A stretch of DNA of 64,000 bases from positions 16,284-80,283 of the forward strand of contig CAAGMR010000016.1 in NCBI GenBank assembly GCA_900771085.1. The letters are read 5' to 3'. How positions within the stretch are numbered: the first letter of the stretch is position 1; each line of letters opens with the position of its first letter. This document shows, one piece after another, positions 1 to 64,000 of this stretch. The translations under genes and the position numbers were made by a program. The stretch is from Clostridia bacterium. Its GTDB lineage: Bacteria > Bacillota > Clostridia > Oscillospirales > Acutalibacteraceae. The notes beneath the pieces were generated by a model that was not told the origin of the DNA, ran no database searches, and was given only the letters and a program-made list of their open reading frames with translations.

Positions 1-2
1 GT

Positions 3-524
3 TCAAACTTCACAACTCCATGGGTATGGCTTTCATCCAATGACCTCGTAAGTAACATCACAGGCAAGAAGCTTGAGAATTCCGCATTTGAAATCGGTGG
101 CGGTAAGCCAAAGGTATTCGGTATTTCTCTTCCTCGTAAGCTTCTTGGCGGCTTCTATTATGAAGGCGATTGCTATGAGTTCAACTTCTCCAAGCTCTGG
201 ACTCTTTCACAGACCCAGTTCGAAGGCTATGAGACAGACGATGAAATCGTATGGCACGTAGACCAGAAGACAATTCATGGACGTCTTATTACAGACATCC
301 GCTGCAAGAAGGAAGACATGCTTCTCATCCAGTATGAGTCACCTGACGGAAAGCTTCGTCATCAGAGACTCTGGAACTGCGGATGCGGTTATGGTGATCT
401 TAAGCTCTACAAGAGAAAGCTCTTCGGCTTCAAACTCGTTGACGATGTTCATGCTGAACATATCGGCTGCGAATACGGCGAATACGATCATCCTGAACCA
501 TACGTACAGGGCAGAAAGAAATAA
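3..524 (+). CDS. 5'-truncated CDS (C-terminal 173 aa) of unknown function; contains Cys cluster WNCGCGYGD
   Basis: Open frame 3 from window edge to TAA at 522-524, followed by hairpin terminator; no recognisable family from memory. Confidence 0.45.
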   Translation, partial: SNFTTPWVWLSSNDLVSNITGKKLENSAFEIGGGKPKVFGISLPRKLLGGFYYEGDCYEFNFSKLWTLSQTQFEGYETDDEIVWHVDQKTIHGRLITDIRCKKEDMLLIQYESPDGKLRHQRLWNCGCGYGDLKLYKRKLFGFKLVDDVHAEHIGCEYGEYDHPEPYVQGRKK

Positions 525-532
525 AGACAAAA

Positions 533-570
533 TAAAAAAACCTCTTCGGAAACCCGAAGAGGTTTTTGCT
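533..570. terminator. Bidirectional rho-independent terminator (A-tract, CCTCTTCGG-AAAC-CCGAAGAGG hairpin, T-tract)
   Basis: Perfect 9-bp stem 541-549/554-562 flanked by A8 and T5, between convergent genes. Confidence 0.65.
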
Positions 571-575
571 TTGTA

Positions 576-2114
576 TTATATCTCTTGACCACTTGGCATT
601 TCAGGAGGTGTTCCGTTTTGCATTCCGGGACCATTACCTCTTTGAAAGTCTCCTTCGGGCTTTTCGGGTGTACCGCCATTACTGTCAGGCCTTCGTGGGA
701 ATGTTCCATTTCTATCTACATCGTCAGGAGGGGTCTGAGGATTATTTCCATCAGGTTTATCGAATGCATTGCGATTGCCCATGCTATTCTCTGCAACATT
801 GGTGACTGTACACTCCGTTTCAGCATCTCCAACTTTTAAGGTTACAGTATCCCCAATGGCAATATCCGGAGAACTTATAATGACGGAAGTAAATGAACAA
901 GGAATTTCTCTGCTGATGATTTCTTTTCCACTAGCGTCAAGTAAGCTTAATGTATCGTTTGCATTTCCTGAAACAGTTTGCATAATGAAACCTTGCGAAG
1001 AATCGCCGGCAGGCCCTTCTGCCATTTGGCTTGAACCACAAGCTATAACAGTGCCACCTGAAATTGTACACTTGCCACCATTTTCGCTGCCGTAATCAAT
1101 AGCATTATTTGTGCCTGTTCCCATAAGACTGATAAACAAATTGCCACCGGTAATAGTAATGCTTCCGTTTGAATCAATACCATCGGCATCTCTGCCGTTT
1201 TTGTTTATAACAGTAATATCTCCGCCGGAAATGGTAATTTGTGAAGCTTTTCCGGTACCGCTTGCATTAATTCCGTCATCGTTTGGCGTAATGTTTACAG
1301 TTCCTCCGGTTAAGGTGATGTCATTTGCTTCTATACCTTCGTAGCACTCGGTAATATTAATATTTCCGGACTCCAGGTAGAAAATTGCACTTTCATCGTC
1401 ATTTCCGGCATGTAAGCCATCATCACCTGCTGAAACAGAAAAATCAGAGTTACAGATCTTAATTGCATCATGTGCGTGGACGGCGTCTTTTTTTGCTGTA
1501 ATATTAATTTTTCCGCCCGTAAACACAAGACTGTCATTGCAAACGATTCCATGTAAACCGCTTGAATTTATTGAAAGAGCTCCGTTTCCGTTTACAGTCA
1601 GATCATCACGTGAAAAGATACAGCCGTCAATGTCTGAACTCTCGTCATTGTTTCCGAATGTCAGGGTATTTTGGCTATTCTCTTTTAGAGTTAAAAAGAC
1701 TTTATTAGCACTGTTGATATAAAGCGGAGCATCTGTTTGTGAAGTGATATCCACCCCGTCAAACAAAATCCATATTTTATCATCGCCATCGGCATCTATA
1801 TGAATTGAACCATTCAGAGTACCGTTGATTACGTATCTGCCGGCGCATGCAATATACAGTGTGTTGTTACTGAAAGTAGCACCGCTTCCTTTGATTTTTG
1901 CAGAATCACCATCTAATACTATGGTTGTTGCACCGGTCGTATCCCAGTTCGCGTTCAAATCATTATCGGTAAACATTGCGCTTGCACTTTCCTCTTCTTC
2001 CCGGTGAACAACTGTAATACCAAGTTTTTCGCCAAACATGAACAGTACTGTAATAGCAAGCAGGATAGAGATAGCGGCAATACAAATCTTATCAATATGT
2101 TTGCTTGTCGACAT
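576..2114 (-). CDS. N-terminally membrane-anchored secreted parallel beta-helix repeat protein (Cthe_2159-like 'carbohydrate-binding domain' family) with Pro/Gly/Asn-rich low-complexity C-terminal tail
   Basis: TM helix after MSTSKHIDK; many G/N/D/T-rich ~22-aa beta-helix-type repeats (TGGxINIT, GGTVNIT, GGDITVI, GGNLFIS); RBS AAGGTGA; gene order with DUF4956 and VTC. Confidence 0.55.
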   Translation of the reverse strand: MSTSKHIDKICIAAISILLAITVLFMFGEKLGITVVHREEEESASAMFTDNDLNANWDTTGATTIVLDGDSAKIKGSGATFSNNTLYIACAGRYVINGTLNGSIHIDADGDDKIWILFDGVDITSQTDAPLYINSANKVFLTLKENSQNTLTFGNNDESSDIDGCIFSRDDLTVNGNGALSINSSGLHGIVCNDSLVFTGGKINITAKKDAVHAHDAIKICNSDFSVSAGDDGLHAGNDDESAIFYLESGNINITECYEGIEANDITLTGGTVNITPNDDGINASGTGKASQITISGGDITVINKNGRDADGIDSNGSITITGGNLFISLMGTGTNNAIDYGSENGGKCTISGGTVIACGSSQMAEGPAGDSSQGFIMQTVSGNANDTLSLLDASGKEIISREIPCSFTSVIISSPDIAIGDTVTLKVGDAETECTVTNVAENSMGNRNAFDKPDGNNPQTPPDDVDRNGTFPRRPDSNGGTPEKPEGDFQRGNGPGMQNGTPPEMPSGQEI

Positions 2115-2126
2115 CGTTTATTCACC

Positions 2127-2798
2127 TTATCCCATATAATCGCCGTTGTAACTTACAAGTACGGCACTATTGACACCGTTCATAGCTGCCAGAGAGTTAA
2201 TGAAATCAGTGTTGTCGTCTTTCAGGCGAATTTCCATATTGAGTTCCACAAGACCGTTCTGAGCTGATTTTGACTTCACTACACATTTTTCAGTCTGAGT
2301 CTTTACATAGTTCATAGCCTGTTTTTCTGCTTCGTGATTGATACAGGAAAGAACAATAATATAAGGATTCTTATGAGTCTTACGGTTAACAAATATCAGC
2401 AGAATTAAGCCAATAAAGGCGCTGCCGAAAACTGCCAGAGGAATCATTCCGGCGGCAAGGATAATGCCGGCGGCAATGGACCAGAACAGGAATGCAATAT
2501 CAAGCGGTTCTTTGATTGCAGTACGGAAACGGACAATTGAAAGCGCACCGACCATACCGAGGGAAAGAACTACGTTTGAGGTTATAGCAAGGATAACTTG
2601 AGATGTTATCATTGTGAGAGCAATCAGCGTCACGCCGAAAGAGGACGCAAACATCACGCCCTGATAAGTTTTCTTATAAACAAAGAAAATGAACAGACCT
2701 ATGCCAAAGGCAAGAAGAAGGGTCAGTATCATATCAAGCGGGCTGACGGATGTTACGTTCTCAAGAAATCCGGATTTGAAAATATCGCTAAATGTCAT
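2127..2798 (-). CDS. DUF4956 domain-containing integral membrane protein
   Basis: Polytopic membrane N-half plus soluble C-half; typical partner of VTC-domain proteins; RBS AAGGAG. Confidence 0.6.
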   Translation of the reverse strand: MTFSDIFKSGFLENVTSVSPLDMILTLLLAFGIGLFIFFVYKKTYQGVMFASSFGVTLIALTMITSQVILAITSNVVLSLGMVGALSIVRFRTAIKEPLDIAFLFWSIAAGIILAAGMIPLAVFGSAFIGLILLIFVNRKTHKNPYIIVLSCINHEAEKQAMNYVKTQTEKCVVKSKSAQNGLVELNMEIRLKDDNTDFINSLAAMNGVNSAVLVSYNGDYMG

Positions 2799-2817
2799 TA
2801 ATTATTACTCCTTTTTG

Positions 2818-3489
2818 TTAGCCGTAAACACGGCACTGTGCATATTTTGAAAAAGCGCTGACGTGACGTCCCGGGATAGAAACGGCGTCTTTTATAATAT
2901 CCGGCAGATACTCATCCCATTTGACTTCCAGAATGACGGGAGCATTTCCTGCGGGAAGAGTGATGGTCGCCGGGTTAAGAAAATCTGTTCGGAAAACCCC
3001 GGTTCGGATATTATAATCGATGGTAACGCGCACGTTGCCGGGGCCAAAAACAAATGGCTCGCGGGTGTAATCGACGATAGTTTTCGGCTTGAGTCCTTGC
3101 GAAATCATCTTGGAATACAGTTCCAGGCACAATGGCTTATCGCTTTCCATCATCCAGCTCACATCACCATCAACTATTTTCTGAGCTTCTTCTTTTGTAA
3201 TCGGACAGCTTTCTTTGGCACATAGACCGTTTATCTTGCTTTTCTTCTCCAGGACGATAAACGATGTATCTCCGTTGTAATACCGGATGCGATATTTTTC
3301 GCGGATGTTGACTCCGTCGATTTTTTCACGCAGGGCCTTATCGGAAAGATTGTCAAAATAAAGGCTCCTTATCTGATACGTACCGTTTAATGAATGCCTG
3401 TCCCGTTTCATAACAGCAGCAAGCCGCATGCGAAGTACCAGCATATCGGCATAGTTTATTTCATGTTTCCACTCATGACGATATTTCAT
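2818..3489 (-). CDS. VTC domain-containing protein (polyphosphate polymerase-like, CYTH/triphosphate-tunnel fold)
   Basis: MKYRHEWKHEI... start, Arg/Lys/Tyr-rich tunnel motifs (REKYRIRYY, EVKWDE); RBS AAAGGAGA. Confidence 0.6.
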   Translation of the reverse strand: MKYRHEWKHEINYADMLVLRMRLAAVMKRDRHSLNGTYQIRSLYFDNLSDKALREKIDGVNIREKYRIRYYNGDTSFIVLEKKSKINGLCAKESCPITKEEAQKIVDGDVSWMMESDKPLCLELYSKMISQGLKPKTIVDYTREPFVFGPGNVRVTIDYNIRTGVFRTDFLNPATITLPAGNAPVILEVKWDEYLPDIIKDAVSIPGRHVSAFSKYAQCRVYG

Positions 3490-3730
3490 TTTTTTCTCCT
3501 TTCCAATGGAGGTTCTGCGTAAAGGCCAGATTCCATTTGAAATTTGCCTTTGGAATGAAAGGCTTTTGAAGCAAGTATAAAGACGTCTGCTGAATCAACG
3601 CTGAAAGATTTGATAAAAATGAAGTTTTTTAAAAAGCGTTTAATTACCGTTTTCAGCATTATTTCAGCTTTTTGCCTGTAGTATAATAAATGCGACATAC
3701 AATAGAAAAATCCGTGAATCGGAGGATTTT

Positions 3731-4408
3731 ATGAAGATATTAATAATTGAAGATGAAAAGTTGTTGGCTGACTCCATCAGAATGCTTCTTACACGTAAAG
3801 GCTTTGAGGTTGAATGCGTTTACGACGGGAAAACAGGAGCCGAGTATGCCGAGCTCGGGGTATATGATCTGCTGATTTTAGATGTAATGATGCCAGAAAT
3901 GGACGGATATCAGGTGGCTCGGGAAGTTCGGTCTAAACGCTGTTCAACACCGATTCTGATGCTGACTGCAAAATCCGGACTGGAAGATCGGATTACCGGA
4001 CTGAATTCCGGCGCTGACTACTATTTGACCAAACCTTTTGATACAAGAGAACTGCTTGCATGCATCAACGCTCTGCTCCGCCGTCAAGGTGGACAGGTAG
4101 ATGAAATGACCTTTGGAAACACTACTCTTGATCTGTCTACCAGCATTCTGGCCTGTGGAGAAAACAGTGTTCGCCTGAGTGACCGTGAATTTGATATGAT
4201 GCGTTTCCTGATGCAATCACGGGAACGCAATATTTCCAAGGAAGTCCTACTTGTTCGAATCTGGGGCTTTGAATCAAACGCGACGGAAAACCATGTGGAA
4301 GTATATGTAGGATTTCTGCGAAAGAAGCTTCGCAGAATAGGGTCCAATATCCGCATTGAAGCAATTCGTCGGCAGGGTTATCATCTGGAGGTGGATGAAT
4401 CATGCTGA
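3731..4408 (+). CDS. OmpR-family response regulator
   Basis: Receiver domain (DD...D57 context LLILDVMMPEMDG, K at LTAKS) plus winged-helix C-term (GYHLE); RBS GGAGG. Confidence 0.9.
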   Translation: MKILIIEDEKLLADSIRMLLTRKGFEVECVYDGKTGAEYAELGVYDLLILDVMMPEMDGYQVAREVRSKRCSTPILMLTAKSGLEDRITGLNSGADYYLTKPFDTRELLACINALLRRQGGQVDEMTFGNTTLDLSTSILACGENSVRLSDREFDMMRFLMQSRERNISKEVLLVRIWGFESNATENHVEVYVGFLRKKLRRIGSNIRIEAIRRQGYHLEVDESC

Positions 4409-5613
4409 AAAAACTTAGATTGAAGTTTATACTGATCAACATGATTATTGTCACCATCATCATGAGTGTGATTTTCAGCCTGTTATATTTTTCCTCCAGT
4501 CGAAATCTTGAATGGGAAAGCACACAAACGATGGAAAAACTCATTGTCAGGCCGATAAACACAGATTTACCGAAGCAGCAATCTAACGATATTCGTCTTC
4601 CATACCTAAGAGTGTCGATGAATCAAAAAGGTGAGATAATCGAAGCAGACAGCAATTTTTTTGATTTATCAGATCAAGACCGACTTATGTCAATTCTTGC
4701 TTTGGTAGACGACTCAAAGTCTGAAAGAGGAGTGTTGCATGATTATAAATTGCGATATCTTCGTTCGGAAACACCTAGGGAAGTGCGCGTTGTACTCGCT
4801 GATATGTCCAGTGAACAGTCGATGCTACACAATCTGATTCGAACTTTTTTAATTATTGGCAGCGCAGCCTTCCTGCTTTTCCTGGTTATAAGTGTGTTCC
4901 TGGCACGATGGGCAGTAAAACCTGTTGAATCTGCATGGCAAAAGCAAAAACAGTTCGTGGCAGATGCTTCGCACGAGCTGAAAACACCGCTGACAGTTAT
5001 CATGACAGACGCAGAACTTCTTCACTCGCCGGACTGCCTGGAAGGGGATAGAGAATTGCTGACGGAAAGCATTCTTACAATGTCCTCACAGATGCGAGGT
5101 CTGGTGGAAAATCTTCTTGACCTTGCGAGAATTGATAATGGTAGTGCAAAAGAAGATTTCAGTGTCGTTTCTTTTAGCGATATCGTGTCTGATGTCACAA
5201 TGACGATGGAGCCCGTCTTTTTTGAAAAGGAATTGCCTTTGCGGTATGAGATTGAGCCGGACATTAGAATAAATGGCATACCGGCACATCTTAACCAGCT
5301 GGTTTGTATTTTTATGGATAACGCCGGGAAGTACGTATCTCCCGGAGGAGAAACAGTTGTGGGACTCAGTCGCTGTGCTCATAAGCGATGCCGGCTGGTA
5401 GTATCGAATCAGGGGAATCCAATCAGCGATGAGGATATAAAAAATATTTTCAAACGATTCTATCGGGCTGATAAAGCCAGAACAATGAATCATAGCTATG
5501 GCCTTGGTCTTTCTATCGCTCAGAATATAGCAGAGGAACATCGTGGAAAAATCTGGGCAAAAAGCGAGGGCGGCTATAACAGCTTTTTTGTAGAATTACC
5601 ATGTCTTGAATAA
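4402..5613 (+). CDS. Sensor histidine kinase (2 TM, HisKA + HATPase_c)
   Basis: H-box ADASHELKTPLT, N/G boxes (MDNAGKY, GLGLSIA); overlaps RR stop (ATGA coupling). Confidence 0.9.
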   Translation: MLKKLRLKFILINMIIVTIIMSVIFSLLYFSSSRNLEWESTQTMEKLIVRPINTDLPKQQSNDIRLPYLRVSMNQKGEIIEADSNFFDLSDQDRLMSILALVDDSKSERGVLHDYKLRYLRSETPREVRVVLADMSSEQSMLHNLIRTFLIIGSAAFLLFLVISVFLARWAVKPVESAWQKQKQFVADASHELKTPLTVIMTDAELLHSPDCLEGDRELLTESILTMSSQMRGLVENLLDLARIDNGSAKEDFSVVSFSDIVSDVTMTMEPVFFEKELPLRYEIEPDIRINGIPAHLNQLVCIFMDNAGKYVSPGGETVVGLSRCAHKRCRLVVSNQGNPISDEDIKNIFKRFYRADKARTMNHSYGLGLSIAQNIAEEHRGKIWAKSEGGYNSFFVELPCLE

Positions 5614-5657
5614 TGCTTTCCTGGAAAGCAGTCTGATAACACCACGGAAAAACGAAA

Positions 5658-5716
5658 ATCACCCCATCCCGGACAATGCTCCGAGATGGGGTGATTTATG
5701 ATAGTGTTTTGGAAAA
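5658..5716 (+). terminator. Rho-independent terminator after histidine kinase
   Basis: TCACCCCATC...GATGGGGTGA hairpin followed by T-rich tract. Confidence 0.5.
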
Positions 5717-5752
5717 GAAAAAAGGTAGTAGACTTTTTTAAAGTCTACTACC
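5712..5752 (-). terminator. Rho-independent terminator downstream of tRNA-Pro (minus strand)
   Basis: GGTAGTAGACTTT/AAAGTCTACTACC 13-bp stem; on minus strand followed by T-tract (A-tract 5712-5723 on plus). Confidence 0.55.
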
Positions 5753-5755
5753 TTA

Positions 5756-5832
5756 TGGTCGAGGTGAAGGGACTCGAACCCCCGGCCCTCTGGTCCCAAA
5801 CCAGATGCGCTACCAAACTGCGCTACACCTCG
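5756..5832 (-). tRNA. tRNA-Pro (anticodon UGG), CCA encoded
   Basis: Reverse complement CGAGGTGTAGCGCAGTTTGGTAGCGCATCTGGTTTGGGACCAGAGGGCCGGGGGTTCGAGTCCCTTCACCTCGACCA folds as cloverleaf; anticodon loop TTTGGGA. Confidence 0.85.
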
Positions 5833-5952
5833 ATATGCTTGTCATCCAAGCGCTTATGTATTATAACAACTGATATTCTAACTGTCAACGCTTTTATACA
5901 AGTTTTTTCACGTGTCTTTATGCTATAATACATATAGATTTCTTCACGGGGT

Positions 5953-7467
5953 GTGAACATATATATGGCAATAAAGGAACGTGCGTCGGGAGTCCTGATG
6001 CATATAACATCTCTTCCATCTGAGTACGGCATAGGCACTTTGGGAAAAGAGGCAATAAAATTTGCTGATTTCCTCTCTAAAGCCGGTCAGAAGTACTGGC
6101 AGGTTCTGCCACTCGGTCCGACCGGTCTTGGCAACAGCCCGTACTCATCTTTTTCGACTTTTGCCGGAAACAATCTCCTCATAGACATTGAAATGCTTAT
6201 TGAGGATGGCGTGGTTTCAAAGGCTTTTGTCGACGCTCTGCCATGGGGCGATGATCCTGAAAAAGTTGATTTTGAAACAGTAAGAGCTTCAAAGGACAAG
6301 GTGCTTCTTGAGGCTTTCAAAAACGGATATGAAAAAGAGAAGAGCGATGTAGAAGCTTTTAAAAATGCCAATGCGTGGCTTAAAAACTACGCATTGTTCA
6401 TGACGGCGCGCGAGCTGAGCGACGGCGCCGCATGGACCGAATGGGACGAGCCGCTGCGTCGCCGCGATCCCGAGGCGCTGCGCGGGCTCGAAGAGGAATA
6501 TGGCGAGAAGGTAAATTACTATACTTACGTTCAGTACATTTTTTTCAGACAGTGGGCAAAGTTCAAGGCTCACGTCGAAGAGCTGGGAATAAAGATTATC
6601 GGTGACATGCCGATGTATGTTGCAATGGACTCGGCGGACACCTGGTGCGAACCGCAGTTTTTCCAGATGGATGACGACTTTGTACCGTCACATGTTGCAG
6701 GAGTACCGCCTGATTATTTCTCGGAAGAGGGCCAGCTCTGGGGCAACCCTCTTTATGACTGGGATGCAATGAAAAATGACGGATATGGCTGGTGGATTCG
6801 TCGCGTTGAAGGTGCAGTCCGCATGTTCGACGTAATCCGAATCGACCATTTCAGAGCGTTTGCAAGCTACTGGTCAGTTCCGGCAGATGCCGAAACAGCG
6901 AAGACAGGTGAGTGGGTTAAAGGACCGGGTATGGACCTTCTTGGAGTCCTCAAAAACTGGTTCTATGGAACAGAATATATTGCCGAAGACCTTGGAATTC
7001 TCACTCCGGATGTAAACGAACTGCTCGAGATAAGCGAACTTCCGGGTATGAATATACTGGAATTCGCTTTCACTGAAGATGCATCTTCAAAATACATGCC
7101 ACACAGAATAACAGAAAATGCGATCTGCTACACCGGCACGCATGATAACGATACCGTTTTGGGATGGTGGCTCGATGAGACCGTAGCAAGAGAAGACAGA
7201 ACGGTAGCCGCTCTTTACCTCGGATTAAACGAGGACGAAAAGGACGCAATGCTTATAAGCAGAGCATTTATCAGAGCGGGCTTGGGAACTAAAGCCGTCC
7301 TCGCAATCGCTCAGATGCAGGACTGGCTCGCGCTTGACACAAGCGCTCGCATGAATGTTCCCGGAGTTGCACTCGGGAACTGGTCCTGGCGTATGAAGCA
7401 GGGTGCAGCTGACGATGCACTTGCCGATGAGATGCACGAGTACACCGCAATATTCTCAAGACTATAA
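5953..7467 (+). CDS. malQ: 4-alpha-glucanotransferase (amylomaltase, GH77)
   Basis: RASGVLMHITSLPS N-terminus, GH77 motifs (RIDHFRAF, GDMPMYV); start may be the second Met at 5965. Confidence 0.85.
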   Translation: MNIYMAIKERASGVLMHITSLPSEYGIGTLGKEAIKFADFLSKAGQKYWQVLPLGPTGLGNSPYSSFSTFAGNNLLIDIEMLIEDGVVSKAFVDALPWGDDPEKVDFETVRASKDKVLLEAFKNGYEKEKSDVEAFKNANAWLKNYALFMTARELSDGAAWTEWDEPLRRRDPEALRGLEEEYGEKVNYYTYVQYIFFRQWAKFKAHVEELGIKIIGDMPMYVAMDSADTWCEPQFFQMDDDFVPSHVAGVPPDYFSEEGQLWGNPLYDWDAMKNDGYGWWIRRVEGAVRMFDVIRIDHFRAFASYWSVPADAETAKTGEWVKGPGMDLLGVLKNWFYGTEYIAEDLGILTPDVNELLEISELPGMNILEFAFTEDASSKYMPHRITENAICYTGTHDNDTVLGWWLDETVAREDRTVAALYLGLNEDEKDAMLISRAFIRAGLGTKAVLAIAQMQDWLALDTSARMNVPGVALGNWSWRMKQGAADDALADEMHEYTAIFSRL

Positions 7468-7504
7468 TTAAGGGCGACTGACCTCGCCCGAGGAGGAATA
7501 GAAT

Positions 7505-8455
7505 ATGTTTAAGGAATTAAAAGCGAAAGTTTCGCCGGGCTTCCTTGTGTTCAGAGCTGTTGATATCGTTCTGGACGGAGCCCAGAACGAGCAGCCTATG
7601 CTCTATGATGACAACGGGGAAATAGAAGTTATCAGAGACATATGCTATACCGACAGAAAAGAATGGAAGAAATACTGCGCAATTGACATCTATCGCAAGG
7701 CATGCGACGGACCTCAGCCGGTACTCTTCTACATCCATGGTGGCGGATTTGATGCCGGCGGAAAGAAATACCGCCGCGGAATGGCAACCTGGATGGCGAA
7801 GACAGGCATCTGCGTTGTAAACGTGGAATACGGACTGTCTCCGCTCTTCAGCTTCAAAGAGAGTCTTCAGATGCTTGCCGAGGGTATGAACTGGGTGGCA
7901 GACAATGCCGAAAAGTATGGCTTCAACCTTGATCGTGTCATGGTTGGCGGAGACTCATCCGGCGGATACATGGCGCTCGGCTGTGTGAACCTTACAAACA
8001 ATGAGGAATACCGAAAAGCAATCGGTGCCGAACCTGTCCGCCTGAAATTCGCAGGCTCGTACATGAACTGTGGTATTTTCGACCTGCACAAGATGCTTCA
8101 CACACCGGTTATCGGACTGGTTGCAGGCATTCTTTCCAAAGACACAATGGGCGCATGGAAACGTCAGTTTGACGACCATCCGGACCGTGAACTCTGCAGC
8201 CCGATTAACTACGTGACAGCAGACTTCCCAAAGGAAGCCTTCTTCTCATATGCGAAGTATGATGCTTTATGCTTCGGACAGACCCAGAATCTTCTTAAGA
8301 AACTGGATGAATACGGCTGTGCATATGATGAATATCACAGCACAAACCCTCTTCAGAATCACTGCTTTATGTTCAACTGGGCACAGAAAGGTCAGTGCGC
8401 AGAGAACAATGAGAAGGTTTACAGATTCATTGAATCTTTCGTTGGAAAATCATAA
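7505..8455 (+). CDS. Alpha/beta hydrolase fold-3 esterase/lipase
   Basis: HGGGF oxyanion motif and GDSSGG nucleophile elbow; RBS GAGGAGG. Confidence 0.75.
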   Translation: MFKELKAKVSPGFLVFRAVDIVLDGAQNEQPMLYDDNGEIEVIRDICYTDRKEWKKYCAIDIYRKACDGPQPVLFYIHGGGFDAGGKKYRRGMATWMAKTGICVVNVEYGLSPLFSFKESLQMLAEGMNWVADNAEKYGFNLDRVMVGGDSSGGYMALGCVNLTNNEEYRKAIGAEPVRLKFAGSYMNCGIFDLHKMLHTPVIGLVAGILSKDTMGAWKRQFDDHPDRELCSPINYVTADFPKEAFFSYAKYDALCFGQTQNLLKKLDEYGCAYDEYHSTNPLQNHCFMFNWAQKGQCAENNEKVYRFIESFVGKS

Positions 8456-8462
8456 ATTTTTC

Positions 8463-8504
8463 AGACCACGAGTTGCATAAAACAACTCGTGGTTTATTCA
8501 TTTT
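8463..8504 (+). terminator. Rho-independent terminator after esterase
   Basis: ACCACGAGTTG-cataaaa-CAACTCGTGGT hairpin + T-tract. Confidence 0.55.
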
Positions 8505-8609
8505 AAGCCATTTGTTTAGATATTGATAAAAAATAGTCAATCTTATCAGGACATTGTCAAGCCTTTTTAGTTATTGTACATAAATTGGCTTTTTGCCTGT
8601 TTTAGTCAA

Positions 8610-8638
8610 TTGATAGATGGCAGTGTTTATGGTATAAT
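8610..8638 (+). promoter_or_regulatory. Near-consensus sigma-A promoter for ppdK (TTGATA-17 nt-TGgTATAAT extended -10)
   Basis: -35 TTGATA 8610-8615, 17-nt spacer, TATAAT 8633-8638 with upstream TG. Confidence 0.55.
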
Positions 8639-8678
8639 ATCGCGCGTATCCAAATACATTTTATTCGGAGGTAAAAAC

Positions 8679-11321
8679 ATGGCTAACAAATGGGTTTATA
8701 TGTTTAGCGAAGGCGACATGACCATGAGAAATCTTCTCGGTGGTAAGGGCGCTAACCTCGCTGAGATGACAACAATTGGTCTTCCTGTACCACAGGGCTT
8801 CACAGTAACAACAGAGGCTTGTACTCAGTACTATGAAGATGGCCGCAAAATTAATGACGAAATCATGGCTCAGATCATGGATGGCGTTGCAAAGATGGAA
8901 GAAATCAACGGTAAGAAGTTTGGTGACAAGACCAACCCTCTCCTTGTTTCTGTTCGTTCAGGTGCCCGTGCTTCCATGCCTGGTATGATGGACACAATCC
9001 TTAACCTCGGTCTTAATGACGAAGTTGTAGCTTCAATGATCGCTGGTAACCCAGATCCATCATTTGAGCGTTTTGTATATGACTCTTACAGACGTTTCAT
9101 TCAGATGTTCTCTGACGTAGTAATGGAAGTTGGTAAGAAGTATTTCGAACAGCTTATCGACAAGATGAAGGAAGAAAAGGGCGTACAGTTCGACGTTGAA
9201 CTTACAGCTGCTGATCTTAAGACTCTTGCTGAGCAGTTCAAGGCTGAATACAAGAATCAGCTTGGCGAAGACTTCCCATCTGATCCTGTTACACAGCTCA
9301 AGCTTGCTGTAGAGGCTGTATTCCGTTCATGGGATAACCCTCGTGCAAACGTTTACCGTCGTGACAACGATATCCCTTACTCATGGGGTACTGCTGTTAA
9401 CGTAATGCCAATGGTATTCGGTAACCTTAACAACGAATCCGGTACAGGTGTTGCATTCACTCGTGACCCTGCTACAGGTGAAAACAAACTTATGGGTGAG
9501 TTCCTTATCAATGCACAGGGCGAAGACGTAGTTGCAGGTGTTCGTACACCAATGCCAATCGCTCAGATGGAAAAGGAATTCCCAGAAGCATACGCAGAAT
9601 TTATCAAGGTTTGTGATACTCTTGAAAATCACTACCACGACATGCAGGGCATGGAGTTCACTGTGGAAAACAGAAAGCTCTACATGCTCCAGTGCCGTAA
9701 CGGTAAGAGAACAGCTCCTGCTGCTCTCAAGATCGCTTGTGACCTCGTAGACGAAGGACACAAGACAGAACAGGAAGCTGTTCTCATGATTGACCCTCGT
9801 AACCTTGACACACTTCTTCACCCACAGTTCGACGCTGCTGCTCTTAAGGCTGCAACTCCACTTGGTAAGGGCCTCGGCGCTTCTCCTGGTGCTGCTTGCG
9901 GTAAGGTTGTATTCACAGCTGACGATGCAGAAGCTTGGAACAACCGTGGTGAGAAGGTAGTTCTTGTTCGTCTTGAAACTTCTCCAGAAGATATCAGCGG
10001 TATGAAGGCTGCTCAGGGTATCCTCACAGTTCGTGGTGGTATGACATCTCACGCTGCAGTAGTTGCTCGTGGTATGGGTACTTGCTGCGTATCCGGTTGT
10101 GGCGACATCAACATGGATGAAGAAAACAAGAAGTTCACTCTTGCAGGCGTTACATTTAACGAAGGCGACTACATCTCAATCGATGGTTCTACAGGTAACA
10201 TTTACCAGGGCCAGATTGCTACTGTTGACGCTCAGATTGCCGGCGAATTCGGCCGCGTAATGGCTTGGGCTGACAAGTATCGTCAGATGAAGGTTCGTAC
10301 AAACGCAGATACACCTGCTGACGCTAAGAAGGCTCGTGAACTCGGTGCTGAAGGTATCGGCCTTTGCCGTACAGAGCACATGTTCTTCGAAGCAGACAGA
10401 ATCGCAGCATTCCGCGAAATGATCTGCTCAGATACACAGGAAGAAAGAGAAGTAGCTCTTAACAAGATTCTTCCATATCAGCAGGGCGACTTCGAAGCTC
10501 TCTATGAAGCGCTCGAAGGCAATCCTGTAACAATCAGATTCCTTGACCCACCTCTTCATGAGTTCGTTCCTACAGAGGAAGACGATATCGCAGCTCTCGC
10601 TAAGGCTCAGGGCAAGACAGTTGAAGAGATCAAGGCTATCATCACTTCTCTCCACGAGTTCAACCCAATGATGGGTCACCGTGGATGCCGTCTCGCAGTA
10701 ACATATCCTGAAATCGCAGCAATGCAGACAAAGGCAGTTATCAGAGCAGCAATCAATGTTCAGAAGGCTCATCCTGACTGGACAGTTAAGCCTGAAATCA
10801 TGATCCCACTTGTTGGCGATGTTAAGGAACTGAAGTATGTTAAGGCTGTAGTTGTTGAAACAGCTGATGCTGAAATCGCTGCTGCAGGCGCTGACCTTGC
10901 TTACGAAGTTGGTACAATGATCGAGATTCCTCGTGCAGCTCTTACAGCTGACGAAATCGCAGCTAACGCTGACTTCTTCTGCTTCGGTACAAACGACCTT
11001 ACACAGATGACATACGGCTTCTCACGTGATGACGCCGGTAAGTTCCTCGATGCATACTATGATGCTAAGATCTTCGAAAACGATCCATTTGCTAAGCTTG
11101 ACCAGACAGGCGTTGGCAAGCTCATGAAGATGGCTCTTGAACTCGGTAAGCCGGTTAACGACAAGCTTCACTGCGGTATCTGCGGTGAGCACGGCGGTGA
11201 CCCAACATCAGTTGAATTCTGCCACGAAATTGGCCTCGACTATGTTTCATGCTCACCATTCCGCGTTCCAATCGCAAGACTTGCTGCTGCACAGGCTGCA
11301 ATCAACAACCCACGCAACTAA
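8679..11321 (+). CDS. ppdK: Pyruvate, phosphate dikinase
   Basis: 880 aa; N-term MANKWVYMFSEGD...LLGGKGANLAEM, phospho-His motif GGMTSHAAVVARGMG, PEP-utilising C-domain; RBS GGAGGT; track ORF from 8574 is an upstream extension. Confidence 0.92.
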   Translation: MANKWVYMFSEGDMTMRNLLGGKGANLAEMTTIGLPVPQGFTVTTEACTQYYEDGRKINDEIMAQIMDGVAKMEEINGKKFGDKTNPLLVSVRSGARASMPGMMDTILNLGLNDEVVASMIAGNPDPSFERFVYDSYRRFIQMFSDVVMEVGKKYFEQLIDKMKEEKGVQFDVELTAADLKTLAEQFKAEYKNQLGEDFPSDPVTQLKLAVEAVFRSWDNPRANVYRRDNDIPYSWGTAVNVMPMVFGNLNNESGTGVAFTRDPATGENKLMGEFLINAQGEDVVAGVRTPMPIAQMEKEFPEAYAEFIKVCDTLENHYHDMQGMEFTVENRKLYMLQCRNGKRTAPAALKIACDLVDEGHKTEQEAVLMIDPRNLDTLLHPQFDAAALKAATPLGKGLGASPGAACGKVVFTADDAEAWNNRGEKVVLVRLETSPEDISGMKAAQGILTVRGGMTSHAAVVARGMGTCCVSGCGDINMDEENKKFTLAGVTFNEGDYISIDGSTGNIYQGQIATVDAQIAGEFGRVMAWADKYRQMKVRTNADTPADAKKARELGAEGIGLCRTEHMFFEADRIAAFREMICSDTQEEREVALNKILPYQQGDFEALYEALEGNPVTIRFLDPPLHEFVPTEEDDIAALAKAQGKTVEEIKAIITSLHEFNPMMGHRGCRLAVTYPEIAAMQTKAVIRAAINVQKAHPDWTVKPEIMIPLVGDVKELKYVKAVVVETADAEIAAAGADLAYEVGTMIEIPRAALTADEIAANADFFCFGTNDLTQMTYGFSRDDAGKFLDAYYDAKIFENDPFAKLDQTGVGKLMKMALELGKPVNDKLHCGICGEHGGDPTSVEFCHEIGLDYVSCSPFRVPIARLAAAQAAINNPRN

Positions 11322-11355
11322 TCTTGCGTAGTATATTGTAAGCTCCAATATAAAT

Positions 11356-11392
11356 TTAAGCCCCGACGCATTCGCGTCGGGGCTTTTTATTA
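11356..11392. terminator. Bidirectional rho-independent terminator
   Basis: AAGCCCCGACGC-attc-GCGTCGGGGCTT hairpin + T-tract between convergent ppdK and small ORF. Confidence 0.65.
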
Positions 11393-11617
11393 CTTCATCA
11401 GTCCCGAAAGGGAATTGAAGAGAGCAACGTCTGATGGCTTAACCTTTATTGTTGAGCGTACATGCTGTCCGTTTGGATATGTGATGTCGATTGCGATTTC
11501 TGTGCCTTCCTGAACACCACGTGATTTTACGTCGTTAAGAAACTTCGGGAAGTTTGGATGATTCTGCTGAAAAGTATCCCAGGCCTGTTTCAGTTTCATG
11601 AGTGCGCTAAAGTCCAT
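11390..11617 (-). CDS. Small hypothetical protein (75 aa)
   Basis: Good RBS (AAGGAG), bounded by terminator; no family recognised. Confidence 0.45.
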   Translation of the reverse strand: MDFSALMKLKQAWDTFQQNHPNFPKFLNDVKSRGVQEGTEIAIDITYPNGQHVRSTIKVKPSDVALFNSLSGLMK

Positions 11618-11752
11618 ATTTTATACTCCTTATGCCAGTTAGTTTATAAACAATTTAATCCGATGGCAGGTATTTGTCAAAACCCGCCTGCATACGGTTG
11701 ATTAAAAATGCAACTTGGTTTAGTATTTTTACATTGAATAACTTTAAGAGAG

Positions 11753-12790
11753 TTGATAACAATTACTAATACATTTCGTAAACTGATTGCCGTTTTAATG
11801 ACGGCTGCTTTACTGTTTTGTCTTGCCGGCTGCGGCCCAAAAGAGGAGCAGGAGTATTCCAAGGAAATCTTTGCAATGGACACCTACATGTCCCTCAAGG
11901 CGTACGGCGATGGCGGAGAAGAAGCGGTAAACGAGGCGGTAAAAGAGATTAACCGTCTTGATAAGCTTCTTTCAACGGGCAAAGAGACAAGTGAGGTCGG
12001 AACAATAAACAAAACCGGAGAAGGTGTGCTTTCTGCTGACGGTATAGCCTTAATGACATCGTCTCTGGAACTTAATAAGCTTACAGACGGAGCCTTTGAC
12101 ATAAGCATTTATCCGGTCATGAAGCTTTGGGGCTTCACCAATCAGAAATACAAGGTTCCGGATGACGAAAGCCTTAAAGCGACGCTTTCACTGGTAGATG
12201 CGTCAAAGATTAATTTTGACAGCGAGACCGGAAAGGTTTCTTTTGATACGCCTCAGATGGCCATCGACTTCGGTGCCATCGCCAAGGGTTACACCTCAAG
12301 CCGCGTTGCTGACATATTCAGAAAGCACGGTGTCAGGTGGGGTCTCATCAACCTTGGCGGTAACGTCCAGACCGTTGGAACAAGACCTGACGGAAACGAC
12401 TGGAACATTGCCATTCTCGACCCTGACGATGAAGATGCTCTCGCAGGCGTGATTTCATCCCACGACAAGGCAATCATTACATCCGGTGGATATGAACGCT
12501 TCTTCGAAGAAAATGGAAAGAAGTATCACCATATCATTGACCCGGAAACAGGTTATCCTGCAGACGGAGGCCTTCTCTCGGTAACAATCGTTACCGATGA
12601 CGGAACACTTGCAGATGGACTTTCCACATCCCTGTTTGTAATGGGCAAGAGTGGAGCGATAAGCTTCTGGAAAGAGCATAAACAGGAGTTTCAGTGCGTT
12701 CTTGTGGGCGATGACGGAACCATCTATGTTTCCGATGGCCTGAAGGATTCCTTCAAGCCGGAAGGCGAGAGGAATGTATCTTATTTTTAA
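11753..12790 (+). CDS. apbE: FAD:protein FMN transferase (ApbE family) lipoprotein
   Basis: Lipobox LAGC after basic n-region (TTG start at 11753 preferred over ATG 11798), ApbE motifs (FAMDTYMSL, DFGAIAKGY, ITSGGYERF). Confidence 0.8.
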   Translation: MITITNTFRKLIAVLMTAALLFCLAGCGPKEEQEYSKEIFAMDTYMSLKAYGDGGEEAVNEAVKEINRLDKLLSTGKETSEVGTINKTGEGVLSADGIALMTSSLELNKLTDGAFDISIYPVMKLWGFTNQKYKVPDDESLKATLSLVDASKINFDSETGKVSFDTPQMAIDFGAIAKGYTSSRVADIFRKHGVRWGLINLGGNVQTVGTRPDGNDWNIAILDPDDEDALAGVISSHDKAIITSGGYERFFEENGKKYHHIIDPETGYPADGGLLSVTIVTDDGTLADGLSTSLFVMGKSGAISFWKEHKQEFQCVLVGDDGTIYVSDGLKDSFKPEGERNVSYF

Positions 12791-12802
12791 AGAAATGGAG
12801 TT

Positions 12803-13192
12803 GTGACCGTGAGGAAAAAAGACTGGATCATTATCGTAGCTGCACTTTTACTTGCGGCTGCAGTCTTTGGAATATTTAAAATTTCTCAAAGCGGAACCTC
12901 CGGGGTGGGCAGTGTTGTCATCCGTCTCGACGGTGAAGTAATTGGAACATACAGTCTTGCAGAAGACAGAACTGTTCCCGTTGACTCAAAGCATGGTCAC
13001 AATGTCATTCAGATAAGCGGCGGAGAAGCTAAAATGATAGAGGCTGACTGTCCGGACAAATACTGTATGAGCCAGTCAAAAATCAGCCACTCCGGTCAGA
13101 CAATTGTCTGCCTTCCGCATAAGCTCGTGGTCGAGGCGGTTTCGCCGAAGACCGAAGATAAAGCATCCGAACCGGATGCCGTAGTATCGTAA
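12803..13192 (+). CDS. NusG domain II-containing (DUF1312) membrane-anchored protein
   Basis: N-terminal TM, conserved context between ApbE and Gx transporter; GTG start (alternative GTG at 12809 has better RBS spacing). Confidence 0.55.
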   Translation: MTVRKKDWIIIVAALLLAAAVFGIFKISQSGTSGVGSVVIRLDGEVIGTYSLAEDRTVPVDSKHGHNVIQISGGEAKMIEADCPDKYCMSQSKISHSGQTIVCLPHKLVVEAVSPKTEDKASEPDAVVS

Positions 13193-13209
13193 CGGGGAGG
13201 AGAATACTG

Positions 13210-13722
13210 ATGAAAAACAATATATCTTCCCGTGTAGCCTATGGCGGAATACTCACGGCCCTTGCAATGATTTTCAGTTACGCGGAAACTCTCATACCGC
13301 TCAACTTTGGAGTGCCGGGCATAAAGCTTGGCCTTGCAAACCTTGTTGTTTTGCTTGGCCTTACGTTCTTGAAGCCGGTTGACGTATTCCTGATTTCAAT
13401 GGTCAGGATTTTCCTCTCAAGCCTGCTGTTCGGCAATGCTATGTCACTGGCATACAGCCTTGCAGGCGGCATACTGAGTTTCCTGGTTATGCTGCTTATA
13501 AGCAGAGTGGAGGGGTTCTCACTTATCGGCATTTCAATTGCCGGTGGCGTGACTCATAACATAGGCCAGATTGTGACAGCGGCAATCATTGTCAAAACGA
13601 TGAAACTCACATGGTATCTGCCGGTGCTTATAGTAGCCGGACTCATCACAGGTGCAATTGTCGGAGCAATAGCTGTCTCGGTTATGCCGGCGGTAAAAAA
13701 GGTTATGAAAACTCAAAAATAA
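13210..13722 (+). CDS. Gx transporter family membrane protein (formerly 'heptaprenyl diphosphate synthase component I')
   Basis: Small polytopic membrane protein; RBS GGAGG; conserved ApbE-NusG_II-Gx order. Confidence 0.6.
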   Translation: MKNNISSRVAYGGILTALAMIFSYAETLIPLNFGVPGIKLGLANLVVLLGLTFLKPVDVFLISMVRIFLSSLLFGNAMSLAYSLAGGILSFLVMLLISRVEGFSLIGISIAGGVTHNIGQIVTAAIIVKTMKLTWYLPVLIVAGLITGAIVGAIAVSVMPAVKKVMKTQK

Positions 13723-13726
13723 ACGA

Positions 13727-13766
13727 TAAAAAGAGGCTTCCTTTTGGGGAGCCTCTTTTGTTTTGC
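13727..13766 (+). terminator. Rho-independent terminator after Gx transporter
   Basis: AAGAGGCT.../...AGCCTCTT hairpin + TTTTGTTTTG. Confidence 0.5.
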
Positions 13767-13848
13767 CGTTTCGTGTTAAACCATTTATATGGTATAATAA
13801 TTTGGTATATTGTTCAAAAACGAATTTTTGATAAATGGAGAGAGATTC

Positions 13849-14778
13849 ATGGAAAACAGAGCATTCGAAATCGTTAATGAAGTTAAAAAGGTTATCGTCG
13901 GAAAGGACGAAGTTATAACCAAAACTCTTATGGCTATTCTTGCAGGAGGTCACATACTTCTGGAGGACGTACCGGGTGTCGGAAAGACTCAGCTTGCACT
14001 CGCATTTTCAAAAGCCATGAGCCTTCGTTACAAGAGAGTACAGTTCACTCCTGACACTATGGCTTCAGACCTTGTCGGTTTCACCATGTACAACAAGGAG
14101 ACTGACAGCTTTGTTTACAAGCAGGGCGCACTTGCATGCAACCTTTTCCTTGGTGACGAAATTAACAGAACATCTGCTAAAACTCAGTCTGCTCTTCTTG
14201 AAGCAATGGAAGAACTTCAGATTACAGTAGATGGCAAAACATATATGCTTCCGGACCCTTTTATCTGCATAGCTACTCAGAACCCTCTTGGAAGTGCAGG
14301 TACCCATGCACTCCCTGATTCTCAGCTCGACAGATTCATGATCAAACTCTCCATGGGATATCCAAGCATAGAAAACCAGGTAGACATCGTTAAGCAGAGA
14401 AAGGGCGCAAACCCTCTCGAAAGCGTAGTAGAGGCCGCATCCCTTGAAGATATCAACGATATGAAGTCAGCTGTTGCCAATGTTCACATTGACGATGAGG
14501 TTATCGAATATGCAGCTACTCTCTGTGAGAAGACAAGAAACAATACAGATATTTTACAGGGCGCCAGCCCACGTGCCGTATTAAGCCTTGTTCAGATGGC
14601 AAGAGCATGTGCATTTATCAACGAGAGAGATTATGTCGTTCCTTCTGACGTAGCTTCTCTTTTCGCCGATGTCTGCGCACACAGAGTAATCCTTACTCCA
14701 AAAGCGAAGGTAAGCAAGACTTCCGCAGAAGAAATCCTTCAGGAAATCGTTAAGAATACACAGGCACCAAGACCATAA
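13849..14778 (+). CDS. MoxR-family AAA+ ATPase (AAA_3)
   Basis: Walker A GVGKT, Walker B LGDEINR, sensor motifs; RBS GGAGAG; upstream extended -10 TGgTATAAT. Confidence 0.88.
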   Translation: MENRAFEIVNEVKKVIVGKDEVITKTLMAILAGGHILLEDVPGVGKTQLALAFSKAMSLRYKRVQFTPDTMASDLVGFTMYNKETDSFVYKQGALACNLFLGDEINRTSAKTQSALLEAMEELQITVDGKTYMLPDPFICIATQNPLGSAGTHALPDSQLDRFMIKLSMGYPSIENQVDIVKQRKGANPLESVVEAASLEDINDMKSAVANVHIDDEVIEYAATLCEKTRNNTDILQGASPRAVLSLVQMARACAFINERDYVVPSDVASLFADVCAHRVILTPKAKVSKTSAEEILQEIVKNTQAPRP

Positions 14779-14787
14779 GGAGAAAGA

Positions 14788-15846
14788 ATGAAAAGTAGAC
14801 AGATAGGATATGCGCTACTTTTAATCGCACTGATAATAGCGGAAATCTACATTAACAATGTGGTTTCTCTTGTGGTTCTTCTGGTAGCCATCATCCTTCC
14901 AATCATATCTCTGGCCTTGTGTTTCAGGTCGAAAGACGCACTTAAAGTGCGTATGGTTACCGATGATGTCGTTACAAAAGGGGAAGATCTTCCGGTTTAC
15001 CTGGAATTTGAGAACACTTCCGGTGCGACAATCGCATATGCCAGATTCACTATTAACATATTGAATACTCTGACAGGCAGCTTCATTCAGAGTCCTTTTG
15101 CAACCACCATCTCCGGTAAAAAGGTTCAGAAAGCAAACCTCAAAGTATCCGAGTCAGAGATTGGTCAGGTTTATCTCACCATAAAAGATTTTGAGATATT
15201 CGACCTGTTCAGGCTGGTATCTTTCAAAAGAGAGGTTCAGCTGGAGGATACGGTTGTGGTAATGCCTGCGGATATTGACGTTGAAGCCCCGCAGATGTTT
15301 GTAACTGAAACAGAGGGTGAGTCAATCCGCTTTTCGGAAAACAACCGCGGACGAGATGTATCTGAAGTGTTTGATTACCGAGACTATGAGCCGGGTGACG
15401 ATATCAGGGCAATCAACTGGAAGTTAAGCGGCAAGAGAGATGAACTTGTAATCAAAGAGTTCAGTGAACCGCTTAATTATTCTGCAATCGTTCTTGTAGA
15501 CCTGGTTGAGGCCGAGCCGGACAGACTGGAACAGTGCGCAAGCGTTGCAGCCGGCGTATCCCGCGAACTTCTTGCCCAGGGTGTTATGCATACACTGGCT
15601 TTCTTTGACAGCGGTCTTGAGGAATTCGTTTTCACCAACATTGAAAACGAAGAGGAACGCGAACTTGGAATAGTCAGACTTATCTGTTCATGCTACAGCC
15701 AGAACGGCCCTCAGTCACTTGAAAGATATCTCATCAGTGACTACAGAAATCCGAACTCGACATTGATTTACATCACAACTCAGGTTGATGAAGAGGCTCT
15801 CCTTGCAGCTGCTCAGTATCAGCCAACAAGAATATACGAAGCATAA
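14788..15846 (+). CDS. DUF58 domain-containing protein (MoxR partner, N-terminal 2 TM)
   Basis: Signature DYRDYEPGDDIRAINWKLSGKRDELVIKEF; RBS AAGGAG. Confidence 0.8.
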   Translation: MKSRQIGYALLLIALIIAEIYINNVVSLVVLLVAIILPIISLALCFRSKDALKVRMVTDDVVTKGEDLPVYLEFENTSGATIAYARFTINILNTLTGSFIQSPFATTISGKKVQKANLKVSESEIGQVYLTIKDFEIFDLFRLVSFKREVQLEDTVVVMPADIDVEAPQMFVTETEGESIRFSENNRGRDVSEVFDYRDYEPGDDIRAINWKLSGKRDELVIKEFSEPLNYSAIVLVDLVEAEPDRLEQCASVAAGVSRELLAQGVMHTLAFFDSGLEEFVFTNIENEEERELGIVRLICSCYSQNGPQSLERYLISDYRNPNSTLIYITTQVDEEALLAAAQYQPTRIYEA

Positions 15847-15855
15847 GGGAAAACA

Positions 15856-18156
15856 ATGAAACTTGAAGTGTTGACAAACAGCAGAAAAGTTAATACCCAG
15901 GCTATGGCTATAACAGTGGCCATGGCTCTGGTTCTTAATGTAATTTTCTGGCTCAACATCTTCACAATGATAAAAATTCCTGCCACAGCTCTGGCTGTCG
16001 CAATCGCTGCTCTTGCACCGATTGTTTTCGGCTCAGTTTCCTATGTTAAAAAAATCGGACGCTACAGCCTTTATTTTGCAATACTCATCGTGGCACTTGC
16101 GTTGCTCATATTTGCCGACTTTTTCTCAACCGGTTTTGTGGCTGTCAGCAATCAGGTAATTGAAGTAATAAACAACAAAAACGGCCTTACCTTCCTGCCA
16201 CTTGCATTTGGCAAGCCGGGTGTGTGGGATACCGCTGTAACCGGTTCGCCGGCAAGGGGTCTTATTTCCCTGCTCGAGATTCTTACAGGTGCAATTTTTG
16301 CAATTAATACAAAGAACAAAAACATCCTTCTTACAACTATAACGGTAGCAATTCCGATTTTTGCCGGCATGTTCTTCGGCCTCAGTCCAAGACTGCTTTA
16401 CGCACTTTTATTGCTTGTCGTTTTTGCAATGATCATTGTTCTCTGCTCAATAAAGAACGATGAAGGTCTTAATCGCCTGGTATCACTCAGCGGCCAGGTT
16501 GTAGGTTCACTCATCGTCTTCCTGCTTCTCGCATCATTTATTCTCTCCAGCTTCTCAAGTCTTCCGCTTGCGACGAAAGTTCGCAATCGCGCTGACAAAG
16601 CGGTTTACAGCATGCGCTACGAACCGAAAACCGACGAGGAAATCGCTCATTTCCCGAAGGGCAATATCAGAGAGGCTAAGAGCATAGAATTCACAGACAA
16701 TGTCGCTTTCAACATCACAATGCAGCACCCGAGTTCCGCATATTTCAAGCAGTATGTCGGAGAGAGATTTGTTAACGGTGAATGGAAAAGCCTGGATGTA
16801 TCTGCCTACACCGGAAAATACCTCGGTATTTTCCAATGGCTCGACAGTCGCAATTTCTACGAAATTGCGCAGCTCTCGAGAGTGTACGCTGCTGACGCTT
16901 CGCGTACCGGCAGCGCCGCAACCATAAGCACAGTAAATATCAGAAACGTTGGCGAAAAGAGCGATGTATTGATCACTCCATATGAGATTATCCCTGACGT
17001 CAACGCTGACAGCGACTATACAAAAACAATACTCAAATCAAAGGGCTTTAAAGGCCAGAGAAACTATACCTACAACAGTTATGTCTGCCTTTACAATGAC
17101 TACGCAAGTTCCGGAATCATGAATTCTGTTGCGACTGAGATGGTACAGTCCGAAGAGGAAAAGGCATACCGCTCATTTGTATATGACAATTACCTTTCCG
17201 TCGACGGTCACTATAGCGACATGCTCGCTGCCACCAATATCGATGCCTACAACGGCAAGCAGATTTCCGATATCACATATTACATTCGCCAGTTCTTTGA
17301 AACCAATTACAAGTACAACACTGAGGTTGGCGAATATAATGCCGATCCATTAGTACATTTCGCTCTTAACAGCAGAGAAGGATACGACCCTTACTTTGCG
17401 TCCCTTGCGACTCTTATGTTCCGCAGAGCGGGCGTTCCGGCACGTTATGTCGAGGGTTACTATCTCTCTTATGCCGACATGGAAGGCTATATGTCAGTTG
17501 ACAATTCCAACTTCGACGTATACGACAGTTCAGCACATGCCTGGGTAGAGATTTATCTCGACGGCGTCGGCTTTGTTCCTGTCGAGGTAACGCCGGGATT
17601 CTACACACTGACAAAGGAAGAAAACGACAATACGACAACAAAGCAGGAAAAATTCACTCTCAATGACGACCAGTATTACCATGACGACGTTAATACCGGA
17701 AAGAACGAGCTCAAGAATTCAAATGATTCCAAGCGGAAGCTTTCAAAAGCACTGATTGTACTTCTGATAATCGCTGCTGTTATAGCACTTCTTGCATTGG
17801 CGGTTTTCCTTCTTTACAGATACATCATCACAGCCATTAAAAAGGCAGATTCCGCCAAGTCAACATACCACGGTCTTAAGCTCATTCGCGTATGCTGGAT
17901 GGTCAGAAACAGAAAGAAGTTCCCTGACGATCCGTATTCCATCGCAGATGATTTTGGCGAAGACAAAGAAAAATACACCAGGTATCTCGACCTGGTGTAT
18001 AAAGAAAAGTTTTCTGAAAACGGACTGAGCGTTGATGAGCGAAAGAGCGCATCTGAAAATGCATTAGTCCTTGCCAATATTCTTATAAAGGGTAAAGTAT
18101 CCGCCAAAGCCGAGGAGGCAGAGGCACAGGATGATTCCGGCGATTCGCAGGAGTGA
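15856..18156 (+). CDS. Polytopic membrane protein with extracytoplasmic transglutaminase-like core domain (766 aa)
   Basis: ~7 N-terminal TM helices, TGase-core region GYDPYFASLATLMFRRAGVPARYVEGY ... SAHAWVEIYLDGVGFVPVEVTPG, C-terminal TM + acidic tail. Confidence 0.7.
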   Translation: MKLEVLTNSRKVNTQAMAITVAMALVLNVIFWLNIFTMIKIPATALAVAIAALAPIVFGSVSYVKKIGRYSLYFAILIVALALLIFADFFSTGFVAVSNQVIEVINNKNGLTFLPLAFGKPGVWDTAVTGSPARGLISLLEILTGAIFAINTKNKNILLTTITVAIPIFAGMFFGLSPRLLYALLLLVVFAMIIVLCSIKNDEGLNRLVSLSGQVVGSLIVFLLLASFILSSFSSLPLATKVRNRADKAVYSMRYEPKTDEEIAHFPKGNIREAKSIEFTDNVAFNITMQHPSSAYFKQYVGERFVNGEWKSLDVSAYTGKYLGIFQWLDSRNFYEIAQLSRVYAADASRTGSAATISTVNIRNVGEKSDVLITPYEIIPDVNADSDYTKTILKSKGFKGQRNYTYNSYVCLYNDYASSGIMNSVATEMVQSEEEKAYRSFVYDNYLSVDGHYSDMLAATNIDAYNGKQISDITYYIRQFFETNYKYNTEVGEYNADPLVHFALNSREGYDPYFASLATLMFRRAGVPARYVEGYYLSYADMEGYMSVDNSNFDVYDSSAHAWVEIYLDGVGFVPVEVTPGFYTLTKEENDNTTTKQEKFTLNDDQYYHDDVNTGKNELKNSNDSKRKLSKALIVLLIIAAVIALLALAVFLLYRYIITAIKKADSAKSTYHGLKLIRVCWMVRNRKKFPDDPYSIADDFGEDKEKYTRYLDLVYKEKFSENGLSVDERKSASENALVLANILIKGKVSAKAEEAEAQDDSGDSQE

Positions 18157-18849
18157 TGTAACAGATGAGTCCTCATCGGAAGAGCCTTTGGCCTCTTCCT
18201 TTGCGAAGCTCATGGCTGACACAGACTCTGTTTCAGCCACAGTTGCATCTTCTGCAGTTTCAGGAGGTGCTTCGCCCGGGTAAGACTCGCTCCATTCCGG
18301 AGCAGCGGTGGTTACCATCTCAGGAAGCGGAAGAGCACCTTCATAGGTAAGATAATTTTCTTTGAGATCATCGAGTACCTGCGGAAGCACAGGCTCAATG
18401 TATGTTGTGTCTGCAGTAGTTGAAAAATGAATCTGGTACTGACGGTCAAGCTTCATTTCCTTTTTGGTAACCAGGGTCTTGTCAATGACCAGGGTGTATG
18501 AGCTTCCGGGAACCAGGCTTTCGTGAGGTGTTATAAACACCTGTTCCTTATAATTGTCCTGCATCTGAGTGTCAGGGAAAATCGTAAGGATTTCAACCGG
18601 CTGGCCATTGCTGTCAAGCAGATGGAAGCAGTTACGGTTATAAGGAAGTACCGTGATGTCGTCGACATTTCCGGTAAAGTCCAGCTGAATGACGACATTG
18701 AGCGGGACGTTTGAATCACCGTCTACGACGGTGGAAGATTTTAAAGAGAATTCGCCGTCACCGGCTGCGAATGCCGGTAAGGCGCTAAAAAGCATAAAAA
18801 GTATTACCAGAATTGGAGTAATACATTTAAGGCGAGTTGAACATTTCAT
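18064..18849 (-). CDS. Secreted protein with signal peptide, Ig-like/beta-sandwich region, E/P/T-rich linker and C-terminal TM anchor
   Basis: Signal peptide ...SALPAFAAGDG; C-terminal LLRIAGIILCLCLLGFGGYF helix; 3' end overlaps convergent upstream gene by 93 nt. Confidence 0.5.
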   Translation of the reverse strand: MKCSTRLKCITPILVILFMLFSALPAFAAGDGEFSLKSSTVVDGDSNVPLNVVIQLDFTGNVDDITVLPYNRNCFHLLDSNGQPVEILTIFPDTQMQDNYKEQVFITPHESLVPGSSYTLVIDKTLVTKKEMKLDRQYQIHFSTTADTTYIEPVLPQVLDDLKENYLTYEGALPLPEMVTTAAPEWSESYPGEAPPETAEDATVAETESVSAMSFAKEEAKGSSDEDSSVTSLLRIAGIILCLCLLGFGGYFTLYKNIGKD

Positions 18850-18912
18850 TGTCTGTCACCGAAGCCTTTACAATTTTTCGACAATGAAAATATAACACAA
18901 AGGAGGGTTAAT

Positions 18913-20841
18913 ATGAAAGTCAAAAGAAGACTTGTGTCGGTTCTTGCCGCAATTGCAATTATCTGCACATGTGTTTTAAACATCTTTGTTTCTGCCGATG
19001 TTACTTATTTTGGCTCAAGCGGAAGCGGTAACAATCCATTTAACCCTCGTGGATTCTTTGTTCAGACGAATGACGGTGGACTGTTCTGGCTCAGTTCAAA
19101 ATTCCGCACGCCTTCGACTTCTGCCGGCGTTGCCGATGCCTTCGGCAACCAGGTGCAATATACCGGAAGCGACTCCGGCCTTGACTATGTTGACGCAGAC
19201 AATGTTTCGGGACTGTTTGCCGAAACAGACAGAAACCCTACACCGGGTTATCAGTACATGGTTGGTTACAGTAAAAAATCTTCAGGCGCAGCCCTGACAC
19301 GAATCAGCGGTTTCTCAAGTCTCATTGCGCAGCCGTCCAGATATTCACAGCACGACCCGAACGGCGACACCGGATGGACCATAAAGATAAATCTTAGTCT
19401 TGAACCTGGTACCGCCTATGAGTTTGCCTTCCTTCGAGGAATGCGTGCAAACAACGGCATAACCTGTGTAATAGCGCCGGACAACAGTGGCTATCTTCGT
19501 ACGCCGCTGAGTGCGGAAGAGCAGGCTTATTATGATTCTCATGCAAATGACGAATATCAGTTCATTCGCTCTGCAACGCCGAACGAAGATGGCAGTATGA
19601 GTCTTTCTTTTGCTCCTATGCGCTATAAAGTTCAGACATATGCCGATGTTTCTGCCTGGAACACAACAAGAGACGAAGTACAGAACTTCCTCAACTCTGT
19701 CAGCGAAGCAGACCTGGAATCAGGAAAATATGTCAGAGAAAATGTTGAATACCTCGCAGGCCTTCTCGAGCAGTACAATTCTCAGGTGGAAGGAACCATA
19801 AAGAGAGAACTTCAGACAGAGGCGGATAATGACATCAACGGACTTATCGCCTCAATCAGTGAGGTTTACGAAAACGCCAGACAGCAGCACCAGACCGGCC
19901 CATCCGACCTCACAAGGTTTAATGAACTCATGCAGGAAGCTCGTGACCTCTATTCAAAAGCAAGTTCCAACATTGGTACAGAAGTCGGTCAGTATGGCGC
20001 CGATGCAGTTGCCAACCTCGGCGGTGTAATCGACAACAGTGAAGACATCAGCATAAGTTCTCCTCAGGGTGAGGTTGATGCGGCTTGCGATGCACTGGAA
20101 CAGGCAATAATAATGGTTAAGGTTTCAAAGGTCAGCGCGGACGAACTCAGATTCTACGACAGCGTAACAGGAATATTTGTTACCGTACCTAGGGGCTCAG
20201 TCCCTGATGACGTAACTCTTTATGTTGGTCAGATAACTCCGGAAGAGTCACTTTATACCGATGTATATGACCTCATGGAGATTAAGCCTGACCAGATGAC
20301 CATATACCAGATTCTGTTCATGCAGGGAATGGAAGTAGTGCCGTTAAATGGAACGGCTTCCATCCAGATTCCTATTTTTGACAATATGGCTCCCGAGCAT
20401 ACAGCCATTAATTACATTAATGACAGTAAGGAATCAACTTATCTTGCCTCAGCTATCGCTTCGGGTATGCACGTGTTCAGAACGGACACTATGGGATATT
20501 TCTCAATTGTTGAGTCCGCCGAGATCGAAATGAGTCTCGACACAGGACTTGGAGAAACCACAGATATCATTAACAGAACCAATTTTGCTCCGAACTTCCA
20601 GCAGTTCCTGAACGGAATGCAGCTTGAGGATGTTCCGGATGAGCAGTTTATTGATTATGAGCCACAGGATGCGCCGCTTAAAGAAAAGCTGCCGGAACCG
20701 AACATCAATCTTGATGGCATCAATAAAAAGATTGACGAGAAAGACGTAATTGTCAGCGGCATTGCTCTTGCCGGCGTCGGCGTTCTTGCCGGCCTTGCAG
20801 AATACGCCAAGAGCAGGAAAAAGGAAGAATCAATCATTTAA
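18913..20841 (+). CDS. Large cell-surface protein (signal peptide, C-terminal TM anchor) heading an ABC importer operon
   Basis: RBS AGGAGG; signal peptide; C-terminal VIVSGIALAGVGVLAGLA helix + KSRKKEE; 20-nt gap to the permease gene. Confidence 0.5.
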   Translation: MKVKRRLVSVLAAIAIICTCVLNIFVSADVTYFGSSGSGNNPFNPRGFFVQTNDGGLFWLSSKFRTPSTSAGVADAFGNQVQYTGSDSGLDYVDADNVSGLFAETDRNPTPGYQYMVGYSKKSSGAALTRISGFSSLIAQPSRYSQHDPNGDTGWTIKINLSLEPGTAYEFAFLRGMRANNGITCVIAPDNSGYLRTPLSAEEQAYYDSHANDEYQFIRSATPNEDGSMSLSFAPMRYKVQTYADVSAWNTTRDEVQNFLNSVSEADLESGKYVRENVEYLAGLLEQYNSQVEGTIKRELQTEADNDINGLIASISEVYENARQQHQTGPSDLTRFNELMQEARDLYSKASSNIGTEVGQYGADAVANLGGVIDNSEDISISSPQGEVDAACDALEQAIIMVKVSKVSADELRFYDSVTGIFVTVPRGSVPDDVTLYVGQITPEESLYTDVYDLMEIKPDQMTIYQILFMQGMEVVPLNGTASIQIPIFDNMAPEHTAINYINDSKESTYLASAIASGMHVFRTDTMGYFSIVESAEIEMSLDTGLGETTDIINRTNFAPNFQQFLNGMQLEDVPDEQFIDYEPQDAPLKEKLPEPNINLDGINKKIDEKDVIVSGIALAGVGVLAGLAEYAKSRKKEESII

Positions 20842-20861
20842 CGAAAGAGAGGTGACGGCCG

Positions 20862-21878
20862 ATGCTTAAAAAACTGAACCCCGCGGTTAAAGTTTTCATA
20901 CTAATCATATTTCCGGTAATATTTTTCTTCGGAACCATTTGTATTGGCCGTTTCAGTGTATCTCTTCTGGAAGTTTTTGAATGTTTAAAGGCAGCCATCA
21001 CAGGAGACATGTCTGCTGTTGACCACAAGACATATACTGTGGTTGTAAATATCAGAGCACAGCGCGCCCTGTCGGGCGTTCTTGTCGGAGCTGCGCTCGC
21101 AGCCTCCGGTGCATGCTTCCAGAGCCTCTTTAGAAACCCACTCGTTTCACCGGGCATGCTCGGTGTATCATCGGGTTCGGGCTTTGGTGCAGCACTCGCA
21201 ATAATTATTTTTGGAACCACAATCTGGTCCACCACATTTTCATTTGCATTTGGCATACTTGCAGTTTTACTCAGCTATATGGTTGGAAAAATAGCTGGCG
21301 GCTCGCCGACGGTAACACTTGTACTCGGCGGAAGCATCATTCAGTCTATTTTCTCGGCTATGCTGTCACTGCTGAAATATCTTGCCGACACAGAATCGCA
21401 GCTGCCGGCAATCACTTTCTGGCTCATGGGCAGCCTTGCTTCAACCAAGGCAACGGACCTGCTTCTTTCAGGTATCCCTATGCTCATCGGCATGGCAGGC
21501 ATGCTTGCCATGCGCTACCGTTTAAATGTACTTTCTATGGGTGACCGCGAGGCGAAGACTCTCGGTCTCAATGTAGGTGCATCAAAAGCCGGAGTTATTG
21601 CCTCAGCCACACTCGCAACCGCAGGAGCGGTAGCTGTCAGTGGCGTAATCGGCTGGGTCGGCCTCATTGTTCCACATATCGGCCGAATGCTTTTCGGAAA
21701 TGACAACCGCTGGCTTATACCGGCAAGCATGTCGGTTGGTGCCTGCTTCATGGTTCTGGTAGATACAATCTGCCGTTCTATTGCAAGTTCCGAAATACCT
21801 CTCGGTATTATCACAGCAATCGTCGGTGGACCGTTCTTCATCTATTTGCTTAGAAAAACGAAAGGCGGTGGATGGTAA
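20862..21878 (+). CDS. FecCD-family ABC transporter permease (iron-chelate/corrinoid type)
   Basis: BtuC/FecCD-like motifs (GAALAASGACFQSLFRNPLVSPGMLGVSSGS). Confidence 0.88.
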   Translation: MLKKLNPAVKVFILIIFPVIFFFGTICIGRFSVSLLEVFECLKAAITGDMSAVDHKTYTVVVNIRAQRALSGVLVGAALAASGACFQSLFRNPLVSPGMLGVSSGSGFGAALAIIIFGTTIWSTTFSFAFGILAVLLSYMVGKIAGGSPTVTLVLGGSIIQSIFSAMLSLLKYLADTESQLPAITFWLMGSLASTKATDLLLSGIPMLIGMAGMLAMRYRLNVLSMGDREAKTLGLNVGASKAGVIASATLATAGAVAVSGVIGWVGLIVPHIGRMLFGNDNRWLIPASMSVGACFMVLVDTICRSIASSEIPLGIITAIVGGPFFIYLLRKTKGGGW

Positions 21879-22706
21879 GTGGAGCGACTTGCAGTAAAAA
21901 ACGCCGCTTTTTCATATAAACAGAAAATCGGAAGAAAAGAAAAAATAGTAAAAGAAGTCTTTGAGGATATCAGCTTTTCCGTAAAGGAAGGAGAAATCCT
22001 TTGCATTGTCGGACCAAACGGCTGCGGCAAGTCCACTCTCATTGACTGCCTTCTGGGTCTCAACAGAATTGATACAGGCGAGATTATCGTTGCAGGAAGA
22101 CCGCTCAAGGAATATAAGCCAAAAGACCTTGCAAGACATCTTGCCTATGTTCCGCAGACTCACAAAATGACTTTCGGCTACAGCGTACTCGACATAGTTA
22201 CAATGGGAAGGACATATGAGGCGCGTATGTTCCAGCCGCCAAGTGTCGAGGAAAAGGAAATGGCATACCGCTGTCTTGAGATGGTAGGCCTCAAAGGTTT
22301 TGAAGAAAGAGACTATAAAAGACTTTCAGGAGGAGAACTTCAGCTGGTTCTCATAGCCAGAGCGTTATGCCAGCAGGCAGAAGTTATCGTCATGGATGAA
22401 CCGACAGCTCACCTTGATTTCCGCCATGAACTGAAAGTCATGGAGATAATCTCAAAGCTTGTAAAAGAAGAGGGAATTACCGTAATTATGGCAACCCACT
22501 TCCTTAACCAGGCATTTTATCTCGAAAATGCCGGAGTGCCGACAAGGGTTGCGCTTATGAACGACAGAAAGTTTGACTGCATGGGCACACCGTCCGAGGT
22601 ACTCACCGAGGACAATCTCGAGAATATTTTCAATATTGTTACTGAAGTTGTCGGAGGAAACGACACCGACAGAAGAAAATACATTATTCCGCTTTACAAT
22701 AAATAG
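21879..22706 (+). CDS. ABC transporter ATP-binding protein (FepC/BtuD-like)
   Basis: Walker A GPNGCGKST, signature LSGGELQ, Walker B VIVMDEP; GTG start overlapping permease stop. Confidence 0.88.
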   Translation: MERLAVKNAAFSYKQKIGRKEKIVKEVFEDISFSVKEGEILCIVGPNGCGKSTLIDCLLGLNRIDTGEIIVAGRPLKEYKPKDLARHLAYVPQTHKMTFGYSVLDIVTMGRTYEARMFQPPSVEEKEMAYRCLEMVGLKGFEERDYKRLSGGELQLVLIARALCQQAEVIVMDEPTAHLDFRHELKVMEIISKLVKEEGITVIMATHFLNQAFYLENAGVPTRVALMNDRKFDCMGTPSEVLTEDNLENIFNIVTEVVGGNDTDRRKYIIPLYNK

Positions 22707-22725
22707 GAGGAAGAATATGCATCTT

Positions 22726-23604
22726 TACATTTGTATCGATGATACGGACAGCAAGACTTCTGAAAAGGGCACAGGCGCGATTGCAGAAGAGCTTATGGAG
22801 ATGGTGGCTGAACGCTTCGGCGCAAAGACCACATATATTACCCGCCACCAGCTTCTCATTCACCCGGATGTGCCTTATACATCTCACAACAGCTCCATGT
22901 GCTTTGAGTGCGATGTACCGGAAGAACATTACGATCAGTTAATAAAAGACTGCTTTGACCATCTTCAAAGAGAGAGCGCTGAGGGATCCGACCCGGGCCT
23001 TTGCGTTGCTGACGCCGCAAAGATGGATACGGACCTTCTCGTAAGGTGGGGTAAGGAATGCAAGCGAAAAGTAGTGACAATAAAAGCTGCATATGAAACT
23101 GCCGAAAAAGCAGGAGTGTACCTCAATGAGGCAGGCGGAACCGGACAGGGCGTCATCGGTGCAGTTGCAGGAATCGGACTCAGATACTGGGGCAACGATG
23201 GTACTCTCAAGGGAAAACCAAAGGATATCGAAGGAAACCATCAGTACACCGCAGGTGAACTGAGAGCAACAAGCCTCATCGAAGATGTTGTCGACATGCA
23301 GGACAACCAGATTCCTGACGGTGACGCAGTTTACCTCGAAAAGAAGCCAAAAATCAGTCTTGTTGGAGGAAAACTGGCTGTAATTGTTGAAAAACAGGAC
23401 GAAAGTGGAGTGTGGCAGCTTCTTGCAAAGAACAAGGCACGCTGGCATGGTGGAGACCTTATCTTTAAAGAAGGCTGTTCAGAGTATAAACGCGACGTTG
23501 AAGAGGAGTGCGTTTCAGCAGATGATAACAACTGCTACAACTGCCTTTACCGTCGCTGGCTTGAAGACGGTATTCTTTGTCAGAAACCATTGGAGGACAA
23601 CTGA
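22726..23604 (+). CDS. Hypothetical protein resembling the TiaS kinase domain (TCKD/DUF1743-like), 292 aa, with C-terminal Cys-rich segment
   Basis: N-terminus MHLYICIDDTDS..., segments HPDVPYTSHNSSMCF and GVIGAVAGIGLRY resemble remembered TiaS motifs (GIDDTDS, NPTIPYKTRGNGAVSF, GLIGALAAVGAEL); RBS AGGAGG; track ORF from 22573 is an upstream extension. Confidence 0.45.
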   Translation, partial: YICIDDTDSKTSEKGTGAIAEELMEMVAERFGAKTTYITRHQLLIHPDVPYTSHNSSMCFECDVPEEHYDQLIKDCFDHLQRESAEGSDPGLCVADAAKMDTDLLVRWGKECKRKVVTIKAAYETAEKAGVYLNEAGGTGQGVIGAVAGIGLRYWGNDGTLKGKPKDIEGNHQYTAGELRATSLIEDVVDMQDNQIPDGDAVYLEKKPKISLVGGKLAVIVEKQDESGVWQLLAKNKARWHGGDLIFKEGCSEYKRDVEEECVSADDNNCYNCLYRRWLEDGILCQKPLEDN

Positions 23605-24698
23605 TGAAAAGAAAAATAGTAGCTGTATTTTTGCTGATTTCAGTAATTGTCTCTCTGTTTTCAATGACGTCATGCAGCAAAAACAAAGTGAAAATAGATG
23701 GTCCGTCAAAGGTTGTAACTGACATTCTTGGAAGAGAAGTTGAAATCCCTGAAGATCCGCAGCGAGTAACATGTATGTACGCTGCAACAGCGCATATGAT
23801 GGCACTCCTCGATGAAGGAGATAAAATCGTAGGCTGCGCAGATGGCGTAAGACGAGACGAACTTATGCTTACAAAGTATCCGGACATTGCAAATACTTCA
23901 ACTCCTTACCATGAAGGCGTAATCAATGTCGAGGAACTGGCGTCTCTTGACCCTGACCTCATTATCATGAAGCAAGAGTGGTATGAGAAGGAATCGGAGC
24001 GCGAAAAGCTCGACGAACTGGGTGTTCCTTACCTTGTTGTAGACTACTTCTCCATTGACCAGCTTCAGCAGTGTATAACAATAATGGGTGAGGTTTTTGA
24101 TAAGCAGGACAAGGCAGCAGAGTATCTGAAATATATGAATGATACCTTCAGTTTCGTTGAAGGCAGGGTTTCCGATATCCCTAAGAATCAGCGAAAGACG
24201 GTTTATCATTCTCTCAATGAGGCTGCCGTAACTGATATCGTAGGTTCATATGCGTCTCAGGTATTTGAAAAAGCAGCGTTGAGAAACGTAGCTGTTGAAG
24301 CAGGTATAGCGGATTCCGGCAAGAGCACCAATGTAACACTTGAAGAGATATACAACTGGGACCCTGATATCATCCTCTGCAATGAATATGCAGTAACAGA
24401 ATATATCGGCACACAGAAAAAATGGGCTTCCCTTAAAGCTGTACAGACCGGCAATGTGCACACATTGCCAATCGGCGCTTCGCGCTGGGGCCATCACGGC
24501 TCTATCGAGCCTCAGATGGCAGTCCTTTACATGTCTCAGCTTATCTATGCCGATAGATTTGCCGACGTTGATATGGCGACAATTACTAAAGAATACTACA
24601 GTCAATATTTCGGCCTCGACTTTGATGACGAGACCATAGGCAAGATTCTCAGCGGTAAAGGAATGAGAGAATCCTCTCCGGCATTATCGCTTTTATGA
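23604..24698 (+). CDS. ABC transporter substrate-binding lipoprotein (TroA/FhuD/BtuF-type periplasmic binding protein)
   Basis: ATGA overlap with upstream stop; lipobox SMTSC; PBP type 8 fold hallmarks. Confidence 0.8.
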   Translation: MKRKIVAVFLLISVIVSLFSMTSCSKNKVKIDGPSKVVTDILGREVEIPEDPQRVTCMYAATAHMMALLDEGDKIVGCADGVRRDELMLTKYPDIANTSTPYHEGVINVEELASLDPDLIIMKQEWYEKESEREKLDELGVPYLVVDYFSIDQLQQCITIMGEVFDKQDKAAEYLKYMNDTFSFVEGRVSDIPKNQRKTVYHSLNEAAVTDIVGSYASQVFEKAALRNVAVEAGIADSGKSTNVTLEEIYNWDPDIILCNEYAVTEYIGTQKKWASLKAVQTGNVHTLPIGASRWGHHGSIEPQMAVLYMSQLIYADRFADVDMATITKEYYSQYFGLDFDDETIGKILSGKGMRESSPALSLL

Positions 24699-24802
24699 TT
24701 GTAAATAAATGTTGAATATTTTGCCGTCGTATTGCTACCAGAATTATGAAATGGTAAAATTTTAACGTTCATTTAAATATTTTTTGAAAGAAGGAAATAA
24801 AA

Positions 24803-26158
24803 ATGGCAAAAACTCGTAATAAGTTTATGGCGCTTTTAGTTTCAATCGTAATGCTCTTCTCCCTCGCTTCAGTCGGAGTACTTGCAGCCGGTGGAAACTC
24901 CGGCCTACAGACAAACTATCTTGGAACAGGCTTCCAGATGCGTATTGTGAACCCTGACATCACAATGGAAAATGAAGGCGGCACTTATGAAATCAAAGAT
25001 GCTTACACATCTTGCGAAGACATTCAGCTTCTTCTCGGCTTTAACCCTTGCGGCAGCCAGAAGACATTTATCGGTTCATTTGCTCCATCTGAGCTTGTTT
25101 ACATTGCAGACGGTGAAGACGTAATCGCAACTCTTGGCGATGAAAGCGGAGTTCTTACAATGTCAGAAATTAACAAGACTCCGGAAACTTCTGAGTTTAG
25201 CAACTATTGTGAAGCAACTCTTACAATTAAGACATCTGAACTTGAAGCAGATAAGACATATACACTTCATTTTGACAAGGACTGGTCTTCTCCACAGCCA
25301 AAGGCTCTTGGCGCATCTGCAGATGTTACTATCTCAACAGAAGGTCTCAAGCATCAGTATGGCGAAGATGGCATCTGCACAGTATGTGGTAGAGAAGCAT
25401 TTAGCGGTATTGCTTTGATGGAAGATGGCAGAATCGCATATGTTATTAATGACGAAGTAGCTACTGACTTCACAGGTCTTGTAGACATTGAAGTTGAAGA
25501 TGAAAATGGTGAAGTTGTACCTGTAAAGGTTTACATCGTTGACGGCTACATGGCAGAAGACTTTACTGGTTTCGTTGAACTCGAAAACGGTGAACTCTGG
25601 TATGTTACTGAAGGCGAAGTAGACTATGACGTAACAGATATCGTTGAATATTCTGAAGGCATTTGGGTTTATGTTGAAAACAATCTCTTCACAGAAGTAA
25701 ATTCCATCAAGGAAAACCAGTATGGCTGGTGGAAGCTCACTGATGGTATCGTTGATTTCGATTACACAGGCATAGCTGAAAACGAGTATGGCTGGTGGAG
25801 AATCGTTAACGGCGGCGTAGACTTCAGTGCTTATGGTGTATTCGAAAATGAATACGGCTGGTGGTACGTAAAAGACGGTGCTGTAGACTTTAACTACAAC
25901 GGTATCGCAGCCAACGAATATGGCTGGTGGAAGATCGTTAACGGTGGCGTTGACTTCAGTGCACATGGCGTATTCCAGAACGAATGGGGCTGGTGGTATG
26001 TTGACAACGGCTGCGTTGATTTCTCATACAACGGCATAGCTTCCAACGAATGGGGCTCATGGTACATCAAGAACGGCCAGGTTAACTTTGACTACTCAGG
26101 CAAAATCACAGTAGGTGGCCAGAAGTACACAGTACAGAATGGCCAGGTTGTAGCATAA
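24803..26158 (+). CDS. Secreted protein with C-terminal cell-wall-binding (choline-binding-type, PF01473) repeats
   Basis: Signal peptide; ~10 tandem 20-aa repeats NEYGWWxIxNGxVDF. Confidence 0.75.
   Translation: MAKTRNKFMALLVSIVMLFSLASVGVLAAGGNSGLQTNYLGTGFQMRIVNPDITMENEGGTYEIKDAYTSCEDIQLLLGFNPCGSQKTFIGSFAPSELVYIADGEDVIATLGDESGVLTMSEINKTPETSEFSNYCEATLTIKTSELEADKTYTLHFDKDWSSPQPKALGASADVTISTEGLKHQYGEDGICTVCGREAFSGIALMEDGRIAYVINDEVATDFTGLVDIEVEDENGEVVPVKVYIVDGYMAEDFTGFVELENGELWYVTEGEVDYDVTDIVEYSEGIWVYVENNLFTEVNSIKENQYGWWKLTDGIVDFDYTGIAENEYGWWRIVNGGVDFSAYGVFENEYGWWYVKDGAVDFNYNGIAANEYGWWKIVNGGVDFSAHGVFQNEWGWWYVDNGCVDFSYNGIASNEWGSWYIKNGQVNFDYSGKITVGGQKYTVQNGQVVA
25715..26155 (+). repeat. Tandem 60-nt coding repeats (cell-wall-binding repeat array) in CWB protein 1
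   Basis: Periodic YGWW motifs at DNA and protein level. Confidence 0.7.
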
Positions 26159-26187
26159 GATCAGCAAATTACTTTAATAAAACAACA

Positions 26188-26222
26188 AGAGCCTTCGGCC
26201 AAAATGGCCGGAGGCTTTTTTG
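26188..26222 (+). terminator. Rho-independent terminator after CWB protein 1
   Basis: GCCTTCGGCC-aaaat-GGCCGGAGGC hairpin + T7. Confidence 0.6.
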
Positions 26223-26297
26223 CAATGTTCAATTTTCGTTTGATTATTACGGGCTCGAAGTATATAATAATTTTACTATTTGAGTAATAATAAAAGA

Positions 26298-26325
26298 GGT
26301 CGGGGAATTAATCCCCGGCCTTTTT
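26298..26325 (+). promoter_or_regulatory. Second hairpin + T-tract 20 nt upstream of CWB protein 2 RBS (terminator or leader attenuator)
   Basis: GGTCGGGGA-attaa-TCCCCGGCC + TTTTT. Confidence 0.4.
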
Positions 26326-26345
26326 GAGATAAAAAGGAGGCAACT

Positions 26346-28232
26346 ATGAACAGTAAAATTAAGACAGACAACAGACTGATTGCGTTTCTGCTCTCTCTTG
26401 TAGTACTCTTAAGTACCTTGCCGGTTGCAGTACTGGCGGCAGACGGCGACCAATACAAAACACAAGGCGATGTGCTTAACGTTTATATGGTTTCACCGAC
26501 AGGTATCACACATGGAGAAGATACCGATTCTTATTATTACAACATTATTAATGAGAATATTGACGGCGGTAGCGATTTTGTGTTTAAACTTGCAGCCGGT
26601 GGCGCTCCGGGAATTAACAACAATCAGACTATTTTCAATGGCAACGTAAACATTTATGATTCATTGGATTTTTCAAAGGCCCCTGTTGTTACATTTTCAG
26701 ATTTCACAGTAACAAATATCAGTAATTCCAACTGGCCTGACACCTCATCTTCAGTTGGCAGAGCCGGCAGAACATTTACATTTACACTTAAAGACGGAAA
26801 GCTTACCTCTGACAAGCAATATTATCTGGTGGTAAATGATATCTCATCCTCCGGAGGACAGGGCACAGGAAGCATAGGAAAGAAAATCGTATTTGCTTTT
26901 AAGATTGGCAATGTTTCAACAGCAGTCAAGTCAGTAAACTTCGACTATGAGGAACTGGTTTTCCGTGGTCTGAAACAGACTATCACATTAAATGCAACTG
27001 TTTTACCTGAAACAGCTACAGACAAAAGTGTCTCTTATAAATCATCAGACGAAAAGGTTGCCACAGTTGGCAATGATGGAACAGTTACCTCTGTTGGCAG
27101 CGGTACAGCCGACATTGTCGCAAAGACAAATGACGGCGGATTTGAGGCTGTCTGCAAGGTATCAGTTGAAGACAGCGATGAAAACGTTATTTTAGCACCT
27201 GCAACCGGTGAACTTCAGCCACTTACACATGGCAGATATATGTATTCCGTCACTCAGCCTGATGTATACAAGGTTATTGGCAAAAGTGCCTATTTTGTAG
27301 CAAAAGAAGAGGTGGACCTTTCAAAACTGCCTGTATTCCATTTTGCTTTTGGCAGCAATGGAGGAAAGAAGGACAGCTATTTTTATGTGAACGTATATTC
27401 AGATAAAGATGGAAAGAACAAAGTAGCTCAATATTCCAGTTCAGGTGCGCCAGAATTCTCTATCGAGCTTACAAATGAAGGCCTGAAAGAAGGCAACACC
27501 TACTATCTTATTATTGAAAAGAATTCTCACTCCGGTTCTGAGGTTACAGATGAACCTATAACTGTAGAGTTTAAGGTAGCCGGCGAAGCAGCTGTTGACC
27601 CTGAAGAGCCAACTGACCCTGAAGAGCCTGAAGCATATGAAACTGTAAAACAGTTCACAGACGGCAACTGGTATCACGCAAAGGGTGATGAAATCATCCC
27701 TGGCAAGACCGTGGCTGAAAATGAGTATGGCTGGTGGTACTGCGATGAAAACGGCAAGGTTGACTTTGACTTTACCGGACTTGCAGAAAACCAGTACGGC
27801 TGGTGGTACATTGAAAACGGCAAAGTAAACTTCAACTACACCGGCATAAAGAACAACGAATATGGCTGGTGGCGTATCGAAAACGGCCAGGTCATCTTCA
27901 GTGCAACAGGCGTATATGAAAATGAATACGGCTGGTGGTACGTTGAAAACGGCAAGGTTAACTTCGACTACACAGGCATTAAGGAAAATGCATACGGCTG
28001 GTGGAGAATTGTAAACGGTGGTGTTGACTTCTCTGCTCACGGCGTATTCCAGAATGAATACGGCTGGTGGTATGTAAACGGCGGAAAGGTAAACTTCTCA
28101 TACACCGGAATTGCTTCCAACGAATGGGGCTCATGGTATATTAAGAACGGCCAGGTGAATTTTGATTATACCGGCAGCATTCTGGTCAATAAAAAGACTT
28201 ATAAAGTCATAAACGGACAGATTGTTGCATAA
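26346..28232 (+). CDS. Secreted protein with Big_2 (bacterial Ig-like) domain, acidic Pro-rich linker and C-terminal cell-wall-binding repeats; paralog of preceding gene
   Basis: Signal peptide ...PVAVLAADG; Big_2-like segment (KSVSYKSSDEKVATVGNDGTVTSVGSGTADIV); ~11 YGWW repeats; RBS AGGAGG. Confidence 0.75.
   Translation: MNSKIKTDNRLIAFLLSLVVLLSTLPVAVLAADGDQYKTQGDVLNVYMVSPTGITHGEDTDSYYYNIINENIDGGSDFVFKLAAGGAPGINNNQTIFNGNVNIYDSLDFSKAPVVTFSDFTVTNISNSNWPDTSSSVGRAGRTFTFTLKDGKLTSDKQYYLVVNDISSSGGQGTGSIGKKIVFAFKIGNVSTAVKSVNFDYEELVFRGLKQTITLNATVLPETATDKSVSYKSSDEKVATVGNDGTVTSVGSGTADIVAKTNDGGFEAVCKVSVEDSDENVILAPATGELQPLTHGRYMYSVTQPDVYKVIGKSAYFVAKEEVDLSKLPVFHFAFGSNGGKKDSYFYVNVYSDKDGKNKVAQYSSSGAPEFSIELTNEGLKEGNTYYLIIEKNSHSGSEVTDEPITVEFKVAGEAAVDPEEPTDPEEPEAYETVKQFTDGNWYHAKGDEIIPGKTVAENEYGWWYCDENGKVDFDFTGLAENQYGWWYIENGKVNFNYTGIKNNEYGWWRIENGQVIFSATGVYENEYGWWYVENGKVNFDYTGIKENAYGWWRIVNGGVDFSAHGVFQNEYGWWYVNGGKVNFSYTGIASNEWGSWYIKNGQVNFDYTGSILVNKKTYKVINGQIVA
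27717..28229 (+). repeat. Tandem 60-nt coding repeats (cell-wall-binding repeat array) in CWB protein 2
   Basis: Periodic NEYGWW motifs; ~80% nt identity to the array in the upstream paralog. Confidence 0.7.
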
Positions 28233-28292
28233 TTTTTTCACAAGTGTGTTATAATCACCCCAACAGGAAAAAACAGGGTATACAGGTGAATT

Positions 28293-28826
28293 ATGTCCAG
28301 AAAATCAGATGTAACAGAGGCTGTTGCAAGCCTTGAGAGATCAATAAAAAGAACACAGACCTTGCTCGATGGCAACAGACACGGCGGCAAAGCTACCGGT
28401 CGTACCCTTAAGGCCATCGCCATGAACAATGGTGCAAAGGCAAGTGAACTTGCAAGACTGCTCAACCTTAGTCCGTCTTCCATGTCGGACAAGCTGGAGT
28501 TGCTTGAGGCGTCCGGTGATATTACAAGAGAACGTGATACTGCCGACAGACGTATTGTCAGGGTATATATTACCGAAAAAGGTAAGAGCATAGTCGAAAA
28601 GCAATCAACGGTTGGTCCCAGATACGACAGTGACTATACCAGCGTTCTTACAGATGAAGAGGCCGAAGCTTTCTATGACATCTGCCGCAAACTTGAAAAT
28701 TCACTGGAGACTATCTTTGAGGCAGAGAAATCACGTCGCATAGATGCTGTTCGCCTTGACAGAGAGATTGATCAGATGGACAGTTCATTTGAACCATTGA
28801 AAAAACCAAAATTAGATGTCGGTTAA
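28293..28826 (+). CDS. MarR-family transcriptional regulator with extended C-terminal region
   Basis: wHTH region (ASELARLLNLSPSSMSDKLELLEASGDITRERDTADRRIVRVYITEKG); upstream extended -10 TGtTATAAT. Confidence 0.7.
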   Translation: MSRKSDVTEAVASLERSIKRTQTLLDGNRHGGKATGRTLKAIAMNNGAKASELARLLNLSPSSMSDKLELLEASGDITRERDTADRRIVRVYITEKGKSIVEKQSTVGPRYDSDYTSVLTDEEAEAFYDICRKLENSLETIFEAEKSRRIDAVRLDREIDQMDSSFEPLKKPKLDVG

Positions 28827-28834
28827 CCGGCATA

Positions 28835-28872
28835 GAAAAAAGGCACGACCGTTCGGTCGTGCCTTTTCTTTA
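28835..28872. terminator. Bidirectional rho-independent terminator
   Basis: AGGCACGACC-gttc-GGTCGTGCCT with flanking A- and T-tracts between convergent genes. Confidence 0.65.
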
Positions 28873-31170
28873 TTATCTGTTTGCCGGTTCTGTTTGCGGA
28901 AGTTTAACGGTTGCCTTAAACAGGTCACCATCTATTTCCAGAGAAAGGGCGCCGTGCTGGAGTTCGCAAAGATCCTTTGCGATGGAAAGGCCGAGGCCGT
29001 TTCCTTCTCGTTCGCCTCGAGACTTGTCTCCGCGAACGAAGCGCTCAGTCAGTTCTTCCGGTGTAATGTTCAGCTGAGCCAAAGATACATTCTTGATTGA
29101 TACATAGGAGTAGCCCGGGGCAGGGTCGTCCTCACTGTAGATATCAACATATACACGGGTGTCCGGTGCTGCGTACTTCTTAACGTTGCTGAAGAGGTTT
29201 GAGAGAATACGGTATGTCTTCGGGCCATCGGCATATATTACCGGATGGCTGTGGTCATTAAGAATAATGCTGTTGCCGTTTTTCTCGAGCTCCGGATTAA
29301 ACTCTGCTATTGTTTGAGCCACAAGTTCGGAAAGACTTAAAACTCCGAAATTAAGGGTTACATTGCCCGAACTTACTTTGGACGCTTCAATGAGATCTTC
29401 GATGAGTCTCTTGAGCTTGGTTGACTGAGTCTGAAGAGTATCGATGTACTTCTTTGCGTCTTCATCTTCTATGTCACATTTTGAAAGAAGGTCGGTGTAG
29501 TTGATTACGGAAGTAAGCGGAGTTTTCAGGTCATGGGAAACATTGGTGATGAGCTCTGTCTTAAGGTGTTCATCCTTTACGGCCTTCTCAATGGCTTCGT
29601 TGAGGCGGGCGTTTGAGGTACTCAGGTTGTGAGCGAGTTCCTTTAGGGAGTCATCCGGCTCGCCGCTCGGGAAATGAACTTCTTCTATTTCGCCGGAAGC
29701 CTTTATTACTGCATCTAGGTCACGCATGTAGTTTATAACCTTTGTCGCTACCCATACGTCAAATCCGATGAGAATGACTGTGCCAAATGCACTGAAAAGC
29801 GAAAGGATGGCATTGACTGCAATGACAATGATTATCATTTTCATGACGTTGTCATTGAAGTGCTCAGGGGTATATTTCATTGCATCCTGAATCTTTTCAT
29901 ATGGCTTTTTGAAAAGTTTAATGAAGATTTTTCTGCAGAGGTTGAAAACCCAGGAGCAGAAACGGACCGCAAGTTTTATGCACCAGATAAAGAGGCTGAC
30001 AGACAGGAAACTGCGGATATAACTGTAATCACGTTTCTTGATGATGCGGGACAGGGATGTTGCCCAATAGATGACTGCGAGTGCCATAAAGACACTGCCG
30101 GCAACGGCCAGACCCATATACATATCATAATGAAGGCAGAGTTCCGGATAAATTCCTCCATCGATAACCCTTGATGCCGCATAGAGGGAAAGCAATGTCC
30201 ATGGGATACAGAAAAGTGCTATGGAGTTGAACAGGCGCAGTTCACTCGGAATTCTGTCGATGCGAAGAAGAACGGTATCTGTTCCTTCTCCTTCGCTATT
30301 TACGTGACCGGCTGAAAGTATGAGCCAGATGATTGCCAGAGCGAAAACCAGGGATGAACCAACTATAGCCAGAAGCTGATGGTTTCCGCGATTGTCATTG
30401 GCAGTTGCGATATCGTAGAGTTTCAGGAAAGCGGCGTAATCATCGCCCGGCTGAAACTTTCCATCGGGAAGGAAAACGTAGTATTCTCCTCCGTTTTCCA
30501 ATCTGGCGTGGCTTGCAAGTATTGAATTCTTAAGCTGCATGTCAGATGGCTTGCGCTCAAGATTGGAGAAAACCTGTCCTTCAGGAGTCACAACATAATA
30601 CTTGAGATTTATGGTTCTTTCGAGGTCATCGGAATAATGTTCCTGATTATAACCGATACTTTCGATGGCACTGTTTACCTGTCCATCATATTGCTTTTCG
30701 AAATCGGCATAAACCTGTTTTTCGGTCTTGTCGGCATCAATCTCTTCTATGTCAAAATCGAAGCTGTAAGCGTCATCAAGCTCCGGTGTGCTGATGTTCT
30801 GGAAATCTTCATATATCTGGTCAAAATCTTCGCCGTCTTCAAAGATTTCTTTGTTGTCCCTGTAGGCTTTCATAACCTGCTCGAGGACTTCCTGCTTACT
30901 TTCGGCAAACATTTTTTTCTCGCCTTTTACGCTTTTTTCTGCTAGAAGATTAGCATGCATCTCGTCGGTGTGGAACTGGTCCTTTACCGCGGTGCATTCA
31001 GCATACGAGTAGTCCTCGCCCGAGATGTAATTCTGATAGCCTACGGCACTGCAGCAGGCGGCAAAGCCGATTGCATTATATGCCAGAATGGCAAATGAAA
31101 TTATGGCAATGATTATTGCCGTGATTTTTGTTATTACAGAACGTTCAAATCTTTTCAACTTTGTATCCAA
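28873..31170 (-). CDS. Sensor histidine kinase with large extracytoplasmic/multi-TM N-terminal region (765 aa)
   Basis: H-box VSHDLKTPLTSV, HATPase_c N/G boxes; TTG start overlapping RR stop. Confidence 0.8.
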   Translation of the reverse strand: MDTKLKRFERSVITKITAIIIAIISFAILAYNAIGFAACCSAVGYQNYISGEDYSYAECTAVKDQFHTDEMHANLLAEKSVKGEKKMFAESKQEVLEQVMKAYRDNKEIFEDGEDFDQIYEDFQNISTPELDDAYSFDFDIEEIDADKTEKQVYADFEKQYDGQVNSAIESIGYNQEHYSDDLERTINLKYYVVTPEGQVFSNLERKPSDMQLKNSILASHARLENGGEYYVFLPDGKFQPGDDYAAFLKLYDIATANDNRGNHQLLAIVGSSLVFALAIIWLILSAGHVNSEGEGTDTVLLRIDRIPSELRLFNSIALFCIPWTLLSLYAASRVIDGGIYPELCLHYDMYMGLAVAGSVFMALAVIYWATSLSRIIKKRDYSYIRSFLSVSLFIWCIKLAVRFCSWVFNLCRKIFIKLFKKPYEKIQDAMKYTPEHFNDNVMKMIIIVIAVNAILSLFSAFGTVILIGFDVWVATKVINYMRDLDAVIKASGEIEEVHFPSGEPDDSLKELAHNLSTSNARLNEAIEKAVKDEHLKTELITNVSHDLKTPLTSVINYTDLLSKCDIEDEDAKKYIDTLQTQSTKLKRLIEDLIEASKVSSGNVTLNFGVLSLSELVAQTIAEFNPELEKNGNSIILNDHSHPVIYADGPKTYRILSNLFSNVKKYAAPDTRVYVDIYSEDDPAPGYSYVSIKNVSLAQLNITPEELTERFVRGDKSRGEREGNGLGLSIAKDLCELQHGALSLEIDGDLFKATVKLPQTEPANR

Positions 31171-31834
31171 GACCCCATACCACCTTTAAATATTTTGGTT
31201 CTTTAGGATTAATTTCAATCTTTTCACGGATATTTCGAATGTGAACTGTTACAGTCTTTTCTGTGGCAATGGCCGGCTCTTTCCAGACAGCCTCATAAAT
31301 CTGGCCTGAGGACAGAACCTTTCCCATGTTTTCCATGAGATATTCAAGAATCAGGTATTCGAGTGCGGTGAGTTTTACCGGTTCGCCATCGACATAGGCC
31401 TGCTTTTCTGCTGTGTCAAGTTCGAGCCCGCCTGTCACCAGTCTTTCATCCGACTGGGCAATGCTTCCAAAGCTTGCATAGCGTCTTATCTGTGACTTTA
31501 CACGGGCAACAAGCTCGAGCGGGTTGAAAGGCTTTGTGACATAGTCATCTGCGCCAAAGCTTAAGCCTGCGATTTTGTCTGTGTCTTCGGATTTTGCTGA
31601 AAGCAGAATGATAGGGAAATGATATTTCTGACGAAGATTAACCATTGCAGTAAGTCCATCCATTTTCGGCATCATAATGTCGAGCACCAGACAATGGATC
31701 TCATTGTTCTTCACTGCTTCCAGGGCCTCGATGCCGTTGGATGCGGTTAATACATTGTAGCCTTCATTTCTGAGATAGATGATGATAGAGTCTCTTATTG
31801 CCTGATCGTCATCGCAAACTAAAACAGTATACAT
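31145..31834 (-). CDS. OmpR-family response regulator
   Basis: Receiver (VLDIMMPKMDG) + winged helix; RBS GGAGA. Confidence 0.88.
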   Translation of the reverse strand: MYTVLVCDDDQAIRDSIIIYLRNEGYNVLTASNGIEALEAVKNNEIHCLVLDIMMPKMDGLTAMVNLRQKYHFPIILLSAKSEDTDKIAGLSFGADDYVTKPFNPLELVARVKSQIRRYASFGSIAQSDERLVTGGLELDTAEKQAYVDGEPVKLTALEYLILEYLMENMGKVLSSGQIYEAVWKEPAIATEKTVTVHIRNIREKIEINPKEPKYLKVVWGLGYKVEKI

Positions 31835-32013
31835 TGGTTTTCTCCATTTCCAAGATTGAATTCAACGTCTATAAGTCTACTATACCAAAGATTCAACAAA
31901 GTTATGAGAATATAAAGAAAAAGTAAAGATGGAAAATAAAATTTGTATGCTTTTCAGGGACTTTGTTGTATAATGCAAATTGGTAAATATCTTATTTGGC
32001 AGAGGTACTTTTT

Positions 32014-32358
32014 ATGCATGAACTCGGTATAGCCTTCTACATCATTGACGATGTTAAAGAAGTAGTAGAAAAGAACAATCTTACACAGGTAGGTTCTGTA
32101 ACAATAGAACTTGGCGAAGTATCCGGCGTAATTCCTGAATATCTTGAAGATGTATGGAACTGGGCATGTGAGAAGCATGAATGTATGAAGGGCTGCAAGC
32201 TCAACATCCTCAAGGATGAGGCTGTAACTTTCTGCGAAGATTGCCACGAAACCTACCCGACAGTCAAGTATGGCAAGGAATGTCCTTACTGCCATTCAGG
32301 CAATACATACCTTGTAAAAGGTAATGGCGCAGTAATCAAAGAGATCGAAGCCTGCTAA
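32014..32358 (+). CDS. hypA: Hydrogenase nickel-insertion metallochaperone HypA/HybF-like zinc-ribbon protein
   Basis: MHELGIA N-terminus (Ni-binding MHE), CxxC-x12-CxxC zinc site (CEDCH...CPYCH); upstream TGtTATAAT -10. Confidence 0.7.
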   Translation: MHELGIAFYIIDDVKEVVEKNNLTQVGSVTIELGEVSGVIPEYLEDVWNWACEKHECMKGCKLNILKDEAVTFCEDCHETYPTVKYGKECPYCHSGNTYLVKGNGAVIKEIEAC

Positions 32359-32394
32359 AAGCGTTGACTTATGCGCTTTTCCTGTGATATTATT

Positions 32395-32657
32395 ACAGGC
32401 ACAAATTAAATAACAACCATAAATGCTTAGACGGAGACAGTAAGTCATGTGCGTCAGCTTTAGCGAGTCGGGGATGGTGAAAGCCCGATGCAAGACAAAT
32501 TGACCGAATATCACTCCCGAGCAGCATGCTGAACTCATAGTAAGCAGAGCCGGCACCCACCGTTACCAGGGGCACATATGTTAGTATGATGTTAAATAGG
32601 TGGTATAACGAAACTTAAAGCTTCGTCCTGTTTGCACAGGATGAAGCTTATTTTTTT
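32395..32657 (+). promoter_or_regulatory. T-box riboswitch leader for ileS (putative Ile AUC specifier at 32510-32512) ending in intrinsic terminator
   Basis: Stem-I-like AGCGAGTCGGGGATGGTGAAAGCCCGATG, specifier-loop-like GAATATCAC, T-box-like AAATAGGTGGTATAACG (contains UGGU), terminator AAGCTTCGTCCTG-tttgca-CAGGATGAAGCTT + T7 immediately before the ileS RBS. Confidence 0.55.
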
Positions 32658-32671
32658 GAGGAGGAATTTCA

Positions 32672-35600
32672 GTGTACGAAAAGGTATCAACAGACCTTAA
32701 CCTCGTAGAACGCGAGAGAGAAATCGCGAAGTTCTGGGAAGATGAACAGATCTTCGAAAAGACTGAAGAAAAACAGGGCCCTTCATATGTATTCTATGAT
32801 GGTCCTCCAACAGCAAACGGCAAGCCTCACATTGGTCACGTTCTTACACGTGTAATCAAGGATATGATTCCACGTTACAGAACCATGAAGGGCAACTTCG
32901 TACCAAGAAAGGCAGGCTGGGATACACACGGCCTTCCTGTTGAGATTGAAGTAGAAAAGAAGCTCGGTCTCGACGGCAAGGAACAGATTGAAGAATACGG
33001 ACTTGAGCCATTCATCAAAGAGTGTAAAGAGTCTGTATGGCAGTACAAAGGCATGTGGGAAGAGTTCTCAAAAATCGTTGGCTTCTGGGCTGACATGGAC
33101 AACCCATATGTTACATATGACAACAACTTCATTGAATCAGAGTGGTGGGCTCTCAAGCAGATTTATGACAAGGGCCTCATGTACAAGGGCTTCAAGGTAG
33201 TTCCTTACTGCCCTCGCTGTGGTACCCCTCTTTCTTCTCACGAAGTTGCACAGGGTTACAAGCTCGTTAAGGAGCGTTCAGCAGTTGTACGTTTCAAGGT
33301 TGTTGGCGAAGATGCTTACTTCCTTGCATGGACAACAACACCATGGACACTTCCTTCAAACGTTGCTCTTTGCGTAAACCCTGATGAGGAATATGCAAAG
33401 GTAAAGGCAGCAGACGGCTATACATATTACATGGCTACAGCTCTCCTCGACACAGTTCTCGGAAAGCTTGGCACAGAAGAGACACCTGCTTACGAGGTTC
33501 TTGAAACCTATAAGGGTAAGGACCTTGAGTACAAGGAGTATGAGCCTCTCTATGATTGCGTAAAGCCAATCGTTGCAAAGCAGCACAAGAAGGGTCATTT
33601 TGTAACAGCTGACAGCTACGTTACAATGTCCGACGGTACAGGTATCGTTCACATTGCTCCTGCTTTCGGTGAAGACGATGCTCAGGTAGGCCGTAACTAT
33701 GACCTTCCATTCGTACAGCTCGTTGATGAGCAGGGTAACATGAAGGAGGAGACTCCATTTGCAGGTCTCTTCGTAAAAGATGCTGACCCTAAGGTTCTCA
33801 TTGACCTCGACGAACGCGGACTTCTTTTCGATGCACCTAAGTTCGAGCACAGCTATCCACACTGCTGGAGATGTGACACACCTCTCGTTTACTATGCTCG
33901 CGAATCATGGTTCATCAAGATGACAGACGTTAAGGATGACCTTATCGCAAACAACAATACAATCAACTGGATCCCTGAAACAATCGGCAAGGGCCGTTTC
34001 GGTGACTGGCTTGAAAATGTTCAGGACTGGGGCGTTTCCCGTAACCGTTACTGGGGTACTCCTCTTAACGTATGGGAATGCGACGAGTGCGGATGCAAGC
34101 ATTCAATCGGTTCTATTGAAGAACTCAAGAGCATGTCTGACAACTGCCCTGATGACATTGAACTTCACCGTCCATTCATCGACAGAGTAACAATCAAGTG
34201 CCCTGACTGCGGAGCTCAGATGAAGAGAGTTCCGGAAGTTCTTGACTGCTGGTTCGACTCAGGTTCAATGCCATTCGCACAGCACCATTATCCATTTGAA
34301 AACAAGGAACTCTTCGAGACTCAGTTCCCTGCAGACTTCATTTCCGAAGCTGTTGACCAGACTCGCGGATGGTTCTATTCACTTCTTGCAATTTCAACCC
34401 TCATCTTCAACAAGGCACCTTACAAGAATGTAATCGTTCTTGGCCACGTTCAGGATGAAGACGGACAGAAGATGTCCAAGTCCAAGGGCAACGCAGTTGA
34501 CCCTATGGACGCGCTCAACACCTACGGTGCTGACGCAATTCGCTGGTATTTCTATACAAACTCTGCTCCATGGCTTCCAAACCGTTTCTCAGGTAAGGCA
34601 GTTACTGAAGGTCAGAGAAAGATTCTCGGTACTCTCTGGAATACTTATGCATTCTTCGTACTCTATGCAAACATCGATGAATTTGATGCTACAAAGTACG
34701 AACTTAAGTATGATGAACTCTCCGTAATGGACAAGTGGTGTCTCTCCAAGATGAACTCCATGATTAAGGGCGTTGACGAGAACCTTGCAAACTACAGAAT
34801 CCCTGAAGCTGCAAAGTACATTCAGGAATTCGTTGACGAACTTTCCAACTGGTATGTTCGCCGCTGCCGTTCACGTTTCTGGGCTGAAGGCATGACTCAG
34901 GATAAGATTAATGCTTACATGACTCTTTACACAGCTCTTGTTGAAACCTGCAAGACAGCAGCTCCAATGCTTCCATTTATGACAGAGCAGATTTATCGCA
35001 ACCTCGTTTGCAGTATTGATAAGGATGCTCCAATTTCTATCCATCTTTGCGACTTCCCTGAAGTCAGAACAGAGTGGGTAGACAAGCAGCTTGAAGCAGA
35101 CATGGAAGAAGTTCTCAGCATCGTTACTCTTGGCCGTGCATGCAGAAATGGTTCAAACATAAAGAACCGTCAGCCTCTCGGCAAGATGTACATCAAGGCA
35201 GAAAACGTTCTTTCAGACTACTACGTTGATATCATCAAGGATGAGCTCAACATCAAGTCTGTTGAATTTGCAACTGACGACAGCAGCCTTATGGATTACA
35301 CTTTCAAGCCTCAGCTCAAGGTTTGCGGACCTAAGTACGGCAAGAACGTAGGTGCAATCCGTAACGCACTTTCAGAAATCACAAACGGTATTGCCGCAAA
35401 GGCTGAGCTCGACAGCAAGGGAACACTTACAGTAGCTCTCGCTGACGGCACATCAGTTGAGATGGCTCCTGAAGAACTCCTTATTGAGGCAAAACAGCAG
35501 GAAGGCCTCTTCGCTCTTTCTGAAAACGGCGTAACAGTAGCAATCGACACCAACCTTACAGAAGAACTCATCACAGAAGGTTTCGTTCGTGAAATCGTTT

Positions 35601-35827
35601 CAAAGGTTCAGACAATGCGTAAGGATGCAGGTTTCGAAGTAACAGACCACATTGCTCTTTCCGTTACAGGTAACGACAAGATTGAAACTCTCGTTTCTGA
35701 CAATAAGGAATCAGTAATGAAGGATGTACTTGCAGTAGAAGTTACAACAGGCGCAGTTGACGGCTACACTGCAGAGTGGGACATCAACGGCGAAAAGGCT
35801 ACATTTGGCGTTAAAGTCGTAAAGTAA
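32672..35827 (+). CDS. ileS: Isoleucine--tRNA ligase (type 2, eukaryote-like)
   Basis: HIGH (PHIGH), KMSKS, editing domain; GTG start with RBS GAGGAGG. Confidence 0.92.
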   Translation: MYEKVSTDLNLVEREREIAKFWEDEQIFEKTEEKQGPSYVFYDGPPTANGKPHIGHVLTRVIKDMIPRYRTMKGNFVPRKAGWDTHGLPVEIEVEKKLGLDGKEQIEEYGLEPFIKECKESVWQYKGMWEEFSKIVGFWADMDNPYVTYDNNFIESEWWALKQIYDKGLMYKGFKVVPYCPRCGTPLSSHEVAQGYKLVKERSAVVRFKVVGEDAYFLAWTTTPWTLPSNVALCVNPDEEYAKVKAADGYTYYMATALLDTVLGKLGTEETPAYEVLETYKGKDLEYKEYEPLYDCVKPIVAKQHKKGHFVTADSYVTMSDGTGIVHIAPAFGEDDAQVGRNYDLPFVQLVDEQGNMKEETPFAGLFVKDADPKVLIDLDERGLLFDAPKFEHSYPHCWRCDTPLVYYARESWFIKMTDVKDDLIANNNTINWIPETIGKGRFGDWLENVQDWGVSRNRYWGTPLNVWECDECGCKHSIGSIEELKSMSDNCPDDIELHRPFIDRVTIKCPDCGAQMKRVPEVLDCWFDSGSMPFAQHHYPFENKELFETQFPADFISEAVDQTRGWFYSLLAISTLIFNKAPYKNVIVLGHVQDEDGQKMSKSKGNAVDPMDALNTYGADAIRWYFYTNSAPWLPNRFSGKAVTEGQRKILGTLWNTYAFFVLYANIDEFDATKYELKYDELSVMDKWCLSKMNSMIKGVDENLANYRIPEAAKYIQEFVDELSNWYVRRCRSRFWAEGMTQDKINAYMTLYTALVETCKTAAPMLPFMTEQIYRNLVCSIDKDAPISIHLCDFPEVRTEWVDKQLEADMEEVLSIVTLGRACRNGSNIKNRQPLGKMYIKAENVLSDYYVDIIKDELNIKSVEFATDDSSLMDYTFKPQLKVCGPKYGKNVGAIRNALSEITNGIAAKAELDSKGTLTVALADGTSVEMAPEELLIEAKQQEGLFALSENGVTVAIDTNLTEELITEGFVREIVSKVQTMRKDAGFEVTDHIALSVTGNDKIETLVSDNKESVMKDVLAVEVTTGAVDGYTAEWDINGEKATFGVKVVK

Positions 35828-35836
35828 GATAAAATT

Positions 35837-35867
35837 AAAAGCCACCCCTCGGGGTGGCTTTTTTTAT
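35837..35867. terminator. Bidirectional rho-independent terminator
   Basis: GCCACCC-ctcg-GGGTGGC + T9 between convergent ileS and prfA. Confidence 0.65.
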
Positions 35868-36934
35868 TCTTCGGCGGCGAGCTTTGCTGCTGTATCGGCG
35901 GTTGCCAGCGCATCGATAAGCTCATCGAGATTGCCGTTCATGATTGATTCTATCTTATAAAGTGTGAGGTTTATTCTGTGGTCTGATACTCGTCCCTGAG
36001 GGAAGTTATAAGTACGGATACGTTCGGAGCGATCTCCTGTTCCGACCATTGCTTTTCGGGTTCCGGCAATTTCGGCATTGTGCTTTTCAAGTTCTGCCTC
36101 ATAAAGTCTTGAGCGGAGAACCTGAAGGGCTTTGGCCTTGTTCTGGAACTGAGAGCGTTCATTCTGACACTCAACAACGGTATTTGTCGGAAGATGTGTA
36201 ACACGGATTGCAGAAGATGTCTTGTTTACCTTCTGACCGCCGGCGCCGCTGGAGCGGAATACGTCGATTTTTACTTCGGACATGTCAAGCTCGAAGTCAA
36301 CATCCTCAGCTTCCGGCAGTACGGCAACCGTACAGGTGGATGTCTGGATGCGTCCCTGTGATTCGGTTTCCGGTACACGCTGAACGCGGTGAACACCGCT
36401 TTCGAACTTAAGACGGGAATATGCTCCGTCACCGGTGATTTCAACACTGACTTCCTTGTATCCGCCGAGTTCGGTTTCGTTCTCCGAAACCACCTCGGTT
36501 TTAAAACCGTGTGACTCCGCATACATGGTATACATTCGGAAAAGGGAACCGGCGAATAAAGCCGCTTCCTCGCCGCCGGCACCTGCTCTGATTTCAACGA
36601 TAACGTTTTTGTCGTCGTTAGGGTCTCTTGGCAGGAGAAGGATTTTGAGTTCTTCGGCTGTACTCTCCATGGCCTCACCCGCAGCGCTGAGTTCTTCCTG
36701 AAGCATCTCTTCAAAATCCGGGTCGAGACCGCCGGCATCGAGCAGCTCGCGAGCCTCGCGAGCGTCTGCATCTGCCTTTTTCCATTCACGGAACTTCTCA
36801 ACGATAGGAGTTACATTTTTAAGCTCCTTCATGAGAGCGGTGTATTTGTCCATGTCGGAAACCACGGCAGGGTCTGCCAGCTCTTCGTTTATGGCATTGA
36901 ATCTCTCTTCAACACCTTTAAGCTTATCAAACAT
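35864..36934 (-). CDS. prfA: Peptide chain release factor 1
   Basis: GGQ motif (SSGAGGQKVNKTSSAIRVTHLPT), RF1-type domain 2 (RIQTSTCTVAVLPE); RBS GAAGAGG. Confidence 0.9.
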   Translation of the reverse strand: MFDKLKGVEERFNAINEELADPAVVSDMDKYTALMKELKNVTPIVEKFREWKKADADAREARELLDAGGLDPDFEEMLQEELSAAGEAMESTAEELKILLLPRDPNDDKNVIVEIRAGAGGEEAALFAGSLFRMYTMYAESHGFKTEVVSENETELGGYKEVSVEITGDGAYSRLKFESGVHRVQRVPETESQGRIQTSTCTVAVLPEAEDVDFELDMSEVKIDVFRSSGAGGQKVNKTSSAIRVTHLPTNTVVECQNERSQFQNKAKALQVLRSRLYEAELEKHNAEIAGTRKAMVGTGDRSERIRTYNFPQGRVSDHRINLTLYKIESIMNGNLDELIDALATADTAAKLAAEE

Positions 36935-36937
36935 GAA

Positions 36938-37120
36938 TTAAACCTCTTCAATAACTGTTTTAATGGCCTTCTCGGCCTTCTTGCGAGGGAGCATTACTTC
37001 TCGTCCGCAGGAGGTGCATTTCAGCTTGATATCCATGCCGACTCTGGTGATTTCAAAAACGTCGCAGCCGCAAGGATGCGGTTTTTTCATCTTAACTTTC
37101 TGATTAAGGTTAAGTTCCAT
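36938..37120 (-). CDS. Small zinc-ribbon protein (DUF951-like), 60 aa
   Basis: MELNLNQKVKMKKPHPCGCD...KCTSCGREV (CxC...CxxC); RBS AAAGGAG; 4 nt upstream of prfA; longer track ORF start lacks RBS. Confidence 0.5.
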   Translation of the reverse strand: MELNLNQKVKMKKPHPCGCDVFEITRVGMDIKLKCTSCGREVMLPRKKAEKAIKTVIEEV

Positions 37121-37246
37121 ATAAAGCTCCTTTCTCATTTGCATAAAGTATAGCATAACAGTGCAAGATTTAGTATAATCTTCTATAAGTATGTACCATA
37201 CGGAATCAATTTATCTAGCGCGGTTGCGCAGAAAGTGAGCAAATTT

Positions 37247-38926
37247 ATGGGATACAAATCAGATATCGAAATTGCACAGGAAGCCACACCAAAACACATT
37301 GGCGAAATAGCTGCAAAGCTTGGCCTTTCTGAAGACAGCTTCGAATATTATGGAAAGTACAAGGCAAAGGTTGACTACAACCTTCTCAAGACACCTAAAA
37401 AGGGCGACAAGGCAAAGCTTGTACTTGTAACAGCCATCAACCCTACACCGGCCGGTGAAGGCAAGACAACTACAACCGTAGGTCTTGCAGATGGACTTTC
37501 TCAGATTGGAAAAAATGTTTGTATAGCTCTTAGAGAACCTTCTCTTGGACCTGTATTTGGAGTAAAGGGCGGCGCTGCCGGCGGCGGCTACGCTCAGGTA
37601 ATCCCAATGGAAGATATCAACCTTCATTTCACAGGTGACTTCCATGCCATCGGCGCAGCAAACAACCTTCTTGCTGCAATGATCGACAACCACATTTATC
37701 AGGGCAACGAATGCAACATCGACCCTAAACGCATCACATGGAGACGCTGCGTTGACATGAACGACAGACAGCTCAGAAACGTTGTCGACGGTCTTGGCAG
37801 ACGCGTTGACGGTGTAACACGTGAAGACGGATTCGACATCACAGTTGCTTCTGAAATCATGGCAACACTCTGTCTTGCTTCTTCAATCAAAGACTTAAAG
37901 GAACGTCTTTCAAGAATCGTTGTAGGCTACAGCTACACAGGCGAGCCTGTAACAGCAGGCGAGATTGGCGCTGCAGGTGCAATGACAGCACTTCTTAAAG
38001 ATGCCCTCAAGCCAAACCTTGTTCAGACTCTTGAAGGAACACCTGCATTTGTTCACGGTGGACCTTTTGCAAACATTGCACACGGCTGTAACTCTGTTAT
38101 GGCAACACGTATGGCAATGCACCTCAGCGATTATACAATCACAGAGGCAGGCTTCGGCGCAGACCTTGGTGCTGAGAAGTTCCTCGACATCAAGTGCCGT
38201 CTTGCAGACCTCAAGCCTGATGCTGTAGTAATCGTTGCTACAATCCGTGCTCTCAAGTACAACGGCGGAGTTCCAAAGGCAGAGCTTGGAAGCGAAAACC
38301 TTGAAGCTCTTGAAAAGGGCCTTCCAAACCTTCTTAAGCACGTTGAAAACATCACACAGGTTTACGGCCTTCCTGCAGTTGTTGCAATCAACAAGTTTGT
38401 TGCCGACACAGATGCAGAAGTTAAGCTCGTAACAGACAAGTGTAATGAACTTGGCGTAAATGTATGTCTCTCAGAAGTATGGGAACACGGCGGAAAAGGC
38501 GGCGTAGAGCTTGCCAAGGAAGTTGTTGAACTCTGCGAAAACGCAGAAAACAACTTCACATTCTCATACGATGCAAATGACAGCATCAAAGATAAGATTA
38601 ATGCCATCGCAACAAAGATTTATGGCGCAGACGGTGTTAACTATACAACCCAGGCAGAAAAGGAAATTGCAGAGCTTACAAAGAACGGCTTTGACAAGAT
38701 GCCAATCTGCATGGCTAAAACTCAGTATTCACTTTCCGACGACCAGACCAAACTTGGCCGTCCAACAGGCTTTACTATTACAGTTCGTAACCTCACCGTA
38801 AGTGCAGGTGCAGGCTTCGTTGTTGCCCTTACAGGTGACATCCTCAAGATGCCTGGTCTTCCAAAGGCTCCTGCAGCTCTTCGCATTGACTGCGATGACG
38901 ACGGACGTATTACCGGTCTGTTCTAA
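37247..38926 (+). CDS. fhs: Formate--tetrahydrofolate ligase
   Basis: KSDIEIAQ N-terminus, P-loop [11 protein letters not shown], full-length FTHFS; alternative GTG start at 37235. Confidence 0.9.
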
Positions 38927-38944
38927 AGAAAAGAGGTAATCACA

Positions 38945-39841
38945 ATGGGAAATGAAATAAAACAGAAGAGTGGGTTAGGAACCTTCCTGATTGATACTCT
39001 CAAAGGCTTTATCATTGGCGCAGCCAATGTAATTCCGGGCGCATCAGGCGGAACACTTGCTCTGGTAATAGGCATCTATGAAAAGCTGATCGGTGCACTT
39101 TCAAACATCGCATCTGACTTAAAGAACAGCCTTAAGACCCTCGCACCGATTCTTCTCGGTGTGGCAATTGCATTCCTGACACTCAGCCACGTTATTACTT
39201 TCTGCCTCGAAAAATTCCTGTTTGCCACAATCATGCTTTTCTTCGGCGCAGTTCTTGGCGGCATGCCAATGCTCGCCGGCAAAGTAAAAGGCAAAAAGGT
39301 TAAGCCGGCATATATTGCTGTTGCCGTAGTTACATTTGCAGTAGTAATCGGACTCGTTTTCCTTGGCACAGGCGCAGATGTTGATATCTCAACCTTCAGC
39401 ATCGGCAAGATCCTTCTCCTCTTTGTTGCAGGCGCTGTTGCCGCCGCAACAATGGTAATTCCGGGTGTTTCCGGTTCAGCTTTCCTCATGACAATCGGCC
39501 TTTATGAGCCGGTCATGAATCAGGTTAAGGCTCTCACTTCTTCAGACGGTGACAAGGGCCACGCAATCGTTGTTGTTCTCATAGTTGCTGTTGGTATCAT
39601 TGCAGGTATAGTTGGTATTGCTAAGCTTATCGATATGCTTCTCAAGAATTATGAGACCGGCACATACTGGGCAATAATCGGTTTTGTCCTTTCAAGTGCA
39701 ATCGTTATTCTTCTCCAGAACTTCTTCCTTGGAGCAGGTGTTGCAGCAAACCTTTCAGGCACATCTGTTATCGAGTACATTGCAGGTGCAGTTCTTGCAG
39801 TTCTCGGCTTCCTCGGAGCATACAAACTTGGAGACAAATAA
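38945..39841 (+). CDS. DUF368 family membrane protein (PopT-type putative undecaprenyl-phosphate translocase)
   Basis: Duplicated motif VIPGASGGT / VIPGVSGSA, ~8 TM; RBS AAGAGG. Confidence 0.75.
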   Translation: MGNEIKQKSGLGTFLIDTLKGFIIGAANVIPGASGGTLALVIGIYEKLIGALSNIASDLKNSLKTLAPILLGVAIAFLTLSHVITFCLEKFLFATIMLFFGAVLGGMPMLAGKVKGKKVKPAYIAVAVVTFAVVIGLVFLGTGADVDISTFSIGKILLLFVAGAVAAATMVIPGVSGSAFLMTIGLYEPVMNQVKALTSSDGDKGHAIVVVLIVAVGIIAGIVGIAKLIDMLLKNYETGTYWAIIGFVLSSAIVILLQNFFLGAGVAANLSGTSVIEYIAGAVLAVLGFLGAYKLGDK

Positions 39842-39851
39842 AAATCAATCA

Positions 39852-39881
39852 GAAAAGCCACCCGAAAGGGTGGCTTTTTTT
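39852..39881 (+). terminator. Rho-independent terminator
   Basis: AGCCACCC-gaaa-GGGTGGCT + T7. Confidence 0.65.
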
Positions 39882-39967
39882 AACCCCCTACGGGGCTTAT
39901 ACGCCTTCGATAATTGTTGTAAATTGGATAATGGTTTGTTCATTATATAAAAAGAAGGGAGATTTTT

Positions 39968-41566
39968 ATGAAAAGAACCAAAAGAATAATTGCTGTTCTT
40001 GTTGCTCTTGTTATGGCACTCACTTTATTCGGATGCTCAAAGAATAGTGCTCAGACAAGAGATGACAGAAAAGCAGGGAATCAGCTTATCGCTGCTATCG
40101 GAGAAGAACCGGAAGGTGGATTTGACTCCGTAACAGGCGGTCACGGTTCAATTACAAAGCTTATTTTCTCAACACTCTTCAAGAGAGACAAGGCTCTCGG
40201 TTGGGAAGGCGATCTTGCTACAGGATACACTGTATCTGACGACAGACTTACATGGACAGTTACACTCAGAGATGATGCCAAGTTCACAGATGGCACACCT
40301 GTAACTGCAAAAGATGTAGCTTTCACTTATAATCAGGCAAAAGAGTCAGGCACAGACATCGACCTCACTATCATTGACAGCGTAGAAGCTGTAAATGATA
40401 CAACAGTCGCTTTCCACCTGACAAGAGTTTATTCACCATTTATTGAAAGAATGGCTTATCTCGGAATTGTTCCTGAACATGCTTACGACAAGAACTTTAA
40501 GGACGAGCCTATTGGTTCTGGTCCATTTAAACTTGTTCAGTGGGATAAGGGACAGCAGGTTATCTTTGAAAGAAATGATGACTACTATGGTGAAAAGGCA
40601 AAGCTTGAACAGATTACAATCGCTTTCCTTGACACAGACGCTGCTGTTGCAGCTGTTGAAAAGGGTGAAGTTGATATTGCACAGATCAACGGTACTCTTG
40701 CAAGCAAGAAGGTTGAAGGCGCATCAATTATCGACATTCCAAGTATCGAATGCTATGGCGTATGCTTCCCAATGATTCCTAACACCGGCGAACTTGCAGG
40801 TGACGGCGCACCAATGGGTAACAACGTAACATCTGACCTTGCAATCAGACAGGCTATGAACGTAGCAATTGACAGACAGAAGATCGTTGACAGTGTTCTT
40901 GGCGGTTACGGCACAGTTTCAACAACAGGTCTTGAAAAGATGCCATGGCTCAACCAGGACACAGTAATGGCTCCAACAGATTATGCCAATACTGAAGCAG
41001 CAAAGCAGATCCTTGCAAATGCAGGCTGGTTTGATACCGACGGAGACGGAATTGTAGAGAAAAACGGCGAAAAAGCAGAATTCAAGCTTCTTTATACTGC
41101 CGGCAACTACAGACAGGAAATGGCTCTCGAATTCGTAAATGTTGCTTCTGAAATCGGAATCAAAGTTGACCTTGAACTTAAGACATGGGATACAATTCTT
41201 GATGAAATCCATACATGTGCTGTAATGTACGGCTTCGGTTCAGGTGACCCATCAGAACTTTATAACCTTTACTATGGTGGAATTGCCGGTGGAGAGGTTG
41301 CATGGGACAACTCAGGCGTTTATTCAAACCCTGAAGGCGACGCATGCATAGATGCTGCTCTCGCAGCAACAGACGAAAATGAAGCTATTGCATACTGGAA
41401 GCAGCTTCAGACTTACGCTTCTGCAAAGGGCGATGCTCCTTATTGCTGGCTTGCAAATGCAAACCATGTTTATCTTGCTGCTGACGGCTTCAGCTTCGGC
41501 ACACCGGTTGTTCAGCCACACGGCGGAAGAATTTTTGATAACATTGTTGAATGGAGCTGGACCTAA
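39968..41566 (+). CDS. ABC transporter substrate-binding lipoprotein, family 5 (peptide/nickel Opp/Dpp/Nik type)
   Basis: Lipobox LFGCS; SBP_bac_5 size and motifs; RBS AAGGGAG. Confidence 0.8.
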   Translation: MKRTKRIIAVLVALVMALTLFGCSKNSAQTRDDRKAGNQLIAAIGEEPEGGFDSVTGGHGSITKLIFSTLFKRDKALGWEGDLATGYTVSDDRLTWTVTLRDDAKFTDGTPVTAKDVAFTYNQAKESGTDIDLTIIDSVEAVNDTTVAFHLTRVYSPFIERMAYLGIVPEHAYDKNFKDEPIGSGPFKLVQWDKGQQVIFERNDDYYGEKAKLEQITIAFLDTDAAVAAVEKGEVDIAQINGTLASKKVEGASIIDIPSIECYGVCFPMIPNTGELAGDGAPMGNNVTSDLAIRQAMNVAIDRQKIVDSVLGGYGTVSTTGLEKMPWLNQDTVMAPTDYANTEAAKQILANAGWFDTDGDGIVEKNGEKAEFKLLYTAGNYRQEMALEFVNVASEIGIKVDLELKTWDTILDEIHTCAVMYGFGSGDPSELYNLYYGGIAGGEVAWDNSGVYSNPEGDACIDAALAATDENEAIAYWKQLQTYASAKGDAPYCWLANANHVYLAADGFSFGTPVVQPHGGRIFDNIVEWSWT

Positions 41567-41569
41567 GAA

Positions 41570-42565
41570 ATGAACATAAATGGTAACACTGCCAGATATG
41601 CGGGTAAAAAATTTATCCGTTTAGCAGTTTTATTTGTTGCCGTTATGATTTTGACTTTTCTTTTAATGGAAGCTTCTCCAATTGATCCGGTTACAGCATA
41701 TGTCGGTGCCGACACAAAAGTTGGCGCTGAACAGCGCGCATTAATTGCAGAAAAGTGGGGGCTCAATGAGCCCCCACTTCAGCGATTTATGTCGTGGTTT
41801 AAAAATATGCTCCATGGCGATTGGGGACAGTCAATTGTCTTCAGACGTCCGGTTATGGAAGTCATAGGACAGAAGTTTAAATCTTCTCTGGCTCTTATGC
41901 TCGCTGCCTGGGTATTATCCGGTGTATTTGGTTTTACACTTGGTATTCTCTCAGGCACAAATGAAGGTAAGCTTATTGACAGACTCATAAAAGGATATTG
42001 TCATATCTTAATAGCAACCCCAACCTTCTGGCTTGGAATTGTTTTTGTAATAGTTTTCTGTGTCAGACTGGGATGGTTCCCGGTTGGCTTAAGTGTTCCT
42101 ATCGGAACTCTGGCTTCGCAGGTCAGTCTCGCAGATAAAATATCGCATATGATCCTTCCGGCCATTACACTTGCATTTATTAATGTTGCAAGCCTTTGTC
42201 TTCACACAAGAGAGAAGACAATAGAAATACTTAATTCAGACTATGTTTTATTTGCCATAGCCCGTGGCGAATCAAAGTCCGAAATCATTAGGAAACACCT
42301 TATAAGAAACGTGTCTTTACCATCAATTACAGTTCAGTTCCTGTCTTTCAGTGAACTGTTTGGCGGAGCAGTTTTCGTTGAACAGGTTTTCTCATATCCC
42401 GGACTCGGCAACGCCGCAGTGCTTGCCGGACTTAGAGGCGACATGCCTCTGCTTATGGGAATAACCCTTATAAGTGTACTCTTTGTATTTACGGGTAACC
42501 TGATTGCAGACCTCCTTTACTTTGCAATTGACCCTAGAATAAGGGAAGGGGGATCTCTGGAATGA
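41570..42565 (+). CDS. ABC transporter permease (DppB/NikB-like)
   Basis: BPD_transp_1 with N-terminal OppB-type helix. Confidence 0.85.
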   Translation: MNINGNTARYAGKKFIRLAVLFVAVMILTFLLMEASPIDPVTAYVGADTKVGAEQRALIAEKWGLNEPPLQRFMSWFKNMLHGDWGQSIVFRRPVMEVIGQKFKSSLALMLAAWVLSGVFGFTLGILSGTNEGKLIDRLIKGYCHILIATPTFWLGIVFVIVFCVRLGWFPVGLSVPIGTLASQVSLADKISHMILPAITLAFINVASLCLHTREKTIEILNSDYVLFAIARGESKSEIIRKHLIRNVSLPSITVQFLSFSELFGGAVFVEQVFSYPGLGNAAVLAGLRGDMPLLMGITLISVLFVFTGNLIADLLYFAIDPRIREGGSLE

Positions 42566-43392
42566 ACTTAAAACTTGGCACAAGAGAAAAAGCGATTATT
42601 ACCGCTTCTTTTTTCACATTGGTCGTTGTAGCCATTGTAGTGGCAGGAACTCTTATTCCTGACAGTGCGTTACTGGTTGACCTTTCTAATGCCAATCTTG
42701 CCCCATCTCTTGAGCACCCGTTTGGAACGGACTGGGTAGGCAGAGACATGCTGCTTCGTACACTCAAAGGATTACGTCTCAGCATATGGACAGGTATGAT
42801 CTGTTCCCTTACCAGCAGTGCCATTGCAGTGGTTTTAGGCATTCTCGGTCCTATTCTTGGCGGCTGGTTTGATGAAGCCGTTTCATGGCTTGTTGACCTT
42901 GTAATGTCTATACCTCACACAATTCTTGTAATTCTGATATCCATTGCCTGCGGCGGTGGCTTCAAGGGCGTGGTAATCGGTGTGGCTGCAACTCACTGGA
43001 CTTCCCTTACACGTGTCATTCGTGCTGAAGTTTTGCAGACCATGGAATCCGAATACGTTAAGAGTGCAAAAAGATTTGGAAAAAGCAGATTGTATATCTG
43101 TGCTCAGCATTTATTCCCGCATATTATTCCTCAGTTGGTAGTAGGTACTATTCTTGTATTCCCGCACGCAATTATCCATGAGGCATCCATAACCTTCCTG
43201 GGCTTTGGACTTCCACCTCATGAGCCGGCAATAGGTGTAATACTTTCAGAATCAATGAAATATCTCACAGCAGGACGCTGGTGGCTTGGTCTCTTCTCAG
43301 GAGCCACTCTCGTTCTGGTTTCTCTGGCTGTTTCGGCTGTTGGCAATAATCTTAAACGTATTATTGATCCTTCTGCCGCTTATAAGATGTAA
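42562..43392 (+). CDS. ABC transporter permease (DppC/NikC-like)
   Basis: EAA-type loop, overlaps upstream stop. Confidence 0.85.
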   Translation: MNLKLGTREKAIITASFFTLVVVAIVVAGTLIPDSALLVDLSNANLAPSLEHPFGTDWVGRDMLLRTLKGLRLSIWTGMICSLTSSAIAVVLGILGPILGGWFDEAVSWLVDLVMSIPHTILVILISIACGGGFKGVVIGVAATHWTSLTRVIRAEVLQTMESEYVKSAKRFGKSRLYICAQHLFPHIIPQLVVGTILVFPHAIIHEASITFLGFGLPPHEPAIGVILSESMKYLTAGRWWLGLFSGATLVLVSLAVSAVGNNLKRIIDPSAAYKM

Positions 43393-43405
43393 GGGAGGTA
43401 GAAAG

Positions 43406-44347
43406 ATGGAAAACACTCCTTTATTCAGCGTTAAAAACTTTGGCGTTTCTTTTTCTCAGTATAAGCGCGGAACCGAAAAGACAGAACTCAAAGTAATTAC
43501 AAATCTGGACATCGACCTGTATGAAGGCAAGATCCTTGCTGTCGTAGGATCTTCGGGATCCGGCAAGAGCCTGCTGGCTCATGCCATTATGGGAATTCTT
43601 CCATATAACGCCAATGTTACAGGCGAGATGACATTTATGGGAAAGAAACTCGAATCCGCAGATATCGAGAATCTGAGAGGTACGACAATCTCTCTTATTC
43701 CTCAGTCAGTAAACTTCCTGGACCCTCTTTTAAAGGTGGGCGCACAGGTTGCCACTTCTATTAGAACCGGTGATGACGAGGAAAAGAAGAAAGCCGTAGA
43801 AGAGGTATTTGAAAGATACGGACTCGCCAAAGAAGTCTATAACTATTATCCTCATCAGCTTTCAGGCGGTATGGCACGTCGAGTTCTTCTTGCCACGGCT
43901 ACTTTGGCAAAAAGTAAAATTGTGATTGCCGACGAGCCGACACCCGGTCTTGATGAAGCTTCTTTAAATGAAGTACTTATTGACTTTAAGAGACTTACCC
44001 AGTCAGGCTGCGCCGTGCTGATGATCACACATGATATCAATGCGGCCAAAAGAATAGCTGACGATATTGCTTTCTTCTATGCAGGAAGCACACTTGAAAC
44101 AGCTCCGGCAGATGAGGTTACAGGCGACGGCAGCAAACTGCGTCACCCTTATTCAAAAGCACTGGTCAGGGCTATGCCGGACAACGAGTTTGTACCTCTG
44201 GACGGTTTCCAGCCAATGCCGGGCGAACTGTCGGAAGGTTGTGTCTTTGCCGAGCGATGCCCGCAATGCTGCGATGAGTGCATGAAAAAGGCGCCTGAGC
44301 TTCAGGAACTTAGAGGCGGAAAGGTAAGGTGTTTCTATGCTACTTAA
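43406..44347 (+). CDS. ABC transporter ATP-binding protein (DppD/NikD-like, with C-terminal oligopeptide-type extension)
   Basis: Walker A GSSGSGKS, LSGGMARR, Walker B VIADEPT; RBS GGGAGG; track ORF from 43286 is an extension. Confidence 0.85.
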   Translation: MENTPLFSVKNFGVSFSQYKRGTEKTELKVITNLDIDLYEGKILAVVGSSGSGKSLLAHAIMGILPYNANVTGEMTFMGKKLESADIENLRGTTISLIPQSVNFLDPLLKVGAQVATSIRTGDDEEKKKAVEEVFERYGLAKEVYNYYPHQLSGGMARRVLLATATLAKSKIVIADEPTPGLDEASLNEVLIDFKRLTQSGCAVLMITHDINAAKRIADDIAFFYAGSTLETAPADEVTGDGSKLRHPYSKALVRAMPDNEFVPLDGFQPMPGELSEGCVFAERCPQCCDECMKKAPELQELRGGKVRCFYAT

Positions 44348-44939
44348 AGCAGAAAATGTATCATTTTCATATGCCGGAGGCGCGCAGATTCTGCAGAATG
44401 TGAATTTTAGCGTAGAGACCGGAGAGGTCGTAGGTCTTACCGCTCCTTCCGGATACGGAAAATCAACACTCGGAAAAATCCTGGCAGGTTATCTGAAACC
44501 TTCAGACGGCTCGGTAACAATAGACGGCAAACCATTGCCGGCTAAAGGATTCTGTCCTGTTCAGCTAATCTTTCAGCATCCGGAAAAGGCAGTTAATCCA
44601 AAGTGGAAGATGAAAAAAGTGTTAAACGAGGCATGGAATCCTCCCGAGGAAATGATTGCGAAAATGGGTATCAGAGATGAATGGATGAACAGATGGCCAT
44701 CTGAACTGTCCGGTGGAGAATTGCAGCGATTCTGCGTTCTTCGCGCATTGTCTCCGGATACAAAATTCCTGATATGCGATGAAATGTCGACAATGCTTGA
44801 CGTTATAACCCAGGCCCAGATCTGGAATGTTGTTCTTGATTACGCAAAAGAAAATAACGTAGGAATTGTTGTCGTAAGTCACGAAAAATCTCTTGTTGAT
44901 AAGATATGCACAAGAGTAGTTCATCTTGATAATCAATAA
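44337..44939 (+). CDS. Short ABC transporter ATP-binding protein (DppF/NikE-like, 200 aa, lacks C-terminal extension)
   Basis: Walker A PSGYGKST, LSGGELQR, Walker B LICDE. Confidence 0.8.
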   Translation: MLLKAENVSFSYAGGAQILQNVNFSVETGEVVGLTAPSGYGKSTLGKILAGYLKPSDGSVTIDGKPLPAKGFCPVQLIFQHPEKAVNPKWKMKKVLNEAWNPPEEMIAKMGIRDEWMNRWPSELSGGELQRFCVLRALSPDTKFLICDEMSTMLDVITQAQIWNVVLDYAKENNVGIVVVSHEKSLVDKICTRVVHLDNQ

Positions 44940-44973
44940 AAAAAGCCACCCTTTCGGGTGGCTTTTCTTTTTT
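44937..44973. terminator. Bidirectional rho-independent terminator
   Basis: AGCCACCC-tttc-GGGTGGCT + T-tract between convergent genes. Confidence 0.65.
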
Positions 44974-44974
44974 C

Positions 44975-46249
44975 TTATTTTATGAGGCCGAGTTCAGGAT
45001 GTCTTTCAGCAACTACTGAGAAAGCATCATCTGCAATGTCTATTGCAAGAGCAATGTCATCGTCGGTTACGGCCGCATTCATGAAGTGGTTGTGGTGCGA
45101 AGCGAGGAAGAGTCCGCGGCTTACGCATTCTGCAATCCATTCCTGATGAAGCATGAGGCTGTCATCATTTGCGATACGAAGATAGAAGAGAGCAGGCTCA
45201 CCTGAAACAACAAGGTCGAAGCCGTGAGACTTGCCTGCTTCTTTGAATCCGTTAGTGAGCTTTGTACCCATTTCGCGGAACATTGTCGGAGTATCAAGGC
45301 GTTTCATCTTCGGTATACATGCAAGGCATGCAGCGAATGGCTCTGCACTCATCCAGTATGAACCTGTGTAAACAACAGATGAAGCAGTAGCTTTCATGTG
45401 TTCGCCGCCGCAGACAGCTGACATGTTGTAGCCGTTTGCAAGAGCTTTACAGAAGCAGATGAGGTCTGCCTTGAATCCGTAGTAGTGGTCGGAACCTGCG
45501 ATATCGAGACGGAAGCCTGTACGTACGTCGTCAATGATGAGAACCATACCGTGGTCATCACAGAACTTGCGTACAGCAGCCCACTGTTCTTTTGTGGCAG
45601 TTACATTGTCGAAGAAGTTACCGTGGTCATATGGCTGAGCGATGAGACCTGCAACGTCTCCGCCGCACTCATCATATGCCTTCTGCATGGCATCGAGGTC
45701 AAACCATGGAACAACAATGTTGTTTGCAACGTCTTCAGGGAGAATGCCCGGATAGTCAGCCTTCTGAGCCCACTGGAAGTCACCGTGATAATAGCCGCGG
45801 AAGAACATAATCTTCTTCTTTCCTGTGTGAGCGCGAGCGCACATTACGGAGAATGTAGTGGCGTCTGAGCCGTTCTTCATAAAGAAAGCCCAATCTGCTG
45901 AAGCGACTGTGTCTACAAGCATTTCTGCACATTCAACCATCTTGTAAGATGGTGAAGTTGTGCAGTTGCCTGTCTGCAGCTGCTTTATTGCTGCTGCGTC
46001 AACGTCAGGGTCGCAGTAGCCGAGAACGTTAGGACCATATGCGCACATAAAGTCAAGGTATTTGTTACCGTCAACGTCCCAGAAGTAAGTTCCCTTTGCG
46101 TGGTCTGACATGAGAGGCCACTTTGTTATAGGGAGGAAGAGACCTTCGGAAGGTCCGAGATGTCCATAGACACCTGATGGGATATTTGCGAGAGCACGGT
46201 CAAACCATGCTTTTGATTTTTCATGTGTGTATTCAGGATATTTACTCAA
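44975..46249 (-). CDS. Class-III (GSA-aminomutase-like) PLP-dependent aminotransferase, TTG start
   Basis: Fold-type-I class III hallmarks (WDVDGNKYLDF..YGPNVLGY, PLP-Lys context CFCKALANGY); RBS AAGGAGG 8 nt before TTG. Confidence 0.7.
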   Translation of the reverse strand: MSKYPEYTHEKSKAWFDRALANIPSGVYGHLGPSEGLFLPITKWPLMSDHAKGTYFWDVDGNKYLDFMCAYGPNVLGYCDPDVDAAAIKQLQTGNCTTSPSYKMVECAEMLVDTVASADWAFFMKNGSDATTFSVMCARAHTGKKKIMFFRGYYHGDFQWAQKADYPGILPEDVANNIVVPWFDLDAMQKAYDECGGDVAGLIAQPYDHGNFFDNVTATKEQWAAVRKFCDDHGMVLIIDDVRTGFRLDIAGSDHYYGFKADLICFCKALANGYNMSAVCGGEHMKATASSVVYTGSYWMSAEPFAACLACIPKMKRLDTPTMFREMGTKLTNGFKEAGKSHGFDLVVSGEPALFYLRIANDDSLMLHQEWIAECVSRGLFLASHHNHFMNAAVTDDDIALAIDIADDAFSVVAERHPELGLIK

Positions 46250-46261
46250 AACGCTACCTCC

Positions 46262-47026
46262 TTAACCCAGATAAACTGCAACTCTGTCGAGTATGCGGTT
46301 GATGTTGTCGACCATGTTGATCATGCCGGCCATGTAAATGTTACCGGCACAAAGTTCAGCCATAGTGGAGGCTGTACCGTTAAAGAGTCCGTTTGCAAGG
46401 TCGATGGTTTTGAATTCCATGATTGCGCGAGGGTTGGAAGGCTTTGCCTTAATGAGTTTTAATTTGTGATCTTTTGCACTGATGGTAACGTAGCACTTGT
46501 CTGTGATACCCATCTGAACATCACCGTCAACAATATACGATGCAGAGAGTTTTGAAATGCTGTCGTTATTTGCGAGAGCGCAGATTGCACCACCGATGGT
46601 GTACATGGTGAGGATTGTTGATTTCTCGAAGAAATCACGGTTCTCCATGTCCTCGTCTGAAGGCATGAGATACTTTGTAAGAAGATCGGTCAGCTTGGTA
46701 AATGTAGTAAGAAGAAATACTAATGTACCGGCTGGGTTTTGAACAGGAATACCGGGTTTTCCGTCATCAATGAGAGCGTTGAATTTCTCAGCGGATGAGA
46801 ATTTCATCTTCATTGTGCAACCCTGGTCACCTTCGGTCATCTTGCATCCGTCTTTAGAAAAAGTGTAGGTTACGCAAGGGCCGTCCTGTACATCGAAACA
46901 GAGACCGACCGGCTTTTTAAGCTTTTTGCAGATTTCTTTTGCGTCGTTGTCGATTTCGCAAAGATTTTCAAGTGTTGCGAGAACGCCATAAGCGTTTACG
47001 TAGGCTAAAGCTACCGGTTCTTTCAA
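46262..47026 (-). CDS. Hypothetical protein with two SCP2-like (sterol-carrier/lipid-binding) halves, TTG start
   Basis: C-terminal GLFNGTASTMAELCAGNIYMAGMINMVDNINRIL resembles SCP2 C-terminal helix; RBS AAAGGAG; 12 nt upstream of aminotransferase. Confidence 0.4.
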   Translation of the reverse strand: MKEPVALAYVNAYGVLATLENLCEIDNDAKEICKKLKKPVGLCFDVQDGPCVTYTFSKDGCKMTEGDQGCTMKMKFSSAEKFNALIDDGKPGIPVQNPAGTLVFLLTTFTKLTDLLTKYLMPSDEDMENRDFFEKSTILTMYTIGGAICALANNDSISKLSASYIVDGDVQMGITDKCYVTISAKDHKLKLIKAKPSNPRAIMEFKTIDLANGLFNGTASTMAELCAGNIYMAGMINMVDNINRILDRVAVYLG

Positions 47027-47217
47027 TTAAAAAACTCCTTTCAAATTTCATATGCTCCAAAACATTTGCTGTCTTCAGTATATCATTTTTAAAGGCAATA
47101 TGAATGCATTTATTTTTGCTCAGGAAAAATGCCTGTGATATGCGTCTTTGTTTGCATAAGAGCGCGAAAAAAGGTACAATATTTATTTGTATAAGTCTAA
47201 TTATTGAAGTGATTTTT

Positions 47218-48234
47218 ATGAAAACAGAGCTTTTTTCCAATTCAAAAGAAGATATAAAAAAAGCCGGTGAATTGCTTAAAAAAGGTGAGCTTGTAGCTAT
47301 CCCGACTGAAACAGTATACGGACTGGCAGCAAATGCTCTTGATGGCAAAGCGGTAGCCAATATATTTGCCGCCAAAGGCCGCCCGATGGACAACCCTTTG
47401 ATCGTCCACATTGCAGACCTTCAGGATGTCGAAGACCTGGTTGCATATGTTCCCGATGTTCTTGAGGTACTCGCCAGAGAGTTCTGGCCGGGTCCGCTTA
47501 CCATTATCATGGACAAGTCGGGCATTATTCCGGACGAGGTAAGTGCGGGACTGGACACAGTCGCAATCCGCATGCCGTCCCACAAGACGGCACGCGCAAT
47601 TATCCGCGCAGCGGGAGTACCGCTTGCGGCACCAAGCGCCAATACATCCGGCAAGCCAAGCCCTACTACTGCCCAGCACGTTATGGATGACATGAATGGC
47701 AGGATTGCCGCTGTTGTCGATGGGGGAGCATCAGAGGTCGGCGTTGAGTCTACCGTGCTTACACTCTGCACACGCAGACCGAGGGTCTTAAGACCGGGCA
47801 GAATCACCGTTGAACAGCTCGAGGAAGTTCTTGGTGATGTAGATGTCGATGAAGCTGTTCTCGGACAGCTCGAAGAGGGACGAAAGGCACCATCACCGGG
47901 TATGAAGTACAAGCACTATTCTCCAAACGCAGAGGTGTTTGTTGTAAAGAGTTCAGCCGAAGCATTTGCAGACTTTGTAAACGCGAAGGATAAAGCTACT
48001 ACGGCCGCCCTTGTGTTTGAAGGCGAAGAAGACGGACTTTCCTGCACCACCATAAACTTTGGTAAAGAAAACGACGATCTCGCCCATGCAAACAGACTGT
48101 TTGCCGCCCTCAGAGAATGCGATGAAAAGGGCATGAAAGAAGTTTATGTCCGTTGTCCAAACAGTGACGGCGTTGGACTTGCAGTAATGAACAGACTGCT
48201 AAGAGCAGCAGAATTCCGAATCATTGAATTGTGA
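47218..48234 (+). CDS. tsaC: L-threonylcarbamoyladenylate synthase (Sua5/YwlC/TsaC family, YrdC + Sua5 C-domain)
   Basis: YrdC motifs (AIPTETVYGLAANA, ...PLAAPSANTSGKPSPTTA); 338 aa. Confidence 0.8.
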   Translation: MKTELFSNSKEDIKKAGELLKKGELVAIPTETVYGLAANALDGKAVANIFAAKGRPMDNPLIVHIADLQDVEDLVAYVPDVLEVLAREFWPGPLTIIMDKSGIIPDEVSAGLDTVAIRMPSHKTARAIIRAAGVPLAAPSANTSGKPSPTTAQHVMDDMNGRIAAVVDGGASEVGVESTVLTLCTRRPRVLRPGRITVEQLEEVLGDVDVDEAVLGQLEEGRKAPSPGMKYKHYSPNAEVFVVKSSAEAFADFVNAKDKATTAALVFEGEEDGLSCTTINFGKENDDLAHANRLFAALRECDEKGMKEVYVRCPNSDGVGLAVMNRLLRAAEFRIIEL

Positions 48235-48241
48235 GGACTGA

Positions 48242-48857
48242 AATGCGAAAAGCAATAGTAATAGGCCTTACCGGTCAGACCGGTGCCGGCAAGAGTACGG
48301 TTGCAAAGCTTCTCGAGAGCAAAGGCTGCGCTATAGTCAGCGCAGATGAGAAGGCCAGGGAAGTGGTTCTTCCGGGATCACCGATTTTACCGGAGCTGCA
48401 GACAGCTTTTGGTGAAGACGTGATTCGTGAGGACGGAACGCTTAACCGTGCGCTTCTGGCTGAGCGTGCATTTGCAGGCGAGGCAACAAAGAAAAAACTG
48501 AATGATATCATGCACCCTGCAATTGTGGGACTCATGGAAGAGGCGAAAGAAAACTTCATCTCTCTCGGTGAGACCGTGGTTGTAATGGATGCATCTCAAC
48601 TGTTTGAGGCGCACATGGAGAACATAGTGGATGCTGTTGTTTCTGTGGTTGCACCGGAAGATGAAAGAGCGGGACGTATCTGCAAAAGAGATTTGATCAG
48701 TGATTCGGCTGCCCGCCTTCGAATGAATGCACAGTTTTCGGAAGCCTTCTTCCGCGAGCATTCAGATTTCGTCGTTGAAAACGACGGAGACAGAAAACAC
48801 CTTGAAAAAGAAGTAGATAAACTTTTCAAATACATTAATACATTGAAGAAAGATTAA
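48242..48857 (+). CDS. coaE: Dephospho-CoA kinase
   Basis: P-loop GLTGQTGAGKST, CoaE size; RBS GAGGA. Confidence 0.85.
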
Positions 48858-48860
48858 TCT

Positions 48861-49454
48861 ATGGCTAAAAAAAGATATAAAAGAGGCGTTGCAAGAATAA
48901 GGCGGATTATTTCGGTGTCAATCGTTCTGGTCCTTGTCTTCGTGGCGCTTATAGAAACATATGATTACACATACGACAAATATCTTTATCCGGTAGACTA
49001 TACCAACTATGTCGACATATACGCCGAAGAATACGGCGTCGACAAGGCTCTGGTATATGCCGTGATAAAAACGGAAAGTGGCTTTAACTCGGAAGCAATT
49101 TCCAATGTCGGAGCCCAGGGTCTCATGCAGATGACTGAGGACACCTTCGAGTGGTTAAAGACTAAGACCGGGGAAGATTATTTACAGTTCAGCGATCTGT
49201 TTAAACCACAGGTTTCCATAAAATATGGAACATTGCTCCTTTCAATGCTGCTGGAGGATTTCAGCAACGACCCGAAAACAGCCCTCTCGGCGTATCACGC
49301 CGGCCGGGCATCGGTTCAATCCTGGCTTGAAAAGCCGGAGTACAGTGCAAACGGCAAAACACTTGATACTATCCCGAAAGAAGATACTCAGCATTATGTT
49401 GATAAGGTAATGTCAAGTCTTACACAATATGAAAAAATACTTTCAAGACAATAG
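48861..49454 (+). CDS. Lytic transglycosylase (SLT domain) with N-terminal membrane anchor
   Basis: SLT motifs ES.FN..A.S..GAQGLMQM and AYHAG. Confidence 0.7.
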   Translation: MAKKRYKRGVARIRRIISVSIVLVLVFVALIETYDYTYDKYLYPVDYTNYVDIYAEEYGVDKALVYAVIKTESGFNSEAISNVGAQGLMQMTEDTFEWLKTKTGEDYLQFSDLFKPQVSIKYGTLLLSMLLEDFSNDPKTALSAYHAGRASVQSWLEKPEYSANGKTLDTIPKEDTQHYVDKVMSSLTQYEKILSRQ

Positions 49455-49468
49455 AAAGAGGTTCAGTT

Positions 49469-50860
49469 ATGGACACAAAAGAACTTAAAGAGAAACTTTT
49501 TTACAAACCGGCACACATGGCAACAGTTGTAAATGAAGATGTCACAAAAAAGGCATTTGATTTTGCAGAGGGCTATAAGGCTTTTATGAGCGGTTACAAG
49601 ACCGAGAGAGAAATTGCGGCTTACTTTGAGGAAGAAGCAAAAAAACTCGGTTACACCGAGTTCGATAAGAGCAGTGCATATAAGCCGGGCGACAAGGTTT
49701 ACAGAGTAAACAGAGAAAAGTCAATCATCCTCTGCACCTTCGGTAAAAAGGATGTCAGCAACGGCGTAAAGATTGTTGCTTCTCACATTGATTCCCCACG
49801 TCTTGACTTAAAGCCAAACCCACTTTATGAGTCATCTGAACTTGCTCTTTTCAAGACTCACTACTATGGCGGAATCAAGAAGTATCAGTGGACTACCATT
49901 CCGCTTTCTCTTCACGGTGTTCTCGTTAAAGGCGATGGAACAAAGGTTACAGTAAACATAGGTGAGGACGAAAACGATCCTCTCTTTGTAATCACAGACC
50001 TTCTTCCACACCTTGGCGGCGAGCAGGGCAAGCGTACTCTCGGCCAGGGTATAAAGGGCGAGGAATTAAATATCCTTGTAGGCAGCCTTCCGTTTAACAG
50101 TGACGACGAGTCTGAGGCTGTAAAACTCAACATTCTCAACATCCTCAACGAAAAATACGGCATCGTTGAAAAGGACTTCATCACTGCAGAGCTCGAACTT
50201 GTTCCGGCATTCCCTGCAAAAGACATTGGCTTTGACCGCAGCTTAATCGGCGCATATGGTCACGATGACAGAGTTTGTGCTTATCCTGCAGCGATGGCCA
50301 ACTTCGCTATGACAGAGCCTGAGTACACAACAATAACCGTACTTACAGACAAAGAGGAAATCGGTTCAGACGGCAACACAGGCCTTAACTCTTCCTACTT
50401 CAAATATTTTGTTTATGACCTCGCTGAGAATATCGGTATCAAGGGTCATGACGTTCTTTCAAATAGTGAGTGTCTTTCTGCAGACGTTACTGCAGCATTT
50501 GACCCTACCTTCCCTGAACCAATGGAATCCCGCAATGCATCTTACTGCAACAAGGGTGTTGCCATTATGAAATACACAGGTTCAAGAGGCAAGTCAGGCA
50601 CATCAGACGCAACTGCCGAATTCTTCGGCAAGGTGCGCAAGGTTCTTGATGACAACGGCATCGTATGGCAGACAGGAGAACTTGGCAAGGTTGACGCCGG
50701 CGGCGGCGGAACCGTAGCAATGTACATTGCAAACCTTGATGTGGATGTTATCGATATCGGTGTTCCGGTTCTCTCCATGCATTCACCTTATGAAACTATC
50801 GCAAAGCTTGATCTTTACAGTTCATATCAGGCTTTTGAAGCATTCTTTGCAGCAAAATAA
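49469..50860 (+). CDS. M18-family aminopeptidase
   Basis: Size 463 aa and M18 (aspartyl aminopeptidase-like) motifs HIDSP, GGGGT; RBS AGAGG. Confidence 0.7.
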   Translation: MDTKELKEKLFYKPAHMATVVNEDVTKKAFDFAEGYKAFMSGYKTEREIAAYFEEEAKKLGYTEFDKSSAYKPGDKVYRVNREKSIILCTFGKKDVSNGVKIVASHIDSPRLDLKPNPLYESSELALFKTHYYGGIKKYQWTTIPLSLHGVLVKGDGTKVTVNIGEDENDPLFVITDLLPHLGGEQGKRTLGQGIKGEELNILVGSLPFNSDDESEAVKLNILNILNEKYGIVEKDFITAELELVPAFPAKDIGFDRSLIGAYGHDDRVCAYPAAMANFAMTEPEYTTITVLTDKEEIGSDGNTGLNSSYFKYFVYDLAENIGIKGHDVLSNSECLSADVTAAFDPTFPEPMESRNASYCNKGVAIMKYTGSRGKSGTSDATAEFFGKVRKVLDDNGIVWQTGELGKVDAGGGGTVAMYIANLDVDVIDIGVPVLSMHSPYETIAKLDLYSSYQAFEAFFAAK

Positions 50861-50881
50861 ATCTTTTTTGGAGTGTTTCGC

Positions 50882-51862
50882 ATGAAAGATAAATTTGGTC
50901 GCGAAATAACATATATGCGAATATCCGTAACAGACCGCTGCAATCTCCGCTGTGTTTACTGCATGCCGGAGGAAGGCGTTCAGTTGCTGTCTCATTCTCA
51001 GATACTGAGATACGAAGAAATAATTCGTCTGGTTCGTGTTGCTGCCTCAATGGGCATTAAAAAAATCCGTCTCACCGGCGGCGAACCGACTATCAGACAT
51101 TGCATTATCGACCTTGTTCGCGAGATAAAGAATACACCGGGCATAGAGGAGGTTGCCATTACAACCAATGGCATCCTTATTCCGGAAATGTTTGATGATC
51201 TCAAAGACGCAGGTCTCGATGGTGTAAACATAAGTATCGATACACTTGACCCTGACAGATTTGATGAAATCACCCGCAGAACAGGAAACCTGCCGAAGGT
51301 ACTGGAAGCCATTGATATCTGCGCAAACGGCGGAATCAATACGAAAGTAAACTGCGTTGCTATGAAGGGCGTTAACGAAGATGAAATCTGCGATATCGCC
51401 CGTCTTGCAAAAGACCGAGATATCTGTGTCCGCTTCATCGAGTTTATGCCTATCGGCAAGAACGACTTTGAAAAAGCTATTTACACGGACGAAATCATTG
51501 AAATACTTACCAATGAGTTTGGTGAACTTACACCTGACAGCGAGAAGCACGGAAACGGTCCTGCAAAGTACTACAAGGTTCCGGGCTTTAAAGGCAGAAT
51601 TGGCGTAATCTCTGCAATGAGTAACTGTTTCTGTGAGGAGTGCAACCGTATTCGTCTTACATCTGACGGGCTTCTGAAGCTTTGCCTCCAGTACAATATC
51701 GGTGTAAACCTTACCGATATGCTCAGAGCGGGCGCTACCGACCGCGCACTTATGGAGGAATTCCAGAGAGCAGTCAACATGAAGCCGGAGAAGCATACAT
51801 TTAACAACTACTTAGATAAACCGGACATCGACAACCGCGCTATGTCCAAGGTTGGAGGATAA
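50882..51862 (+). CDS. moaA: GTP 3',8-cyclase (radical SAM) MoaA
   Basis: CNLRCVYCMP radical-SAM cluster, C-terminal CxxC..C auxiliary cluster (CFCEECNRIRLTSDG). Confidence 0.9.
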   Translation: MKDKFGREITYMRISVTDRCNLRCVYCMPEEGVQLLSHSQILRYEEIIRLVRVAASMGIKKIRLTGGEPTIRHCIIDLVREIKNTPGIEEVAITTNGILIPEMFDDLKDAGLDGVNISIDTLDPDRFDEITRRTGNLPKVLEAIDICANGGINTKVNCVAMKGVNEDEICDIARLAKDRDICVRFIEFMPIGKNDFEKAIYTDEIIEILTNEFGELTPDSEKHGNGPAKYYKVPGFKGRIGVISAMSNCFCEECNRIRLTSDGLLKLCLQYNIGVNLTDMLRAGATDRALMEEFQRAVNMKPEKHTFNNYLDKPDIDNRAMSKVGG

Positions 51863-51866
51863 AGGA

Positions 51867-52376
51867 ATGGAAAAAGAACAGGTAATTTTCAACGCAGCAA
51901 TCATCACTGCATCTGACAAAGGTTCACGCGGAGAGCGTGTAGACCTTTCAGGTCCAAAAATTCAGGAAATCATTGAACCTGCAGGATACAAAGTAGTCAG
52001 CTATGTTGTGGTTCCGGATGAATTTGACGATCTCGCAAATGAAATGAAGCGTCTTGCAGACGAAGGCATTGCAGACATCATTTTCACAACAGGCGGTACA
52101 GGTTTCTCAATGAGAGACGTAACTCCTGAAGCAACAAAGGCTGTATGCGACCGCGAAGTTCCGGGCATCCCTGAGGCAATGCGTGCATATTCTATGACAA
52201 TTACAAAGAAAGCAATGCTTTCCCGCGCAGCTGCCGGCATCCGCAAGCAGACTCTTATTGTCAATATGCCGGGCAGCCCAAAGGCTGTTGAGGAAAGTCT
52301 TACATACATCCTTGATCCGCTCCGCCACGGTCTTGAGATTCTCAAGGGCGAAGCATCAGAATGTGCAAGAAAGTAA
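51867..52376 (+). CDS. mogA: Molybdenum cofactor biosynthesis protein MoaB/MogA family
   Basis: MoCF_biosynth motifs (TTGGTGFS, ITASDKGS); RBS GGAGGA. Confidence 0.75.
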   Translation: MEKEQVIFNAAIITASDKGSRGERVDLSGPKIQEIIEPAGYKVVSYVVVPDEFDDLANEMKRLADEGIADIIFTTGGTGFSMRDVTPEATKAVCDREVPGIPEAMRAYSMTITKKAMLSRAAAGIRKQTLIVNMPGSPKAVEESLTYILDPLRHGLEILKGEASECARK

Positions 52377-52389
52377 TTAGGAGATAAGA

Positions 52390-53604
52390 ATGCTTACTGT
52401 TAAGACTTCTGCCGAGGCTGAGCAGATTATAAAAGATAACTTTGGCGCAATCTCAATGCCTGAAGAATCGGTTGACGTTCTTGAGTCTGTCGGACGCATC
52501 CTTGCGGAAGACATAATGGCTTCTGAAGACGTGCCCGGCTTCAACCGTTCAACCGTAGACGGTTACGCTGTCTGCGCGTCCGATACATTTGGCTGCAGTG
52601 AATCCATCCCGGCCCTTCTTGACTACAAGGGTGAGGTAAAGATGGGTGAGGCACCGAAGTTCTCAATCGGAAAATACCAGTGTGCATATGTCCCGACAGG
52701 CGGAGAGTTGCCTGAAGGCGCAGATGCCATGGTAATGATAGAATACGCGGAAGACTATGGCGATGGCACACGTGCAATGCTCAAGCCATCAGCTCCGGGA
52801 CAGCATGTCACATATAAGGGTGACGATGTAAAATGTGGCGAAGTGGTAGTGCCAAAGGGCACAATGGTTGAGCCTCGCCACGTTGCAAGCATGGCAGCAC
52901 TCGGCTATGGAACCGTGAAGGTTTACAGGAAACCGGTTATTGGTGTTATTTCAACAGGCGATGAACTTGTTGATATTACAGAGACACCAAAGGGAGCCGA
53001 AGTTCGCGATATCAACTCATTTGAAATATGCGCAACCCTTAAGAAAATGGGCTGCGACTGCAAGCGTTACGGAATAGTCCGTGACGATATCCCGACTCTC
53101 AGAGCAACCATCGAGGATGCTCTTGCCACCTGCGACGCAGTTGTTACTTCAGGTGGCAGCTCTGTTGGTGTAAAAGATGCAACATTCAGGGTTTATGACG
53201 AACTTGGTGCGGTGCTTTTTCACGGTATTGCCATTAAACCGGGCAAACCGACAATCGCTGCAAACATAGACGGCAAACCGGCGTTTGGCCTTCCGGGCCA
53301 CCCGCTTGCAGCCTTTTATGTTTTCAATATTTTCGTAAAGCCGATTATCAACAGTATGGCAGGCTACAGTTCAAAGAACGAAACTGTAAAAGCTACTCTC
53401 ATGCGTGCCATTCCATGCAATCACGGACGTGAGGAATGCGTAGGTATAAAGCTTCACGAAACTGAAGCAGGCCTTGTGGCAGAGCCTGCTTTTACAAAGT
53501 CCGGCCTTATCAGCGTATTAGCAAAGACCGACGGATATATACGCATTTCACGTGACTGTGAAGGCTTGTCACAAGGAGACGAAGTGGAGGTTGAGCTTTT
53601 CTGA
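52390..53604 (+). CDS. moeA: Molybdopterin molybdotransferase MoeA
   Basis: MoeA N/MoCF/C domains, GGVSVG-like SGGSSVG motif. Confidence 0.85.
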   Translation: MLTVKTSAEAEQIIKDNFGAISMPEESVDVLESVGRILAEDIMASEDVPGFNRSTVDGYAVCASDTFGCSESIPALLDYKGEVKMGEAPKFSIGKYQCAYVPTGGELPEGADAMVMIEYAEDYGDGTRAMLKPSAPGQHVTYKGDDVKCGEVVVPKGTMVEPRHVASMAALGYGTVKVYRKPVIGVISTGDELVDITETPKGAEVRDINSFEICATLKKMGCDCKRYGIVRDDIPTLRATIEDALATCDAVVTSGGSSVGVKDATFRVYDELGAVLFHGIAIKPGKPTIAANIDGKPAFGLPGHPLAAFYVFNIFVKPIINSMAGYSSKNETVKATLMRAIPCNHGREECVGIKLHETEAGLVAEPAFTKSGLISVLAKTDGYIRISRDCEGLSQGDEVEVELF

Positions 53605-55490
53605 TGAAGTACGAGTATCTTACAAACACCCCATTAAATGAGGCTGTTGAAACATATTTAAATGCATTGAAAGCGGCAGGAATGACATATAAGACTGAAG
53701 TGGTTCCTGTTCCGGAGGCCTGCGGCCGCGTAACGGCCAAGGCCATTTATGCGCATATTTGCGCACCACATTACAATGCGTCCGCAATGGACGGCATTGC
53801 TCTTATGGCAGATGTTACATTTGGCGCTACAGAAACAACCCCTGTACGCCTTACAAAGGATCAGTTCATTGTTGTCGACACCGGTGACCCGATGCCTGAA
53901 GGCACAGACGCCGTTGTTATGGTAGAGGACGTGGTTCACGATGGTGAGGATGTTCTTCTCTACGGCGCAGCTACCCCATGGCAGCACGTTCGCCAGATAG
54001 GTGAAGATGTATGTGCCGGAGATATGATCCTTCCATCATTTACCGAAATTGTACCTGCAGCGCTCGGCGCCTGCCTCGCCGGCGGCGTTCTCGAGGTTGA
54101 AGTTATCAAAGCCCCTGTTGTAGGACTCATTCCTACAGGTGATGAGATTGTAACTCCACGTGCAGACCCTAAGCCGGGTGACATTATCGAGTTCAACTCA
54201 TCAATATTTGGCGGTATTCTCGAGACCTGGGGTGCAGTTCCAAAGAAGTATCCTATTGTTAAAGATATTAAGGAAGATATCGTTGCAGCTCTTACAAAGG
54301 CAACTGAGGAATGCGATGCCGTTATTATCAACGCAGGTTCATCTGCAGGCCGCGATGACTATTCATCATATGCCATCGGAACAATCGGCGAAGTTGTAAT
54401 GCACGGTATTGCAATCAAACCGGGTAAGCCTGCAATCCTTGGTATGGCTGGCGGCACACCGATTCTCGGCGTACCGGGTTACCCTGTTTCAGGTATCATC
54501 GTTCTCGAGCAGATTATGAAACCTGTTATCGAAGAACTTACAAAGCGCAATCTTCACAGAGGTGAAAAGGTAGAGGCCACTATTTCAAGAAACCTCAACT
54601 CTTCACTTAAATACGAAGAATTTGTTCGTGTTCGTCTCGGTCTTACAGAAAACGGTGAGTTTGCTGCCGTTCCTCTCTCAAGAGGCGCAGGTGTTGTAAC
54701 ATCATTCGTAAAAGCTGACGGTCTTCTTACCGTCCCACAGGACAGCGAAGGTTATGAGCCGGGCGACAAGGTGGAAGTAGACCTTCTTCGCTCAAAGGAC
54801 GAGCTTCAGTCCATGCTCACAATCATCGGTTCACATGACCCTATCATCGACGAGATAACAGACATCTTAAAGAGAGAATTCCCTGACACCTTCATTTCAT
54901 CTTCTCATGTGGGTTCCATGGGCGCTGTTATGGCAGTCAAGAGAGGAGAGGCACAGCTTGGTGCCATCCACCTTCTCGATGAAGAGACAGGTAAGTATAA
55001 TGACTCTTACGTTGAACGCTATTTCCCTAACGGCGGCGTAAAGCTCGTTAAAGGCGTTAAGCGTATTCAGGGTATCATGGTTGCCACCGGAAACCCTAAG
55101 GGCATTAAGACTTTTGCAGACCTCGCAGCACCGGGTATTTCTTACGTAAACCGTCAGAAGGGCTCAGGAACAAGAATCCTCTGCGACTATCTCTGCAAGG
55201 AAAACAATATTGACCCTGACACCATCTACGGATACAACAGAGAAGAGTTCACACATACATCTGTTGCGGCTCAGATTGCTACAGGTTCTGCAGATGCCGG
55301 ACTTGGAATTTACTCTGCAGCAAAGACTTATGGTCTTGACTTTATCCCTATCTGCGATGAGGAGTACGATTTCCTCATTGATGAAAAGGCCTTTGAAACA
55401 GAAAAGGTTCAGCGCTTTATTGAAACCCTTCATACTGATGAATTCAAACAGCGCCTTCAGATGCTTGGCGGATATTCCACCTGGGATTAA
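53604..55490 (+). CDS. MoeA paralog fused to C-terminal periplasmic-binding-protein-like (PBP-like) domain
   Basis: N-terminal 400 aa MoeA-like (NAGSSAGRDD), C-terminal ~220 aa PBP-like domain; ATGA-type overlap with moeA. Confidence 0.8.
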   Translation: MKYEYLTNTPLNEAVETYLNALKAAGMTYKTEVVPVPEACGRVTAKAIYAHICAPHYNASAMDGIALMADVTFGATETTPVRLTKDQFIVVDTGDPMPEGTDAVVMVEDVVHDGEDVLLYGAATPWQHVRQIGEDVCAGDMILPSFTEIVPAALGACLAGGVLEVEVIKAPVVGLIPTGDEIVTPRADPKPGDIIEFNSSIFGGILETWGAVPKKYPIVKDIKEDIVAALTKATEECDAVIINAGSSAGRDDYSSYAIGTIGEVVMHGIAIKPGKPAILGMAGGTPILGVPGYPVSGIIVLEQIMKPVIEELTKRNLHRGEKVEATISRNLNSSLKYEEFVRVRLGLTENGEFAAVPLSRGAGVVTSFVKADGLLTVPQDSEGYEPGDKVEVDLLRSKDELQSMLTIIGSHDPIIDEITDILKREFPDTFISSSHVGSMGAVMAVKRGEAQLGAIHLLDEETGKYNDSYVERYFPNGGVKLVKGVKRIQGIMVATGNPKGIKTFADLAAPGISYVNRQKGSGTRILCDYLCKENNIDPDTIYGYNREEFTHTSVAAQIATGSADAGLGIYSAAKTYGLDFIPICDEEYDFLIDEKAFETEKVQRFIETLHTDEFKQRLQMLGGYSTWD

Positions 55491-55532
55491 AAATAAAAAA
55501 AGAGCTCCCGATAAGGGAGCTCTTTTTATTTT
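55489..55532. terminator. Bidirectional rho-independent terminator
   Basis: AGAGCTCCC-gataa-GGGAGCTCT flanked by A12 and T-tract between convergent genes. Confidence 0.65.
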
Positions 55533-55534
55533 GT

Positions 55535-56059
55535 TTAACCTATTACCAGAGCAACCAGATAAGGAAGCGCTGCGATGTAAAGGGTTGCAGTTACAATTGA
55601 AAGCCCTGTGCTTTCAACATAAGCTCCGGCTCTGAGAATTGCTGCCGGAACTGCAAGGAGAATCTTCTTTGACTTTTTCATATCACCATCGAAGATATCA
55701 GACCACATCTTAAGTGCGTCTTCCACCAGAGGGAATGCACTTACAAGGAATGTGATGCCGATGTAAAGAAGTATGATTGAAAGCGGATCTGTCGTTCCAA
55801 GGTAGAATATATTTACTGCGCTTGGAAAAGCAACGACAGTACCAAGAATCAGCATTATGATGTGCGGCCAGAAGCATATGGCAAAGCTATGCTTTTCGGC
55901 CAGCATATGCTCGCAATGACCTGCAAGTTCATTGCGTTCAAGATAGTCTGAGAACTCAACCGGTATACCGAGTATTCTGCAGAAAAGATGCTCGAGGAAT
56001 CCTTTGACAAGTGAGCCCGGGAAGCAAATGAATTTTACGATTGAATAAAAGATTACCAT
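55535..56059 (-). CDS. Hypothetical integral membrane protein (possibly DUF3267-like)
   Basis: 4 predicted TM helices; no firm family assignment. Confidence 0.4.
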   Translation of the reverse strand: MVIFYSIVKFICFPGSLVKGFLEHLFCRILGIPVEFSDYLERNELAGHCEHMLAEKHSFAICFWPHIIMLILGTVVAFPSAVNIFYLGTTDPLSIILLYIGITFLVSAFPLVEDALKMWSDIFDGDMKKSKKILLAVPAAILRAGAYVESTGLSIVTATLYIAALPYLVALVIG

Positions 56060-57291
56060 GCAAAATCACCTGTTCCTTTCGCGAAAACAGATTCAACTGT
56101 TTTCTTGCCGCTTATAATCTTTGCAACATCCGGAGACATTGAATAGCCGTATTCTTCAAGCTCTGCGTTGATACTGTCCACAATTGACTTCTCGTTAAGA
56201 GCGTGAGTTTTGTCACCGGCAGCTTCATATTTTGCCTGTCTGAGCTGGGCAATGAGAGAATAAATGCTTGCAGCAGATACGAAGTTGTTGGCTGTTGCAG
56301 CCTGTTCGTGTGCGGTTTCAGCATACGCTTCAGCAAGCTGAAGGTTATCCTGAAGAAGGCAGATGACAGCCATCTGATAGTTAAGTGCAGATGAAAGAGA
56401 ATTGATCTTCAAACCATCATTGCATGCCTTGGAAGCCTTTACGAGATTGCCCTGCATACGGTAAGCAACTGTTCTGTAGATGAAAGCATACGGGTCTTCG
56501 GCATTGAGTTTCTCAAGCTGATTGCAGTAGCTGAGAGCCTTGTCATAGTCCTTGCCGTTTAAAGCTATTTCAGTATAAAGAGGAAGGTAAAGATTTTCAT
56601 AATCCTTGCCCTGCTCGGCTATTTTATCAACATACTTGAGCTGTGTTTTTTCGTCCTTTTCAAATACAAGGCAGGCATAATACTTATAGTAGTTTACGAA
56701 AGCTTCGTTGAGTCCTTTGCCCTTTATTTCCTTGTCGTAATTCTTAATAAGAGCTTCAAATGAATCGGAATCATCATTGTTTGCGGCAACAGAGAAATAC
56801 TCATACGCATCGCTGTAAGCCTTGAGCTTATCCTTCTCTTTCTTGGCATAGCCATTATAGAAGCGTTCCATGTCGTTATCGGAATAGTGAGATCCGAGGA
56901 ATGCATTCATGTCGGAATAGCTTGTGATTCCAAGTTTGTCGTAAATCTTCAGCTGGTTGCGAAGGTAGTTAATGCCATAGTTTCCGCCGGCGTCAACTAC
57001 TGCACTGTTTGTCTCATCGTACTTTGCCAATGCGGAGTAGTACTGTCTGTTTCTTACAAACTTCTGCGCTTTTGCGGTTCCTGAGAAAACAGACCAGTTT
57101 ACGGTGTTGAAAAGTATTGAGAATACGAGAAAAAATACAGCCATTACAGGTATGAGGTACTGCCACTTTTCAAAAGGGTAGTGCTTCATTTTAGCTGTAC
57201 ATTCTTCGCAGTAATCGCTTTCTGGTTCTGCTTCGTTTTCGCCACAGAGAGCACATGTCTTCTTTGTGGTTAACTCTTCCTGGTTTTCCAA
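56053..57291 (-). CDS. TPR-repeat protein with N-terminal zinc-ribbon (CxxC...CxxC) and single TM helix
   Basis: CALCGENEAEPESDYCEEC then TM, then Y/A-rich TPR-like repeats. Confidence 0.5.
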   Translation of the reverse strand: MENQEELTTKKTCALCGENEAEPESDYCEECTAKMKHYPFEKWQYLIPVMAVFFLVFSILFNTVNWSVFSGTAKAQKFVRNRQYYSALAKYDETNSAVVDAGGNYGINYLRNQLKIYDKLGITSYSDMNAFLGSHYSDNDMERFYNGYAKKEKDKLKAYSDAYEYFSVAANNDDSDSFEALIKNYDKEIKGKGLNEAFVNYYKYYACLVFEKDEKTQLKYVDKIAEQGKDYENLYLPLYTEIALNGKDYDKALSYCNQLEKLNAEDPYAFIYRTVAYRMQGNLVKASKACNDGLKINSLSSALNYQMAVICLLQDNLQLAEAYAETAHEQAATANNFVSAASIYSLIAQLRQAKYEAAGDKTHALNEKSIVDSINAELEEYGYSMSPDVAKIISGKKTVESVFAKGTGDFAW

Positions 57292-57307
57292 AATAAATCT
57301 CCTCTCC

Positions 57308-57784
57308 TTACTCGTTTTCTACAAGTTCGGGAATGTTCTTCTCAAAGTTGCTCATTAAAGATTTAAGGTCAATGTCCGAGCCGTCTTCGGTTTTGTAAAG
57401 ACTGCCGTTTATTGACATATAGTTGTTATAAACTACGATTTCTGTAGTCTCGCCCTCGGCAGATATTCTGAAGAGGGTGTACTGCTCAGGGTTCGGGATT
57501 GCTTCAAGGCCTTCATCTGACTCAACAATTTTCAGAGCCTTGAGGCTGTCCACAAACGATGCGATATCGTCGTCTTCAAGAATGACGAGTTCATCCCAGA
57601 TGTTTGCAGTTTTTCTGTCGCCCTCAACATAGCACTGGACTTTATAAATCTTATCGGTTTTTGGAAGTTCATCGGCCGGGAAGCCTGTGGCAGGCTTTCT
57701 CATCACTATAAAAGCAGCCGTAATTGCTATCGCCAATATTAGCAAAGCGGACATAAATATAATTAAAACATTATTTTTCTTCAT
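57308..57784 (-). CDS. Membrane-anchored hypothetical protein (158 aa)
   Basis: N-terminal signal-anchor, acidic ectodomain. Confidence 0.45.
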   Translation of the reverse strand: MKKNNVLIIFMSALLILAIAITAAFIVMRKPATGFPADELPKTDKIYKVQCYVEGDRKTANIWDELVILEDDDIASFVDSLKALKIVESDEGLEAIPNPEQYTLFRISAEGETTEIVVYNNYMSINGSLYKTEDGSDIDLKSLMSNFEKNIPELVENE

Positions 57785-57960
57785 GGTTTGCGCCTTCTAT
57801 GGGTAATTTTTATAACTACAAAAGTTTATCACGAAACAGGGGAGGTCGGCAACCACGCTATTTATAAAAAGGGCTTAAGCACTTGCAATAAGGGGCATAG
57901 AGTGTTAAAATTTGTCGACATTGGAATTAACATATATTTAAGTGTATTAAAGGTGATATT

Positions 57961-59781
57961 TTGGAACTTAGAGAAGATATCAGAAATGTGGCAATGATTG
58001 CCCACGTAGACCACGGTAAGACTACTCTCGTAGACGCTCTCTTAAAGCAGAGCGGTACATTCCGTACAAACGAACAGGTTGATGAGCGTGTAATGGACTC
58101 TAACGACCTTGAACGTGAACGCGGAATTACTATTCTCTCAAAGAACACAGCCGTTCATTACGGTGACACAAAAATCAATATTATCGACACACCGGGCCAT
58201 GCCGACTTCGGCGGCGAGGTTGAACGTATCCTTCTCATGGTTGATGGCGTACTTCTTCTCGTTGACGCATTTGAAGGCTGCATGCCTCAGACTCGCTTCG
58301 TTTTAAAGAAGGCACTTGGTCTTAAGAAAAAGGTTGTTGTTGTAATCAACAAGATCGACCGTCCGGGCGCACGTCCTGCAGAGGTTGTAGATGAAGTAAT
58401 CGACCTCTTTATTGAACTTGGTGCAGACGAGGATCAGATTGAATTCCCAGTTGTTTTTGCATCTGCACGTGAAGGATATGCTTCCTTCGACGAAAGAGAC
58501 CGCGAAGGCGACATGAGACCGATTTTCGAGTCTATCATTAAAGAAATTCCTGCTCCAAAGGGCGACGTTGACGCTCCTCTTCAGGTTCTCTTCTCATCTC
58601 TCGACTATGACGATTACGTAGGTCGTATCGGCGTAGGCCGCATTGAGAGAGGTACAATAAAGCAGGGCCAGCAGGTAACTCTCTGCAGAACAGACGGAAG
58701 CCAGCAGAATGTAAAGATTTCAAAGCTTTACTCATTCGAGGGCCTTCGCCGTGCAGAAGTTGATTCTGCAGGCGCAGGTGAAATCATCTGCGTTGCGGGC
58801 ATCGCAGATATCAACATTGGTGAGACAGCATGCGATACCGAATGCGTAGAGCCAATGGAATTCATCAAGATTGACGAGCCTACAATTTCCATGAACTTCA
58901 TTGTTAATGACAGTCCATTTGCAGGCCGTGAAGGTAAATATGTAACTTCCAGAAATATTCGTGACCGTCTCTTCAAGGAAGTTGAAACAAACGTTTCAAT
59001 GAGAGTTGAAGAAACTGAGTCAACAGATACATTCAAGGTATCAGGACGTGGCGAACTTCACCTCTCCATCCTCATTGAAACAATGAGACGCGAGGGCTAT
59101 GAATTTGCCGTATCCCGTCCAAAGGTAATTTACAAGCGCGACGATAACGGCCAGCTTCTTGAGCCTATGGAAATTCTCGCTGTTGAGGTTCCGGGCGACT
59201 ATGTTGGTGCCGTAATTGAAAAGCTTGGTTCAAGAAAAGCTGAACTTCGCGACATGGTTGCGCACGAAGGTGGCGCAACTCACCTCGAATTCTCTGTTCC
59301 TTCCCGTGGTCTTATCGGCTACAGAAGTGAATTCATGACAGATACAAACGGTAACGGTATCATGAACCAGCTCTTTGATGGTTACCAGCCATTCAAGGGT
59401 GACATCTCAACACGTGAGCGCGGATCAATCGTTGTTCATGAGCAGGGCGTATCAAGCGCATACGGCCTCTTCAACACTCAGGACAGAGGTACTCTCTTCA
59501 TTGGCGCAGGCGTTGACGTTTACGAAGGTATGATTGTCGGCGAATGCTCTCGTGCAGAAGACATTGTCTGCAACGTATGCAAGACAAAACATCTTACCAA
59601 TACCCGTGCATCCGGTTCTGACGATGCGCTCAGACTTGTTCCTCCAACAACTCTCAGCCTTGAGCAGTGCATGGAATTTATCTCAGACGATGAACTTCTC
59701 GAAGTAACACCTGAAAGCCTTCGTCTCAGAAAGACTATTCTCTCAAAGGAGAAGCGCCTTAAAAATCAGTTTAAAAAATAA
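57961..59781 (+). CDS. typA: Translational GTPase TypA/BipA
   Basis: G-domain [21 protein letters not shown]; TTG start with RBS AAAGGTGA. Confidence 0.9.
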
Positions 59782-59795
59782 TCAGGTAGATAGAA

Positions 59796-61157
59796 ATGGA
59801 AGAAAAAGACAAAAGAATATACACCATGGAGTCCGAGAAGCCGGTTAAAGCCGTCTTCAAAATGGGTGTTCCGGTAACTCTCGGAATGATGTTCATGGTG
59901 GTTTATAATCTCGTTGACACTTATTTCATTGGCATGCTGAACAATGACTATCAGCTTGCCGCTACAAACCTTGCTTATCCTGTAATGATGATTATGATCG
60001 CCATTTCCGGCATTGTCGGAAATGGCGGTGCTTCTTATATCGCACGCTGCCTTGGAGCGGGCAGAAAAGAAGAGGCCAATCACACACTCACCATAGGTTT
60101 CGAATTAATAGTCATAAGCAGTATAGTCCTGACTGTTCTGGGTCTGATTTTTCTCAAGCCAATTGTCACTGTGCTTGGCGCAAAGGAAAATACATTCCTC
60201 TTTACTGAGCAGTACACCGGCATAATAATTGCAGGCTGCCTTTTCACGATGGGTAACTATGCATTTGGACAGCTTCTCAGAAGTGAAGGTTCAACCACTC
60301 TTTCAATGGTTGGGATGATAGCCGGAACGATAGCAAATATCATTCTTGACCCGATTTTTATTTTCGGCTTTCATATGGAAATAAAGGGCGCTGCAATAGC
60401 GACCGTACTCGGCAATGCCGTAGGAATGTTTATCTGCCTTTTCTACTATGCGAAGGGCAAGACAATTCTTCGACCATCCACAAAACTCCTTAAGATGGAT
60501 TCAACCATAATCAAAGAGATTATGTGGGTAGGAATTCCTCATACTCTAGAACAGTTCTTCACAACAGCCGCAATGGTTGTTAACAACAACCTTGCAGCGG
60601 GCTATGGTGAACTCACGGTTGCGGCAATGGGTATTGCCAACAAGATAATGAGCTTCGGCAGCTACGTATACCAGGGTATGACAGCCGGCTGTCAGCCACT
60701 TATGGGTTATAATTTTGGTGCAAAGAACTTCACTCGTCTGAAGGCAATCATCAGATCCGGACTTGGTGTTATCACCGGTATGGAACTTGTGATTATGGCT
60801 TTCTTCGGAGTATGTGCACCGATTCTTATCGGGGCATTTACCGAGTCACCGGAAGTCATAAAGATAGGTACAACCGCGCTTCGCGCATTTATGCTGATGC
60901 TTCCATTCGTTGGAACAACATCGCTTACCCGCAACATCTTCAACAGCATAGGCAAGCCGCTTTATGCTTTCAGTATTACAATTATCCGCCAGCTGGTGCT
61001 TTACATCCCGTTCCTTCTTCTGTTTAATCATTTGTGGGGATTCCCGGGACTTATTCATGCTCAGCCGGCAGAAGAACTTCTGTGTGCAATTTTTGCACTC
61101 ATCATTCTTTTCACCACTATCAACAGACTGGAAAGACTTGAAAAGCAGGGCGAATAA
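59796..61157 (+). CDS. MATE-family efflux transporter
   Basis: 12 TM, MatE duplication. Confidence 0.85.
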   Translation: MEEKDKRIYTMESEKPVKAVFKMGVPVTLGMMFMVVYNLVDTYFIGMLNNDYQLAATNLAYPVMMIMIAISGIVGNGGASYIARCLGAGRKEEANHTLTIGFELIVISSIVLTVLGLIFLKPIVTVLGAKENTFLFTEQYTGIIIAGCLFTMGNYAFGQLLRSEGSTTLSMVGMIAGTIANIILDPIFIFGFHMEIKGAAIATVLGNAVGMFICLFYYAKGKTILRPSTKLLKMDSTIIKEIMWVGIPHTLEQFFTTAAMVVNNNLAAGYGELTVAAMGIANKIMSFGSYVYQGMTAGCQPLMGYNFGAKNFTRLKAIIRSGLGVITGMELVIMAFFGVCAPILIGAFTESPEVIKIGTTALRAFMLMLPFVGTTSLTRNIFNSIGKPLYAFSITIIRQLVLYIPFLLLFNHLWGFPGLIHAQPAEELLCAIFALIILFTTINRLERLEKQGE

Positions 61158-61200
61158 AAAATTACACCGTACAGGCAGCTGCCTGTACGGTGCTTTTTTA
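61156..61200. terminator. Bidirectional rho-independent terminator
   Basis: CACCGTACAGGCAGCTGCCTGTACGGTG palindrome + T6. Confidence 0.65.
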
Positions 61201-61848
61201 TAATACGTATGGAATTGAGTCGCTGATTTCTTCTGCAAAGAAATCTACATTTTTACGCACATCTTCTTCGTGTTTTGCAGACCACTTATCGGCTACGCCG
61301 ACTACCTTGTAGCCGGACTGCTTAGCTCCGTAAATTGAAACGAGAGTGTCTTCAAAGATAAATGTGTTTTCAGGATCTGTTCCAAGATGCGCACCCGCTT
61401 TCAGGTATATGTCGGGGATGCGCTTGGTTGTATGCTCCTCGCCACAGGTGAATACTGCACTGAAATAATCAAGGATGCCAAGACGTCCGAGACAGGCCTC
61501 CACAAGATGGCGATCGGTTGCGGTTGCAACGCACATCTTAACGCCGGCCTCCTTAAAAGCTTCGAGAGTTTCTACTACGGTATCCTTGAGCTGAACCTCT
61601 TCATAGTATCCGTTTTCTACCATGGCATTGATGTCATCGATTATTTCCTGACAGGACTCGGTAAGCCCGAAGTTTTCCTGCATATAGACACTCATTGCCT
61701 CGAGAAGCATCTGGCTCATGTCTTTTGTCTGTTCAGGGCTTACTTCAATACCGCGTTTGTTAAGGTACCTTGTACCAATGTTTATCCAAAGATGCATGGA
61801 ATCAATAAGAGTTCCATCCATATCAAAAATTGCGCCTTTTATACTCAT
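61198..61848 (-). CDS. HAD-family hydrolase (beta-phosphoglucomutase-like)
   Basis: Motif I FDMDGTLIDS, motif IV region. Confidence 0.75.
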   Translation of the reverse strand: MSIKGAIFDMDGTLIDSMHLWINIGTRYLNKRGIEVSPEQTKDMSQMLLEAMSVYMQENFGLTESCQEIIDDINAMVENGYYEEVQLKDTVVETLEAFKEAGVKMCVATATDRHLVEACLGRLGILDYFSAVFTCGEEHTTKRIPDIYLKAGAHLGTDPENTFIFEDTLVSIYGAKQSGYKVVGVADKWSAKHEEDVRKNVDFFAEEISDSIPYVL

Positions 61849-61851
61849 TGT

Positions 61852-62556
61852 TTAACCCTCAAAGAAACCCTGCTTATAAGCTTCAAGCTCTTCCTCTGTC
61901 ATTACGTATTCTTCCAGGTCGTATTCGTCGATGAACTCATCTGTTACGAATGGAACCTGACGGGTAGCTTCGCACTTCTGGCCATGAGTCCAGAGGGTTG
62001 GAGTTATGCGGAGCTCGTAACCGCAGCCCGGGTCAACAGGCCACTCTGTCATTGGAGCCTCAGGAATAGCAAACATTGACATGAGAGCGGAAACAACTCC
62101 GCCGTGAGTTACAACAGCAGTCTCTGTGATTCCGGTCTTCATCATGCCTTCAACAATTTTAATGAATGCATCGGCGATGCGGTCACCGAAGTCGGCATTT
62201 GTTTCTCCGTAAGGCGGAGCAACGTTTGGTCCGCCACTGAGCCAGGTAGCAAATTCAAGCTTATCTTTGAGGTCTTCTGCTGTACAGCCATCAAACTCGC
62301 CAAAGTCATACTCGATGAGTTCACGCATTTCAATTGCGTCGTTCTCAGGGAACATAATCTTTGCACTCTGTCTGCAGCGCTGAAGTGGGCTGGTGAAGAC
62401 AACCGGCACGTCAGGGTAGGTGCAGTTCTCTTTAAGGAAATTAAGGCTTTCACGTCCGCGTGCTGAGAGAGGAATATCGCGGTGACCGCAATAGGTTCCA
62501 TCGTAGTTCGCAGATGTGAGACCATGTCTGTAAAGATATAGTGTATAAGTTTTCAT
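61852..62556 (-). CDS. Histidine phosphatase family protein (phosphoglycerate mutase-like)
   Basis: LYRHGLTSAN RHG motif. Confidence 0.75.
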   Translation of the reverse strand: MKTYTLYLYRHGLTSANYDGTYCGHRDIPLSARGRESLNFLKENCTYPDVPVVFTSPLQRCRQSAKIMFPENDAIEMRELIEYDFGEFDGCTAEDLKDKLEFATWLSGGPNVAPPYGETNADFGDRIADAFIKIVEGMMKTGITETAVVTHGGVVSALMSMFAIPEAPMTEWPVDPGCGYELRITPTLWTHGQKCEATRQVPFVTDEFIDEYDLEEYVMTEEELEAYKQGFFEG

Positions 62557-62626
62557 GGGTTCCTCCTTGAAAAGCTCGAATAATAAAATTATACTAAATG
62601 TAATATTGTTGAAAGGTTTGATTGAT

Positions 62627-63235
62627 GTGACAAACTCACCGTACTCCGCGCGTTTAAGTGAACTCAGAAAGGCGAGAAACTTAAGCCAGAAGCAGGCATC
62701 TAATGATCTTGGAATATCACAGGCACTGTTGTCCCATTATGAGAAGGGGATTCGAGAGCCGGGACTGGATTTCATTGTAAAAGCAGCAGATTATTATGAG
62801 GTAAGCTGCGATTACATACTCGGTCATGCGACCTCAAACTCACTTCTCAACCGAAATGAATCAATAGTCGATGTTGAGTCGGACAAATACCTTTCAGAAA
62901 TGACAATCATCCGTGCAGCTCTTGCTGTCGGTAAGGCAATTGAAGAGCATCCGGATTTACAGGATTATTATTTCCAGATTCTTACCGGTGCAACTTACAT
63001 GATAAATTTTGCCGCTGTCAAAAACGGTGCGCTTCCTCGCACCTGGCTTGGCAATGGTTCCGATAACCCTGCTCAGCTCAAGTTCCTCGCAAACTCAATG
63101 TCCGAGGCAATTGACAGTGTTCCCGATGCCATCGGTGAGGCAGAGGGCAGCGACCAGACACCACCGCAGTGCGTAAGCACATTGTCGGCATATATCAACG
63201 ATTTCATCAACCTTAAAGTTGCCGAACTAATGTAA
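62627..63235 (+). CDS. XRE-family HTH transcriptional regulator with C-terminal domain
   Basis: HTH LSQKQASNDLGISQALLSHYEKG; GTG start at 62627 chosen because upstream ATG (62555) lies inside the divergent gene's start. Confidence 0.55.
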   Translation: MTNSPYSARLSELRKARNLSQKQASNDLGISQALLSHYEKGIREPGLDFIVKAADYYEVSCDYILGHATSNSLLNRNESIVDVESDKYLSEMTIIRAALAVGKAIEEHPDLQDYYFQILTGATYMINFAAVKNGALPRTWLGNGSDNPAQLKFLANSMSEAIDSVPDAIGEAEGSDQTPPQCVSTLSAYINDFINLKVAELM

Positions 63236-63261
63236 CAGATTTTAACATAATAAAAAGCCAA

Positions 63262-63310
63262 AATAAAGGGAAGCGGAGCGCAATATGCGTTCCGCTTCCA
63301 TCTTTTTTTA
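63262..63310. terminator. Bidirectional rho-independent terminator
   Basis: GGAAGCGGAGCGCA-atat-GCGTTCCGCTTCC + T8. Confidence 0.6.
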
Positions 63311-63323
63311 AAATATAAAAATG

Positions 63324-64000
63324 TTATGACATTGCTTCCTTATACATGTCAATGTAAAGACCTGCTGACTTGTTCCAGCTGTTGTCTGAACGCATTGCGC
63401 GATCGACAACATCAGCCCATGCTTCTTTGTCGTTGTAATAAAGATCAATGCTGCGGGTGATAGCCCAAAGCATATCATGAGCGTTATAAGTCTTGAATGT
63501 GAAGCCGTTTCCAAGTCCGTCTCCACAGTCAGATACAGAGTCCTTGAGACCGCCGGTCTCACGAACGATTGGAACTGTACCGTAACGGAGAGCAATCATC
63601 TGAGAAAGTCCGCATGGCTCTGCCTTTGATGGCATGAGGAACATGTCGCATCCTGCGTAAATCTTTCTGGAGAGTGCAGAGTTGAATCCGATCTCAGCTC
63701 TGAACTTATCAGGATGACGCTGAGCAACACCTCGGAAGAAGTCTTCGTACTGGCTGTCACCTGTACCAAGAACTACCATACGAACTTCGGTGTTATAAAG
63801 GAGCTCATCAAGAACTGCCTGAACAAGGTCAAGGCCCTTGTGAGAAACGAGTCGTGAAATAAGACCGATGATTGGAACATCCGGCTTGTGCTCAAAACCG
63901 AAGAGTTCTTCGAGAGCAGCCTTGTCTTTAGCCTTCGCACTCTTTCTGCCGGCAGAGTAATGGAAGTCAATTGCCTTGTCCTTCCATGGATTGTAGCTTT
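63324..64000 (-). CDS. glgA: Glycogen synthase (ADP-glucose type), C-terminal part; N-terminus beyond window end
   Basis: Open frame to window edge; motifs MPSKAEPCGLSQMIALRYGTVPIVRETGGLKDSV and upstream KGLDLV..RMVVLGTGD. Confidence 0.88.
   Translation of the reverse strand, partial: SYNPWKDKAIDFHYSAGRKSAKAKDKAALEELFGFEHKPDVPIIGLISRLVSHKGLDLVQAVLDELLYNTEVRMVVLGTGDSQYEDFFRGVAQRHPDKFRAEIGFNSALSRKIYAGCDMFLMPSKAEPCGLSQMIALRYGTVPIVRETGGLKDSVSDCGDGLGNGFTFKTYNAHDMLWAITRSIDLYYNDKEAWADVVDRAMRSDNSWNKSAGLYIDMYKEAMS

Follow-up and report, generated by a model that had tools for sequence, protein, structure and literature searches.

Overall, the locus described here, which lies in a 64,000-nucleotide stretch of a rumen-type Clostridia genome (the window), encodes one form of a conserved module whose invariant core is a VTC-family tunnel protein and a DUF4956 membrane protein only, joined by an exchangeable surface protein and, as promoter sequences support, served by a two-component system of its own. 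All five open reading frames, a three-gene minus-strand operon and a divergent regulator/kinase pair, were found at the positions given for them beforehand. The minus-strand trio is one operon: a soluble, Vtc4-like triphosphate-tunnel protein of 223 aa (2818-3489) is followed after 19 nt by a DUF4956 membrane protein, also of 223 aa (2127-2798), and after a further 12 nt by a 512-aa bitopic surface protein whose outer domain is a Cthe_2159 beta-helix (576-2114). Both gaps hold a Shine-Dalgarno sequence, and a hairpin terminator with a 14-bp stem and a T-run on both strands (536-567) closes this operon as well as a convergent plus-strand gene. Between VTC and regulator lies a divergent intergenic region of 241 bp (3490-3730), and the plus strand then encodes an OmpR/PhoB-family response regulator (receiver and winged helix, 225 aa; 3731-4408) and a histidine kinase (403 aa; 4402-5613), the two genes overlapping by 7 nt. 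Pfam matches of all five proteins exceed gathering cut-offs, and two independent ENA metagenome contigs carry the same locus with identical Pfam calls. The preliminary description of this DNA had named the three families, the short-gapped co-directional genes and the divergent OmpR/kinase pair, and in its families, operon, neighbourhood and two-component system it stands; what did not hold is the invariance of the third gene and the extent of a proposed likeness to the yeast VTC complex.

Across 80 related species gene order and orientation are kept, with gaps of 4-15 nt in most loci. VTC has DUF4956 directly beside it in 79 of the 80, the exception (L057) being a contig that ends about 90 bp past VTC; a third gene always follows, beginning no more than 15 nt away in most sister loci, and no further recurrent neighbour was found around the trio in this set. 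The neighbourhood had been expected to be conserved as a trio, and this is true of the VTC/DUF4956 pair and not of the beta-helix, which occupies the third position in 21 sister loci, against 53 with a CotH kinase (an identity borne out in 53 of 53 tested loci). The third gene is exchangeable, with the beta-helix as its less common form and CotH as the usual partner. Both types carry one common N-terminal membrane anchor, MSTHKHIDKIC…LFMNGExLG, which is 49% identical between beta-helix and CotH proteins and 51-54% identical within each type. In the window protein, hydropathy and comparison with CotH-type third genes place this anchor at residues 1-34 (MSTSKHIDKIC-TM-LFMFGEKLGI; 2013-2114, minus strand), nearest to those of the CotH loci L008, L007, L006 and L004 (71-74%). 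A tree of VTC plus DUF4956 needs at least five beta-helix/CotH switches, against a shuffled mean of 19, and because the window is the lone beta-helix case within a CotH clade, its outer domain was swapped.

The window protein has a single, N-terminal TM segment by hydropathy and a Pro/Gly-rich tail, as had been noticed from the sequence. Its Cthe_2159 domain, a PL9-like parallel beta-helix predicted to lie outside the membrane, covers residues 83-329 (1128-1868, minus strand; Pfam PF14262 at 4.8e-56), and residues 64-242 match PDB 4PEU/4PHB, the beta-helix of Clostridium thermocellum Cthe_2159, at 5.8e-23. Unlike that protein, the window domain is TM-tethered by a module-specific anchor, sits in a VTC/DUF4956 operon and is interchangeable with a kinase domain. 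The low-complexity tail (residues 441-512; 579-794, minus strand) is rich in Pro, Gly, Asn and Asp, with 12 P and 11 G among its 72 residues; the C-terminal TM and basic tail of most sister proteins are absent. Tight coupling of the third gene and conservation of its anchor mean that it is not a passenger. In CotH-type relatives both catalytic Asp are kept even though CotH is predicted to lie outside the cell, which implies a phosphoryl donor there; the 64 kb of the window contain no CotH gene at all, so the module cannot serve here to provide a kinase with phosphate.

The trio in its CotH form has already been described, as an uncharacterised set (PMC7112168, PMC12345266, PMC2879425), of which the beta-helix form is a variant. 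Accessory genes cotH / polyphosphate polymerase / DUF4956 (/DUF4832) belong to pel loci of Gram-positive bacteria, S. intermedius SIR_1592-1594 among them, and a 2025 paper reports not finding the trio outside pel loci (PMC7112168, PMC12345266). The window shares with these loci the VTC+DUF4956 pair and, after it, a gene whose product is secreted or anchored; it differs in that this product is a Cthe_2159 beta-helix rather than the CotH of the pel loci and of 53/74 sister loci, in having its own two-component system, and in that pel or other polysaccharide genes are neither near the operon in the window nor recurrent neighbours in the 80 sister loci. The anchor motif is specific to the window's clade and absent from distant CotH proteins. 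The same core with an adjacent secreted protein occurs in C. perfringens NELoc-2 and a Planococcus maritimus plasmid cluster, where the set comprises VTC, DUF4956, CotH, a protein of about 690 aa, a HEAT-repeat protein and a glycosyltransferase and runs on into a putative polysaccharide synthase system (PMC2879425), whereas the window operon stops at its terminator after the third gene.

The VTC protein matches Pfam VTC (PF09359) at 1.1e-39, and a family profile matches Vtc4 structures at 6.6e-10. Twelve Vtc4 tunnel residues align to window residues whose conservation among 47 diverse homologues is complete or at least 90%: R264, R266, E279, K281, K294 and Y359 correspond to R67, R69, E81, K83, K92 and Y141, and R361, R373, E426, K428, S457 and the catalytic Lys458 to R143, R154, E188, K190, S214 and K215. 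Vtc4 K200 probably corresponds to K8, by motif register only, not by algorithmic alignment. In Vtc4, basic residues replace the acidic patch of the tunnel hydrolases (PMC4641920). Against a polymerase stand the invariant Glu6 (RxExK) of the bacterial proteins, at the position of Vtc4 Thr198, which in tunnel hydrolases belongs to the second-metal acidic patch (PMC4641920), and the fact that the literature searched held no demonstration of polyphosphate synthesis by any bacterial VTC-domain protein. The AF2 model is weak (pLDDT 51.8). The suggested resemblance to the yeast VTC complex (PDB 3G3Q, 8I6V, 7YTJ) holds only for the catalytic tunnel domain, which both encode with an obligatory membrane partner. 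In the window, however, this domain is a separate soluble protein with no TM segments of its own and no SPX domain in Pfam or NCBIfam profile searches, its partner is MgtC-like rather than the three-helix Vtc1/DUF202 channel, a third subunit adds a large outside domain, and a two-component system takes the regulatory place of inositol pyrophosphate and SPX.

The DUF4956 protein (Pfam PF16316 at 1.1e-11) is polytopic by hydropathy, as had been proposed, with five predicted TM helices within residues 20-138 and basic-residue clusters in its predicted cytoplasmic loops; identity across 67 species is 66-83%. Residues 146-216 are predicted to form a cytoplasmic beta-alpha-beta-beta-alpha-beta domain of the MgtC C-terminal/ACT-like fold, and the top Foldseek match of the AF2 model, itself weak (pLDDT 62.6), is 2LQJ, the M. 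tuberculosis MgtC C-terminal domain. NCBIfam MgtC/SapB matches residues 71-211 at 4.4e-7, with a score (29.7) far below the cut-off of 214, and the Pfam scan lists no MgtC family at E<=10. DUF4956 is MgtC-like, sharing with MgtC/SapB a multi-helix membrane domain followed by the ACT-like domain, and is not a Vtc1/DUF202-type channel, to which it shows no similarity; this counts against a polymer-channel role. MgtC itself is known as a regulatory protein and not as a channel, and we know of no MgtC that partners a tunnel enzyme.

The claim that the two-component system is dedicated to the operon is supported by the promoters. The regulator comprises Response_reg and Trans_reg_C domains and the kinase HisKA and HATPase_c (Pfam); the kinase has two TM segments and, between membrane and surroundings, an outside loop roughly 105 aa long that has no Pfam match. 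Regulator orthologues (E about 1e-100) are encoded divergently from VTC in most of the 18 divergent sister loci. The binding-site search proposed for 3490-3730 yields two predicted 7-4-7 direct repeats. Box A, TTTCAGC-ATTA-TTTCAGC (3651-3668, plus strand), faces the regulator/kinase operon, suggesting autoregulation, and its promoter has the -10 region TAGTATAAT (3679-3687, plus strand); box B, TTTCAGC-GTTG-ATTCAGC (3589-3606, minus strand), faces the VTC operon, exactly 9 nt upstream of the -10-like hexamer TATACT (3574-3579, minus strand), read directly from the sequence, and this spacing is kept in 13 species. Perfect TTCAGC-N5-TTCAGC boxes number only two in 64 kb, both intergenic and one per divergent promoter; L001 has the same two and no others. 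The box is present in 12/18 loci with a divergent regulator, 1/23 with a co-directional one and 5/38 without a detected regulator. The geometry of 7-4-7 repeat, 9 nt and -10 recurs in 32/80 loci, against 0.75% of shuffled sequences, and its half-sites vary with regulator type across sister species.

Together, these features suggest, as a possibility that we favour tentatively, a self-contained module, switched on by its two-component system, that brings polyphosphate to the cell surface. The kinase would phosphorylate the regulator, which would bind the two predicted TTTCAGC-N4-TTTCAGC repeats, one at the -35 region of either divergent promoter, and so turn on the three-gene operon together with its own. 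The products may assemble into a three-part membrane complex, in which the cytoplasmic Vtc4-type enzyme would polymerise phosphate from ATP, the MgtC-like subunit would hold it at the membrane and probably conduct or gate the polymer, and the bitopic third protein would join through its anchor and display the exchangeable outer domain, here from a family whose ligands are acidic polysaccharides and in most relatives a CotH kinase. Most likely, polyphosphate or derived phosphoryl groups would reach the surface, where the outer domain would bind them or use them on surface glycopolymers. That a phosphate polymer is made and exported is still plausible; to our knowledge, nothing ties Cthe_2159 domains to polyphosphate, which counts against the proposal. 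In its favour, loss-of-Pel data come from S. intermedius, where mutating the homologues of DUF4956 and CotH gives a cell-surface phenotype, with less Pel and less aggregation (PMC12345266).

That loss of Pel can also be read differently, in that the trio might tune the production or modification of a surface polysaccharide or exopolysaccharide with no polymer crossing the membrane: VTC would make an intracellular polyphosphate or phosphate signal, the ACT-like domain of DUF4956 would sense it, and the outer domain, whether CotH or a glycan-binding beta-helix, would have the glycan as its target. We regard this as rather unlikely. In its favour, the trio lies inside polysaccharide clusters of more distant cultured bacteria, among them pel loci (PMC7112168), the P. 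xylanivorans pNP95 cluster, with GT2, GT4, GT61, pyruvyl- and acyl-transferases, and the VTC-DUF4956-CotH-X-HEAT-GT clusters of Planococcus and C. perfringens; Cthe_2159 binds cellulose and polygalacturonate (PMC6712302), and the MgtC-like architecture of DUF4956 is a regulatory one. Yet glycosyltransferase and pel genes are recurrent neighbours neither in the 80 sister loci nor in the window, and both the active-looking kinase outside the cell and the Vtc4-type rather than hydrolase-type tunnel residues are left unexplained. In a somewhat more doubtful proposal, VTC is a membrane-tethered tri-/polyphosphatase, NTP triphosphohydrolase or cyclase and the module an envelope-stress or adhesion response with the surface protein as effector. 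Glu6 at the second-Glu position of the hydrolase ExExK motif would suit it, as would two-component control like that of envelope regulons, and AtTTM3, whose tunnel resembles that of Vtc4, is a tripolyphosphatase and nothing more (PMC4641920). Nonetheless, Vtc4-like basic residues appear to occupy three of the four positions of the acidic patch (R4, K190, and K83 or K92), the catalytic Ser-Lys pair (S214-K215) is conserved, and the Pfam scan gives VTC and no CYTH match.

A Pho-type system, in which PhoR/PhoB analogues govern cytoplasmic polyphosphate stored at the membrane and the surface protein is a passenger, is improbable. In a PhoB-type Pho box, a pair of 7-bp direct repeats separated by 4 bp takes the place of the -35 and precedes the -10 by 9-10 bp, and the window boxes share this layout (7-4-7, some 10 bp ahead of the -10) with their own half-site, TTTCAGC, and others in sister lineages; PhoB, PhoR and PnpS are among the better NCBIfam matches of the regulator and kinase. 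The PhoB and PhoR scores, however, fall far under their cut-offs (166.8 vs 296; 135 vs 334), RppA and TctD score higher, the kinase combines its large outside loop with no PAS domain in Pfam, no pst or pho genes lie near the operon, and the coupling and anchor of the third gene do not suit a passenger. Chance adjacency of unrelated genes, the least credible reading by far, is refuted by the synteny across 80 species, and the common anchor, dedicated promoter and closing terminator also speak against it. As for a module that synthesizes polyphosphate and delivers it to the cell surface, bacterial synthesis and export by such a route is an unproven idea, one that this operon makes directly testable.

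The cassette in the window is a beta-helix-for-CotH version of a known, uncharacterised gene set. A trio of cotH, a polyphosphate polymerase gene and DUF4956 has already been noted beside Gram-positive pel loci (PMC7112168) and in C. perfringens NELoc-2 (PMC2879425), and S. intermedius mutants deleted for either the CotH or the DUF4956 homologue have less Pel and aggregate less, in a study whose authors did not find the trio outside pel loci (PMC12345266). In RefSeq, the trio also occurs in distant cultured Bacillota, where it is plasmid-borne and embedded in polysaccharide clusters: Pseudobutyrivibrio xylanivorans plasmid pNP95 (locus L083, 5227-8366) carries CotH-VTC-DUF4956, and a Planococcus maritimus plasmid (locus L084, 5389-12824) carries VTC-DUF4956-CotH-X-HEAT-glycosyltransferase, the gene order of NELoc-2. 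As in the accessory trio, the VTC and DUF4956 genes of the window adjoin. Unlike the pel-associated trios, however, the window and 53 CotH-type sister loci stand alone, without recurrent polysaccharide genes. No pel or exopolysaccharide genes are contiguous with the cassette in the window, where the neighbours are a tocopherol-cyclase-like gene, tRNA-Pro and three plus-strand genes of housekeeping type, encoding a GH77 4-alpha-glucanotransferase (5953-7467), an esterase/lipase-like protein (7505-8455) and a pyruvate phosphate dikinase (PPDK)-like protein (8574-11321; the listed TTG start is probably too far upstream). None of these last three recurs beside the cassette in other species, and a CotH domain is absent from the 64-kb window, the sole match being the anchor discussed below.

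The sister loci come from a VTC search at E<=1e-3 of an all-against-all library (4,539 clusters at 50% identity), followed by a diverse VTC alignment that matched at least 596 species overall, from which the best 80 species-level GTDB loci were taken; every one is a MAG of rumen or gut Clostridia, at 61-81% VTC identity. DUF4956 directly follows VTC in 79 of the 80, the exception (L057) ending about 90 bp past VTC. Wherever the contig continues (74 loci, with L058 as the exception), a third co-directional gene of roughly 500-850 codons follows, in most loci starting within 15 nt of DUF4956. It is a strong match to the window beta-helix protein in 21 loci and a CotH kinase in the other 53, every one of which matches PF08757. 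The invariant unit is therefore VTC plus DUF4956 with a variable third gene, and the condition under which the preliminary description would have fallen, a trio not kept together in related genomes, does not hold, with the amendment that the third member is more often CotH than beta-helix; chance adjacency is excluded. Clustering of flanking ORFs across the 80 loci returned only regulator/kinase pairs as recurrent families, pel and glycosyltransferase genes not being among them. In a separate DUF4956 homologue search, the relatives listed were all at least 85% identical.

Within the window, three minus-strand genes encode the VTC protein (2818-3489, 223 aa; PF09359, E 1.1e-39), the DUF4956 protein (2127-2798, 223 aa; PF16316, 1.1e-11) and the Cthe_2159-type beta-helix protein (576-2114, 512 aa; PF14262, 4.8e-56). 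The gaps between them, of 19 and 12 nt, each contain a Shine-Dalgarno sequence, and a 14-bp hairpin with T-runs (536-567) lies past the last stop codon. Divergently, on the plus strand, lie a regulator gene (3731-4408, 225 aa; Response_reg and Trans_reg_C) and a kinase gene (4402-5613, 403 aa; HisKA and HATPase_c), the kinase having two transmembrane (TM) segments on either side of an extracytoplasmic loop of some 105 aa by hydropathy, which also predicts a polytopic DUF4956 protein and, for the beta-helix protein, a single N-terminal TM segment and a Pro/Gly/Asn-rich tail. All five ORFs score above the curated Pfam cut-offs, and the family assignments first made for the three minus-strand genes are borne out at 136.8 bits against 23 for VTC (residues 4-219), 45.2 against 30.6 for DUF4956 and 190.4 against 25.8 for Cthe_2159. 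We regard the five genes as an island, because they are bounded on the left by a convergent gene whose 393-aa product matches Tocopherol_cycl weakly (plus strand, 1-519, the window beginning inside the gene) and on the right by tRNA-Pro(TGG) (5756-5832, minus strand), which has its own promoter (5888-5860, a perfect sigma-70 consensus, TTGACA-17-TATAAT, with upstream TG) and two successive terminator hairpins (5754-5722 and 5697-5656). Two ENA metagenome contigs carry an identical locus. The metagenome contig L001 (9036-11245) has a Y_phosphatase3 (PF13350) gene just past the Tocopherol_cycl-like gene, with no regulator box near it. The cassette genes are not duplicated elsewhere in the 64-kb window, and an Rfam scan of 1-6200 showed no riboswitch or leader. 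A 70-aa ORF at 3486-3698 (minus strand) is probably not a gene; it overlaps the operon promoter and the VTC-side regulator box described below.

The preliminary description had also proposed control of the cassette by the adjacent two-component system and suggested looking for a regulator-binding site in the 241-bp spacer, and a comparison of this region (3490-3730) with the intergenic regions of 13 sister loci that have a divergent regulator bears such control out at the level of predicted sites. A 7-4-7 direct repeat, TTTCAGC-N4-TTTCAGC, lies upstream of VTC in all of these loci and the window, save L061, with an inverted copy toward the regulator gene in most. The core TTCAGC-N5-TTCAGC has just two copies in the 64 kb, both perfect, in opposite orientation and within the spacer (3589-3605, minus strand; 3652-3668, plus strand); L001, which reaches some 7.7 kb beyond the left end of the window, contains the same two boxes and no others. 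On the VTC side, a TAnnnT hexamer comes exactly 9 nt after the box in 13 of 13 species. Boxes were detected in 12/18 loci with a divergent regulator, 1/23 with a co-directional pair and 5/38 in which no pair was detected, and the strict geometry scores in 32 of the 80 loci as against 0.75% of shuffled sequences. Where paralogous regulator/kinase genes are co-directional with the operon, the same geometry recurs between the kinase gene and VTC with other half-sites, as direct repeats of 11-bp periodicity whose half-sites are lineage-specific: TTCAAT in L010, L015, L017, L029, L040, L073, L077 and L079, CTAAG in L042, L047, L049 and L064, and TTTAAG in L006, L008, L012 and L076. The TTCAAT group retains the 9-nt gap to the -10 hexamer. 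That the half-site changes with the regulator lineage is comparative evidence that speaks strongly for the predicted boxes as the regulator's sites, and also for the operon as a target dedicated to it.

The third gene suggests how the module may be assembled. Both types open with a module of about 34 residues, MSTHKHIDKIC-[hydrophobic helix]-LFMNGExLGI, which is as similar between the beta-helix and CotH types (49% identity) as within each (51-54%); a profile of this anchor, run against a set of 5.8 billion proteins, matched only fragments of 31-72 aa without Pfam domains. Conservation beyond hydrophobicity suggests a specific contact of the anchor with the VTC and DUF4956 proteins. In the typical product (L004-L082), the N-terminal TM segment is followed by a long acidic Pro/Gly-rich linker, a C-terminal TM segment and a basic KKK or RRK tail, a layout in which the outer domain, CotH or beta-helix, would lie on the external side of the membrane; the second TM segment is missing in the window protein, which ends inside the linker, and in about a dozen others. 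On a tree of VTC plus DUF4956, third-gene type requires at least five switches, against a mean of 19 after shuffling. The window is the sole beta-helix case within a CotH clade, and its anchor is closest (71-74%) to the anchors of the CotH proteins in the same clade, so by this comparison the outer domain has been replaced in place and the anchor kept. That domain matches PDB 4PEU/4PHB at 5.8e-23, and invariant Asp/Glu-rich turns are common to 20 aligned beta-helix proteins; Cthe_2159 itself, which has a PL9-like beta-helix fold, binds cellulose as well as polygalacturonate (PMC6712302). The CotH-type relatives retain the two Asp residues that are catalytic in B. subtilis CotH (D228, D251). 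Their kinase domains are predicted to be extracellular, where there is no ATP, and this prompts the question of what donates their phosphoryl groups.

Resemblance to the eukaryotic VTC complex, as first suggested, is upheld for the catalytic domain and not for the membrane partner. A profile from 47 diverse bacterial VTC homologues matches Vtc4 structures at 6.6e-10, and in the alignment Vtc4 residues R264, R266, E279, K281, K294, Y359, R361, R373, E426, K428, S457 and K458 correspond to R67, R69, E81, K83, K92, Y141, R143, R154, E188, K190, S214 and K215 of the window protein, all twelve of these tunnel residues being invariant or at least 90% conserved among the 47. K458 is the catalytic lysine of Vtc4, and the positions that form a four-Glu patch for the second metal in tunnel hydrolases are basic in Vtc4 (PMC4641920). 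Strand 1 of Vtc4 was left unaligned by hmmalign, so K8/K200 and E6/T198 were matched by the motif R-x-[E/T]-x-K, which pairs window R4-H-E6-W-K8 with Vtc4 R196-Q-T198-T-K200 (verified in the Vtc4 sequence). By this alignment the bacterial proteins resemble Vtc4 at R4, K8 and K190, but have an invariant Glu6 at the position of Vtc4 Thr198, and RxExK is also present in the distant Pseudobutyrivibrio and Planococcus homologues. The active site thus looks polymerase-like with one hydrolase-like residue. For the closed eight-stranded beta tunnel expected of this family, our AF2 model from a shallow alignment was too poor to use (pLDDT 51.8). A second Pfam domain was absent from the longer VTC homologues. 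An apparent VTC-DUF4956 fusion in the representative library (P0304, 371 aa) has both domains truncated and was left out as a probable frameshift or assembly artefact.

The similarity ends at the catalytic domain, because DUF4956 lacks similarity to the Vtc1/DUF202 channel. The eukaryotic catalytic subunit has an SPX domain, whereas the 223-aa window protein is a VTC domain alone; the eukaryotic channel consists of Vtc1-type (DUF202) three-helix domains, whereas the window partner is modelled as five helices plus an ACT-like domain, with no DUF202 match in a Pfam scan at E<=10. Of the cassette proteins, DUF4956 shows the highest conservation (66-83% identity across 67 species), with the invariant core SNVVLSLGMVGALSIVRFR-AIK-P-D. 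Its AF2 model, also from a shallow alignment, is weak (overall pLDDT 62.6; five helices in residues 20-138), and we used only the C-terminal domain (residues 146-216, pLDDT 71-85), a beta-alpha-beta-beta-alpha-beta, ACT-like fold. The top Foldseek match in the PDB is the C-terminal domain of MgtC (2LQJ, E 4.5e-4, TM-score 0.60 on the target), followed by ACT domains. NCBIfam MgtC/SapB PRK09977 matches residues 71-211 below threshold (29.7 bits against 214, E 4.4e-7), no MgtC family appears in a Pfam scan at E<=10, and a PDB profile search gave nothing meaningful; the S. intermedius homologue has likewise been described as MgtC/SapB-like (PMC12345266). In B. thetaiotaomicron, BT3498-BT3499, a DUF4956 gene beside a DUF2490 gene, are reported as a single regulated entry in iron-limitation data (PMC10434189), and DUF2490 is a possible outer-membrane partner in diderms.

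Overall, the best-supported reading of the module is a three-protein membrane machine, switched on by a two-component system, in which a Vtc4-like enzyme works with an MgtC-like subunit and an outer domain held by an anchor. Tentatively, and at somewhat less than even chances, the module makes polyphosphate at the membrane and delivers the polymer or its phosphoryl groups to the cell surface. A stronger claim, which we consider doubtful, is that this is the first bacterial Vtc4-type polyphosphate polymerase-translocase: the tunnel enzyme would dock on the MgtC-like subunit and extrude polyphosphate to the external side of the membrane, where the polymer would act as phosphoryl or energy donor for the extracytoplasmic CotH kinases or, alternatively, be held by the PL9-like beta-helix.

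Several alternatives must be weighed against polyphosphate delivery. A polysaccharide-accessory or regulatory role without export, for which the Pel phenotypes and plasmid clusters speak and to which the stand-alone loci are less favourable, is on balance unlikely. A hydrolase or signalling role of the tunnel enzyme could draw on the invariant Glu6 and has the Vtc4-like basic residues against it; we hold it rather improbable. By Pfam, the regulator (receiver plus winged helix) and the HisKA/HATPase_c kinase form a two-component system of the OmpR/PhoB family. Pho-like phosphate storage seems very unlikely, neither protein reaching equivalog level (166.8 against 296.2 for PhoB, 135.4 against 334.2 for PhoR).

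Four aspects are new here: an anchor common to both third-gene types whose outer domain was apparently exchanged, co-variation of the predicted boxes with the lineage of the regulator, a comparison with Vtc4 residue by residue, and a module that occurs at a distance from pel loci. The locus is a compact, self-regulated version of the gene set, and it offers handles in the predicted boxes, in K8, K215 and E6, in an anchor that points to a three-protein complex, and in a natural beta-helix/CotH swap; loci with lineage-specific half-sites are a ready-made data set for regulator specificity. Even if nothing is exported, the trio still occurs outside pel loci and gives a clean example of co-variation between regulator half-site and promoter. 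PPK1 and PPK2 are the enzymes credited with making polyphosphate in bacteria. To our knowledge, the VTC proteins that NCBI calls "polyphosphate polymerase domain-containing", a large family, have never been characterised, and in the literature searched we found no biochemical report on the activity of a bacterial VTC-domain protein. If the proposed synthesis is true, the module would represent a third bacterial route to polyphosphate beside these two kinases, and if the polymer is exported, the supply of extracytoplasmic CotH kinases would be explained, with a bearing on the same genes in streptococcal Pel-dependent aggregation and in C. perfringens NELoc-2.
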